A stretch of 64,000 bases of DNA, taken from positions 496,001 through 560,000 of the forward strand of contig NIVC01000095.1 in the NCBI GenBank assembly GCA_002269645.1. The letters are read 5' to 3'. Both the position numbers and the translations under genes were made by a program. This document shows, piece after piece, positions 1 to 64,000 of this stretch. The notes below the pieces were generated by a model that ran no database searches, was not told where the DNA came from, and saw nothing but the letters and a program-made list of their open reading frames with translations. Position 1 is the first letter of the stretch, and the number at the start of each line of letters is the position of its first letter. Source of the DNA: Macrostomum lignano (taxonomy: Eukaryota).

Positions 1-374
1 TATGACGCTTAATTTTCCTGTGAACTGCCCATTGGGCCAGCATGTACGAGCGTACAAGTAGCAGCAGCTATTCATGTCCCTGCATCCCCCATGAGAAATT
101 CATTTGGCTATACGCCCCTATTGGTTCTCATTCAGTTGCAGAAGAGGTGAAAAATATTCGTTTCTTGATTGTTAGAAATGATTTGTACCGAACCGTGGTT
201 TGGCAGAAGGCTTATACAATATTAGTATCCTTGCACGCCCTCAAATTTCGACATTGACTAGCTGCTGCAAAGTTCTGTAACAATGTTACATTAAAACTTT
301 TCTTTGTGAATAATCAACAGTTTTAAATTCAACAGACTTATGCTATAACAATATATGGCCTTCAATTTTTTTAG

Positions 375-3300
375 ATGGCTTTTAGCTTGCTGTTAAGGAC
401 AACGGCTATTATAATCGGATTTGCATGCTCTGCGGCCCAGTTTAATGAAATTAGAAACGACAAAGTACTGAGCAGGGAACATACTGGCGGCGCTTCGATT
501 GGTATTGATTTTGGCGCCTCGCATATCAGGTAATAATTCGTTTAATTGGTACGCGTATTCATAAGATCATTTGGGACACATTTGACGAACAATTACAAAT
601 TGTAAATAATCAGGCCGCGGAAGCAAATGCCAAATCTCGATGATGCAACCCCCAGCGTAGCAAAAGACGTTTAGCCGGATCGCTCAGTCAAAATTATCCA
701 TGATTTTACACTGAATTACAGTCCAATAGTGGGATGAGACAGAGAAATTGCTTCCGTTTTAAGCTAAATGGCACATAAATGTTGTCTACTAAGTCATGTA
801 GACTTACATGTCACATAATTTAACTCCCTTATTCCCTTATTCCCTTATTTGTTGTCCACTGGACTGAGACGCAGACAGATTGGACTTCCAATGACGATCG
901 ATGTCCATTTTTGACATTCGCTTTTGTTCATCGTGAAAGCTTTTTATCACATCAACGTGACGTCTGTGTGATAGTGATAGTACACAGTGTACAACCATCC
1001 CGATCTCTATGCATGCAATCGCCATTCCAATTTGAATCTCCCGACGTTGTTTCTTACTTCAGCATCGATTGAATATGCGTTTGTTAAATTAACTCAAACT
1101 CACTGCATGATTTCAGAGTTGCCGTATTCCGAAACGGCAAAGCTTCGGTCCTGAAGAACGAGCAGGGTAGCGAAATCACACCCGCCTATGTGGCATTCAC
1201 ACGGGATGGAAAACGGCTCATCGGAGACGAGGCGAAGAGTCAGCTCACCTCGAATCCGGAGAACACGGTGTTCTCTTTATTCCCAATTCTTGGCGGCCAA
1301 AGCTTTGATGAGGAAGAGGTCCAGAATCACACGGAGGTCGTGCCTTACAAAATATTTAGTAGCAACAAGAAAGCCAAAATCGACGTGAAAGTTGGTGACC
1401 GCATTGAGTCATTTTCTACAGAAGAAATTGTCGCCGTGCTGCTCAGCAAGATGAAGGAAATTGCTGAAAAATACCTGAACGAACCGGTCACCAGAGCGGT
1501 AATCAGTTTGGCCAGCTGCGCCACCTATTCCCAACGGAGGGCGATCAAAGATTCTGGTAAAATCTCCGGCTTCCAAGAGGTTCACGTAGTCAATTCCCAC
1601 ATGACCGCTACCCTGGCTTACCTGCTGCTAGTCGAAGTCTTCAGTCCGAGGCGCGTGCTGGTCATTGACGTTGGCGCCAGGTCGCTCAGCGTCGCAGTTT
1701 TATCAGTTGGCAACGGAGCAATCCGAACCCTCGCTCAGGATTGCTCAACTAAAATTGGTGGCGAAATATTCCAGCAGCGAGTCATTCACTACATGGAGAT
1801 GCTCTACGAGAAAAAGAAGGGCAGAGGCTTGGCGGAGCGGCTCCGTAAGAGTGCCAACGCCCAGCAGAAGCTTCGTAGAGAAGTTGAAAAAGCAATTCGA
1901 ACTTTGTCTTTTAGTGAGCTGGCGGATGTTCAGACTGAGTCACTTCTGGGCGAGGACTTCTCTGAGGTTCTGATGCAGTCCCGGTTTGAACAGCTGAATA
2001 TGGATCTGTTCCAAAGCGTGGCAGATCTTGCTGAGACGGTGCTCAACCGAGCAGGCTCGCGAGCCGCAAAACTCGATGACATGTTGCTAGTTGGCGGCTC
2101 CAGTAAAATTCCAATGTTGCGTCAATTCGTGGCAAACGCCATCCTAGCAGTTGGCCAGCCCAGCGACATGATGGATCCAGACACTTCGTCAGTTGTTGGC
2201 GCGGCAATCTGGGCCGGGAGCCTCGCCAACAGAGCATTCGACGACGGCACTATTGGAGCCTTCAAGCCCGGCTTGCTGGCATCAGGAGATTTCGCCCTTG
2301 TCGACAGCACGTCACGCTGCCTGGGCTACTTATCCAAGGGATATTATTTTACTACCGTTATTCCTCGAAATGAGCCGCTGCCAGCCAAGAGGGAAGTGAA
2401 GGTATCGTTGCCGAATATCTACGACGAGGAAGTCAGTAAGGCAACTATACTGGTGTTCGAGGGCGAGCAGCGCGTGGCTGAAATGAAGAACTTCGTTGAT
2501 TCGGTTCAGTTGTACTTTAAGAAGACTCTCTATCCGGCACTTTGGAGTAACTTTACTATCAATCACGAGCACACGATAACGGTTAGTAACCATCATTGAT
2601 TATTCAGATGACTTTCAGCGTTTTAAAGAAATTCTGCTTCTTCACTACTACAAATACTCAAGATATTACATCAAAACGTCTCAGTAGGGTCCTGAAATTC
2701 AAACATTTGCACCCATTAATCCCTAAAAAGTGCGGAAGCCAAAGTGCAGGCGCCGGTAGCTGACCCTCCCCCCCTTCAAACAGGAAGGCCTTTAACCCCG
2801 GCCCATAAAAGTGGCGCAACTTGACATCTCAAAATGGCTTCCCTGGACACCCAAAAGCTATAGTGCATGCTTGGCTACCCCCAGAGTTCTCAAAACTGAC
2901 GTCTCTCATGCAGCCCCTGACGAAATAGGAGACCTTATTTGATATCTCCTGCATGTAAAATACAACCCTTGACACTCAGTTGTGGCGCCCTTAGGCCTTA
3001 AATTGCTGAGTCTATCATAGCTAGACGTCGCTGTACGTAAAATAAGTATTTTTACGTTACATCGACCGATGATAACAACGTTACATGCGTCGGCTGAAAG
3101 TCGGTTTAATGTAAAAGTACATATCTGTCAGTGACGTCGATAGACGTCAGGAACGTTGACGGCGGACGTCGTCGACGTCGGAATGCTGTACAGGTGCATG
3201 TACATGTACATCATATATGCTGCAGTGCCGCCAATTGCAAAACAGTGACGCGGACCTTGAGACTCAAAGGTGCAGTGCTCTTTGACTCGAAAGTACACGG

Positions 3301-3812
3301 CGCCATCTATTTTATAAATGCCACAGATCGAAGCTCATTTTTACAGAAGTTCTGTAAACACTCTGCAGTGTATATTAGAGCGCAACGAAATCGCGTTCAT
3401 TTCATACCGTATTACGTTACACCATCTGCAGGTCTCTCTCCGCGAAATGAAGTCAAACACGATCAACACGGACACTTTTGACCAGCGAATTGACCAGCAG
3501 GAAATAAAACGAATGGCCAACCGGCTGCAGACCTTCGCCGATCGGGATCGATGGGAGGCCAAACGGATTGAAGCGCGCGACGATTTGGAATCGCTGGCCT
3601 ATCGAATGAGGCGGCAAGTTCGGGCAGGGAAGCAGCTGTGGACTGAGGAATCCAGCGGTGGACGAAGCAGCGTTGAAGACTGGACCATGGCTGAGCGGAC
3701 CGCGCAGCGAGTGATCGACTGGCTTGAGGAACACGGAGCTCAGGCTGACGCTGGGGAGTTTGTACTGAAGAGGCGAGAGCTTGCTTTAGCGGGCGTTAAG
3801 GCTGAACTTTAG
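375..3812 (+). CDS. Divergent ER-luminal Hsp70 (BiP/GRP78-like), 3 exons, 666 aa
   Basis: Exons 375-529, 1117-2581, 3432-3812; GT-AG, phases 2 and 0, 2001 nt in total. N-terminal hydrophobic signal peptide (MAFSLLLRTTAIIIGFACSAA). BiP-like segments: GIDFG, ITPAYVAFTRDGKRLIGDEAKSQLTSNPENTVF, LLVGGSSKIP, VIPRNEPLP, VFEGEQ, lid helix RIEARDDLESLAY. C-terminal KAEL is KDEL-like. Confidence 0.88.
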
Positions 3813-4835
3813 AAGATTAAATGGACCTTCATGAGAGCATAATTGATAGTAGTGTGGTGATTTAAAATTGTACATTACATATCTAGATGTCTCTTTGTCG
3901 ACTTAGTATTCCAGAATTCTATTGTTAAAAAGAACCAAATATATACACTTCAAGTGTATTCTCACACTTGCGACCTTTTTACAAACTGATGTTTTCTGCT
4001 TTCAGAACCTGAATCGTGGTTAGTTTATTTTGTTGAGTAACGACTCGTTTGAAAAAGCATAACGAAGTTACAAAATTTAAAATAGCAATTTTCGACACGA
4101 AAATGAATTATCTAGATTCAAGTTGCATGACGAAATGTTGCACTTGCACTCGCATGAAGATTTGAGTTCGGTTTGAGTTATGATAATCGATTAGTGTCTG
4201 GGTGAAGTCCTGCATGTCAATTTTCAGCGAGCAGAAGTACTCGAAATCGAATATTAATCTAATATACTGTGGAGATAGGAACATCATTTTTTCTTGAATA
4301 GTTCTCGAGCATGAAGCTTTGAGTTCAGTTTGAGTTATGATAATCGATTAGTGTTTGAGTGAAGTCAGCGGTGTCGGAACATATTTCAAAGTGGGGGGGG
4401 GGCTTTTGGTGGGAGGGCACATTGCACATGATTTTTTTAATCTAAGGGCACCCTAACTCCTGCTATTGTGTCAGTTTGCGAAATTAATTGTGACAACCAG
4501 GCCAATATTCAATTCTGTGTTGGAAGTGGCCAAAAGTCTAAAAAATTTGAACTCGAATTTTCAACAAATTCTAACACTGCGCAACTGAACTGCACTTTCA
4601 ATTTTCATGTAATTAGTAAATATCTCAAATAAATGAAATTTGCCAGGGCAAGACCAGTAATTTTATGGATCTTTTGGCTGCCTCATTCAGTTCCTCTTGG
4701 CGCTGACTCTTTATTCTGTTATCTAACGGCATTTTGGTGCTTTTAGTTGCAGCGCCAGAAGCGGTTTAAGTCTTGGGATTGCGGCGCCCTCGGAATTTCG
4801 ATCAGAGATGCAAGTAAAAGGGCTAAATAATAAAA

Positions 4836-5734
4836 CAGGGGTTGGCAAACTCCGGCCTGAGGGCCAAATGTGGCCCGCAAAGCATCTCATCCAGCCCTTG
4901 GGTCCTTTGAATCTTCACAATAGCAATCCGGCCCGCTCGATGTTTGTGTGTCTTCTCATCTCTCTTCCCTCACCTCTCTCTTCTCATAGTCTCCTCTAAT
5001 CTCCTCTCCTCTCCTCTCCTCACCTCTCTTCTCTCCTCTCATCTCCTCACCTATCTCCTCTCCTCTCCTCTCTCCTTTCCTCTCCTCTCCTCACCTCTCT
5101 CCTCTCCTTTCTTATCCTCTCCTCTCATCTCCTCAACTATCTCCTCTCCTCTCCTCTCCTCTCCTCTCTCCTTTCCTCTCATCTCCTCACCTTTCCTCAC
5201 CTCTCTCCTCTCCTCTCATCTCCTCTCCTTTCCTATCCTCTCCGCTCATCTCCTCACCTCTGTCCTCTTCTCATCTCACCTCTCTCCTCTCCTCTCATCT
5301 CCCCTCTCTCCTCTCCTCTCCTCTCCTCTCCTCTCATCTCACCTCTCTCCTCTCCTCTCATCTCACCTTTCTCATCTCCTCTCATCTCCTCACCTCTCTC
5401 CTCTCCTCTTATCTCCCGTTTCCTCTCCATTCTCTTCTCCCTTCCCTCCTCTCTCCTCTACTTTATCTCCTCTCTCATTCATTTCGACTCTCCTCTCCTC
5501 ATTCATCTCCCCCTCTCCTCTCTCTTCTCCTAGTTTATCTCTTCTCGTCTACTCTCTTCTCCTTTATTCCTTCGCCTCTCCATTCTCCTGCGATCTTATT
5601 TCTGTTCTCTTTTCCCCATCCTCTCTCCCTATAGCCCGCAGTCATCAGGGACTCCTGGGCGCGCATTTTGCTTAGGGACCCATGTAGAACTGTTCTCAAT
5701 CTGGCCCTTGAGGTAAAAAGCTTGCTGACCCCTG
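4836..5734. mobile_element. hAT/Charlie-type MITE nested in the previous element
   Basis: TIRs caggggttggcaaact ... agcttgctgacccctg, with subterminal ggcc/ggccc motifs. TSD only partly conserved (taataaaa vs cactaaaa). Confidence 0.6.
4960..5630. repeat. CT-rich (ctcct/ctcat)n microsatellite
   Basis: Near-pure pyrimidine tract inside the nested MITE. Confidence 0.9.
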
Positions 5735-6288
5735 CACTAAAAGCACTAGGCTTATTAGGCACATTAGATAAAACCGTAGGGGGAATGGGATTGAGAACAA
5801 CATGAACTATTATCTATCACATCAGCTGTTACCCTTAGCTTCCATGAGACTCAGAAAAGCCAAAGCCGAAAACCGGCCGACACTTGCTTGAAATTCAAAA
5901 AGGGCACTTGCAGGATCATGCTAAAAAGTGTGGGGGGGACTCCAGCCCTCCCCGTGCCCCCCATCCCGCTCCGAAACCCCTGAGTGAAGTCCTGCATGTC
6001 AATTTTCAGCGACAGAGAGGAGCAAGCAGAATTGTACTCGAAATCGAATATCAATCTAATATACTGTGGAGATCGAGATAGGGAAGCACCAGTTTTTTGC
6101 AAATTGTAAAAAATCCATTTAATTTATAGATAGCCGCAATTTTTTTCAAGTCAGTTAATTTAGGGTTGATTAAGGTTAGGGTTAGGGTTAGAAGTTTGAC
6201 AGGAGATTTTAATATTTCAAGACTTACATGTAGCTTATTAAAAAAATGTGTATTGCATTTCTTTGGCTCCCCAATGGGGGCGTAGATT

Positions 6289-8426
6289 TAGGTGCTGGTC
6301 ACTTCGTCAACTGGCATTTCGTCAAATGGTTGACGAAGTGACTATTTGGCAGGGGTAGCGGTATTTGCTATTGACGAAGTGACCAAAGTCTAGTAGTGGT
6401 CTTCTTACTGGTTGGTCAGTTGACGAAGAGACCGAGATCAATGCCCCCCCCCAGTTGATCGACGAAACGAAACAAACTTTGAATACCTTTACTTAATGGA
6501 AGTGACTATTCTTTTTTCTTTTCTCTTTTTCTTCGTACGAAGTGCATGTCAAATGCGTTACTCGACGATGTCAAATGCGTAAAAATCATTAAACATTAGT
6601 TCAGAAATTTTTAACTGTAGTTTTTAAGGTTAATTTTGATTAATTATTATCTTTTTATCATTTTTAATCGTTCTTCTTTGAAATGGCTTTTCCTTTGTTG
6701 TAATTCAATGAGTTTTAATATTACAAAATTAAAATGTAGTGTGTAATTTCTAGAAATGTCAAACTTGTGCAGCGGTGCGATTCAAAATTAATTAACAAGC
6801 TTAACCCGCTTCATTCAATTCATGTGAGAGTTTAACAGAACAATTCTTGGCACAGATGCAGCCAGGTTAAGCATATATATATTGCATTGCATAATACGAG
6901 TATGTACGTAATGCACGCCTCCCCTGAAGAGAGAGTTTGGTCAATGAAATATACCCTAAAAAATATTGATTTCCCATGAATCTATGACCCAACAGAAGTC
7001 CAAAAAAGCAATAGTTGAAATCCTATCGCATTGTCTGCATAGTGTATAGGTATGCTAATTAGTACAGTGATTTTTAGTACCAGGTAGGTACTACAAGAAG
7101 AACAAGAAGGTCTGAGAGAACATGGCAACCATCCTGCAGCAACGAAAATGCTAAAACAAGGTAGAATTTACGTTTCTGTTCATTCTCTGTCACTTATGGT
7201 TCATTAATAGTATTTTTATTACCTGTCCATAGCTGTGTACACCTGAAAATTATGTTTTTGCATACTATATTGTGCTGAATTCACACCAGGGCGTGTATCT
7301 TCACACTTATCATTGTACGAGTGTATTTACATGTATATGCTCGTGGCTCAAAATAAATTGAATTCAATATTCTGGCTGCAGACTTTTCTTTCTGTTTCAA
7401 TAAGCTATTTGGCCCACAGACATCTCCAGATGATGAGGCAGTCAGAACTAGGAGACAAGTTAATTCCAGTGTTTTCTTCAGAACAAAAAGAAATAGCAAG
7501 CAGCAGCTGCTACACTTTTAGTTTTACTAAACTTTTACTGAAATTAAAGTTACTGTAAGTGAGACATCAGTCAATGCATGTCTTTTTTATTCTGCAGCAC
7601 ACAAGGCTTCCAGAAATTCTATAGGCTTATCTTCGTAAATTGCAAGAACTTTCTGTTTTACTAAATATTGTACTAGCTTTAACAACTATTCTAGCTATTT
7701 TACTCTATTTATTCTACCCGTGTAGTCATTTGCCGCCAAAATAAGCTTGTAATTCCCAATGACCTCTGCTTATGCTTTCTGTTTTTGCGAAACTTTTCTC
7801 TCTTCAATAGTTACTGGCTTTGTTTTGACTCTCAGTGCCAGTCTATCGCTGCACTGCTCCAAAAACTTTAAAAAATTGAAAACGTTACTAGGAAAACACA
7901 AGCTCCATGTGTAAATTAATCTCAGTCAGGTATGGACAGGTAATAAAAATACTATTAATGAACCATAAGTGACAGAGAATGAACAGAAACGTAAATTCTA
8001 CCTTGTTTTAGCATTTTCGTTGCTGCAGGATGGTTGCCATGTTCTCTCAGACCTTCTTGTTCTTCTTGTAGTACCTACCTGGTACTAAAAATCACTGTAC
8101 TAATTAGCATACCTGTACACTATGCAGACAATGCAATAGGATTTCAACTATTGCTTTTTTGGACTTCTGTTGGGTCATAGATTCATGGGAAATCAATATT
8201 TTTTAGGGTATATTTCATTGACCAAACTCTCTCTTCAGGGGAGGCGTGATGCACAGTTGACGAAGTGACCATCATTTTAAAGCGTCGCAAGTTTTGATAA
8301 TTGACGAAGTCACCGGTCGAAGTGACCATCACTTTTAGAGGTCTACTGATTGGCCAGTTGACAAAGTGATCTTAGGGTAATAGCTCCCCAATTGACGAAA
8401 CGCCAGTTGACAATTTGACTAGGATA
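6289..8426. mobile_element. Older TIR element with gacgaagtgac subterminal repeats; hosts the 6914-8248 insertion
   Basis: Clusters of (tt)gacgaagtgac in both orientations at 6297-6430 and 8255-8420. Ends are imperfectly inverted (ggtcacttcgtcaactggcatttcgtcaa vs agtcaaattgtcaactggcgtttcgtcaa). Candidate 8-bp TSD CGTAGATT at 6281-6288 and 8427-8434. Confidence 0.45.
6914..8248. mobile_element. Non-autonomous DNA transposon with ~318-bp TIRs, CAC termini and 3-bp TSD (CMC: CACTA/Mirage/Chapaev-like)
   Basis: 6914-7231 is a near-perfect inverted copy of 7931-8248. Termini CACGCCTCCCC...GGGGAGGCGTG. TSD ATG at 6911-6913 and 8249-8251. No transposase recognisable in the spacer. Confidence 0.8.
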
Positions 8427-8983
8427 CGTAGATTGCTAGTCCTATATCTCTAATCTCTCTCCAATTATATGCTATTTACCATAGTTTGGATGATGCAGTC
8501 TTGATATGTAGGTCCTAGGAAAAATGCCTTTTTCCAAAAGTATGCTGCTTTTATATACAAAAAATATCAATATGACAACAATAAAGCCAAAGGACCTTTT
8601 TTGCTATTGCAACACTAGGATCTTTTTTTAGTTGGTAATTTCTTCAAGAAAAAAATATGATCCAAGAAACTTGTTTCAAATTTTCTAAAAAACAATTTTT
8701 AACTAATTTTTATAACTTTTTTAATTTTATCCAAAAAAATATTTTTAACACCTTTTTCTTTTTAGAACTTTTCAAGTTTATATTTCTAATATATTAGTAT
8801 TGTTTGTCTTGTTAATAAAAATGGACTTGTTTAAAACTTTTGAAAATGAATATATTCTTGCAATGTAATTTGTTATTTATTAAAGTTTTGAAAAGTTGGT
8901 CTACATCCATAGTCAGGAAAATGGCATTTTACTCGGAAAATTCCGGCGTACACAGAAATTTTTTGCCAATTTTGGCATACACA

Positions 8984-9280
8984 CATACATGTGCAACCTC
9001 CAAAATTTGGTCGGCCATGCAACTCAGTTTTACCAAAAATTTGATGTAGTTTTTGGCCAAAAATGCGACTTACATGTAAAAAAACCCAAAAGCAAAATTA
9101 ACGCAACTTTTGGTAAACGGCAGGAGTAACTATAACTGTCTTATAAAGCCAAAATGCCTTGTCAGCTACTTAGTACTACTACTTGGTGTTTTTTTGGGTG
9201 GGAATTTTTACGACTTCCTTGGTTGGCCACCAAATTGGTTGGCCAGATTGGCCGACTTGGCCGACTGTTGCGTATGTATG
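8984..9280 (+). mobile_element. ~300-bp hAT-type MITE, copy 1
   Basis: TIR catacatgtgcaac...gttgcgtatgtatg; exact 8-bp TSD CATACACA (8976-8983, 9281-9288). Confidence 0.85.
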
Positions 9281-9543
9281 CATACACAGCGTACCACGGT
9301 TTAGAGAAAGTACCCCATAGCATGCAATGGCGTGCCACGATACACAATTATACGCCGTGCCACCATGGGCATGGGGCCCTGCCTACCCACACTATCCTGA
9401 ATCCTGATATATAAAATTTATTTTAAAAATCCTGTTTTTTAAAACAGAAAAAGAAAGAAAAAAGTTTTTTCCTGGTGCTAATTTTTTTCATTAGTCAGTG
9501 AAATTTCAACACAAATGAAAACTTTGTGTTAAAGTTTGACTTT

Positions 9544-9809
9544 TATACTGCACAACCTCCAAAATTTGGTCGGCCATGCAACTTAGTTTTAACAAAAATG
9601 CAACGTAGTTTTTGGCCAAAGATGCAACTTAAATGGAAAAAACCCTAAAAGCAAAATTAACGCAACTTTAGGTAAACGGCAAGAGTAACTATGACTGTCT
9701 TATTAAGCCAAAATGCCTCGTCAGCAACTACTTCGTTTTTTTGGGTGGGCACTTCCTTGGTTGGCCGCCGAATCGTTCGGCCAAATTGGCCGACTGTTGC
9801 ACATGTATG
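9544..9809 (+). mobile_element. Same MITE family, copy 2
   Basis: Collinear with copy 1; 8-bp TSD TTGACTTT (9536-9543, 9810-9817); left TIR decayed. Confidence 0.8.
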
Positions 9810-10019
9810 TTGACTTTTATAGAGATGTTCCGGAAATGTCTATTTCAATTTCAATTTCCAAAGTTTGGATTTTCTTAGAGCAAATTTTGATTTAAAAAAA
9901 TGAGCAGTAAATCAAAAGTAGAAAAGTGAGTGTTCTTTGAACTAAACTTTTTTTTCTAAATTTCAATTTCGGAAAATTTCAATTTCAATTTCTAATCCTT
10001 CATGTGTACTGCTAGTAGG

Positions 10020-11340
10020 TTGTACCTATGGTAGGTTTACCCATTAGACATGCAGGTTTACCCATTAGACATGCAGGTTTACCCATTAGACATGCAGGTT
10101 TACCCATTAGACAGGCAGGTTTACCCATTAGACATGCAGGTTTACCCATTAGACATGCAGGTTTACCCATTAGACAGGCAGGTTTACCCATTAGACATGC
10201 AGGTTTACCCATTAGACATGCAGGTTTACCCATTAGACAGGCAGGTTTACCCATTAGACATGCAGGTTTACCCATTAGACAGGCAGGTTTACCCATTAGA
10301 CAGGCAGGTTTACCCATTAGACATGCAGGTTTACCCATTAGACAGGCAGGTTTACCCATTAGACATGCAGGTTTACCCATTAGACAGGCAGGTTTACCCA
10401 TTAGACATGCAGGTTTACCCATTAGACAGGCAGGTTTACCCATTAGACATGCAGGTTTACCCATTAGACATGCAGGTTTACCTTTTAGACATGCAGGTTT
10501 ACCCATTAGACAGGCAGGTTTACCCATTAGACATGCAGGTTTACCCATTAGACAGGCAGGTTTACCCATTAGACATGCAGGTTTACCTTTTAGACATGCA
10601 GGTTTACCCATTAGACAGGCAGGTTTACCCATTAGACATGCAGGTTTACCCATTAGACAGGCAGGTTTACCCATTAGACATGCAGGTTTACCTTTTAGAC
10701 ATGCAGGTTTTCCCATTAGACAGGCAGGTTTACCCATTAGACATGCAGGTTTACCCATTAGACAGGCAGGTTTACCCATTAGACATGCAGGTTTACCCAT
10801 TAGACATGCAGGTTTACCTTTTAGACATGCAGGTTTACCCATTAGACATGCAGGTTTACCCATTAGACAGGCAGGTTTACCTTTTAGACATGCAGGTTTA
10901 CCCTTTAGACATGCAGGTTTACCCATTAGACATGCAGGTTTACCTTTTAGACATGCAGGTTTACCCTTTAGACATGCAGGTTTACCCATTAGACATGCAG
11001 GTTTACCCATTAGACATGCAGGTTTACCTTTTAGACATGCAGGTTTACCCATTAGACATGCAGGTTTACCCATTAGACATGCAGGTTTACCCATTAGACA
11101 TGCAGGTTTACCCTTTAGACATGCAGGTTTACCCATTAGACATGCAGGTTTACCTTTTAGACATGCAGGTTTACCCTTTAGACATGCAGGTTTACCCATT
11201 AGACATGCAGGTTTACCCATTAGACATGCAGGTTTACCTTTTAGACATGCAGGTTTACCCATTAGACATGCAGGTTTACCTTTTAGACATGCAGGTTTAC
11301 CCATTAGACATGCAGGTTTACCCTTTAGACAGGTCAGGTT
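10020..11340. repeat. 21-bp minisatellite (gcaggtttacccattagacat), ~60 copies
   Basis: Highly homogeneous tandem array upstream of CEP97. Confidence 0.95.
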
Positions 11341-11671
11341 TACCTATTACAGGCAGGTTCACAGGTGGGTTTACCCTTAGACAGGCGGATTTACCTTTTA
11401 GAAAGGTGAGTTTACCCATTAAATTAACAGCTTGTGTTAGATTTTATCTTGTTTAAATTAAATTCATTTTTAGTTACAAGCATGCAGCAGCAGTCATTGT
11501 TCATTATAAATAGTAAATAAATTTAGTATATTTAGATTATTTTTCAATTGCTGTTGCTTTCTACATTGCTGATTTGATAAATTTACTAATTGGCCTTACT
11601 TGGTAAATGACGCTTGTATAAAATACAGCCGTTTCTATATACAGAGACTTGACAATAAGAAGTGCATTACA

Positions 11672-14600
11672 ATGACCTCATCAGGCCAATCAAGCAATCA
11701 GACAGTTGACCTGTCAGCTCAGGGTCTTCGCCAGTTGCAACTGCCATTAGAGGCTCGACCAGTGACTCTGATTCTTGATAGAAATGAGCTCAAAAGAATC
11801 GAGAATCTTGAGAGCTATCACGAATTGAAGCAGGTACTGCAAAACTAGTTGTTAACTACTAATAAAAGTAATACTGTACACAGCGGGCCATAACCCAGTG
11901 GTCTAGCGCGGCTCTCTGATGTGCCAGCGGCCCAAGCTCGATTCTAAGTGCAGTCACATTAATTTGGGGCCCTAAATTTGAGTCTCGACTTGGCTCTGCT
12001 CGTGCAATTAACGCCCTTGAGTGTGTGTGAGTGAGTGTGCCTGTGCGTATGACTGCGTACATATCCGCGCGGTTGTGTGCCTGCTCAGGGGAGTGGGCGG
12101 AATAGACAGGGTGCACACAGCCTCCTGATTCTTCCATATACTAATAATACTGTATACTGATATCCTCTTTGATTTACACAGTTATCCATAGCCAGCAACC
12201 GCATCGTGAGCATGTCGGGCGTACTACAATTGGCCAATTTAACAGTTCTCAATCTGCCTAACAATGATTTGTCATCTATTGAGGGTACTAGAAATTTGAC
12301 TAAACTGACTTGGCTCAATCTGTCTGGCAATCGAATTCGGGTGAGATTGCTTTGCTGCTTGCTCTTTTAAATTCACAGCGGAGTACCTTTGTCAATGACC
12401 TCTAAATATTTTCGGAATCGTCCCCTAAAACAGTTAAAGCATCATCCATTCGGCCACATTACTGGCCTCTGAACCTCTTCAAGAATCGCCCGTTTACCCC
12501 CTGAAGAATTGTTCCTAAACACCTTGAAAAACTGCCACTGAACCACCTGAAGAATTGCCCCTGAACCACCTGAAGAATTGCCCCTTAATATCGAAAGAAT
12601 GGCTCCTGAACCACCTGAAGAATCGTTCCTAAACCCCTTGAAAATCGACCCTGAACCACCTTGAGAATCGCCCTTCACCCAACTCAAGAATCGCCCCTGA
12701 CAACTCAAGAATCGCCCCTGACAACTCAAGAATCGCCCCTGACAACTCAAGAATCGCCCCTGTCTTAACTCAAGAATCGCCCCTGTCTCAACTCAAGAAT
12801 CGCCCCTGTCTCAACTCAAGAATCGCCCCTGACAACTCAAGAATCGCCCCTGACAACTCAAGAATCGCCCCTGACAACTCAAGAATCGCCCCTGTCTTAA
12901 CTCAAGAATCGCTTATGACTCACCTCTAGAATCGCCCCTGACAACTCAAGAATCGCCCCTGATTCAACTCAAGAATCGCCCCTGACAACTCAAGAATCGC
13001 CCCTGTCTCAACTCAAGAATCGCTTATGACCCACCTCTAGAATCGCCCCTGACTCACTTCTAGAATCGCCCCTGACTCACCTCTAGAATCGCCCCTGACT
13101 CACCTCAAGAATCGCCCCTGAACCAACTCAAGAATCGTCATTGGCCCAACTCAAGAATCGCCATTGGCCCAACTCAAGAATCGCCCCTGACCCAACTGAG
13201 GAGTCGCCCCTGAACCAGCTTTGTTAGTGGCAACTTGTTCACCGCTTCTACCCAGTACCGACCTATTAACGAATTTGCAGAGCATCGAGAACCTGACTCG
13301 CACTGTTAATTTGCGTCATTTGGACTTGTCGGACAACCAGATAACAGCCCTAGCAGATCTGTCGCATTTGAAATCGTTAAGGGTGAGCAAGGAAGGATGG
13401 CTATATCCCCATGGATTACAACTATATTTCATAATTCATATTCTTGCTTTATATTAAAAACCAAATAATGTCCCAACTGCCAGACACTTCTGCTTCACGG
13501 CAATCGCTTGGCAACGCTACGAAAATTGCCGCAATATTTTCCCGGTTCAATAACCATCCTGTCATTGGCTGAGAATATCATTGAGGAGATGACAGATGTG
13601 AGTGATGTGTCCTCATTTATTTATTGTTTTGATCATTCGTTTCTCAACACTCCATTATCAAGTTGTTTACCTTGTGCATTGTTGAAATTTCAATTTTTAT
13701 AATCAGATGTCGCACTTGGCGCACTTGAAAAAGCTGGAACAGCTGTCTGTTAAAAATAATCCTTGCGTTGAAGCTCTGCCGGAGTGGTGAGTTGATTCCT
13801 AATTAGGAAATTGTTTTTTTTGAATTGTAGAAAAAAAGGATTTCAAAATAGTTTCAAGATAAGGAAGTTTTTGGATTGCGAAATAATTTTGAAGAATGGG
13901 TCCAGAATTTTTAGGATTTCCAATTTATGGAAAAGAATGGAATTTTTTGGGATTTCCAATTTATGGAAAAGAATGGATTTTTTTGGGATTTCCAATTTAT
14001 GAAGAGAATGGAATTTTTTGGGATTTCAAATTTATGGGGAAGAATGGGACATTTGAGATTTCCAATTAATGGGGAAGAATTGAATTTTTGGGATTTCCAA
14101 TGTATAGGGAAGAATGGAATATTTGGGATTTCCAATTTATGGGGAAGAAGATGATTTCTTGGATTTCCGATTTGTGGGAGAGAAGGGGATTTCGGGATTT
14201 CCAATTTATGGGGAAAATGAGATTTTTGGGATTTCCAATTTATGCGAAAGAAGATGATTTCTTGGATTTCCAATTTATGGGAGAGAAGGGGATTTCGGGA
14301 TTTCCAATTTATGGGAAAGAAAGGAATTTTTGAAGCTTCAATTTAGTATAAATGTAGGTGGAATTATGGGGAAGAATGAGCTTTTGGGATTTCCGATTTT
14401 TAGGGTGGAATAGAATTTTATAATTTTCAATTTATGGATAAGAATAGGATTTGAGAATTTCGAATTTATGAGGCAGAAGAGATTTGGGATTTCCATTTTT
14501 TGGGAAGAATGGGATATTTGGGATTTTCAATTTATGTTGAAAATGAGATATTGGGATTTCCAATTTATGGGGAAGAATGGGATTTTGGGATTCCTATTTT

Positions 14601-17600
14601 GGGGTAAGAAGAGGATTTTTGGGAGTTTAAACTGCGGTGATTTTATTAATTTCCGTGCTAATTTATCAAATCAATGAAATCAGATGTATTATAATTTGTC
14701 CCAATTCCACAGCCAGTTCAACTACCGTCCCTACATTGTGAACTGGTGCCCGGGTTTAAAACTACTGGATGGCACGCCAGTATCGGAACCCGAGTCGCTC
14801 AAAGCTGAATGGCTGTACAGTCAAGGTCGCGCAAGGCACTTTGTCACCGGTCAGCACTCGGAACTGATCGCCTATCTTTGTCAGCACTGCCCGCCTAGAG
14901 AGGCTGCTCAAGAGTCCGACCTGCTAGCTAAAGTGCTCAACAAACGGCGCATCCATCGTCAGGAAGTGTCAGCCAGCCGAGCGTCCGCAGCCAGCAGCAC
15001 CGCCAACGATCCAGCCGCGGATTCTGTCAGGTCATCGTCTTCAACATTGAATCGAACGTTGAATTTTGGTTTAGAAGAGGAGGCCAGAGTTGTGAGCAGT
15101 GGCGGAGGCGGTGGAGGTGGCTATCAACCATTGAAGCATTCGAACCTGCGGCCTAGTACGGCTCCTGAGTATCAGCCGGCTCAGAAGCAGCCGCCTCCGC
15201 AACCAGCTAGCAACAGAGACAGAGTTGTTCGACTACCGCCCCGAGCTACTCTGGGCTATGAGACTCATTCGTCTGACTCAGACACGGTCACTAGAGATGA
15301 CGAATTGAACAGTTCACTGCTGCAATCTGAATCTGTGTATGTGCCTGTTGCGGCTACTAATAGTAGTACTAATAATAGTAGTAGGCATCGGATCAGTCAG
15401 CAGCCTCAGCAGCAGCAGCATCTGCAGCAGGGACCTCCGGGTAGTCCAGCAGCGCCTATTGTGACGTCACCGGCTACGGGGGTCGCAAACGCTGAGCTGG
15501 TCACTTTGAAGCCGCCTTCTCCGTCTGTTGTTGGGCCGCATTTTGTTGGCAATCGGAAGCCAGTTTTTGCTGATCCGGTTCGGAACAAAGGTAAATGAAT
15601 AGTCTATTGTTCTTTAAAAGTTGCAAAACAAATTATTTGAGATTTTCGAAAAGTTTTCAACTTTACAAGTAGGTTTTAAACTTCATAAACACATTTGAAA
15701 CCTTCTATAAACACATTTGAAATTTTATAAACACATTTGAAGCTTGATAAAAGCATTTGAAACTTCATAAATACATCTTAAACTTTATGAACAAGTTTGA
15801 AGCTCCTAATCTCTGGTGTCTTTTCGAAGGAATTATTTCTTAATATAAATTGAGAAAACATTTTATTCAACTTGATCCGATTTCAGGCGTTATGACACTA
15901 AAAGAGCTGAGTATGTGTTTCTTCTCCTATTTTTTAGTTTAGTTAATAAATGGAATTGTTTGATGAAAAGCTTTTTTAGTTTACCTTGTTTCATTTCCTG
16001 ACCACCTAGATTGTTGTAGCAAAGTGAAAAATGCTTCTCTCTGCTCCTAAAAGATAATCGGTTACTGAGTTTTGGCGTACTTTTAGCATGTTTATATTGT
16101 GTTGTTTATTTAAGTATTCCTTGGTGTCCTGCTTAAAGTTTATTACATGCTTATTGCACAACTGTCTCCTGAATTCGCCTGTCTGTCTGTCAAGTGTACC
16201 CGCGACTCGTATTAACCAAAAACTTCTCCGTGGACACCAAACCATCCTATTAGTAAGTTATTAGCCAATTAATTTATTTCTGCAGAGCTGCACGCGGCCG
16301 CTGTGCGAATCCAGTCGGCATGGCGCGGCTATCGGGCGCGCCATTTGAACGCGCGAATTCGGCGCTTGCGCGAACGACTTTACCGGCGTCGGGTGCAGCA
16401 GCATTTGGCATTTCTGCACAGGCAGCTAGAGGTGTACTATGAGTCCTACCAGCAGGAGAGGCGCTGCCGCCTGTTGCAGGTTGTTAGCGAAAGCAAACAG
16501 TTGTTTTGGGAATCTTAGTACACCGCCAAAACACAGAAAGTACCGTTCCTAAACGGACCTGAGAAATCGCCCTTAAGCTACCTAAAAAATCACCCCTTTA
16601 TCACCTGAAGAATCGCCCCCTTAACCACCCGAAGAATCGCCCCTTAATCACCTGAAGAATCGCCCCTAAACCACCTGAAGAATCCCCTCTATCACTACCT
16701 GAAGAATCGCCCCTAAACCACCTGAAGAATCCCCTCTATCACTACCTGAAGAATCGCCCCTAAACCACCTGAAGAATCCCCTCTATCACTACCTGAAGAA
16801 TCGCCCCTAAACCACCTGAAGAATCCCCTCTATCACTACCTGAAAAATCGCCCCTTAACCACCTGAAGAATCGCCCCTAAACCACCCGAAGAATCGCCCC
16901 TTAATCACCTGAAGAATCGCCCCTAAAACACCTGAAGAATCCCCTCTATCACTACCTGAAGAATCGCCCCTAAAACACCTGAAGAATCCCCTCTATCACT
17001 ACCTGAAGAATCGCCCCTAAAACACCTGAAGAATACCCTCTATCACTACCTGAAGAATCGCCCCTAAACCACATAAAGAATCGCCCCTTAACCACCTGAA
17101 GAATCCCCTCTATCACTACCTGAAGAATCCACCTGAAGAATCGCCCCTAAACCACCTGAAGAATCCCCTCTATCACTACCTGAAAAATCGCCCCTTAACC
17201 ACCTGAAGAATCGCCCCTTAACCACCCGAAGAATCGCCCCTTAATCACCTGAAGAATCGCCCCTAAACCACCTGAAGAATCCCCTCTATCACTACCTGAA
17301 GAATCGCCCCTAAACCACCTGAAGAATCCCCTCTATCACTACCTGAAGAATCGCCCCTAAACCACCCGAAGAATCCCCTCTATCACTACCTGAAGAATCG
17401 CCCCTAAACCACCTGAAGAATCCCCTCTATCACTACCTGAAGAATCGCCCCTTAACCACCCGAAGAATCGCCCCTTAATCACCTGAAGAATCGCCCCTAA
17501 ACCACCTGAAGAATCCCCTCTATCACTACCTGAAGAATCGCCCCTAAACCACCTGAAGAATCCCCTCTATCACTACCTGAAGAATCGCCCCTAAACCACC

Positions 17601-20600
17601 CGAAGAATCCCCTCTATCACTACCTGAAGAATCGCCCCTAAACCACCTGAAGAATCCCCTCTATCACTACCTGAAGAATCGCCCCTAAAACACCTGAAGA
17701 ATACCCTCTATCACTACCTGAAAAATCGCCCCTAAAACACCTGAAGAATCCCCTCTATCACTACCTGAAGAATCGCCCCTAAAACACCTGAAGAATACCC
17801 TCTATCACTACCTGAAGAATCGCCCCTAAAACACCTGAAGAATCCCCTCTATCACTACCTGAAGAATCGCCCCTAAAACACCTGAAGAATCCCCTCTATC
17901 ACTACCTGAAGAATCGCCCCTAAAACATCTGAAGAATCCCCTCTATCACTACCTGAAGAATCGCCCCTAAAACACCTGAAGAATACCCTCTATCACTACC
18001 TGAAAAATCGCCCCTAAAACACCTGAAGAATCCCCTCTATCACTACCTGAAGAATCGCCCCTAAAACACCTGAAGAATACCCTCTATCACTACCTGAAGA
18101 ATCGCCCCTAAAACACCTGAAGAATACCCTCTATCACTACCTGAAGAATCGCCCCTAAAACACCTGAAGAATACCCTCTATCACTACCTGAAGAATCGCC
18201 CCTAAAACACCTGAAGAATACCCTCTATCACTACCTGAAGAATCGCCCCTAAACCACCTGAAGAATCCCCTCTATCACTACCTGAAGAATCGCCCCTAAA
18301 ACACCTGAAGAATCCCCTCTATCACTACCTGAAGAATCGCCCCTAAAACACCTGAAGAATACCCTCTATCACTACCTGAAGAATCGCCCCTAAACCACCT
18401 GAAGAATCCCCTCTATCACTACCTGAAGAATCCACCTGAAGAATCGCCCCTTAATCACCTGAAGAATCCCCTCTATCACTACCTGAAGAATCGCCCCTAA
18501 AACACCTGAAGAATCCCCTCTATCACTACCTGAAGAATCGCCCCTAAAACACTTGAAGAATACCCTCTATCACTACCTGAAGAATCGCCCCTAAAACACC
18601 TGAAGAATACCCTCTATCACTACCTGAAGAATCGCCCCTAAACCACCTGAAGAATCCCCTCTATCACTACCTGAAGAATCGCCCCTAAAACACCTGAAGA
18701 ATCCCCTCTATCACTACCTGAAGAATCGCCCCTAAAACACCTGAAGAATACCCTCTATCACTACCTGAAGAATCGCCCCTAAACCACCTGAAGAATCCCC
18801 TCTATCACTACCTGAAGAATCCACCTGAAGAATCGCCCTTTAACCACCTGAAGAATCCCCTCTATCACTACCTGAAAAATCGCCCCTTAACCACCTGAAG
18901 AATCGCCCCTAAACCACATGAAGAATCGCCCCTTAACCACCTGAAGAATCCCCTCTATCACTACCTGAAAAATCGCCCCTTAACCACCTGAAGAATCGCC
19001 CCTAAACCACATGAAGAATCGCCCCTTAACCACCTGAAGAATCCCCTCTATCACTACCTGAAGAATCCACCTGAAGAATCGCCCCTAAACCACCTGAAGA
19101 ATCCCCTCTATCACTACCTGAAAAATCGCCCCTTAACCACCTGAAGAATCGCCCCTAAACCACCCGAAGAATCGCCCCTTAATCACCTGAAGAATCGCCC
19201 CTAAAACACCTGAAGAATCCCCTCTATCACTACCTGAAGAATCGCCCCTAAAACACCTGAAGAATACCCTCTATCACTACCTGAAGAATCGCCCCTAAAA
19301 CACCTGAAGAATCCCCTCTATCACTACCTGAAGAATCGCCCCTTAACCACCTGAAGAATCGCCCCTTAACCACCTGAAGAATCGCCCCTAAACCACCCGA
19401 AGAATCGCCCCTTAATCACCTGAAGAATCGCCCCTAAACCACCCGAAGAATCCCCTCTATCACTACCTGAAGAATCGCCCCTAAAACACCTGAAGAATCC
19501 CCTCTATCACTACCTGAAGAATCGCCCCTAAAACACCTGAAGAATCCCCTCTATCACTACCTGAAAAATCGCCCCTAAAACACCTGAAGAATCCCCTCTA
19601 TCACTACCTGAAGAATCGCCCCTAAAACACCTGAAGAATACCCTCTATCACTACCTGAAGAATCGCCCCTAAAACACCTGAAGAATACCCTCTATCACTA
19701 CCTGAAGAATCGCCCCTTAACCACCTGAAGAATCCCCTCTATCACTACCTGAAGAATCGCCCCTTAACCACCTGAAGAATCGCCCCTTAACCACCTGAAG
19801 AATCGCCCCTAAACCACCCGAAGAATCGCCCCTTAATCACCTGAAGAATCGCCCCTAAACCACCCGAAGAATCCCCTCTATCACTACCTGAAGAATCGCC
19901 CCTAAAACACCTGAAGAATCCCCTCTATCACTACCTGAAGAATCGCCCCTTAACCACCTGAAGAATCGCCCCTAAACCACCTGAAGAATCGCCCCTAAAC
20001 CACCTGAAGAATCCCCTCTATCACTACCTGAAGAATCGCCCCTAAACCACCTGAAGAATCCCCTCTATCACTACCTGAAGAATCGCCCCTTAGCCACCTG
20101 AAGAATCGCCCCTTAATCACTCGTAGAATCTTTATCGAAGGATCTATAAAGCTGCGGTATTATTACAAAAGATGCCTCTTAATAACCCCTCTCCCAGGTA
20201 GAGGCGGTCCGCTGCCTCTTAGGCGAGGTGGAGCAGCTCAAACGTTGGCAGCCAGCCGTCAACGCCTCTCTACAACGCCTCGAAGAGCGCAACGACCTTG
20301 CCGAATTGCAAATTCAACGACTGCGCGAAGAGCTTCAACAGCAGCGAACTGATGGAGAGGAGGCATCGGGAAGTAATCAGAACAATAAAGATGCCGGTGC
20401 TACAAGCGGTGCTGCATTAACTACAGCTACAGCTGTTACTGACCTATTGAGCAGTGTTAAACATCCCGGATGTCCGCTGCCGCCTACTCAAGTCACCGTT
20501 GTTGCATTGGATAATGACAATGGCGCCAATGTTAGATCTATTGAAGTCAGATGGCAGCCGTCTGATGGGATTGTTACAGCGAAAGGTAAGTTTTACTTTA

Positions 20601-20689
20601 TTTAGTTGTATGCAGCTTCTCTATATTTAGTAGTAGTGGTAGTCTAGTAGTAGTAGTCGCAGTAGTAGTAGCAGTAGTAGTAGTAGTAA

Positions 20690-20725
<36 letters not shown>

Positions 20726-20755
20726 TAGTAGTAGTAATAGCAGTGGTAGTAGTAA

Positions 20756-20794
<39 letters not shown>

Positions 20795-21022
20795 TAGTAG
20801 TAGTAGTAATAGCAGTGGTAGTAGTAATAGTAGTAGTAGTAGTAATAGTAGTAGTAGTAGTAATAGTAGTAGTAGTAATAGTAGTAGTAGTAGTAGTAGT
20901 AGTAATAATAGTAGTAGTATTAGTAGTAGTAGTAGTGGTAGTAGTAGTAGTAGTAGTAATAGCAGTGGTAGTAGTATTAGTAGTAGTAGTAGTAGTAGTA
21001 GTAGTAATAATAGTAGTAGTAT

Positions 21023-21055
<33 letters not shown>

Positions 21056-21070
21056 TAGTAGTAGTAGTAA

Positions 21071-21114
<44 letters not shown>

Positions 21115-21992
21115 ATAGCAGTGGTAGTAGTAGTAGTAGTAGTAGTAATAGCAGTGGTAGTAGTAATAGTAGTAGTAGTAGTAGTAAGAGCAGTAGTAGT
21201 AGTAGTAGTAGTAATAGCAGTGGTAGTAGTAGTAGTAGTAGTAATAGTAGTAGTAGTAGTAGTAGTAGTAATAGCAGTGGTAGTAGTAGTAGTAGTAGTA
21301 ATAGCAGTGGTAGTAGTAGTAGTAGTAGTAATAGTAGTAGTAGTAGTAGTAGTATTAGCAGTGGTAGTAGTACTAGTAGTAGTAGTGGTGGTAGTTGTAG
21401 TACAACTACAACTATGTGGGGCAGTCAGACCAAAAAATCTAATCTGCAACCCTTGTCAAATTTTTAGTTTGAATTATGGCTACTTAAAGTAGTATCACAT
21501 GCTGATTAATCTCTCCCTCGTACATTTTCAGGCACTCTCACCCCAGGCGGCATCACAGGCTACGCAGTTTATATCAACGGAACAGAGCAGGCCCGAGTGT
21601 ACGACAGCAAATGCAGCTGCACAGTGGACCTGCCGCAGACCATTGTGTCTGCCGCCGCTGCCGCAGGTGCCCCGCCACCGCCTATCGCCGTAGCCGTAGC
21701 GGCTGTCTCTGATCTAGGCGAATCCTGCCTGTCCAGTCCTCTGGCTGTGTTTCGAGTTGGCCAAACAGCGACTGCCGATCATAGAGATGATGGCGATGAT
21801 GATGGAGAAGAAGAAGAAGCTGTGAGCAGTCGGAGTAGCGAAGCCTACGAAAGAGCGGATGTTGAGGATGTAGCGGCGGCTGCTGCGCGGATGCTGAGTC
21901 TGACGCCCGCTGAAGGCAGCGACGCGGATGTCAGCGCTGGCGACTTTGACATTCCACCGTCATCAGCTGGTGGCGGTAATTCCGCTGGTTGA
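11672..21992 (+). CDS. CEP97: Centrosomal protein CEP97 homolog (LRRs, IQ motif, coiled coil, plus C-terminal FN3-like domain), 9 exons, 845 aa
   Basis: Exons 11672-11833, 12182-12340, 13281-13382, 13484-13597, 13707-13786, 14713-15590, 16286-16479, 20198-20585, 21532-21992. All GT-AG and phase-compatible (2538 nt). N-terminal LRRs; CEP97-type LRR cap FNYRPYIVNWCPGLKLLDG...ESLKAEWLYSQG; IQ motif IQSAWRGYRAR. Confidence 0.88.
11883..12140 (+). mobile_element. Possible degenerate tRNA-derived SINE in CEP97 intron 1
   Basis: A-box-like taacccagtggtctag and B-box-like gctcgattct near the 5' end; taatactgta occurs on both flanks. Weak. Confidence 0.3.
12440..13220. repeat. ~21-bp minisatellite (ctcaagaatcgcccctgacaa) in CEP97 intron 2
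   Basis: Core (g/c)aagaatcgcccct, shared with the intron 7 array. Confidence 0.85.
13910..14620. repeat. Degenerate ~33-36-bp repeat (ttgggatttccaatttatggggaagaatgg) in CEP97 intron 5
   Basis: Recurrent gatttccaatttatgg core. Confidence 0.85.
16540..20125. repeat. 3.6-kb satellite of alternating 23- and 24-bp subunits (47-bp dimer) in CEP97 intron 7
   Basis: acctgaagaatcgcccctaaaac alternates with acctgaagaatcccctctatcact. Confidence 0.95.
20625..21410. repeat. (TAG)n trinucleotide expansion in CEP97 intron 8
   Basis: ~780 bp of agt/tag repeats with interruptions. Confidence 0.95.
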
Positions 21993-22239
21993 GAATGTGA
22001 CTCCCAACTGTTTTTTATCTTGTGTAGCTTTGCCTGTTAATGTTATTTGCCTGCTAATTAACATATATCATGAATTATTTATGAGAGCCTTAGCCGTGAC
22101 AAAAAAGTTTTTAAAGCTTAAAGCTTTAATAATTTTATGTATGATTATTCATAATGTATTCATTATTCATATTTTATGTATTTGTAGTTTTTCATTAATA
22201 GCATCTGTAGCTTTGAATATTATTGAAAATGACAAAATT

Positions 22240-22700
22240 GCAGAATGTGTCTATCTGCCGAATCTTTATCTATCTGCAGAATCTACTCATCTATCTGCAG
22301 AATCTACTCATCTATCTGCAGAATCTACTCATCTATCTGCAGAATCTACTCATCTATCTGCAGAATCTACTCATCTATCTGCAGAATCTACTCATCTATC
22401 TGCAGAATCTACTCATCTATCTGCAGAATCTACTCATCTATCTGCAGAATCTAAACATCTATCTGCAGAATCTACTCATCTATCTGCAGAATCTACTCAT
22501 CTATCTGCAGAATCTAAACATCTATCTGCAGAATCTAAGCATCTATCTGCAGAACCTTAGAAGCATCTATCTGCAGAATCTAATCGTTTATCTGAAGAAT
22601 CTAATCATCCATCTGAAGAATCTAATCATCCATCTGAAGAATCTAATCATCCATCTAAAGAATCTAATCATCCGTCTGCAGAATCTAAACATACTCGTAT
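22240..22700. repeat. 21-bp minisatellite (atctatctgcagaatctactc) 3' of the CEP97 stop
   Basis: Tandem array that degenerates distally. Confidence 0.9.
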
Positions 22701-23624
22701 ATCTGCAGAATTTAATTATCCATGTGCAGAATTCAAACACGTCTGCAGAACCAAATTACTTAATATAAACCAGAGGTCCAATAATGTTAGACGCACACTG
22801 TGTCTCACAGCTGGCTGTGCAATTTTCACCTGTGCGTTTAATAATTTATATCATAGTTACATCGTCTATTCAATATTATGTTCGATTATTGTTTTTTTCA
22901 AGTTAACTTACCATATATTACTACTGTTTTGCCAGGCATTAATTTAGTAGTATAGATAGCATTTTTGTTCTTTTGAAAACATGAACAATTTCTATTACTA
23001 AATTAAATGTTTTTTTGCTTTTCTTCTTTGCACTAAAATTGCGAAATTCCATCCGTCAGTCTCCGGTTATTCCTTCTTTTTCTCTTTTCTTTTAACTGAA
23101 GCCGTCCAGTTTTGTCCAGCTCTAAATTTCCTTTTAATTTTATTTAATCATTGAACACTTAAGATTATTCTAAATTCATGTAAGCAGTTCAATATGTGCG
23201 TATGTCATACTATAATGCACTAACTGCTTTTGCTATTGGTTTTTTCTATATGTTGCACTACAAGTAACAATAAAGCTCATTTTCTACAAAGTTACTTACT
23301 TTAAACTTCAAGACTTGTGTTTTTTAACGTATTATGCATTTATCGATACATATCGGCGGTAAGTTTAGTAACCATTTTCCTACTAAGTTTAAGATAAAAA
23401 ATTTATATTTAATTTTGTTAGTCAAATGTCACAGGAATCGAACCTAGGACCACTAGCCTAGCCTGTTGTATTATGTGTGTATCGATACATATCGGTGTTC
23501 TGTTTTTATGCCGCAGCTGCTCCCGGTTCCCTCTTAATTTTTTTATATATTTTTATTATATTAAAGTTAGTAGTATGATAATGGTATCGTAGCAGTGAGA
23601 CAGAAAAATTGTTCAAATTATTTA

Positions 23625-23689
23625 GTCACAGGAATCGAATCCGGGACCTATAGCAAGAAAAGGCAGCGCGATAGCCACTCTGCCATGCG
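23625..23689 (-). pseudogene. tRNA-like / SINE-head remnant; a second, partial copy lies at ~23425-23465
   Basis: The - strand reads tggcagagtgg (A box) ... ggattcgattcc (B box) at tRNA-like spacing, but there is no complete cloverleaf. Confidence 0.45.
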
Positions 23690-23791
23690 TCTGATGCTAC
23701 ATTCTGTACTTTTATATTATTATTACGCTACATATCGGTGGTTTTCAACTCCAATTCGATTTTTTATTTTTCAGAGACTTTAAGCCTAACG

Positions 23792-24312
23792 ATGCTGCAA
23801 ATTCTATTGCAAGCCACTCTACTGATGACGTCATCGTCTCTAGTAGCCGCATCCGAAGGCGATCAAGCCTATGTGCATCACATTTGCATGGAAAAGTGCT
23901 TGGCTAAGGCGGGCTGCAGCGAGGCTAAAGTCAGACGGGATCGGGCGGCCCACCCGCTGACCAGGTGGACAACTGACTCGTGCGAAGACCAGTGCAAGCA
24001 CGACTGCCTGTGGCAGACTGTGACCGCTTTTCATCGCGACGGCTTGCCGACGCCAAAGTTCTACGGTCGATGGCCGTTCCTTCGGCTGTTGGGCCTGCAG
24101 GAGCCCGCGTCGGCGCTGTTCTCCGCGCTTAATTGCGCCTGTCACGTCTATATGTTTGCGGCGTTCCGGGAGCAGGTGAGGCGTTTCTGAGTTTGAGACT
24201 GGATAATGACCTATTATACTACTGATACTACTCATCTATGCTTAGTACTGATACTATAACGTAAATAGTGCTAACGATGAATTGCTATTATTAGTTACTA
24301 CTACTACTACTG

Positions 24313-24346
<34 letters not shown>

Positions 24347-25579
24347 ATGCGCAACAGTCGGCCGAGTCGGCCGATCCGGCCGAGTCGGCCGATCCGGCCG
24401 ACCGATTTGGCGGCCAACCAAGGAAGTCGCAAAAATGCCAACCCGAAAAAACACCGAGTAGTAGTACTAAGTAGCTGACGAGGCATTTTGGCTTTATAAG
24501 ACAGTCATAGTTACTCCTGCCGTTTACCCAAAGTTGCGTTTATTTTGCTTTCGGGTTTTTTTTACATGTAAGTCGCATTTTTGGCCAAAAACTACGTCGC
24601 ATTTTTGTTAAAACTAAGTCGCATGGCCGACCGAAATTTGGAGGTTGCGCATGTATGCTACTACTACTACTACTTACTACTACTACTACTGCTACTACTA
24701 CAATAATACTGCTACTACTACCACTGATACTACTGCTGCAACTACTACTTACTACTACTACTGCTACTACTAATACTGCTACTACTACTACTACTACTAC
24801 TTACTACTTCTACTACTACTGCTACTACTAATACTGCTGCTACTACTACTACTTACTACTATACTAATACTACCACTGTAGATATTCCTTATACATATTT
24901 ATCATTGATGCTCTTCAGTTTATCGTAGAGAATTGACCCAATCTAAAATACCGCTACCATTTACAATCCCTCCCTATTGCAGGTGAACCCGCAGTCTCCT
25001 ATGTACAATGTCTGGCATCTGTACTCATTAGTTGCCATAGCAACCTGGCTCAGTTCGACCGTATTCCACGCTAAAGATATTCCCCTAACAGAACAATTAG
25101 ACTACTTCAGTGCCCTATTGTACTTATTAACCTGTTTATTCTGTCTAGCTTGTCGCCTTACAGTCCAGCGAGACAACGACTACAGTAAGAACCGTTCAAA
25201 TTTGATTGGCCTAGCCGCTGTGGCCATTGCTTCAATCGTATTCTATATTCGTCACGTTTGGTATTTGAGCTGCGTGCATTTTGACTATGGCTACAATATG
25301 ACGGTGAATTTAAGCGTTGGAGCTGCCAATTGTATAGGCTGGTTAATCTGGTCCATCCGGAGAGTTCGTTCTCAACCTTACACGCGCGATTGCCTACTAA
25401 CAGTAGCATTATTGAACGGTCTAGTGCTGTTGGAAGTGTTGGATTTTCCGCCCATTTGGTGGGTATTGGATGCTCACAGCCTGTGGCACGGTGGCACTGT
25501 GCTGCTAGCCGTGCCCTGGTATCGATTCGCTATTGCCGATTGTAATTATCTGCTTTCAGAGAAGCAGAAGTCACTTTAA
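23792..25579 (+). CDS. PGAP3: Post-GPI attachment to proteins factor 3 (Per1 family), 2 exons, 326 aa
   Basis: Exons 23792-24175 and 24983-25579, phase 0. Signal peptide, ASEGD, Cys-rich N-domain, KFYGRWPF, QEPASALFS, STVFHAKD, LDYFSA, LEVLDFPP, DAHSLWH. AATAAA at 25604-25609. Confidence 0.93.
24290..24880. repeat. (CTA)n microsatellite in the PGAP3 intron
   Basis: Flanks the MITE on both sides. Confidence 0.9.
24342..24657 (-). mobile_element. Same MITE family as 8984-9280, copy 3, inserted in (CTA)n
   Basis: Perfect 14-bp TIR catacatgcgcaac...gttgcgcatgtatg. The register shift of the host repeat fits a 2/5/8-bp TSD (ctactact). Confidence 0.85.
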
Positions 25580-25683
25580 CTTTTGTAGTACATTTTATAG
25601 TAAAATAAAGGCAACGCTTTAAGTTTTTGCTGCTGCTGGATTTGATTCTCTGGATGCTCATCCGCAAGAATTTCGGCCTTCCC

Positions 25684-26190
25684 TCTAGGCTGAGTTTTGT
25701 CCGTCTAAATTTGTCTTTTCTCCTTACTGCTCTCTCATTGGCTGAGCTGAATTGGGCCTGCCCCTAGACTGAGTTTCGTCCGTCTGACTTTGACCTTCTC
25801 TCCTTACTACTCTCTCATTGGCTGAGCTGAATTGGGCTTGCGCCTAGGCTGAGTTTCGTCCGTCTGACTTTGACCTTCTCTCCTTACTGCTCTCTCATTG
25901 GCTGAGCTGAATTGGGCTTGCGCCTAGGCTGAGTTTCGTCCGTCTGACTTTGACCTTCTCTCCTTACTGCTCTCTCATTGGCTGAGCTGAATTGGGCTTG
26001 CGCCTAGGCTGAGTTTCGTCCGTCTGACTTTGACCTTCTCTCCTTACTGCTCTCTCATTGGCTGAGCTGAATTGGGCTTGCGCCTAGGCTGAGTTTCGTC
26101 CGTCTGACTTTGACCTTCTCTCCTTACTGCTCTATCATTGGCTGAGCTAGATTGGACCTGCCCCCCCTTGGCTGAATTTCGTCCGTCTTG
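25684..26190. repeat. 80-bp tandem repeat, ~6 copies
   Basis: cgcctagg recurs at 25841, 25921, 26001 and 26081. Confidence 0.9.
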
Positions 26191-26984
26191 CGTTCAGTTG
26201 TGTACATCGAGTTAAATACATGTTGTTCATTCTTAACACCATTTGCTCCTGAGGTTGCGCCGCAAGCCCCAAAAGGCAAGGAAATTTTACCTTCCACCAT
26301 AAATTTAAGTGGTACTGCGCAGACAAACTACTGTAAAAAAGTATAGACGCACAACTTGAAATTCAATTGAGAAATATAGAGTTATTCTAGTTATCTGTGG
26401 CTGAAATTAAATTTCCCGATAAACTGTATCTCGAAATTTCTAATGCAGCAAAACTCAATACTGTTAGTTGGCGTGTATTGCATACTTAACGCCTTTTAAA
26501 AAGGTCACTAATTATTTTCCTTAATTTTGTACGTTTTTTTCTTTCTTGCTTTTTATGAAAGATGTAATATTGATTCGTTTCCTTTAGTTTCTGCTTGTAA
26601 CTGTCCGTGTTTTTTATTCATTAACGAATAAAATTATTAAATTATGGAGTTAACAAAAATCCGACATTCGAAACTGTTTATAATCTGTCTTTCTGTTTGT
26701 TTTTTCCTGCCTATAGTTCGGTGTGTTTTGTACTTATACTTTGTCTGTCACTTACACTATCTTTATGAAAAAGTAAATTTCTATCGAACTCTTAAGTACA
26801 TCTTTTCGGGTTTCCACTGCTGTTACATTTTGATGAGGTATTTTTGTAGTGTGTGCCATTAAGCTTTTGTGTATTTTTTAATATAAATATTCAATATAAC
26901 ATTATATGGAACGTTTTACTATAATTTGCGAGTTGTAAACTATAGATTTAGACGTTTCTTATATTTCTTATCGTTGTTTAATGA

Positions 26985-28045
26985 TGTCAGATCAGTCAGA
27001 TTGTCCAACCCCAGTCTGTGTCAGATCAGTCAGATTGTCAAACCCCAGTCTGTGTCAGATCATTCAGATTGTCAAACCCCAGTCTGTGTCAGATCATTCA
27101 GATTGTCAAACCCCTGTCTGTGTCAGATCATTCAGATTGTCAAACCCCAGTCTGTGTCAGATCAGTCAGATTGTCAAACCCCAGTCTGTGTCAGATCAGT
27201 CAGATTGTCCAACCCCAGTCTGTGTCAGATCAGTCAGATTGTCAAACCCCAGTCTGTGTCAGATCATTCAGATTGTCAAACCCCAGTCTGTGTCAGATCA
27301 ATCAGATTGTCAAACCCCTGTCTGTGTCAGATCAGTCAGATTGTCCAACCCCAGTCTGTGTCAGATCAGTCAGATTGTCAAACCCCAGTCTGTGTCAGAT
27401 CAGTCAGATTGTCAAACCCCTGTCTGTGTCAGATCATTCAGATTGTCAAACCCCAGTCTGTGTCAGATCAGTCAGATTGTCAAACCCCAGTCTGTGTCAG
27501 ATCAGTCAGATTGTCAAACCCCTGTCTGTGTCAGATCATTCAGATTGTCAAACCCCAGTCTGTGTCAGATCAGTCAGATTGTCAAACCCCTGTCTGTGTC
27601 AGATCATTCAGATTGTCAAACCCCAGTCTGTGTCAGATCAGTCAGATTGTCCAACCCCAGTCTGTGTCAGATTATTCAGATTGTCCAACCCCAGTCTGTG
27701 TCAGATCATTCAGATTGTCAAACCCCAGTCTGTGTCAGATCAGTCAGATTGTCCAACCCCAGTCTGTGTCAGATCATTCAGATTGTCAAACCCCAGTCTG
27801 TGTCAGATCATTCAGATTGTCAAACCCCAGTCTGTGTCAGATCAGTCAGATTGTCCAACCCCAGTCTGTGTCAGATCAGTCAGATTGTCAGACCCCAGTC
27901 TGTGTCAGATCATTCAGATTGTCAAACCCCAGTCTGTGTCAGATCATTCAGATTGTCAAACCCCAGTCTGTGTCAGATCATTCAGATTGTCAAACTCCAG
28001 TCTGTGTCAGATCAGTCAGATTGTCAGACCCCAGTCTGTGTCAGT
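26985..28045. repeat. 34-bp minisatellite (tcagatcagtcagattgtcaaaccccagtctgtg), ~31 copies
   Basis: Homogeneous tandem array. Confidence 0.95.
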
Positions 28046-28197
28046 TAAAGTCAGACGGGATTTGTACAGTGTTTGTCATCACAAATCTATATGCAATCAG
28101 CCGTATTTATTTATGTGCTATCTAATTTTTCAGACTGTGCAATCCAGCTGCTGTAGCCATTGAAAAAAATTGAAAAAATTGTATTAAACACATTTAT

Positions 28198-28656
28198 ATG
28201 GCAGCTGCAGCCACAGCTGTGAATGTGCAGCAGAGAATCCAGCAACTTCGCCGTCTTGTACAGCTAGTAGAACAGGCCACTCCGCAACTGACACAGCGTC
28301 GCCAACAGCGTCAGCAACAGCAGGGGTCAGACTTCGGTCTGCATCTGCGCAATCTTGTCCGAGTTCGTTGCTCTTCAGCCTCTTGTCCTGACGAGTACGT
28401 CTCAGCGCAGGAAGCCGCCCTCAGAGATCTGCTAGCTAGCAGGGCTAAACGAGATTTTCCCTGTCAACCGTTGGCTGTTGACGTTCAGCCAAGTACGCAG
28501 CGCATTCTTCAGCGCTGGACAGCTACTGGCGTCGATTCTGCAATCTTAGACCCTACTACTAATAGTACTACGGAAGACGAGCAAACCGAACAATATTTGC
28601 AGCAATTGCGCAAGTGGGACACGTTTAAACTTCGGCTAACCAATTCTTCGGCCTGA
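28198..28656 (+). CDS. UQCC2/Cbp6-like mitochondrial complex III assembly factor, single exon, 152 aa
   Basis: Non-repetitive, coding-like ORF. LRRLVQLVEQ...GSDFGLHLRNLV...ALRDLLASRAKRDFP resembles, as recalled, UQCC2 YRRFLKLCEEW...GRDLGAYLRQRV...SLARLHSNYYKHKYP. Weak similarity judged by eye. Confidence 0.55.
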   Translation: MAAAATAVNVQQRIQQLRRLVQLVEQATPQLTQRRQQRQQQQGSDFGLHLRNLVRVRCSSASCPDEYVSAQEAALRDLLASRAKRDFPCQPLAVDVQPSTQRILQRWTATGVDSAILDPTTNSTTEDEQTEQYLQQLRKWDTFKLRLTNSSA

Positions 28657-28716
28657 TTATACTACTGTTAGTAGAAATATTAGTAGTAGTAGTAGCTAAA
28701 TTTATTAATTAACAAT

Positions 28717-31700
28717 ATGGAATCTGTCTGTTTAGCCCTAGATCGTGTTACCCGCCTATTAGACAACTATTTACCTTTGCCGAATGCTCACGCTAATGAT
28801 TTTCTAACGTTGGACATGTGGTCTGGCATGCTGCCAGATGGCATTGCAAGGTAATTATCATATTGTAATTATCTTTCTGAGAAAGCTACATATCTTGATC
28901 AAAATATTATCTGTCGGAAATTTTTTTGACAGCCAATTAGACGGCCTGTCGAGAGACCGCGATCTAATCGAACTGTTTCAATTGCATCGGAATCGGTTAT
29001 TAACTGACGAGGGGCACTGGCTATCCGCTTGTCAGTCACTTGATGGCATGCCTTCACCGAATCCGTGAGTTTTATTTAGATCGGCTGTTTTTTGACTGCC
29101 ACCTGACTATATCTAAGGCGCTTAAGCGTTTATCAGTGCCAAGTTAAATACAATTGTTATAGCCCCAACAAAATGCAGTTAGTGCCGACTAAATACAATT
29201 GAAAAGTGTCAAACAAACACTGTGCCAGATAAACACAGTGTGAAATAAACACAGCGCAAAACATTCTAGCGCTAAATAAACACACATTGTAGTGCCAAAT
29301 CAGCACATTGTAGTGCCAAATAAACACACATTGTAGTGCCAAATCAGCACACATTGTAGTGCCAAATCAGCACATTGTATTGCCAAATAAACACACATTG
29401 TATTGCCAAATAAACACACATTGTAGCGCCAAATCAGCACATTGTATTGCCAAATAAACACACATTGTATTGCCAAATAAACACACATTATATTGCCAAA
29501 TAAACACACATTGTAGTGCCAAATAAACACACATTGTAGCGCCAAATCAGCACATTGTATTGCCAAATAAACACACATTGTATTGCCAAATAAACACACA
29601 TTGTATTGCCAAATAAACACACATTGTAGTGCCAAATAAACACACATTGTAGCGCCAAATCAGCACATTGTATTGCCAAATAAACACACATTGTATTGCC
29701 AAATAAACACACATTGTAGTGCCAAATAAACACACATTGTAGCGCCAAATCAGCACATTGTATTGCCAAATAAACACACATTGTATTGCCAAATAAACAC
29801 ACATTGTATTGCCAAATAAACACACATTGTAGCGCCAAATCAGCACATTGTATTGCCAAATAAACACACATTGTATTGCCAAAAAAACACACATTGTATT
29901 GCCAAATAAACACACATTGTAGTGCCAAATAAACACACATTGTAGTGCCAAATCAGCACACATTGTAGCGCCAAATAAGCACACATTGTAGTGCCAAATA
30001 AGCACACATTGTAGTGCCAAATCAGCACATTGTAGTGCCAAATAAACACACATTGTAGTGCCAAATCAGCACACATTGTAGTGCCAAATCAGCACATTGT
30101 ATTGCCAAATAAACACACATTGTATTGCCAAATAAACACACATTGTAGCGCCAAATCAGCACATTGTATTGCCAAATAAACACACATTGTATTGCCAAAT
30201 AAACACACATTGTATTGCCAAATAAACACACATTGTAGTGCCAAATAAACACACATTGTAGTGCCAAATCAGCACACATTGTAGCGCCAAATAAGCACAC
30301 ATTGTAGTGCCAAATAAGCACACATTGTAGTGCCAAATCAGCACACATTGTAGCGCCAAATAAGCACACATTGTAGCGCCAAATAAGCACACATTGTAGT
30401 GCCAAATAAGCACACATTGTAGTGCCAAATCAGCACACATTGTAGTGCCAAATAAGCACACATTGTAGCGCCAAATAAACACACATTGTAGTGCCAAATC
30501 AGCACACATTGTAGTGCCAAATAAGCACACATTGTAGTGCCAAATCAGCACATTGTAGTGCCAAATCAGCACACATTGTAGTGCCAAATAAGCACACATT
30601 GTAGTGCCAAATCAGCACATTGTAGTGCCAAATAAACACACATTGTATTGCCAAATAAACACACATTGTAGTGCCAAATCAGCACATTGTAGTGCCAAAT
30701 AAACACACATTGTAGTGCCAAATCAGCACATTGTAGTGCCAAATAAACACACATTGTATCTCCCAATCAGCACACATTGTAGAGCCAAATAAGCACACAT
30801 TGTAGTGCCAAATAAGCACACATTGTAGTGCCAAATCAGCACACATTGTAGTGCCAAATCAGCACACATTGTATTGCCAAATCAGCACACATTGTAGTGC
30901 CAAATCAGCACACATTGTAGTGCCAAATCAGCACATTGTAGCGCCAAATAAGCACACATTGTATTGCCAAATCAGCACACATTGTATTGCCAAATCAGCA
31001 CACATTACAGTGCCAAATAAACACACATTGTAGTGCCAAATCAGCACACATTGTAGTGCCAAATCAGCACATTGTATTGTCAAATAAACACACATTGTAG
31101 TGCCAAATCAGCACATTGTAGTGCCAAATAAACACACATTGTAGTGCCAAATCAGCACATTGTAGTGCCAAATAAGCACACATTGTAGTGCCAAATCAGC
31201 ACACATTGTAGTGCCAAATCAGCACATTGTAGTGCCAAATAAACACACATTGTAGTGCCCAATCAGCACACATTGTAGAGCCAAATAAGCACACATTGTA
31301 GTGCCAAATAAGCACACATTGTAGTGCCAAATCAGCACACATTGTAGTGCCAAATCAGCACACATTGTATTGCCAAATCAGCACACATTGTAGTGCCAAA
31401 TCAGCACACATTGTAGTGCCAAATCAGCACATTGTAGCGCCAAATAAGCACACATTGTATTGCCAAATCAGCACACATTGTATTGCCTAATCAGCACACA
31501 TTGCAGTGCCATATAAACACACATTGTAGTGCCAAATCAGCACACATTGCAGTGCCAAATAAACACACATTGTAGTGCCAAATAAGCACATTGTAGTGCC
31601 AAATAAGCACACATTGTAGTGCCAAATCAGCACATTGTAGTGCCAAATCAGCACACATTGTAGTGCCAAATCAGCACACATTGTAGTGCCAAATCAGCAC

Positions 31701-33022
31701 ACATTGTAGTGCCAAATCAGCACACATTGTAGTGCCAAATCAGCACACATTGTAGTGCCAAATCAGCACACATTGTAGTGCCAAATCAGCACATTGTAGC
31801 GCCAAATAAGCACACATTGTATTGCCAAATCAGCACACATTGTATTGCCAAATCAGCACACATTGCAGTGCCATATAAACACACATTGTAGTGCCAAATC
31901 AGCACACATTGCAGTGCCAAATAAACACACATTGTAGTGCCAAATAAGCACATTGTAGTGCCAAATAAGCACACATTGTATTGCCAAATCAGCACATTGT
32001 AGTGCCAAATCAGCACACATTGTAGTGCCAAATCAGCACACATTGTAGTGCCAAATCAGCACACATTGTAGTGCCAAATCAGCACATTGTAGTGCCAAAT
32101 CAGCACACATTGTAGTGCCAAATCAGCACACATTGTATTGCCAAATAAACACACATTGTAGTGCCAAATAAACACACATTTAGCTCCAAATAAAACACAT
32201 TGTAGAGCCAAATAAACACATTTTAGCGCCAAATACACTATTTATCCATTTCCTCATCTGTTTTTTACCCATCCATCCAGGCCAATAGACATCTTCCCCA
32301 ATGGCCAATTCAATAAGCTGGCCGCTCCAGTGTGGCGTCACACATCGCTAGACACCCTGGCCAGAGACTGCGCCGCCTGCTGTCTAGACTGTCTTCGAGT
32401 TGCTGCTCAAAGCTTCGCCGAACTCGAACAGCACCAGCAGGCATCAAGCAGCACTGATGAAGCCAGCGCCTCTTCAACCAGCGCATTTATTAGTCACGCT
32501 ATGGGTATTAAAAAATCGCACGAAGTCGAACAGATGTCGATAATTTGCGACAGATTAGCGCGCTCTAGAGGCGTTGATTTACTAGTAGATGTTGGCTCTG
32601 GGAAAGGCTACCTGGGCGCTTGTTTGTACCTGGCTCACGGTCAGCGAGTGCTGGAGATTGACGCTAAGCCGGGCAACACGGCTGGGGCTATCAAGCGCCG
32701 CGATAATTTAGAAGAGAAATGGCGATTCCTGCAAAGACGCGCCGAAGGCAACGTTAAACGCCTGACTCCGGAAGAGTATCGCGCCGAACAGGAAGTGTCA
32801 GCCTCTACTGCTACCGGTGATGATGAAGCTGCGTCTTTCTGCGCTTCGATTAGCGCAGTAGTTCGAGACGCTCAACATTTGGCTGATATTGTGGCCGAGA
32901 AGTGCGGAGCTAAGGTTCGAGGAACAGTCTGTTGTACATTTAGGGGTGGCAAGAAGCAGTCATGCCATGTACACACGCTTGCACAGGGTGTACAGCGGCT
33001 TTAGATAGATAGGTAGATAGGT

Positions 33023-33095
<73 letters not shown>

Positions 33096-33120
33096 TAGAT
33101 AGATAGACAGATAGATAGAC

Positions 33121-33165
<45 letters not shown>

Positions 33166-35579
33166 GATAGATAGATAGTGTTGTACCTGTGGTTGTCCTG
33201 CTGTACAGCGCAGTGACTTGGGCTCCGTCCTCTCACTTAGAAGCCTTCTTAACTTTAGTAGCGTAGGTAGTGCTGCCACCAGTTCCTTCAGGTCTCGGCC
33301 TTCAGTGAGGTGAGCTTCCCGTCGGAACGAAATAACGAAGTCAACGAACACAGCACCTAGCGCAGATTTGCAGTTCAACGTACTAGGCGTCTCGTCAGCC
33401 GTACCTGCCGGGCTTGGATGGCAGAGGGAGGGCTGAGTTAGTCTCTCGTAGGCTTGTGGCGCTTTAGTCGGGTCTCAGTCAGACCAATACGGACAGACTC
33501 AATGTATGCAGAGACTCAGACACTCGGGACGTAATCACACGGAAGAACAAGACTAGCACAGAACTAGACACAGAACAGACTCCTTGACAGAAACAAGGGG
33601 GAGAGGGCTCCTATTTATAGCCGGGAAACACCCACGCAGAAGACCTCGTGACTTGTTCTATTTTTAAAACTGACGTCACTCGAGAGTCTTGGGCAGGGTA
33701 GAAGCGTGCGGAAGACCTCGTGACTTGTTCTATTTTTAGAACTGACGTCACTTGAGGTCCCCGGCCAGAGTACACGCGGCTGTGACTCAGTTGCTATTTT
33801 TAGCAACATGAGTCACTCCTCTCCTTAGAGAAGGGAGGGGTCCGAAAGCACGTGACTCACCCGGTAAACAGGGCCAACGAGTGCAGTAAACATGTTTACT
33901 GCACTTTAGGACTTGAAGAACGCAATGTCTGTCATGTGACTTGCTCACATGACAGAGGAAAACGGGACGGGAACGAAACAGAGACAGCCCACAGCAGAGA
34001 AGCTAAGGGCTGAGAACAAAGACGCAAAAGGCCAGAACAGGCCAAGGGCAGCAGCAGACAGACGAAAGGGAGGGGCGGGAAGCTGACCAGCGGCAGACAG
34101 CAACCCAGGGCGAAGGCGAGGGAACAGCTGACAAGGGCGACGCCTAACCATAAACTAGCGGCTCACTACAATAGATAGACAGATAGATAGATAGATTTTC
34201 ATTAATTTTGCACACACTGTCCTCGCAGGGCGGACCTTTCGGCTTAATCGGACTGCACACTTGCGGCCAGCTGGCCTGCACCCTGCTGCAGTTCTACGAT
34301 CAGTCGCCTAACTGCGGCCTGCTAGTTAACGTTGGCTGCTGTTATAATCTGCTAACCGAAGCCTTCTGCACCAGTCCTTGCGAGCAGCTGCAGAGGGTAT
34401 TTTATTATTATATCTATTGACAGCGTGTCATTACTATTACTACTTGTTAGTAGTGTAGAAATTAAAGTGTACACACTGCATAGTCAGCAGATAAGTTGAA
34501 ACAACAAACCAAATCAGCAATTCAACAACAACATACAATTAAAATTACTCGTAATGAACAACAACAACCATGAATAACCAAAACAACAACCATTAACAAC
34601 CAAATCAACAAAACAACAACCATTAACAACCAAATCAACAAAACTACAACCATTAACAACCAAATCAACAAAGCAACAACCATTAACAACCAAATCAACA
34701 AAACTACAACCATTAACAAACAAATCAACAAAACAACAACCATTAACAACCAAATCAACAAAACAACAACCATTAACAACCAAATCAACAAAACTACAAC
34801 CATTAACAACCAAATCAACAAAACTACAACCATTAACAACCAAATCAACAGAAAAACAACCATTAACAACCAAATCAACAAAACAGCAACCATTAACAAC
34901 CAAATCAACAAAACTACAACCATTAACAACCAAATCAACAAAACAACAACCATTAACAACCAACTCAGCAAAACAACAATAGTAAACAACATTGGCAACA
35001 ACCAACCGATTGCAGCAGCAAGAGGCAGCCCAGTCCATCGAGCCGCCAGCCCCCGGTTTTCCTCTCTCCGCCCGACTGCAAGCTCGCCGATTCTGCATCG
35101 GTCGCAACGCCAGAATTCTGGCATCGCAGAGCCCTGAGCGGCTGGCAGATTCAGAAGACCAAAGACAGATGCACCGGTCAATGTTCTATCGAGTGCTGCT
35201 GCAACAGCTGCTGCTGGATCAGCTGGGCAGAACCGATGACAACTGGGTTGTTGGCAAGATTGGCAAACGGTGTCCGGATTTCTTAGCTTATGCTAGACTG
35301 GGCATGAAACGTCTGGGCTTGGCTGAACTGTCCGAACAGATTAGCGATGAGTGCATAGTTGAGTATGAGCACAGGTTTGCTCACGTTGAACGGAGATTGT
35401 TTCGATTTTTTCTTCTCCGCTGTCTACTCGCTCCGGCTGTGGAGGCTTGCATCCTGCTCGACCGGCTGCTGTGGCTCATGGAGCGGCGGCAACAGGGCAA
35501 TTCAACGCCGCCAAGATTGTGTAGAATTTTTCAGCCGAAAATGTCACCGCGTTGCTATGCTATTGTGGCTTCTAAGTAG
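28717..35579 (+). CDS. METTL25: Methyltransferase-like protein 25, 5 exons, 543 aa
   Basis: Exons 28717-28850, 28933-29064, 32281-32914, 34229-34396, 35016-35579 (1632 nt; the donor at 32915, gttcga, is weak). Motifs [19 protein letters not shown] motif [60 protein letters not shown]. Confidence 0.88.
29270..32240. repeat. ~3-kb 21/23-bp minisatellite (acacattgtagtgccaaatcagc) in METTL25 intron 2
   Basis: Mixed 21- and 23-bp variants. Confidence 0.95.
33000..33178. repeat. (GACA)n/(GATA)n microsatellite; resumes at 34171
   Basis: Interrupted by the solo LTR. Confidence 0.9.
33179..34170 (-). mobile_element. Solo LTR (Ty3/Gypsy-like), 992 bp, in METTL25 intron 3
   Basis: TG...CA ends (tgttgta...actaca) and a 4-bp TSD ATAG (33175-33178, 34171-34174). 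TATAAAT on the - strand at ~33612-33620, with a duplicated ~70-bp enhancer-like block upstream of it. Confidence 0.75.
34540..34990. repeat. 30-bp minisatellite (aacaaccattaacaaccaaatcaacaaaac) in METTL25 intron 4
   Basis: Tandem array running almost up to the acceptor. Confidence 0.9.
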
Positions 35580-35859
35580 ATTGATTGATTGATTTGCAAG
35601 CCTTGTTTTGCTGATAATTGTCGTCGACTTGAAATATCCAACAACATTAAGAATCTTAATAAATTATAATCGTATTATTATATAAACATTGGTGTTTAAA
35701 TGCTGCCACGACGTGTTTTGCTGTATTTTGATTAATTTCTGTTTAGTTATTGTTTTATAGTTGGCAGAGAATACCTGAGATTTCCCTGAGAATTCCCCAG
35801 CATTCACCTAGGATTAATCGAGCGGCACATCAATTCCTCTGTGAGGAGAATCCGTGAAA

Positions 35860-36610
35860 TTCCCATGCAAATTCTACACTGGATTTCCCCGAAAATCCTT
35901 CACTGGATTCCCCCGAGAATCCTCCACTGGATTCCCCGAGAATCCTCCACTGGATTCCCCCGAGAATTCTCCACTGGATTCCCCCGAGAATCCTCCACTG
36001 GATTCCCCCAAGAATCCTCCACTGGAATCCCCTCGAAAATCCTCCACTGGATTCCCCCGAGAATCCTCCACTGGATTCCCCCGAGAATCCTCCACTAGAT
36101 TCCCCCGAGAATCCTCCACTGGATTCCCCCGAGAATCCTCCACTGGATTCCCCCGAGAATCCTTCACTGGATTCCCTTGAAAATCCTTCACTGGATTCCC
36201 CCGAGAATCATCCACTGGATTCCCCCGAGAATTCTCCACTGGATTCCCCCGAGAATCCTCCACTGGATTCCCCCGAGAATCCTCCACTGGATTCCCCCGA
36301 GAATCCTCCACTGGATTCCCCCGAGAATCCTTCACTGGATTCCCCCGAGAATCCTTCACTGGATTCCCCCGAGAATCCTCCACTGGATTCCCCGAGAATC
36401 CTCCACTGGATTCCCCCGAGAATTCTCCACTGGATTCCCCCGAGAATCCTCCACTGGATTCCCCCGAGAATCCTCCACTGGATTCCCTCGAGAATCCTCC
36501 ACTGGATTCCCCCGAGAATCCTTCACTGGATTCCCTTGAGAATCCTTCACTGGATTCCCCCGAGAATCCTTCACTGGATTCCCCCGAGAATCCTCCACTG
36601 GATTCCCCAG
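35860..36610. repeat. 24-bp minisatellite (cactggattcccccgagaatcctc)
   Basis: Tandem array. Confidence 0.95.
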
Positions 36611-37049
36611 AAAATTTCCATGTAATGCCCTAAAAGAATTCTGCCTTAAATTTTCTCTTTGATCCCTATGAATTCCCCATGGAATTTCCCTATGGGAATC
36701 CCAAATTGAATTCTCCAGACAACAATTCATTAAACAATTCTTTTTGGAAACCCTCATAATATTTACAAGATACAGCTGATGTCAAATACGGTAAAAATTG
36801 ATTTAAATGTTAGCAAAAAGTTTTAACTGAAGTTCGCTTTTGTCTTTGCATGAAGACTGCATTAGCTAATCCCAAATATTAATATCTATTCTCATTTATC
36901 CCTTTCAGCTTGGTACACTCTCAGCAAAGAGAAAACTGTCAGAGAATGTAGCCTAATTGGATGTAACGCTTGTTCAGATTGTTTGTCATTATTTTAATCG
37001 GATCCAACAATATTTTCCTAATTGCGCAATATACTACTGTCGGCCAATC

Positions 37050-37364
37050 ATGTCGGCCAATCAGAACTTGCAAGTGCCTAATGATACTCAGCTGGTAAAT
37101 TTGCTTGAGCACGAAAAGGAATCCACATCTGTGAAGGACTCGAGCAGTGTTGGCTCGCAAAGCCAGAATAACCTTGTCGTAGAGTTCGTTGGGTCAGCTC
37201 AGGACAACGGAGGACAACCACTGCCTGAGCCCTCGGATGCTCCAAGTATTCCGTATTTTCCGCCCGATGAGCAGGTGCCTGCTGGCAGAGTCTTCAATTC
37301 CCTGCCGAGTAGCTTTCGCTATTCCACACCGCCTGAAATGCCGGATGTTGATCGGCCTTATTGA
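37050..37364 (+). CDS. Hypothetical 104-aa acidic/Pro-rich protein
   Basis: Non-repetitive ORF with exon-like GC content in an AT-rich context (MSANQNLQVPND...FRYSTPPEMPDVDRPY). No family recognised. Confidence 0.5.
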   Translation: MSANQNLQVPNDTQLVNLLEHEKESTSVKDSSSVGSQSQNNLVVEFVGSAQDNGGQPLPEPSDAPSIPYFPPDEQVPAGRVFNSLPSSFRYSTPPEMPDVDRPY

Positions 37365-37484
37365 TTTGAAACCCGTGATTTCTTAATTTTTGCCTGTGAC
37401 TTCAACTTGAACCGTGTTAGAAGGTACTGGCTGTGCATTGTGGCAGGAAGGCTTCTTTTTGCGAGGCTTGGCTCACCGCTTCTT

Positions 37485-38365
37485 AGCTGGCAGCATCCCC
37501 TCTGGAGCTGGCATCACCCCCTCTGTAGCTGGCAGCATCCCCTCTGTAGCTGGCAGCATCCCCTCTGTAGCTGGCAGCATCCCCTCTGTAGCTGGCAGCA
37601 TCCCCTCTGTAGCTGGCAGCATCCCCTCTGGAGCTGGCATCATCCCCTCTGTAGCAGGAAGCATCCCCTCTGGAGCTGGCATCACCCCCTCTGTAGCTGG
37701 CAGCATCCCCTCTGGAGCTGGCATAATCCCCTTTGGAGCTGGCATCACCCCCTCTGTAGCTGGCAGCATCCCCTCTGGAGCTGGCATCACCCCCTCTGTA
37801 GCTGGCAGCATCCCCTCTGTAGCTGGCAGCATCCCCTCTGGAGCTGGCAGCATCCCCTCTGTAGCTGGCAGCATCCCCTCTGTAGCTGGCAGCATCCCCT
37901 CTGTAGCTGGCAGCATCCCCTCTGTAGCTGGCAGCATCCCCTCTGGAGCTGGCATCATCCCCTCTGTAGCAGGAAGCATCCCCTCTGGAGCTGGCATCAC
38001 CCCCTCTGTAGCTGGCAGCATCCCCTCTGGAGCTGGCATAATCCCCTTTGGAGCTGGCATCACCCCCTCTGTAGCTGGCAGCATCCCCTCTGGAGCTGGC
38101 ATCACCCCCTCTGTAGCTGGCAGCATCCCCTCTGTAGCTGGCAGCATCCCCTCTGGAGCTGGCATCATCCCCTCTGTAGCTGGCAGCATCCCCTCTGGAG
38201 CTGGCATCACCCCCTCTAGCTGGCAGCATCCCCTCTGTAGCTGGCAGCATCCCCTCTGTAGCTGGCAGCATTCCCCTCTGGAGCTGGCATCACCCCCTCT
38301 GTAGCTGGCAGCATCCGCTCTGGAGCTGGCATCACCCCCTCTGTAGCTGGCATCACCCCTCTGTA
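37485..38365. repeat. 21-bp minisatellite (ccctctgtagctggcagcatc) with a higher-order block duplication
   Basis: The variant order gga/atc/aggaag/ataatccccttt repeats at ~315-bp spacing. Confidence 0.9.
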
Positions 38366-38654
38366 GTTAAGATTTAGGAAAAGACAGAGGGACAGGTTTC
38401 ACTAGGCTTGCATTTTGTTATCAAAGAGCATGACGTTTATTAGTTGTAAAAAAGAACTAATTTAATCTTTTTTGAATTGATCAATAATAAGGTGTTAATA
38501 AATTTAGTTTAAATTTGTTTGTCTATAATCACCGGGACATTATTTTAATACATTAATTAACACTTCAAATAATTAATTTATATTCATTTCTATAAAATTC
38601 TACTTCAGTATATAAGAAGGCTCATCTGTTTAATATATTTGTATAGTATTGCTT

Positions 38655-38830
38655 TAGTTCACCCAGCTGTAAAATGGGTGCCAGCATCAGCTGGGGTAAT
38701 TGAGGCTGTGTGTGGCGACCCCCAGTCCTTGGACTGAACAGCCGTACGCAGCCTTCAGATGCGCTGTGCAATAGCTGCGGCTGAGCTGTCGGTTGCACAT
38801 CTTCTCCATTAGGGCAGGTGTAATTAATTT
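38655..38830. mobile_element. Probable SINE 3'-domain fragment; a related fragment lies at ~62815-62960
   Basis: cacccagctgtaaaatgggtgccagcatcagctggggtaattgagg; similar gggtgctagcattagctggggtaattgaagg and gctgagctg at 62825-62935. Confidence 0.4.
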
Positions 38831-39319
38831 TTATATTATTGTCATCACTTTTTATTATTGTTAATTAATATCAAGTATTCATTCATCGACCATGGCGTTC
38901 TGCAAGTTAAAAAAACAAATTAAAATAAATTTTTATGGGCCAGTAATCAGTCATTGTTTCTAAAAAAATTAGGTTTGCTCTCCTAACTGAGATTTTATAT
39001 TTTTAAGTTACTAATTAATATATCTACATTTCTACTCCAAGTAAAAATGCTTTAATCTGTTTTCTTCAATTCGTATTATTATAATGTTTTGATTAATTAT
39101 GGTAATATAGATGTATAATCATGATTATTTTAGTTCTGATTTTATGATTTTAAATCTAAACATGTCTTCATGTTTCTAATTAAGAATGTTATTAAGTTTA
39201 TTGTATTTTGTACTGTAAAATGCGTTGCTTATATTGTAAACCCAAATACATCATTTTTACCACTCTCCATATCTATTTACATGTCTCATAATTTTTACGC
39301 CCGCGCAAAATTCTTTAAT

Positions 39320-41095
39320 GGCTCATATTCCAACCCACAGAATCTCCCACATTCCAACCCACAGTGGACCCACATTCCAGCCCACAGAATCTCCCACATT
39401 CCAACCCACAGTGGACCCACATTCCAGCCCACAGAATCTCCCACATTCCAACCCACAGTGGACCCACATTCCAGCCCACAGAATCTCCCACATTCCAACC
39501 CACATAATCTCCCACATTCCAACCCACATAATCTCCCACATTCCAACCCACAGTGGACCCACATTCCAACCCACAGAATCTCCCACATTCCAACCCACTG
39601 AATCTCCCACATTCCAACCCACAGTGGACCCACATTCCAGCCCACAGAATCTCCCACATTCCAACCCACAGAATCTCCCATATTCCAACCCACAGAATCA
39701 ACCACATTCCAACCCACAGAATCTCCCATATTCCAACCCACAGAATCTCCCATATTCCAACCCACAGAATCAACCACATTCCAACCCACATAATCTCCCA
39801 CATTCCAACCCACATAATCTCCCACATTCCAACCCACAGAATCTCCCATATTCCAACCCACAGAATCGCCCATATTCCAACCCACAGAATCAACCACATT
39901 CCAACCCACAGAATCTCCCACATTCCAGCCCACAGAATCTCCCATATTCCAACCCACAGAATCTCCCATATTCCAACCCACAGAATCTCCCATATTCCAA
40001 CCCACAGAATCAACCACATTCCAACCCACATAATCTCCCACATTCCAACCCACATAATCTCCCACATTCCAACCCACAGAATCTCCCATATTCCAACCCA
40101 CAGAATCGCCCATATTCCAACCCACAGAATCAACCACATTCCAACCCACAGAATCTCCCACATTCCAGCCCACAGAATCTCCCATATTCCAACCCACAGA
40201 ATCTCCCATATTCCAACCCACAGAATCTCCCACATTCCAACCCACATAATCTCCCACATTCCAACCCACATAATCTCCCACATTCCAACCCACAGAACCT
40301 CCCACATTCCAACCCACAGAATCTCCCATATTCCAACCCACAGAATCTCCCATATTCCAACCCACAGAATCAACCACATTCCAACCCACAATCTCCCACA
40401 TTCCAACCCACAGAATCTCCCACATCCCAGCCCACAGAATCTTCCATATTCCAACCCACAGAATCTCCCATATTCCAACCCACAGAATCAACCACATTCC
40501 AACCCACAGAATCTCCCACATTCCAACCCACATAATCTCCCACATTCCAACCCACAGAACCTCCCATATTCCAACCCACAGAACCTCCCATATTCCAACC
40601 CACAGAATCTCCCATATTCCAACCCACAGAATCAACCACATTCCAACCCACATAATCTCCCACATTCCAACCCACAGAACCTCCCACATTCCAACCCACA
40701 GAATCTCCCACATTCCAACCCACAGAATCTCCCACATTCCAACCCACATAATCTCCCACATTCCAACCCACAGAATCTCCCACATTCCAACCCACAGAAT
40801 CAACCACATTCCAACCCACAGAATCTCCCACATTCCAACCCACAGAACCTCCCACATTCCAACCCACAGAATCTCCCACATTCCAACCCACAGAATCTCC
40901 CACATTCCAACCCACATAATCTCCCACATTCCAACCCACAGAATCTCCCACATTCCAACCCACATAATCTCCCACATTCCAACCCACAGAATCTCCCACA
41001 TTCCAACCCACAGAATCTCCCACATTCCAACCCACATAATCTCCCACATTCCAACCCACAGAATCTCCCACATTCCAGCCCAACAGAATCATTCA
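39320..41095. repeat. 24-bp minisatellite (cacattccaacccacagaatctcc), ~1.8 kb
   Basis: Tandem array directly upstream of TyrRS. Confidence 0.95.
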
Positions 41096-41175
41096 TTATC
41101 TAATCTAACAGAATCACGCGTATTCCCTTATGGAAACCTGATTATCTATTGCTTGCATGACCAATCCAACACAAC

Positions 41176-42799
41176 ATGACTCAAAAACAGCAACTCATAA
41201 TCCGCAACCTACAAGAAGTAGTAGGCCTAGACAGACTCAAAGCTAAAACAGCCAAACACGAGTTGAGCGTGTACTGGGGCACGGCCACAACCGGTCGGCC
41301 TCATGTTGCCTATTTTGTACCGATGAGTAAGCTGGCCGATTACCTGCTAGCCGGGTGTCACGTGACTGTCCTGTTCGCCGACTTGCACGCCTACCTGGAC
41401 AACATGAAAGCGCCTTGGTCGCTGCTTAATAAACGTACAAATTATTACGAAACTGTGATTAAAGGCATGCTAAAATCGATTGGAGTACCGCTTGATCGAT
41501 TGAAATTTGTTCGCGGTACAGATTTTGAGTTGGGAAAAGAGTACACCAGAGATGTCTATCGTATCGCCGCCGAGGTCACGGTTCACGATGCTAAGAAGGC
41601 CGGCGCAGAGGTGGTTAAACAGGTAGCCAGTCCGTTGATTTCCGGCCTCCTTTATCCTTGTCTGCAGGCTCTTGACGAGCAGTACCTTGGAGTTGATGCT
41701 CAATTTGGCGGCGTAGATCAAAGAAAAATATTCATGCTAGCTGAGAAGTATCTGGTTAATTTAGGCTACTCTAAACGAATCCACCTGATGAATCCAATGA
41801 TTCCCGGCCTGACTGGCGGTAAGATGTCCGCCTCTGAGGCCGATTCAAAGATTGACTTGCTAGACTCGGCTGAGTCTGTTAGCGCTAAAGTTGCCGGCGC
41901 TCAATGCTCTCCCGGAGCCGCCGAAGGCAACGGAGTTCTCAGCTTCCTACAGTACGTTGTCTTCCCGTTGCTAGGCGGCACCGATGGCCTAGCGATTGGT
42001 TCGTCGAAGAAACGTTACGCCGAATTCCAACAGGTGTCTGAAGATTTCGCGTCGGGTAGTTTAACTGCCGAAGATTTGAAAGGCTGCGTTGCTGACAGTC
42101 TGAACCGGTTGCTGGGTCCCGTTAGAAAAGAATTCGAAGAATCTTCGGAGCTTCAACAGCTCCTGGTGGATGCCTATCCGAAGGATCAACCAGCTAAGAG
42201 CAGCAGCGGTGGAGATGCCGGCGATGTAGCCGACCGTCTGCCTGGAATTCAACTGGCCACCATCGACGCCAAACTGATTGAATCGCTAAGTCGGTTTGCT
42301 ACTCAGTTTGGTTCTCAAGATTCTGTGCCAGTCAAATCTGGTTCATCACCCAGGTTGCTATGGACAATTAGACCTTGCGGTCCGATGCACCTGGGACACC
42401 TGGTGCCGCTGCTTGGCGCCCTGTCTATGGCCAAGGCTGGCTGGAGGGTCACCTTGTTAGTGTCCGAGATGCAGGCTTTCTTAGATAGGAAGCGAGCTCC
42501 AATTGACTCGCTGGAAGTTAGAGGTTCGACAGTTAAAGATGTGCTAAGTCGCTTGGCAACTGGTCTCCTAGGCGACACAGCTGCCGCTGCCGTCACCGTG
42601 ACTTCTGGCCTAGAAGAGTTGAGCTATAACAAAGACTACGTGCTGGATATGTATCGTCTGGTGTCTTTAGTTACTGTTGACGAGGTGAGGAGCAGTTAGA
42701 TAAAATGCAACAGTCTTAAAATAGACAGACCGTAGAAAAAAAGGTTTCTTTGATTGTCACCTATCTACCTGTCAGTGCCTGTGTGTCTTTCTGTCTATC

Positions 42800-42894
<95 letters not shown>

Positions 42895-43045
42895 GTATCT
42901 ATTTATCTATCTATCAATCTATTTATCTATCTATCTATCTTTTATATCTATCTATCTATCTATGTATCTATCTATGTATCTATTTATCTATCTATCAATC
43001 TATTTATCTATCTATCTATCTTTTATATCTATCTATCTATCTATG

Positions 43046-43084
<39 letters not shown>

Positions 43085-43092
43085 TTATCTAT

Positions 43093-43164
<72 letters not shown>

Positions 43165-43203
43165 CTGTCTATCTATCTATCTATCTATGTATCTATCTAT
43201 CTG

Positions 43204-43261
<58 letters not shown>

Positions 43262-45536
43262 CATCTGTCTATCTATTAAAGAAATTATTCAAGACGAAAT
43301 AAAAGAGAAACAAATACGATGAAATGCCTGCACAAACAATATTATGAGCACACTCTACTCCGCCCCTTCGCCCAGGCAATGCAAGCCGGCTCTGGTGTCC
43401 TCTCTCACGGCGAGCACCCGCCACTCTCCCACCTGCTGTGGCCCTGCCTGTCCGCTCTGGACGCCCACCACTGCCGGGCCTCCGTCCGCCTTTGCGGCCA
43501 AGACGAGTCCAGCTTGTCCGAGTTCTCCTCTCTCGCTCTTAATTGTCTGGGCTACCCGGCAACTCCTAGCTTTGCTCATGCTCAACTGCCAGGCCTCACT
43601 GGCCAGTCCAGCATGAGCTTGTCTGATCCTGATAGCGCCATCTTAGCTTTGGAGTCGGCTGCCAGTTTGAAAAAGAAAGTAAAAAAAATGTTCTGCGAGC
43701 CTGGCAATGTTGATCGGTGCCCGCCGTTGGACTGCCTGCGGCTGCTGTTGCTTCCGTTTAAACGACTCAGTGGCTCAGAAGGTGACAGCATCCGGGTGTC
43801 TCGGTCTGCTGAACTCGGTGGCGACCTGGTGTTTGCCAGCTTCGATGAGTTGAAGTCTGCGTTTGTTGATAAGGTGACAAATCTTTGCCGTCTGGTAGTG
43901 CTTCTGTTAGATTCGGATAAGGCAGTTAGAGATGCAGGGAGAGGCTGTTAGAGATGCAGGGAGAGGCTGTTAGAGATGCAGGGAGAGGCTGTTAGAGACG
44001 CAGAGAAGCAGTTAGAGACGCAGGGAAAGGCAGTTAGAAATGCAGGGAGAGGCTGTAAGAGACGCAGGGAGAGGCTGTTAGAGACGCAGGGAGAGGCTGT
44101 TAGAGACGCAGGGAGAGGCAGTTAGAGATACAGGGAGAAGCTGTTAGAGACGCAGGGAGAGGCTGTTAGAGACGCAGGGAGAGGCAGTTAGAGATACAGG
44201 GAGAGGCTGTTAGAGACGCAGGAAGAGGCAGTTGGATTTGGTTAATCTTGTACATTTCTACATTTTCAACCCCTTGCCTTCACAACTGCCAGTCTCTGCA
44301 CCCCGGCGACCTGAAAGCCCACGTGGAGTCTGGCCTGCTGGAGATGCAGAACCGTCTGCGAGAGTTGATTGGCCCCGAGCTGACTAAAAAACTGGACGGC
44401 GCATTTGCTGCGCCTGATAAGAGTGAGTTTATATTTTTCAACTATTAAATACCTACTTGTTTATGGCTACTGTCAGTAGTAGCTTTTCTAGCTTTGGAGA
44501 TCGAAAAATCTGGATTTTTTGGTATGCCATTGAATTGGCCCCAAAATTGAGCGTCAGATAGCGCCAAAATAAATGTCAGAAGTGAGTGTCAGATAGCGCC
44601 AAAAATGAGTCAGTTGGCGCCAAAAATGAGTTTCAGTTGGCGCCTAAAGTAAGTGTCAGATAGCGCCGAAAATAGGTGTCAGATAGCGCCAAAAGTGTGA
44701 GCGCCAAATAGCGTCAAAAATGAGTGTCAGATCGTGCCGAAAATAGATGTCAGATAGCGCCGAAAATAGGTGTCAGATAGCGCCAAAACTAAGTCTCAGT
44801 TGGCGCCAAAAATGAGTGTCAGATAGCGCCAAAAATAAGTGTCAGATAGCGCCAAAATTGAGTGTCAGATAGCGCCAAAATTGAGTGTCAGATAGCGCCA
44901 AAATTGAGTGTCAGTTGGCGCCAAAGCTGAGTGTCAGATAGCGCCAAAAATTCTGTCGTCAAATCCATCCAAACCCTCACCCCCTCCAACCTCTCCCCCG
45001 CTGCAGAGTCAGCCGGTGCAGCAGCAGACGAGCTGAACCCTCACCGTCTGGACATCCGGGTTGGCCGCATCCTCGACGTCTCGGTCCACCCAGACGCCGA
45101 CCAGCTGTACGTTGAGTCGGTGGATCTGGGCGAGGACCGGCCTCGGACTGTAGTGTCGGGCCTGGTGAAGTACCTGCCGGCTGACCAGTTGCGCAATCAG
45201 CTGTTCCTGTTCCTCTGCAATTTGAAGCCGGCTAAAATGCGCGGCATCGAGTCCAGCGCCATGCTGCTGTGCGCCAGCGCCACCGACGGCGCCACTGTTG
45301 AGCCGCTGAACCCGCCGGAAGGTTCGAATCCGGGCGACCGAGTCGGATTCGAAGGAGTTGCTGAGATCCCATTGGGCCCGGACAAGGAGCTCAATCCCAA
45401 GAAGAAAGTCTGGGAGAAGATTGCCGAACATTTGCGCGTTAACGAGGACGGCATTGCGGTTTGGCGCCAATTTGAAATGCGAACGGAACGGGGCATTGTG
45501 GTGGCGCCAAGTCTCAGCTCAGCGCCGGTGAAATAA
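41176..45536 (+). CDS. YARS1: Cytosolic tyrosyl-tRNA synthetase, double-length (two TyrRS modules plus EMAP-II C-domain), 4 exons, 888 aa
   Basis: Exons 41176-42684, 43376-43873, 44293-44422, 45007-45536 (2667 nt; phases 0, 0, 1). Motifs [53 protein letters not shown]; second module MFCEPGN, LHPGDLK; [50 protein letters not shown]. The start is slightly uncertain because an in-frame acceptor at 41190 is possible. Confidence 0.95.
42790..43275. repeat. (TCTA)n microsatellite in TyrRS intron 1
   Basis: Direct observation. Confidence 0.95.
43915..44230. repeat. 22-bp minisatellite (gttagagacgcagggagaggct) in TyrRS intron 2
   Basis: Direct observation. Confidence 0.9.
44545..44950. repeat. ~23-bp minisatellite (gtgtcagatagcgccaaaaatga) in TyrRS intron 3
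   Basis: Direct observation. Confidence 0.9.
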
Positions 45537-45629
45537 TTTCAAGCTTACGTGAACTTTTCTTCCAATTCTGACATCTGCCCGGACCACTGCGGTGATTGAG
45601 TTTATATTTATTGCGCCATAGCATTCTCG

Positions 45630-46080
45630 ACTGTGTTCCCCTCTCCCCCGATATGTTTTCCCCCTTCCCCCCGTTGTGTTTTCCCCTCTACCCCCCGCTG
45701 TTTTCCCCTCTGCCCCCAGCTGTGTTTTCCCTCTGCCCCCCGCTGTGTTTCCCCTCTGCCCCCCGCTGTGTTTCCCCTCTGCCCCCCGCTGTGTTTTCCC
45801 CTCTACCCCCGCTGTGTTTTCCCCTCTACCCCCCGCTGTTTTCCCCTCTGCCCCCAGCTGTGTTTTCCCTCTGCCCCCCGCTGTGTTTCCCCTCTGCCCC
45901 CCGCTGTGTTTTCCCCTCTGCCCCCCGCTGTGTTTCCCCTCTGTTCCCCGCTGTGTTTTCCCCTCTGCCCCCCGCTGTGTTTCCCCTCTGCCCCCGCTGT
46001 GTTTTCCCCTCTGCCCCCCGCTGTGTTTTCCCCTCTGCCCCCCGCTGTGTTTTCCCTCTCCCCGCTGTGTTTTCCCCTCT
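45630..46080. repeat. ~23-bp C-rich minisatellite (ccctctgccccccgctgtgtttt) 3' of TyrRS
   Basis: Direct observation. Confidence 0.9.
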
Positions 46081-46727
46081 CTTCCCATTTCCCATCTCTT
46101 CCCACGGATTTCTTCTTCCCTACTTTAGCGCCACACTATTGATATTACTTTTCTTGAGAGAGGATGTTTCTCTAATATTTCTGTATTGTCTTTAACTAAT
46201 TATAACAAATTTGCGGTTAGTTTTATTAATTTTTCCTAACGTATAGTACATGTATAACTAAACATAATATTTGAACTGATACTGAATCTGACAAACAAGT
46301 CTCAATCAATTCTCGGTCTGTTTTCGCTTTTCTATCGTGAAAGCCCTATAGCGTATTTATTTCCATTTGAGTTCCTCGGGATCTTCACTGCTGCCTCTTG
46401 GCTATATTCGGCTATTGATCTTCGGTTGTCGCTTCTTGACCTTGTGTAGCTTATTCTACAAGCAGTAAATCCGGATCATTCAAGTACCCTATAAGTATAG
46501 TTATGTAATTTGGTTTGAGTTGTCAAGTCTGACTTTAAGCGGATCTTTTTGCAACCGGCTTTGTCCAGACTGCAGTTGTCTTTGAGATAGATAATAAAAT
46601 TGAAACCAGCCAGTGTATGCTTTTGTGATTTAACTGCGGCTAGCTTTTTTTTCAAAGTGACGCGATTGTGGTTACCTAGATTATGCTAAAGACTGATTAA
46701 TTGTTTCATTTTATAACACCGGCCATT

Positions 46728-47875
46728 ACAGATCCTCAGTTGCTGGGCCAGCCTCCCAGATCCTCAGTTGCTGGGCAAGCCTCCCAGATCCTCAGTTGCT
46801 GGGCCAGCCTCCCAGATCCTCAGTTGCTGGGCCAGCCTCCCAGATCCTCAGTTGCTGGGCCAGCCTCCCAGATCCCCAGTTGCTGGGCCAGCCTCCCAGA
46901 GTGTCAGTTGCTGGGCCAGCCTCCCAGACCCTCAGTTGCTGGGCCAGCCTCCCAGATCCTCAGTTGCTGGGCCAGCCTCCCAGATCCTCAGTTGCTGGGC
47001 CAGCCTCCCAGATCCTCAGTTGCTGGGCCAGCCTCCCAGATCCTCAGTTGCTGGGCAACCAGGCTCCCAGATCCTCAGTTGCTGGGCCAGCCTCCCAGAT
47101 CCTCAGTTGCTTGGCCAGCCACCCAGAGTGTCAGTTGCTGGGCCAGCCTCCCAGATCCTCTGTTGCTGGGCCAGCCTCCCAGATCCTCAGTTGCTGGGCC
47201 AGCCTCTCAGATCCTCAGTTGCTGGGCCAGCCTCCCAGATCCTCAGTTGCTGGGCCAGCCTCTCAGATCCTCAGTTGCTGGGCCAGCCTCCCAGATCCTC
47301 AGTTGCTGGGCCAGCCTCCCAGATCCTCAGTTGCTGGGCCAGCCTCCCAGATCCTCAGTTGCTGGGCCAGCCTCCCAGATCCTCAGTTGCTGGGCCAGCC
47401 TCCCAGATCCTCAGTTGCTGGGCAACCAGGCTCCCAGATCCTCAGTTGCTGGGCCAGCCTCCCAGATCCTCAGTTGCTTGGCCAGCCACCCAGAGTGTCA
47501 GTTGCTGGGCCAGCCTCCCAGATCCTCAGTTGCTGGGCCAGCCTCCCAGATCCTCAGTTGCTGGGCCAGCCTCTCAGATCCTCAGTTGCTGGGCCAGCCT
47601 CCCAGATCCTCAGTTGCTGGGCCAGCCTCCCAGTTCCTCAGTTGCTGGGCAACCAGGCTCCCAGATCCTCAGTTGCTGGGCCAGCCTCCCAGATCCTCAG
47701 TTGCTTGGCCAGCCACCCAGAGTGTCAGTTGCTGGGCCAGCCTCCCAGATCCTCAGTTGCTGGGCCAGCCTCCCAGATCCTCAGTTGCTGGGCCAGCCTC
47801 TCAGATCCTCAGTTGCTGGGCCAGCCTCCCAGATCCTCAGTTGCTGGGCCAGCCTCCCAGATCCTCAGTTGCTGT
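46728..47875 (+). repeat. 28-bp minisatellite (ctcagttgctgggccagcctcccagatc), array A
   Basis: ~40 copies with a periodic 'ggcaaccagg' variant. Confidence 0.95.
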
Positions 47876-48707
47876 TTCACTGCCACCCATTTCTTTTCGT
47901 ATTTATAAGCAACAGTTCGATAATGAATAATTTGTTAATGACAGACACAACGCGTTATTTACTGTTAAGTTTCGAATTTCAAACAATTATTGGATCAATG
48001 GTATATTTTAATCAAGCTTGCAGCATCTGACAAAGTACGCGTTGACAATTAGGCTAAATAGTTATTATTTTGAATTATACATGCAAATGACAATATAAGT
48101 AGCTTTAAAATGACGCAGTGTTACATAGCAAGGTTATCTCGTATTGTCATGGCGCTGAAACATCTGTAGTTATAGAGGTATTGAAAATCCAGGTGTGTGG
48201 GGCATTGACAAGGAAGCTAGGAGCCCCAGCAACTACAGTTCTTCAGTGACTACTTTCGATCGTGTACCGCTGAAGCTGCCTCTTCAAGGTACACATGCAG
48301 AGCTATAATGAATAAGAGGTGTATTGATGAAACAATGATTCAGTATATTGAAGTCCCTGATGTACAATATCAACTACAAGCTAGTGCAAGTCACGTGAGA
48401 CTGGAAGCCAGGTGGTGCCTCCTGCACCTGTAGCAGACTCCGCCCAGGCCCACAGTACCTCTTGGCGCTGCCTTCTTAGCCCTGCCCGAGCCAAACTGCC
48501 GACTATCCAGGTCCGGCAGCACATTGCTCATCTTCTGCAGATCCATCAGAGTCGCTTTCACATCCTCCGGCAGAGTCTGATTGCTCAGAATCTCTTTGAG
48601 CACTGCAGCGGTGTTCTCGCGGCGTTCGGCGGGGGTCAGGGCGGACTCGGCGGCGCTGGCGGCTGCCGAGCGCCACATCTGGCTGCTGCGATGGTGCTCG
48701 GGCGAGT

Positions 48708-49143
48708 CTAGCAGTGACGGGAGCTGCTGCCGCCTGCCGCTGCCTGCGGTGGCGGCGCCCTCCGGTTTAGTCGGCGGCGCAGTCTGGCCAGCTGCAGCTC
48801 CGACTGTTGGAGACGAGCTCTGAGCTCGGTGTACTGCTCCAGGGTGCAGCAGCTGCGGCCGGGCCGGCTGGCTGTGGCGCAGGGTGGAGCGCCTGCCGCC
48901 GTCTGCTTCTGCTGAGTGCATGGCGTGTGGTACACGGAGTAAGGGAACTGGTAATTGCGCGTAAGTTTGATTAGGTTACTACTTACAGTATGAAGTGGTG
49001 CATTGCAGCTGCGTGCAAGTTAACATTCTATTCTATTTCAGTGCACGGAAGTATGCGATTAAACCAGGTCAATAGGGATATCTAATAGTACATTGGTCTG
49101 TAATATTTACTACTGGATTCAACAATTAAGTGAACTTAATCCA

Positions 49144-49203
<60 letters not shown>

Positions 49204-49644
49204 TAGAGCACCGGGAGATGAGATGAGAGAGAGTAGATAGAGCTCAGGGAGCTAAGAGAGGAGTAGATAGAGCAGAGGGAGATGAGAGAGGAGTAGATAG
49301 AGCAGAGGGAGATGAGAGAGGAGTAGATAGAGCAGAGGGAGATGAGAGAGGAGTAGATAGAGCAGAGGGAGATGAGAGAGGAGTAGATAGAGCAGAGGGA
49401 GATGAGAGAGGAGTAGATAGAGCAGAGGGAGATGAGAGAGGAGTAGATAGAGCAGAGGGAGATGAGAGAGGAGTAGATAGAGCAGAGGGAGATGAGAGAG
49501 GAGTAGATAGAGCAGAGGGAGATGAGAGAGGAGTAGATAGAGCAGAGGGAGATGAGAGAGGAGTAGATAGAGCAGAGGGAGATGATAGAGGAGTAGATAG
49601 AGCAGAGGGAGATGAGAGAGGAGTAGATAGAGCACAGGGAGATG

Positions 49645-49687
<43 letters not shown>

Positions 49688-49788
49688 ACTGAGAGCAGCA
49701 ATGTTTAAACACAGCACAACACGCATCACAGCAAAAGCTGGCGCACAAACAGGGTCCAAGGTACCTTAATGTTAGCATTGCTGGACAT
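48708..49788 (-). CDS. Putative small coiled-coil protein, 2 exons, ~87 aa (3' structure ambiguous)
   Basis: Exons 49788-49765 (MSSNANIK|gtacct) and 48947-48708 (ag|FPYSVYH...LEQYTELRARLQQSELQLARLRRRL...). The intron carries GA repeats like the other introns here. An overlapping frame stays coding-like to 48391. Confidence 0.45.
49147..49690. repeat. 30-bp minisatellite (gagtagatagagcagagggagatgagagag) bracketed by (GA)n
   Basis: Direct observation. Confidence 0.9.
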
Positions 49789-50446
49789 CAGCGTTGAGTC
49801 ACCGTTCAATTGCTTGACAGCATCTTCTGCTGCTAAAAGAGGCAAAGAAATTTGTTAAATAAACATTTAAAGCACTGCATTCAAAGCCAGAGGCAAGTAC
49901 AAGAAGTCACGATGTTCAATAAAATAATTTAATTGTTCATTTTATAGAAGCTAGAAATAAGTGGTAAACGCTATTCAATTATAACTAGTTAGACAAAAAA
50001 CTATTGTGCATGTCGTTTCAATACTACTGTCATACTACTGATAATTCTACTTCTATCATCGTGGCTTTTTGTCTAGTATTATCTATCTAGCAGGCCTCTG
50101 TGTGGGTTAAATTTTTGAGCTAAGGTGTAAATGCACACAAAATAACGCGAAACACCCACAACAAGCACTGCAAAGCAAGTTTATATTATAAGTGTGTGAG
50201 GCAAACAGATTAGAGCATGACTCATAAAGAAGTTTATTCAAAAAATGATTTTTTGCGTACCATTGAGCCTCGAGTCATGAGATCTGGAATCGAAAGTCAG
50301 TTGGAAAACTGCGCGAACTATTCTACTGGTAGTAAAAGTATTAACAAATCGGCAATTATTTTTTTTAAATCTGTTGAATTTGCCTACTATAGGTAGAAAT
50401 GCAAGGAAAAGGCAGGATTTATTTGAGAAATTGCGTCAAAAATGTC

Positions 50447-53400
50447 CTACCGCTGCCCATCTCCGGCAAAGCTGACAAAAGAACCGCCAACGGCGACTTC
50501 ATCAACCTGCTGCTCGGTGATGAAGATCTCGGGGTCCTCGTGATCGTCTTCCTCCCGACCTTCATTTTCGTCATCTCCGCCATGGCCGGCGCCCAGCAGG
50601 CCGCTGAAGGCGGTGGTCAGCCGGGTGATGGGCAGGCGACGAGGTCGCAGACAGACCCGCCGGCCCGGATGGATTTTGTGATCGTCCTGTGGTGGGTTTT
50701 TGGTGTTGGTGGTGGAGGTTTGAGTTAATAAGGGTTGGCAGGTAAATCACCTCGCTTAGTCAGGTAGCCCTCTATACTGTCAGGTGACCCTCCAATCTGT
50801 CAGATGACCCTCCAATCTGTCAGGTGACCCTCCAATCTGTCAGATGACCCTCCAATCTATCAGGTGACTTTCCCTACTGTCAGATGATCCTCCCTACTGT
50901 CAGATGACCCTCGATACTGTCAGATGACCTTCCCTACTGTCAGATGACCCTCCCTACTGTTAGATGACCTTCCCTACTGTCAGATGATCCTCCCTACTGT
51001 CAGATGACCCTCGATACTGTCAGATGACCTTCCCTACTGTCAGATGACCCTCCCTACTGTTAGATGACCTTCCCTACTGTCAGATGACCCTCGATACTGT
51101 CAGATGACCTTCCCTACTGTCAGATGACCCTCCCTATTGTCAGATGACCCTCGATACTGTCAGATGACCCTCGATACTGTCAGATGACCTTCCCTACTGT
51201 CAGATGACCCTCCCTACTGTCAGATGACCCTCCCTACTGTTAGATGACCTTCCCTACTGTCAGATGACCCTCGATACTGTCAGATGACCCTCCCTACTGT
51301 CAGATGACCCTCTCTACTGTCAGATGACCCTCCCTACTGTCAGATGACCCTCCCTACTGTCAGCTAGATGACTTTCTATACTGTCAGGTCCCTTCGATAC
51401 AGTACCCTCGCTACTGTCAGGGGGGGGTCACTCAGATGATCACTCCGGCATTCTCAACCGCACCAGACCAGACACCTCAGGAACCAGCTGACCTCATTCC
51501 GGAAGCGGTTCATCACGGTGACGGGTCTGGCCGGCACCCCAGCCTTCGTGCCGTCCACACTTCTCAGCCAGTTGTCAATGCGGCTCTCTAAGTTGCTCAA
51601 CCGTTCGCTGCTGGTGTCCGCGTCTTCGAACTGCTTTCTCTGCCTCAACTGATTCGACAGATTGTTGAAACTGCTCTGCTCTGCAGCCTCTTCTTTTTGT
51701 TCATCTTCTTCTTGCTCTTCTTCTTCTTCTCCTAGAGGAAGCTTTGACGAGCTCCCATCTGGTGCGGCAAGCTCCGCTGTTTTCTTATTGCCTTGCTGTT
51801 GAAGATCTTTTGTTTTAATCTGCTTTGTTGAAGCCGTCAGCCTGGCTGCCTGCGCTGCCCTCTGCTCCCGTTTAACCCGGTTCCTGTAGAAGACGGTGCC
51901 CGGCCCGTAGGGGTCAATCAGGGCTCCCCTGCTGGGGATGAAATGCGACACGCTGGCCGACTTCACCGCATAACTCGGAGCAGCGGCCGCGGACGCCGCA
52001 ACTTCTCGACGATGAGCTTCCAGTCGCCGTGCAGCGACGATTCTCTCGTACAGGCAGCGAATCAGTGGCACCCCCCAGTCGAGGGGCCTCCCGGCTCGGC
52101 TGATCAGCTTGGCTTTCGCCCGTTCGACAAGGACGTCCTGGGATCGACCCGGGTTGCGCTTATTCTGAGCCAGTCGGTCGTAGTTTTTAGCGTCGAGAAC
52201 GAAAACTACGGATGGCTGGGTGCAGACGATTGACTGGGCGTAGGTTGGCAGCTCCATGCCGTGCTCAATGTCACCGATGAGCTCGCCTGGGCCGACCAGG
52301 GAGAGCTCCAGGTGGCGCTGCTGGTGCTGCACTCGGCGGTGTGGAGTTGTCTGGGCTCGGTGGTGTCTGTCCTGGCTGCTGACAGAGAGTTGAGGGTGAG
52401 TGTGTCAATGAGTGTGTCAGTAAGTGTGTCAGTGTGTCAGTGAGTGTGTCAATGAGTGTGTCAGTAAGTGTGTCAGTGTGTCAGTGAGTGTGTCAGTGAG
52501 TGTGTCAGTGAGTGTGTCAGTGAGTTTGTCAGTGAGTGTGTCAGTGATTGTGTCAGTCAGTGTGTCAGTGAGTGTGTCAGTGAGTTTGTCAGTGAGTGTG
52601 TCAGTGATTGTGTCAGTCAGTGTGTCAGTGAGTGTGTGTCACTGTGTCAGTGGGTCAGTAAGTGTGTCAGTGTGTCAGTGAGTGCGTCAGTGAATTTGTC
52701 AGTGAGTGTGTCAGTGAGTGTGTCAGTGAGTCAGTAAGTGTGTCAGTGTGTCAGTGAGTGCGTCAGTGAATTTGTCAGTGAGTGTGTCAGTGAGTGTGTC
52801 AGTGAGTCAGTAAGTGTGTCAGTGTGTCAGTGAGTGCGTCAGTGAATGTGTCAGTGTGTCAGTGAGTGTGTCATTGAGTGTGTCAGTGAGTTTGTCAGTG
52901 ATTGTGTCAGTGAGTGTGTCAGTGAATGTGTCAGTGTGTCAGTGAGTGTGTCAGTGTGTCAGTGAGTGTGTAAGTGCGTTAGTGTCAGTAAGTGTCAGTG
53001 ATTGTGTCAGTGATTGTGTCAGTGTGTCATTGAGTGTGTCAGTGCGTTAGTGTCAGTAAGTGTCAGTGATTGTGTCAGTGATTGTGTCAGTGTGTCAGTG
53101 AGTGTGTCAGTGCGTTAGTGTCAGTAAGTGTCAGTGATTGTGTCAGTGAGTGTGTCAGTGCGTTAGTGTCAGTAAGGGTCAGTGATTTTGTCAGTGATTG
53201 TGTCAGTGAGTGTGTCAGTGAGTGTGTCAGTGAATGTGTCAGTGAGTGTGTCAGTGAGTGTGTCAGTGAGTGTGTCAGTGTGTCAGTGAGTGTGTCAGTG
53301 CGTTAGTGTCAGTGATTGTGTCAGTGAGTGTGTCAGTGAATGTGTCAGTGAGTGTGTCAGTAAGTGTGTCAGTGAGTGTGTCAGTGAATTTGTCAGTTAT

Positions 53401-55500
53401 TTTTAGTGGTTGCCTCACAGCTGTCTACAATTCCACTAGAACTAGGCTAATATTAACTGCTAATAATGTACATTTGCACTTTAACGAAATTCACATCTCG
53501 GCTAGATATGAATAATGCATTTTGCTTGACTACACCCAACGCAAGCAGTGAATGTCTGTTAAGTTCCCAAGAAAATTCCACTAAAAACTTCTCAAGCAAG
53601 CAGACGCTTCTGTTTGCCCAAGTAAGCAAGCAGGTAGGCAGGCAGGCAGCTCACGAGCCCGTCGGTGGCTGCTCATCCGAGCCGAAGTGAAACTCCCGCA
53701 GTCCAAGCAGGGGATATTGGCCAGGGTGCATGGGGATGTTCACCACCACCTTGGCTTGACCGCTGCGGGAAATTGCGATTTGATTGATGATGAATTATGA
53801 TATGTGTGACTGAGACATTGACATGGTGACACAGAAACCTAACAGACGACACACACACAGACACACACATCCACATCCAACAGGTAACAGGTAACAACAG
53901 GTAACAATAGGTAACACACACACCCAACAGGTAACACACACCTAATAGGTAACACACACACCCAACAGGTAACACACACACACACACACACACTCAACGG
54001 GTAACACACACACCAAACAGGTGACACACACCCAACAGGTAACACACACCCAACAGGTAACACACACCCAACAGGTAACACACACACCCAACAGGTAACA
54101 CACACACCCAACAGGTAACACACACACACACACACACACCCGACAGGTAACGCACAGAGCCTTAATCTCCCAGCAACCCCCTACCTGACGATGAACTGCA
54201 GGCCATCCAGCGGGTCGCCCTGCCGCACGATCGTCGCATCGAACCCGAAGTTCTCCTTTCGAAGGCTCATCGCCGCCTGTCGCCGATATTTCGAAGGCCA
54301 GCTGTCGAATACGTTGCACCTGCTGACGAACTCGAATCGTTCTCTGAGTTCGGCCTCTTGCACAGAGCGCAGAGAACGGTTGTACAGGTCTCTGTTCACC
54401 TCGATGAGCAGAGTGGGCTCGTCCGCGATGATCGAGGCGTTGCGGACGCAGTCTTTGTTAATGAGGGCGAGTTCACCGAAACTCTTGCCCGCGCCTGTTG
54501 GAGTTGTTTAATTAGCGAGGTCTTTGTTCTCACTGTGTGTGTGAACATGGTCTTTGTTTTTACTGTGTGTGTGAACATGGTCTTTGTTCTCACTGTGTGT
54601 GTGAACATGGTCTTTGTTCTCACTGTGTGTGTGAACATGGTCTTTGTTCTCACTGTGTGTGTGAACATGGTCTTTGTTTTTACTGTGTGTGTGAACATGG
54701 TCTTTGTTCTCACTGTGTGTGTGAACATGGTCTTTGTTCTCACTGTGTGTGTGAACATGGTCTTTGTTCTCACTGTGTGTGTGAACATGGTCTTTGTTCT
54801 CACTGTGTGTGTGAACATGGTCTTTGTTCTCACTGTGTGTGTGAACATGGTCTTTGTTCTCACTGTGTGTGTGAACATGGTCTTTGTTCTCACTGTGTGT
54901 GTGAACATGGTCTTTGTTTTTACTGTGTGTGTGAACATGGTTTTGTTCTCACTGTGTGTGTTTGAACATGATCTTTGTTCTCACTATGTGTTTGAACATG
55001 GTCTTTGTTCTCACTCAGTGTGTACATGGTCTTTGTTCTCACTCAGTGTGTACATGTTGCCTTTATCTGTTAATTTAACAATGCTTTGTGAGTAACTTTG
55101 CTAAAGCGATTACTTATGCAAGCAGAACTGCTCACCAAAGTTCACAATAAAGTTGCCGTACTTTGTCCTGTCCAATTCCTTCTTCTCCGCTGTTGCAGCA
55201 GCAATAGCAGCAGAAGTACCTCCTTTGCTGGCTTTTCTCTTTAAGCTGCTCACGCTGACAGGACCTTGAGATTGCTCAGGCTGAGCTGCCGTGGCATTGA
55301 CCGCCGCTTGGGCTGCTTCTTCGCCACCTGTGGTCGTTGCTTCATCATCCGGATCGTCCAGCACAGCTTCTGTGTTGATGTACACGCTGACTTTGCCGTC
55401 CAGAATGATGTAGAAACTGTTGGTTCAAGGAGGTTTAGTTTTAGTTAGTTAGTTTGTTTCTTTGTTTGTTAGTTATTAAGTAAATAAGTGAGTTAGTTAT

Positions 55501-55533
<33 letters not shown>

Positions 55534-55555
55534 CAGTCAGTTAGTTAGTTAGTTG

Positions 55556-55605
<50 letters not shown>

Positions 55606-55606
55606 A

Positions 55607-55681
<75 letters not shown>

Positions 55682-55780
55682 GAGTGAGTTAGTCAGTCAT
55701 TTAGTTAGTTAGTTAGTGAGTTAGCTAGTTAGTTAGTTAGAAAATTAATTAGTTTGTTGGATAGTTAGTTAGTTAGTTAT

Positions 55781-55825
<45 letters not shown>

Positions 55826-55900
55826 GAGTTAGTCAGTCAGTTAGTTAGTTAGTTAGTGAGTTCGCTAGTTAGTTAGTTAGAAAATTAATTAGTTTGTTGG

Positions 55901-55945
<45 letters not shown>

Positions 55946-56250
55946 CAGTTAGTTAGTTAGTCAGATAGTTAGTTAGTCAGTTAGTTAGTTAGTTAATTAG
56001 TTAGTTAGTTAGTTAGTTAGTAAGTTAGTTAGTTAGTTAGTCAGTTAGTCAGTCAGTTAGTTAGTTAGTCAGTTAGTTAGTTAGTCAGTTAGTTAGTTAG
56101 TTAGTTAGTCAGTTAGTTAGTCAGTTAGTCAGTCAGTTAGTTAGTCAGTTAGTTAGTCAGATAGTTAGTTAGTTAGTTAGTCAGTCAGTTAGTTAGTCAG
56201 TTAGTTAGTTAGTTAGTTAGTCAGTCAGTTAGTCAGTCAGTTAGTTAGTC

Positions 56251-56285
<35 letters not shown>

Positions 56286-58161
56286 CGAATGCAGGGCATT
56301 GCCACGACAGTCAGGTATGTGACTGAAAATTTTGGTAGATAATTTCATAGAGAAAGATTACCTGTCCCCCTGCTCGCCCTGTCGAATGATTACGTCATCG
56401 CGTTGGCATTGACGAAAGGCGCAGTTTCTTAGAATGTCTCTGGCCACGTCTGCAAGCGGACAGAGAAAATTCATTTTAATTTCCTTATTTTTAATGGACA
56501 CGTGGTCAGATTAAACTGATACATGTATGCTTTACTAGAAGATAAACGGTTTGGGATAGTGCTACCTGTTAGACAGAGGATAGTGTCACCTGTTAGACAG
56601 AGGATAGTGTCACCTGTTAGACAGAGGATAGTGTCACCTGTTAGACAAAGGGTAGTGTCACCTGTTAGACAGAGGATAGTGTCACCTGTTAGACAGAGGA
56701 TAGTGTCACCTGTTAGACAGAGGATAGTGTCACCTGTTAGACAGAGGACAGTGTAACCTGTTAGACAGAGGATAGTGTCACCTGTTAGACAGAGGATAGT
56801 GTCACCTGTTAGACAGAGGATAGTGTCACCTGTTAGACAGAGGATAGTGTCACCTGTTAGACAGAGGAAAGTGTCACCTGTTAGACAGAGGATAGTGTCA
56901 CCTGTTAGACAGAGGATAGTGTCACCTGTTAGACAGAGGAAAGTGTCACCTGTTGGACAGAGGATAGTGTCACCTTTTAGACAGAGGACAGTGTAACCTG
57001 TTAGACAGAGGATAGTGTCACCTGTTAGACAGAGGATAGTGTCACCTGTTAGACAGAGGATAGTGTCACCTGTTAGACAGAGGATAGTGTCACCTGTTAG
57101 ACAAAGGGTAGTGTCACCTGTTAGACAGAGGATAGTGTCACCTGTTAGACAGAGGATAGTGTCACCTGTTAGACAGAGGATAGTGTCACCTGTTAGACAG
57201 AGGATAGTGTCACCTGTTAGACAGAGGAAAGTGTCACCTGTTAGACAGAGGATAGTGTCACCTGTTAGACAGAGGATAGTGTCACCTGTTAGACAAAGGG
57301 TAGTGTCACCTGTTAGACAAAGGGTAGTGTCACCTGTTAGACAGAGGATAGTGTCACCTGTTAGACAGAGGACAGTGTAACCTGTTAGACAGAGGATAGT
57401 GTCACCTGTTAGACAGAGGATAGTGTCACCTGTTAGACAGAGGATAGTGTCACCTGTTAGACAGAGGATAGTGTCACCTGTTAGACAGAGGATAGTGTCA
57501 CCTGTTGGACAGAGGATAGTGTCACCTGTTAGACAGAGGATAGTGTCACCTGTTGGACAGAGGATAGTGTCACCTGTTAGACAGAGGACAGTGTAACCTG
57601 TTAGACAGAGGATAGTGTCACCTGTTAGACAGAGGATAGTGTCACCTGTTAGACAGAGGATAGTGTCACCTGTTAGACAGAGGATAGTGTCACCTGTTAG
57701 ACAGAGGATAGTGTCACCTGTTAGACAGAGGAAAGTGTCACCTGTTGGACAGAGGATAGTGTCACCTGTTAGACAGAGGATAGTGTCACCTGTTAGACAG
57801 AGGATAGTGTCACCTGTTAGACAGAGGATAGTGTCACCTGTTAGACAGAGGATAGTGTCACCTGTTAGACAGAGGATAGTGTCACCTGTTAGACAGAGGA
57901 TAGTGTCACCTGTTAGACAGAGGATAGTGTCACCTGTTAGACAGAGGATAGTGTCACCTGTTAGACAGAGGATAGTGTCACCTGTTAGACAGAGGATAGT
58001 GTCACCTGTTGGACAGGCACATAAACTGCTTAACATAGCTTACCAGGTTTAATGTTCAAGGGGCACATGTTCAGAAACCAGTCCACAAGTTCGATGACCT
58101 CAGAGTCCGAGCGCTCGGAGGCAGACTTGCTGATGCACTGAACAATGTGACTCAAAGACAT
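50447..58161 (-). CDS. Cyclic-nucleotide-binding-domain protein with two CNB domains (CNBD1/CNBD2-like), at least 7 exons, ~676 aa
   Basis: Exons 58161-58044, 56449-56362, 55416-55136, 54494-54185, 53762-53655, 52378-51493, 50686-50447; phase-compatible, 2031 nt. CNB-A: DDVIIRQGEQGDSFYIILDGKV...GKSFGELAL...RNASII. CNB-B: IVRQGDPLDGLQFIVSG...GPGELIGD. A further upstream exon (~58447-58403, AYPIAVPALLEQHL) is phase-compatible. Confidence 0.8.
50760..51400. repeat. 20-bp minisatellite (gtcagatgaccctccctact) in the last CNBD intron
   Basis: Direct observation. Confidence 0.9.
52395..53395. repeat. ~12-bp repeat (gtcagtgagtgt) in a CNBD intron
   Basis: Direct observation. Confidence 0.9.
53840..54145. 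repeat. caggtaacacacacccaa-type repeat in a CNBD intron
   Basis: Direct observation. Confidence 0.85.
54520..55050. repeat. 30-bp minisatellite (gtctttgttctcactgtgtgtgtgaacatg) in a CNBD intron
   Basis: Direct observation. Confidence 0.9.
55435..56285. repeat. (TTAG)n/(TCAG)n microsatellite in a CNBD intron
   Basis: Direct observation. Confidence 0.95.
56560..58015. repeat. 24-bp minisatellite (gtgtcacctgttagacagaggata), ~60 copies, in a CNBD intron
   Basis: Direct observation. Confidence 0.95.
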
Positions 58162-58669
58162 CCTGCACTGTGCTTCAACTCTCTAAAAGTATTAAATTAC
58201 AAAATTACTCTCCGTGGAAGTCAGTGTGTTTTTCAACTTTGAAAAGTTAATAGCGCTTTTTTATTGCCTAATTGCGTAAACAAGCAGATAAAAGCGATGA
58301 GGGCATGGATACCGTGGCTGTTAATGCAGAAATTGCTATTTTGTTCAAATAAAGAAGCGAAGCGCTGAGCACTGAGCACACAGACACACCCACCCCTTTT
58401 ACCTAAGGTGTTGCTCCAGCAGGGCTGGGACCGCAATAGGGTAAGCTCTTAAAATTCTTTGGCGAAGAAGAGCGAGAGGGCAAGGTAAAAGGAACAGTTA
58501 GTCTCACAAGGCTTTACCTTAACAACTACTAAGCTTTATAAATGCATGGATGCCTAAAACTAGATAGAATTCTGGATTGGAAACTTCTTTTCGAATCTTC
58601 AGAGCGCGCGTGAACTGAACTTTATCGGTAGTACTCGAACTTTAGTACTTAAATGGCAATTTGTACGAA

Positions 58670-59350
58670 TGACAGTCCGTGTGAATGCCAGTTTGTGTGA
58701 GCGCCAGTTTGTGCGAATTCCCAGTTCGTGTGAATGCCTGTTTGTGTGAATGCCAACTTGTGTGAATGCCAGTTGTGTGAATGCTAGTTTGTGTGAATGC
58801 CAGTTTAGGTAAATGCCAATTCAGGTAAATGCCAGTTTGTGGGACTGCCAGTTTGTGAATGCCAGTTCAGGCACATGTCAGGTTGTGTGAACGGCGCAGT
58901 TTGTGTGAATGCCAGCTTGTGCGAATGCAAGTTGTGTAAATGCTAGTTTTTGAGAATGCCAGTTTAGGTAAATGCCAATTTAGGTAAATGCCAATTTAGG
59001 TAAATGCCAGTTTGTGTGAATGCCAGTTTGTTCGAATGAAAGGTTGTGTGAATGCCAGTTCAGGAAATGCCATTTTATGTGAATGCCAGTTTGTGTGAAT
59101 GCCAGTTCAGGTAAATGCCAGTTTGTGTGAATGCCAGTTTAGGTAAATGCCAGTTTGTGTGAATGCCTGTTTGTGTGAATGCCTGTTTGTGTGAATGCCA
59201 GTTGTGTGAATGCCAGTTTAGGTAAATGCCAATTCAGGTAAATGCTAGTTTGTGTGACTGCCAGTTTGTGTGAATGCCATTTTATGTGAATGCTAGTTTG
59301 TATGAATGCCAGTTAGTGTGAATGCTTATTTATTCACATGCCAATTCGCG
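58670..59350. repeat. Degenerate ~17-bp repeat (gtgtgaatgccagttt / ggtaaatgccaattt)
   Basis: Direct observation. Confidence 0.8.
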
Positions 59351-60126
59351 TGAATTTCAAAAGATACACACCTCCAGAGAATGTTACGGATAATGTTGTT
59401 ATTCTATTTTAAAACCTGTGAAACCTAAGTTCACAAGTTCATAGTGAAGATATCAAAGTATTACCATATTCACACATTCACATCAAGACTGTTCAGTTGT
59501 GAACGAATCGAAAAAAATCAATACACTTAAATCTAGGTCCAGATACTATATTTAAAAAACTCCCCGGCCTCTTAGGGTATCAGCAGCCAGCCATCCAATT
59601 AAAACTTCAACCCTAGCTCTGCCCCTCTTCACAGTCCAACACCAACCTCTGTTCTTTTCTCCGCTGCGCTCCGTGCTCAATGAGAGCTGCTCAGCTGCCA
59701 GCTTCGATGCCGAACAGCTACAGCGCTTCTTTGTGGGCAGGTTTTGAGCAGCGGCTGGACCAAACTCTTATAGAGAGAATAATGAAGGATTGACTAAGCG
59801 TAAACATTTCGCCCTAAATTGCCAAAGAAAATATTCTAGAAAACGTTTGCTAGCGCGTGAAGAGCCACCACTTCACGGTATTAAATTAGTGAGCTCCCGT
59901 CTATCTGTTGAGGCATTCGCAGCGGGGAGAAACTCTATGAGCATTCGACAAGTGCTGGGCTGGGCGATGGCTGCGCGTGCCTAAAGTTAACAACTGCAGA
60001 TTGCTTCTTCTGCAGAAATTTATTCTGCGAAAAGGAAAACTAACATTTGACTAATTTATAGACAACTGCGTAAGATACCGCACGGCCGTTTACTGCGGCC
60101 CGTACTGAGCCACTGAGGAGCTGTGA

Positions 60127-60841
60127 AGCTTGGAGGCTGGCCCAGCAACTGAGGGTCTGGGAGGCTGGCCCAGCAACTGAGGATCTGGGAAGCTGGTCCA
60201 GCAACTGAGGATCTGGGAGGCTGGCCCAGCAACTGAGGATCTGGGAGGCTGGCCCAGCAACTGAGGATCTGGGAGGCTAGCCCAGCAACTGAGGATCTGG
60301 GAGGCTGGCCCAGCAACTGAGGATCTGAGAGGCTGGCCCAGCAACTGAGGATCTGGGAGGCTGGCCCAGCAACTGAGGATCTGGGAGGCTAGCCCAGCAA
60401 CTGAGGATCTGGGAGGCTGGCCCAGCAACTGAGGATCTGAGAGGCTGGCCCAGCAACTGAGGATCTGGGAGGCTGGCCCAGCAACTGAGGGTCTGGGAGG
60501 CTAGCCCAGCAACTGAGGATCTGGGAGGCTGGCCCAGCAACTGAGGATCTGAGAGGCTGGCCCAGCAACTGAGGATCTGGGAGGCTGGCCCAGCAACTGA
60601 GGGTCTGGGAGGCTGGCCCAGCAACTGAGGGTCTGGGAGGCTGGCCCAGCAACTGAGGATCTGAGAGGCTGGCCCAGCAACTGAGGATCTGAGAGGCTGG
60701 CCCAGCAACTGAGGATCTGGGAGGCTGTTGGCCCAGCAACTGAGGATCTGGGAGGCTGGCTCAGCAACTGAGGATCTGGGAGGCTGTTGGCCCAGCAACT
60801 GAGGATCTGGGAGGCTGGCCCAGCAACTGAGGATCTGGGAA
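60127..60841 (-). repeat. 28-bp minisatellite, array B (reverse complement of array A)
   Basis: gatctgggaggctggcccagcaactgag is the reverse complement of the 46728-47875 unit. Confidence 0.95.
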
Positions 60842-61349
60842 AGTGGCGAGTGCAGCAAAATGTGCTTCAAAATAAATAGAACAAAATTGATATAGCCGTA
60901 AGATGTTACGAGTATTAACCTTTATTTTGCCAATCTGTCCACAGAATGACGAGTGCCAAGTGTGTCATACACAACGCTTCAACTGTATATATCATCAATA
61001 ATCAGATTAGAAGCCAGCGAACACAAATATGAGCATATTTGAGCATAGTTAAATTTATTATATGGTCAACTATTATTGTAACATACAATATACAAGCAAG
61101 CAAGTTATTATAATAGTCAATACTAAGTATTGATTGGATTATTAGTAATAAAGTGACCAAATTTCAGCAACAAAACTTTAAGAACATACTACTACAAGTA
61201 ACAAGTTAAGAAACGCCTAGAGCTGCAAAATTTCACAGAAAACATATAATACATACCAGACGATAAATTTGAGTCTAATGTTATACAATATTTCTTTACA
61301 CTTGAGAAGGCATACTAGTAAGCGTTGCACAGTATCATCTATTTTAAAG

Positions 61350-61700
61350 CTGGATTAGCAATCCACCCTATTATCATAGTTCCTAATAGGCTAGATTAGC
61401 AATCCACGCTATTATTATAGTTCCTATAGGCTAGATTAGCAATCCACGCTATTATTATAGTTCCTAATAGGCTAGATTAGCAATCCACGCTATTATTATA
61501 GTTCCTATAGGCTAGATTAGCAATCCACGCTATTATTATAGTTCCTAATAGGCTAGATTAGCAATCCACGCCATTATTATAATGCCTATAGGCTAGATTA
61601 GCAATCCACGCTATTATTATAGTTCCTATAGGCTGGATTAGCAATCCACCCTATTAGTATAGTGCATTCAAGCTAGATTAGCAATCCATTATACTATTGC
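61350..61700. repeat. 40-41-bp tandem repeat (ggctagattagcaatccacgctattattatagttcctaata)
   Basis: ~8 copies. Confidence 0.9.
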
Positions 61701-61875
61701 AGCCCCTATAAACTAGATTAGCCATCTTTAAACAAAAATTTACATATCTGTTAGCAATAAATCGCGAAATATTACTACAATAAAAACTTACAAAAACATC
61801 ATCAGAAATAATCGCGCTACTTACTAACAGTAGTATCAGTAGTTTAGTAGGTATAGTTAAATTCAGTGAGTTGGT

Positions 61876-62387
61876 TCAGTTCACCGGATCCAGAGGCCGG
61901 TTGAAGCCACCACGCCTGTTCATATACTGCCTGTACTTTCTCTTCTTAGCAATATGGGCCACGTAGATGTCGTTATTATCAACTTTTTTACCTTTAGTAG
62001 TGCCAAATCCGCAGAATCCCATGAGCTGCATCATGCCGATCTCTTCCTCTGTCCGGCCGGTGATGTCCTCCTCGCGCATTGGCCGCGGCTCCGGCTGGGC
62101 GAACACGGGCCCGGCCGGGGCAGAGCCGCCAAAGAGGCTGCCGCTACCGCCGCCTCCAGATGAAGATGCAGCGACTGCAGCTTGCTGATGCCTGTCACGT
62201 TCGCGTTCACGGTCACGTTCGCGTTCGCGTTCACGCTCACGGTCGCGTTCACGGTCACGGTCGCGCGTCCGATCGCGATCGCGTTCACGGTCACGATCAC
62301 GATGCCTATCACGGTCACGATCGCGTTCACGGTCTCTGTCGCGGTCGCGTTCACGGCTACGACTGCGTGAATGCCTGCTGCCGCGGT
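61876..62387 (-). CDS. SNRNP27: U4/U6.U5 tri-snRNP 27 kDa protein (5' start not located)
   Basis: RD/RE/RS-rich N-part, then [24 protein letters not shown]...[19 protein letters not shown]. The exon opens at the acceptor ttttgtcag (62388) in phase 1, so the ATG must lie in an upstream exon I could not identify. Confidence 0.92.
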
Positions 62388-62973
62388 CTGACAAAACAAT
62401 TATAGGGATTGAATTGGAATTTTTTATGAAAGTCTCACTCTTACTTTTAATTACTCCCTTTTTATTTGCAATTGTAATTTACATTTTGCAATTTAAAAAC
62501 GAAAATTCCTAACATTTTAACAAATATGCCCTTTAGAATGCTACTTATATAAACAAAAAGTTATACATAAATTATAAGTAGGCACTACTTTTTGATAAAT
62601 AACTTTGAATTTCCAACTTTTCTAAGTAGCATTTTTATGAAAACCTGACTAGTTATAGATCCAGAAAATTTTGAATAGTGGTGCAGACAACTAAAGTGCA
62701 TGTTTATGTATATCATTTATATATACATGACAATGTGTATTCCCCCCCATTTTTTGAAATGACCCTATGCCTATAGTGTCCTCAAGCAAGATGCTTTACT
62801 CTAAATTGCTTTTGTTTACCTAGCGGGTGCTAGCATTAGCTGGGGTAATTGAAGGGTATCTGTTTCAATACAACAGCCAGCTATTAGCAGTTTTTAGATT
62901 TATCAAACAATAGTTAGGTCTCTAGCTGAGCTGCTAGTTGTATATTTGCCTATAAAGGCAAATGTAATCCATG

Positions 62974-63707
62974 AGGGGTGTCCCAAAAGTTCCCAGAATG
63001 TTTGCTCTAGCTCTTCAGTACCTTGACCAATTTTTGTCTTACATGTCAAACAAAAGATTATTTTTAACAAAAAATTGTCATTTGAATTTCTTTTCTATCT
63101 GGTTTTGGTCAAGAGTTACACCAGGAAATGCAAATGAAGGTCAGCACTAATGTTGTACAACCTCAAATGCCTATGGTGGTCCTTTTTCTATTATGAATTG
63201 TTTTGCAAAAGTGAACTTTGAATTTGTCAGAAAGATGTGGAAATGTCTATGGATCAAACCAGTGAAATTGCTGATCAGATCTGGTGTAGTACCAGCACTT
63301 GCTTACTCTATACCAAGTGCTTGCTTTTGGCTAAAGGTTTAAATTTAAAAAGCAAGCACTTGGTATGGAATAAGCAAAGTGCTGGTACCATACCAGATCT
63401 GATCAGCAATTTCACTGGTTTGATCCATAGACATTTCCACATCTTTCTGACAAATTCAAAGTTCACTTTTGCAAAAAATTGATAATGGAAAAAGGACACC
63501 ATAGACATTTGAGGTTGTAGTATAATATTAGTACTCACCTTTCTTCACATTTTCTAGTGTAACTCTTAACCAAAACCAGATAGAAAGGAAATTCAAATGA
63601 CAACTTTTTGTTGACACATTATCTTTAATTTGACATATAAAACATAAAAATGGTCAATGTACTGAGGAGCTAGAGCAAAGATTCTGGGAACTTTTGGGAT
63701 ACCCTTT
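62974..63707. mobile_element. ~730-bp palindromic (foldback) MITE with Tc1/mariner-like termini
   Basis: Arms ~62974-63328 and ~63347-63707 are inverted copies around a ~18-bp loop. Ends ggggtgtcccaaaagttcccagaat / attctgggaacttttgggataccc. Confidence 0.75.
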
Positions 63708-64000
63708 ATATTATTATTGTCAAAGGCCTCCTTTTATTCTTAATTTGTATACAAAAATTAAACTTTCTATGCCATTTTAAAATCTACATTTCTAAGAAAA
63801 CAATTTGCTTTAATATTTACATTTTTCAAAATATTTTTGTAATTTTTTTTGTTTTCTATGAACTGAAATTTTAATATCAATAGATGCATTTTGGAGTGAG
63901 AGATATATAGTTCAGCTTGGGTTAGGCCTAGCTTAGAAAACATAGGGGCCTAATAGTAGGCAATCCAAAAGAGCATATTGCCAAAAGCATTCTATACCAT

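Follow-up and report, generated by a model that had tools for sequence, protein, structure and literature searches.

A predicted single-chain pseudo-dimeric tyrosyl-tRNA synthetase with complementary motif loss in its two modules in the flatworm Macrostomum lignano

The window that we analysed, 64,000 nucleotides of Macrostomum lignano DNA (contig NIVC01000095.1, positions 496,001 to 560,000), carries on its forward (+) strand a gene encoding two tandem tyrosyl-tRNA synthetase (TyrRS) modules followed by an EMAP-II-like domain, all on one chain. We put the probability at roughly 85% that this gene is the cytosolic TyrRS (YARS1 orthologue) of M. lignano, converted by an ancient in-frame tandem duplication into a single-chain pseudo-dimer that works by the cross-module mechanism proposed below. 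The gene structure, the domains, the complementary motif retention, the purifying selection, the conservation among flatworms and the predicted pseudo-dimer fold were all computed here.

The start ATG, which lies 18 nt downstream of an in-frame TGA (41158-41160), opens exon 1 (41176-42684, aa 1-503; the GT of intron 1 is at 42685). This exon contains module 1 (41176-42189, aa 1-338), an inter-module linker (42190-42339, aa ~339-388) that is mostly disordered by prediction and has no Pfam match, and the first ~115 aa of module 2 (42340-44422, aa ~389-712). Module 2 continues through exon 2 (43376-43873, aa 504-669), the junctions of which are identical in a second genomic copy, and exon 3 (44293-44422, aa 670-712 plus 1 nt), which begins at SLHPGDLK; exon 4 (45007-45536) encodes a short linker, the EMAP-II-like tRNA-binding domain (aa ~721-888) and the TAA. 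All three introns are GT..AG, and they consist largely of a (TCTA)n microsatellite (intron 1, 42685-43375), a 22-nt tandem array (intron 2, 43874-44292) and a 23-nt tandem array (intron 3, 44423-45006). The joined exons give 2667 nt in frame and an 888-aa product identical to PAA91082.1, an RNA-seq-derived GenBank model of M. lignano. This annotated coding sequence covers all four exons rather than ending after module 1, in agreement with the four-exon mRNA proposed in the preliminary description. An independent model, UniProt A0A1I8ILR9, also has 888 aa and a matching architecture, and represents a near-identical copy with a few residues different; another copy is also annotated as a 511-aa model in which intron 1 is retained.

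The junction between the modules falls inside a single unbroken ORF (41176-42699), and the fusion is therefore independent of splicing. This bears on the reading that two neighbouring TyrRS genes, or a gene and a pseudogene, were wrongly merged by annotation or assembly. Another automatic model of the locus (P0275) is clearly over-fused with an upstream methyltransferase gene, and a 'triple' TyrRS of Gigantopelta with near-identical modules looks like a case of wrong merging; however, the two M. lignano modules are just 28% identical (28.5%, E 2e-28, module 2 against module 1 DNA in a tblastn search of the window with the protein), which argues against a collapsed recent repeat. Furthermore, the structure is intact in the second genomic copy and recurs across many flatworm genomes, the GenBank coding sequence was built from RNA-seq assemblies, and uninterrupted 2.7-kb ORFs of the same architecture are present on ~3-kb transcript-like contigs from other taxa. 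A merging artefact is, in our judgement, scarcely credible.

When the modules were scanned separately against Pfam, tRNA-synt_1b (PF00579) was detected in both (E 4e-56 in module 1, E 6e-23 in module 2), and tRNA_bind (PF01588) was found at aa 729-823 (E 8e-28), as the preliminary description had predicted for two tandem TyrRS modules plus EMAP-II. The C-terminal domain matched the solved structures of the human TyrRS C-domain (1ntg, E 2e-48) and EMAP-II (1euj, E 8e-46). Module 1 matched human TyrRS (1n3l) at E 1e-132 and the Leishmania enzyme at 8e-25; the corresponding values for module 2 were 4e-47 with human, 1e-41 with yeast and 2e-9 with Leishmania TyrRS, and its Pfam and human matches identify module 2 as a TyrRS as well. 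Among proteins of solved structure, human TyrRS is the best match of both modules.

The two modules have kept different parts of the enzyme. Module 1 carries VYWG (41269-41280), HVAY (41302-41313), YPCLQALD (41653-41676), GGVDQR (41707-41724) and KMSAS (41821-41835); its HIGH-type (HxAY) and KMSKS-type (KMSxS) motifs and its tyrosine pocket (stretches of 21 and 11 residues) are canonical, and with 18 further motif residues beside KMSAS it looks like a catalytically competent TyrRS. Its anticodon-domain motifs, in contrast, are replaced by 19 residues of other sequence and by LTAEDLK (42061-42081), a 13-residue site of this domain lying at 41881-41919. Module 2 is the mirror image: in its Rossmann fold the divergent LLWT (42355-42366), WPCLSALD (43439-43462) and GQDE (43496-43507), together with SSMSLS (43607-43624), stand in place of the catalytic motifs, whereas its anticodon domain is intact over 25 motif residues, with a 13-residue anticodon motif at 43670-43708, a 17-residue anticodon element, and LHPGDLK (44296-44316) having LHPGD where module 1 has LTAED. 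Every motif quoted in the preliminary description was located at the position given there, and the division that it drew between the halves held for both modules.

The reciprocity was measured with residues invariant in eight canonical animal TyrRS, 146 in the catalytic domain and 39 in the anticodon domain. Module 1 kept 133/146 of the former against 24/39 of the latter (Fisher p 3e-5), and module 2 kept 51/146 and 21/39, respectively (p 0.04); the best-kept catalytic-domain segments of module 2 include the CP1 stretch YxLDxYRL / LSxLLxPxLxALD. The decay of the module 1 anticodon domain is focal, affecting the KKKxKK..CEPGN, GGD and HPGD motifs, which we take, from the M. jannaschii and yeast complexes, to be anticodon RNA contacts. 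Since the anticodon domains of the two modules are overall about equally close to canonical enzymes (40% and 38% identity), the argument for a division of labour rests on these specific motifs.

The loss of catalytic residues from module 2 is not uniform. The preliminary description considered the site degenerate, and this holds for the KMSKS lysine and the tyrosine pocket, but a HIGH-like MHLGH (42385-42399) persists within it. One could therefore envisage an enzyme with two active modules and hence two sites, on the model put forward for the double TyrRS of plants: besides H-L-G-H, module 2 has a Rossmann domain predicted to be folded (pLDDT ~90) and the Asp of the QALD motif equivalent to human D173, and one of the other fusions (P0003), in which both sites are intact, shows that such an arrangement can exist. 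Nevertheless, the KMSKS lysine of module 2 is Ser (SSMSLS), GVDQRK has become GQDESS, and four of the five tyrosine-pocket residues are replaced, the equivalents of Tyr39, Tyr166, Gln170 and Gln188 being Leu, Trp, Ser and Arg. The low count of invariant catalytic residues points the same way, as do the centre of the module 2 catalytic domain in Neodermata, which can no longer be aligned, and module 1, in which the anticodon motifs needed for a second tRNA site are missing. We consider two active sites very improbable. With its H-L-G-H and QALD Asp, the 'dead' site of module 2 may still have some capacity to bind a nucleotide or another ligand. The (P/L)HLGH sequence is conserved in the trematodes, most cestodes and the monogenean among those examined; a pattern scan did not find it in Hymenolepis and Anoplocephala.

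The second genomic copy (L005) has kept all four exons and the splice sites. Relative to this copy, dN/dS was 0.04 in module 1 and 0.25 in module 2; 9 of the 21 changes in module 2 were nonsynonymous (binomial p 0.002 against neutrality), and module 2 is under purifying selection. The higher dN/dS of module 2, together with the conservation of HLGH, could be reconciled with a module that stands outside aminoacylation, either as a slowly decaying relic or after recruitment to another role (for instance in regulation, in sequestering tRNA or in sensing a ligand by means of HLGH), the chains then pairing via module 1 in a dimer of pseudo-dimers. We find this account quite unlikely, because the anticodon motifs lost from module 1 are exactly those kept in module 2, in every flatworm and in every other animal fusion, including the mites in which the order is reversed. 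Such complementary loss is expected only if both modules cooperate on one tRNA. The purifying selection on module 2 also argues against it, as does an AF2 model in which module 2 occupies the canonical dimer face of module 1, where it would block a module 1-module 1 dimer.

The AF2 model (mean pLDDT 81.8, pTM 0.70) has two well-folded modules, with disorder confined to linkers (pLDDT <50 at residues 342-393 between the modules); it was calculated from a shallow alignment of 21 sequences, and TyrRS dimers were part of the AF2 training. In Foldseek comparisons, module 1 of the model superimposed on the human core with 59% identity, TM 0.94 and an rmsd of 1.8 Å, and the whole model aligned across ~750 columns with 3p0j, 5usf and related chains of the Leishmania pseudo-dimer, at a target-normalised TM of 0.78-0.83. 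A superposition of this length indicates that the modelled modules share the relative orientation of the Leishmania pseudo-dimer. The packing thus predicted for the modules is that of the subunits in a TyrRS dimer, in agreement with the intramolecular dimer for which the preliminary description proposed an AlphaFold check.

TyrRS binds tRNA across subunits. We propose that an animal-type TyrRS core was duplicated in tandem and in frame, by which an obligate homodimer became a single-chain pseudo-dimer. Module 1 would activate tyrosine and charge the acceptor end of tRNA-Tyr with it. Module 2 would fold back onto module 1 via the conserved CP1 dimer interface, and its helical C-terminal domain (KKKxKK..CEPGN, GGD, HPGD) would read the anticodon of the same tRNA, which would straddle the two modules as it does the two subunits of an ordinary TyrRS. 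The single C-terminal EMAP-II domain would provide general tRNA affinity, and each polypeptide would have one active site and one tRNA site. From the motifs and the model, we infer that catalysis probably takes place in module 1 only, that tRNA binding would be cross-module and that the enzyme would be monomeric.

The double-length TyrRS of trypanosomatids (Leishmania major 3P0H/3P0I/3P0J, L. donovani 5USF, T. brucei) likewise has two tandem modules on one chain, an N module with class I catalytic motifs and a defective anticodon domain, and a C module that lacks KMSKS and has kept anticodon recognition (PMC8319005). It forms an intramolecular asymmetric pseudo-dimer, as does the M. lignano protein in its predicted model. 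In Leishmania and T. brucei, catalysis falls to the N half and anticodon reading to the C half, neither of which is dispensable (PMC8319005). The M. lignano protein is, however, only ~19% identical to the trypanosomatid TyrRS; it has an EMAP-II domain at its C terminus, absent from the Leishmania enzyme, it differs in the H-L-G-H of its degenerate module, and its module 1 anticodon defect is a motif substitution rather than the 6-residue deletion reported for Leishmania. Both modules are far closer to human and yeast than to Leishmania TyrRS, and they do not go back to the duplication event of the trypanosomatid gene; the protein would work in the trypanosomatid manner but lies outside that clade. 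Both modules are thus of animal (opisthokont) type, and the fusion arose by convergence with trypanosomatids, neither by descent nor by transfer. The module-wise matches and a tree of the separated halves, which do not group with trypanosomatid or plant enzymes, rule out horizontal transfer from either source.

Human YARS1 (mini-TyrRS 1N3L/1Q11, C-domain 1NTG) shares HxAY, KMSxS and the EMAP-II-like C-domain with M. lignano, but it is a homodimer in which every chain has a single module, a full anticodon domain and an EMAP-II of its own; in M. lignano a second, diverged module lies between the core and EMAP-II, and the anticodon motifs of module 1 are gone. The plant double TyrRS (Arabidopsis At1g28350 type; P0172) also has two tandem modules per chain. 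It is of another backbone type (P..GxMHIAQ, KMSKS), has HIGH and KMSKS in both halves, and in the tree is well separated from the animal modules. The M. lignano protein, with its different backbone and without the KMSKS lysine and tyrosine pocket in module 2, is not a plant-type enzyme with two active halves.

Because two standard TyrRS with a single module each were all that module 2 by itself recovered in a word-indexed search, relatives were gathered by an exhaustive HMMER scan and a search seeded with a Trichobilharzia protein. The same architecture and motif pattern was found in at least 15 trematode, cestode and monogenean species, and the fused design was common to every parasitic flatworm sampled. 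In these Neodermata (Schistosoma, Fasciola, Opisthorchis, Taenia, Echinococcus, Spirometra, Cichlidogyrus) the order is that of M. lignano, N-catalytic, C-anticodon and EMAP-II, and most share with it the module-C signature xLWxxxPxGxxHLGH, which the scan missed in Hymenolepis and Anoplocephala. Their module C is far more eroded than that of M. lignano and has large insertions. The duplication is shared with Neodermata and therefore probably ancestral to rhabditophoran flatworms. Thus the internal duplication described earlier as independent is so with respect to trypanosomatids, but it is not specific to this lineage.

Similar fusions were present in Malacostraca, with the polarity of M. lignano and EMAP-II but without HLGH and with an N-terminal extension, and in spider and other acariform mites, in which the polarity is reversed (degenerate N, catalytic C) and EMAP-II is missing. 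These differences suggest that the flatworm, malacostracan and mite fusions had separate origins. In a neighbour-joining tree of the separated halves, the fast-evolving degenerate modules clustered with weak support (20-70%), mixing N- and C-positions and a probably non-animal group. We read this clustering as long-branch attraction, which prevents the tree from deciding between single and multiple origins among animals. Pairwise identities were no more informative, each degenerate module being closest to canonical single-module enzymes.

The architecture is already known from trypanosome parasites, and its occurrence in animals is apparently undescribed. The literature that could be searched, with the text of the 2011 Leishmania paper (Larson 2011) outside the search, yielded no description of an animal double-length TyrRS, in keeping with the preliminary description. 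The convergence would mean that a homodimer using one site at a time became a fused heterodimer by complementary loss independently in trypanosomatids and animals, and within animals probably more than once and in both polarities. We tentatively entertain a wider possibility, that half-of-the-sites asymmetry was hard-wired by fusion several times in animals (flatworms, including every sampled schistosome, fluke and tapeworm; Malacostraca; acariform mites, in the opposite order), that the fused protein is the sole cytosolic TyrRS of flatworms and hence an essential target structurally distinct from that of the host, and that the 'dead' H-L-G-H pocket still binds a nucleotide or other ligand in a regulatory or structural role. 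In schistosomes, liver flukes and tapeworms, the essential TyrRS would be a drug target architecturally unlike the host homodimer, and M. lignano would offer a free-living, transgenic-tractable model with the least-eroded version. P0003 with both sites intact, the intermediate P0004/5, M. lignano further along and the heavily eroded Neodermata form a natural replicate series in which the order of subfunctionalisation and its irreversibility could be examined.

The other animal double-length TyrRS are known as database entries only, and the double proteins of ~900-1100 aa are now labelled merely 'tyrosine--tRNA ligase, cytoplasmic'. One entry, the Gigantopelta 'TyrRS 2' (1151 aa), was set aside, since its three near-identical modules suggest either an artefact of assembly or annotation or a tandem array of very recent date.

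The predicted cytosolic tyrosyl-tRNA synthetase (TyrRS) gene on the forward strand at 41176-45536 is composed of four coding segments (41176-42684, 43376-43873, 44293-44422 and 45007-45536), which join in frame to give 2667 nt specifying 888 residues followed by a TAA codon. All three introns have GT..AG borders, and an in-frame TGA lies 18 nt 5' of the ATG. The same translation, with only four translated 5'-UTR residues added, is deposited in GenBank as PAA91082.1 (BOX15_Mlig021276g1), and an independently made UniProt model of 888 residues with the same architecture, A0A1I8ILR9, represents a near-identical copy in which a few residues differ. Over 10.4 kb the window matches contig NIVC01000095.1 of the DV1 assembly of M. 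lignano, GCA_002269645.1 (Mlig_3_7), at 100% identity, M. lignano being a free-living macrostomorph flatworm. Because the GenBank annotation of this assembly (PMC5730564) was built from RNA-seq, assembled under genome guidance with StringTie/TACO and passed on to TransDecoder, the exon junctions are transcript-supported, and the joins proposed in the preliminary description (42684/43376, 43873/44293 and 44422/45007) match that coding sequence. The fusion of module 1 (residues 1-338) to module 2 (residues ~389-712) does not depend on splicing, since the junction lies inside one uninterrupted ORF (41176-42699) that covers module 1, continues through the linker and takes in some 115 residues from the start of module 2. 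When the halves were scanned separately, Pfam tRNA-synt_1b gave two matches (E 4e-56 and 6e-23), and tRNA_bind matched the protein once (8e-28), as had been anticipated for a tandem TyrRS pair followed by EMAP-II. The C-terminal domain matches both the human TyrRS C-domain (1ntg, 2e-48) and EMAP-II (1euj, 8e-46).

A profile built on the cores of canonical animal TyrRS served as the reference to which all modules were aligned. In module 1 the HIGH region and GGKMSAS are canonical; in its anticodon domain VKKKLKKAFCEPGN is replaced by a different stretch of 14 residues, the (F/W)GGD element is absent, and LTAEDLK stands in place of xHPGDLK. Module 2 carries GSSMSLS at the KMSKS site and keeps LHPGDLK. 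A table of the motifs quoted in the preliminary description located every one of them where it had been placed. G34 is presumably contacted, when TyrRS of M. jannaschii binds tRNA (1J1U), by the HPxD His and Asp and by the aromatic residue that precedes GGD. Among positions invariant in eight canonical animal TyrRS, module 1 kept 133/146 of those in its catalytic domain but 24/39 of those in its anticodon domain (Fisher p 3e-5), and module 2 kept 51/146 and 21/39, respectively (p 0.04). The reciprocal degeneration claimed at the outset held as complementary motif loss and differential retention; however, overall identity of the anticodon domain is nearly equal in the two modules (40% and 38%), and the module 1 defect is focal, with no global decay of a domain that is still predicted to fold.

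An AlphaFold2 model built from an input alignment of 21 double-length proteins had a mean pLDDT of 81.8 and a pTM of 0.70; both modules and EMAP-II fold confidently, and disorder is restricted to the KMSAS loop, the inter-module linker of ~50 residues and the EMAP-II linker. Foldseek aligned module 1 with human mini-TyrRS (TM 0.94), and the two-module body with the Leishmania chains 5usf, 3p0j, 3p0h and 3p0i over ~750 columns at a target-normalised TM of 0.78-0.83. Because so high a TM over a target of ~680 residues requires it, the predicted modules must be mutually oriented as in the Leishmania crystal pseudo-dimer, and the suspected intramolecular dimer arrangement is thus reproduced by the model. 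The CP1 segments, which we take to form the TyrRS dimer interface, are among the better-kept stretches of the module 2 catalytic domain. TyrRS is an obligate dimer whose two subunits are straddled by one tRNA. The trypanosomatid fusion needs both of its halves, the N half for catalysis and the C half for reading the anticodon (PMC8319005). By analogy with that fusion, and in view of how the motifs complement each other, tyrosine activation and acceptor-stem binding would fall to module 1, while module 2, docked on module 1 via CP1, would read the anticodon; extra non-specific tRNA affinity would come from the single EMAP-II domain, and each ~98-kDa chain would have one site. The M. lignano TyrRS would work like the Leishmania pseudo-dimer, with which it is convergent and not related by descent.

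Against solved structures, the E-value of module 1 was 1e-132 for human TyrRS but 8e-25 for that of Leishmania, and module 2 matched human, yeast and Leishmania TyrRS at 4e-47, 1e-41 and 2e-9, respectively. In a neighbor-joining (NJ) tree of the halves, all animal modules lay with the other animal/opisthokont-type TyrRS included, far from the plant-type double enzyme. From the better match to human and yeast together with the tree position, we infer that the M. lignano fusion is an internal duplication of an animal-type gene, independent of that in trypanosomatids as had been supposed. Transfer from trypanosomatids or plants was ruled out by the human versus Leishmania E-values and by the distance to the plant double enzyme, the halves grouping with neither.

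The same architecture was found in flatworm TyrRS proteins of ~870-1120 residues by a search seeded with the Trichobilharzia protein. They occur in trematodes (Schistosoma, 10 species; Heterobilharzia, Dicrocoelium, Opisthorchis, Calicophoron, Fasciola and Paragonimus), in cestodes (Spirometra, Taenia, Echinococcus, Hymenolepis, Mesocestoides and Anoplocephala) and in the monogenean Cichlidogyrus, so that the duplication is not confined to the M. lignano lineage. M. lignano and most surveyed flatworms have in common the module 2 signature xLWxxxPxGxxHLGH as well as KRRxK..FCxPxN, GGP/GGD and HPGDLK, although in S. curassoni and Dicrocoelium the last of these was not picked up by a pattern scan. 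The M. lignano N and C modules join the N and C modules, respectively, of these Neodermata in the NJ tree (bootstrap 73% and 66%). The tree grouping and the shared module 2 motifs argue that the duplication most likely predates the Macrostomorpha-Neodermata split. Module 2 is least eroded in M. lignano, scoring 172 bits to the core profile; in Neodermata the module carries large insertions and is matched as two fragments, at about 100 bits.

Module 2 keeps H-L-G-H (MHLGH, 42385-42399), the textbook class I HIGH signature, at a position where active eukaryotic TyrRS and the active module carry H-V/I-A-Y. HLGH is present at the same position in P0101, P0125, P0276-P0294, P0123 and P0303 of the database proteins compared, and the fusions P0127 and P0130 have the similar motifs PHIGH and FHLGF, respectively. 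It was not found by pattern scan in Hymenolepis and Anoplocephala but is kept in most sampled flatworms. The conserved HLGH perhaps reflects a pocket that has been kept for a nucleotide or other ligand. Outside the species, P0123 comes closest to M. lignano module 2 (E 2e-75); it is encoded by an intron-less gene of 773 codons without EMAP-II at 1001-3322 of a 44.8-kb Logan contig (ERR3675767), where it is flanked by topoisomerase III and homeobox genes in a compact genome.

The wider significance lies less in this single gene than in what appears to be recurrent convergence across animals in both polarities. Malacostracan crustaceans (crayfish, lobster, shrimps, crabs, an amphipod and an isopod) have a fusion of M. 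lignano polarity with EMAP-II. The spider mites Tetranychus and Panonychus (P0021, P0023), together with many lookalikes of ~675-700 residues, show the reverse polarity and lack EMAP-II: HIGH, KMSKS and the tyrosine pocket are gone from the N module, which keeps KKK..CxPGN, GGP and HPxD, and the C module keeps the catalytic motifs and has degenerate anticodon motifs. Proteins of the mite type also include P0022, P0126 and P0302-P0348, many of them from environmental assemblies. In every case in the profile alignment, all three anticodon motifs are gone from the module with catalytic motifs, and vice versa. P0003, with intact catalytic sites in both modules and the N-module anticodon motifs already gone, and P0004/5, in which HIGH and KMSKS of module C are gone and the tyrosine pocket is mostly kept, represent intermediate stages. 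Because the same searches found single-module TyrRS in vertebrates, insects, a copepod, an annelid and molluscs, the parsimonious reading is that the fusion arose independently several times in animals; the tree of halves, in which long-branch attraction prevails, is unable to prove several origins. The 1151-residue P0002 of Gigantopelta aegis was rejected as a degenerate pseudo-dimer; its three near-identical TyrRS modules, one truncated, suggest either a tandem array of very recent origin or an artefact of assembly or annotation. The first ~90 residues of malacostracan P0008-P0020 form an extension weakly resembling an Arc1p_N/eEF1B-type GST-C-like domain (PF21972, E 7.5e-4, below threshold), which may be a handle for a multi-synthetase complex.

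The double-length or pseudo-dimeric TyrRS that full-text searches found described come only from trypanosomatids (Larson 2011; Kaser 2018) and from plants (At1g28350; Duchene 2005). No animal case was found, a passing mention in Larson 2011 being possible, and animal cases are absent from reviews of aaRS duplication, aaRS architectures and parasite aaRS drug targets and from a Schistosoma/Loa aaRS survey. Sequence databases already list the M. lignano TyrRS with a generic label, and apparently its architecture has so far gone undescribed; the presence of the fusion in all major parasitic flatworms adds to its interest.

In a second genomic copy on NIVC01000096.1 (L005), all four exons are present and free of indels, the splice sites are identical and the intron lengths differ. 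Between the two copies, dN/dS (Nei-Gojobori) was 0.04 for module 1, 0.25 for module 2 (12 synonymous and 9 nonsynonymous changes; binomial p 0.002 versus neutral expectation) and 0 for the EMAP-II region; module 2 is clearly under constraint, yet more relaxed than module 1. The assembly holds at least two or three near-identical copies (L005, P0271-P0274; 98-99.6% nucleotide identity in exons), one of which is annotated as an intron-1-retaining product of 511 residues ending ...TVDEVRS. A recent genome duplication is known in the DV1 line of M. lignano, and the several copies are in line with it.

The coding exons are islands amid satellite-like DNA. Tandem arrays of (TCTA)n, a 22-mer and a 23-mer (42786-43276, 43920-44233 and 44583-44951) make up the bulk of the three introns, 74 copies of a 24-mer (39327-41090) abut the 5' end of the gene, and arrays of 23/46/70-mer and 28-mer units (45631-46080 and 46729-47494) follow the stop codon. 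Upstream of TyrRS, at 32330-33004, the same strand carries a gene with a Methyltransf_32 domain, which in UniProt A0A1I8IVH2 (P0275, 1154 residues) is joined in frame to TyrRS. M. lignano is known for polycistronic, trans-spliced transcription units, and A0A1I8IVH2 either was over-fused in annotation or points to such a unit. Close to the start of the window, the forward strand has an Hsp70-family ORF (1190-2599; PF00012, E 7e-76), and a gene with a weak cNMP-binding match lies 3' of TyrRS on the opposite strand (48391 onward).
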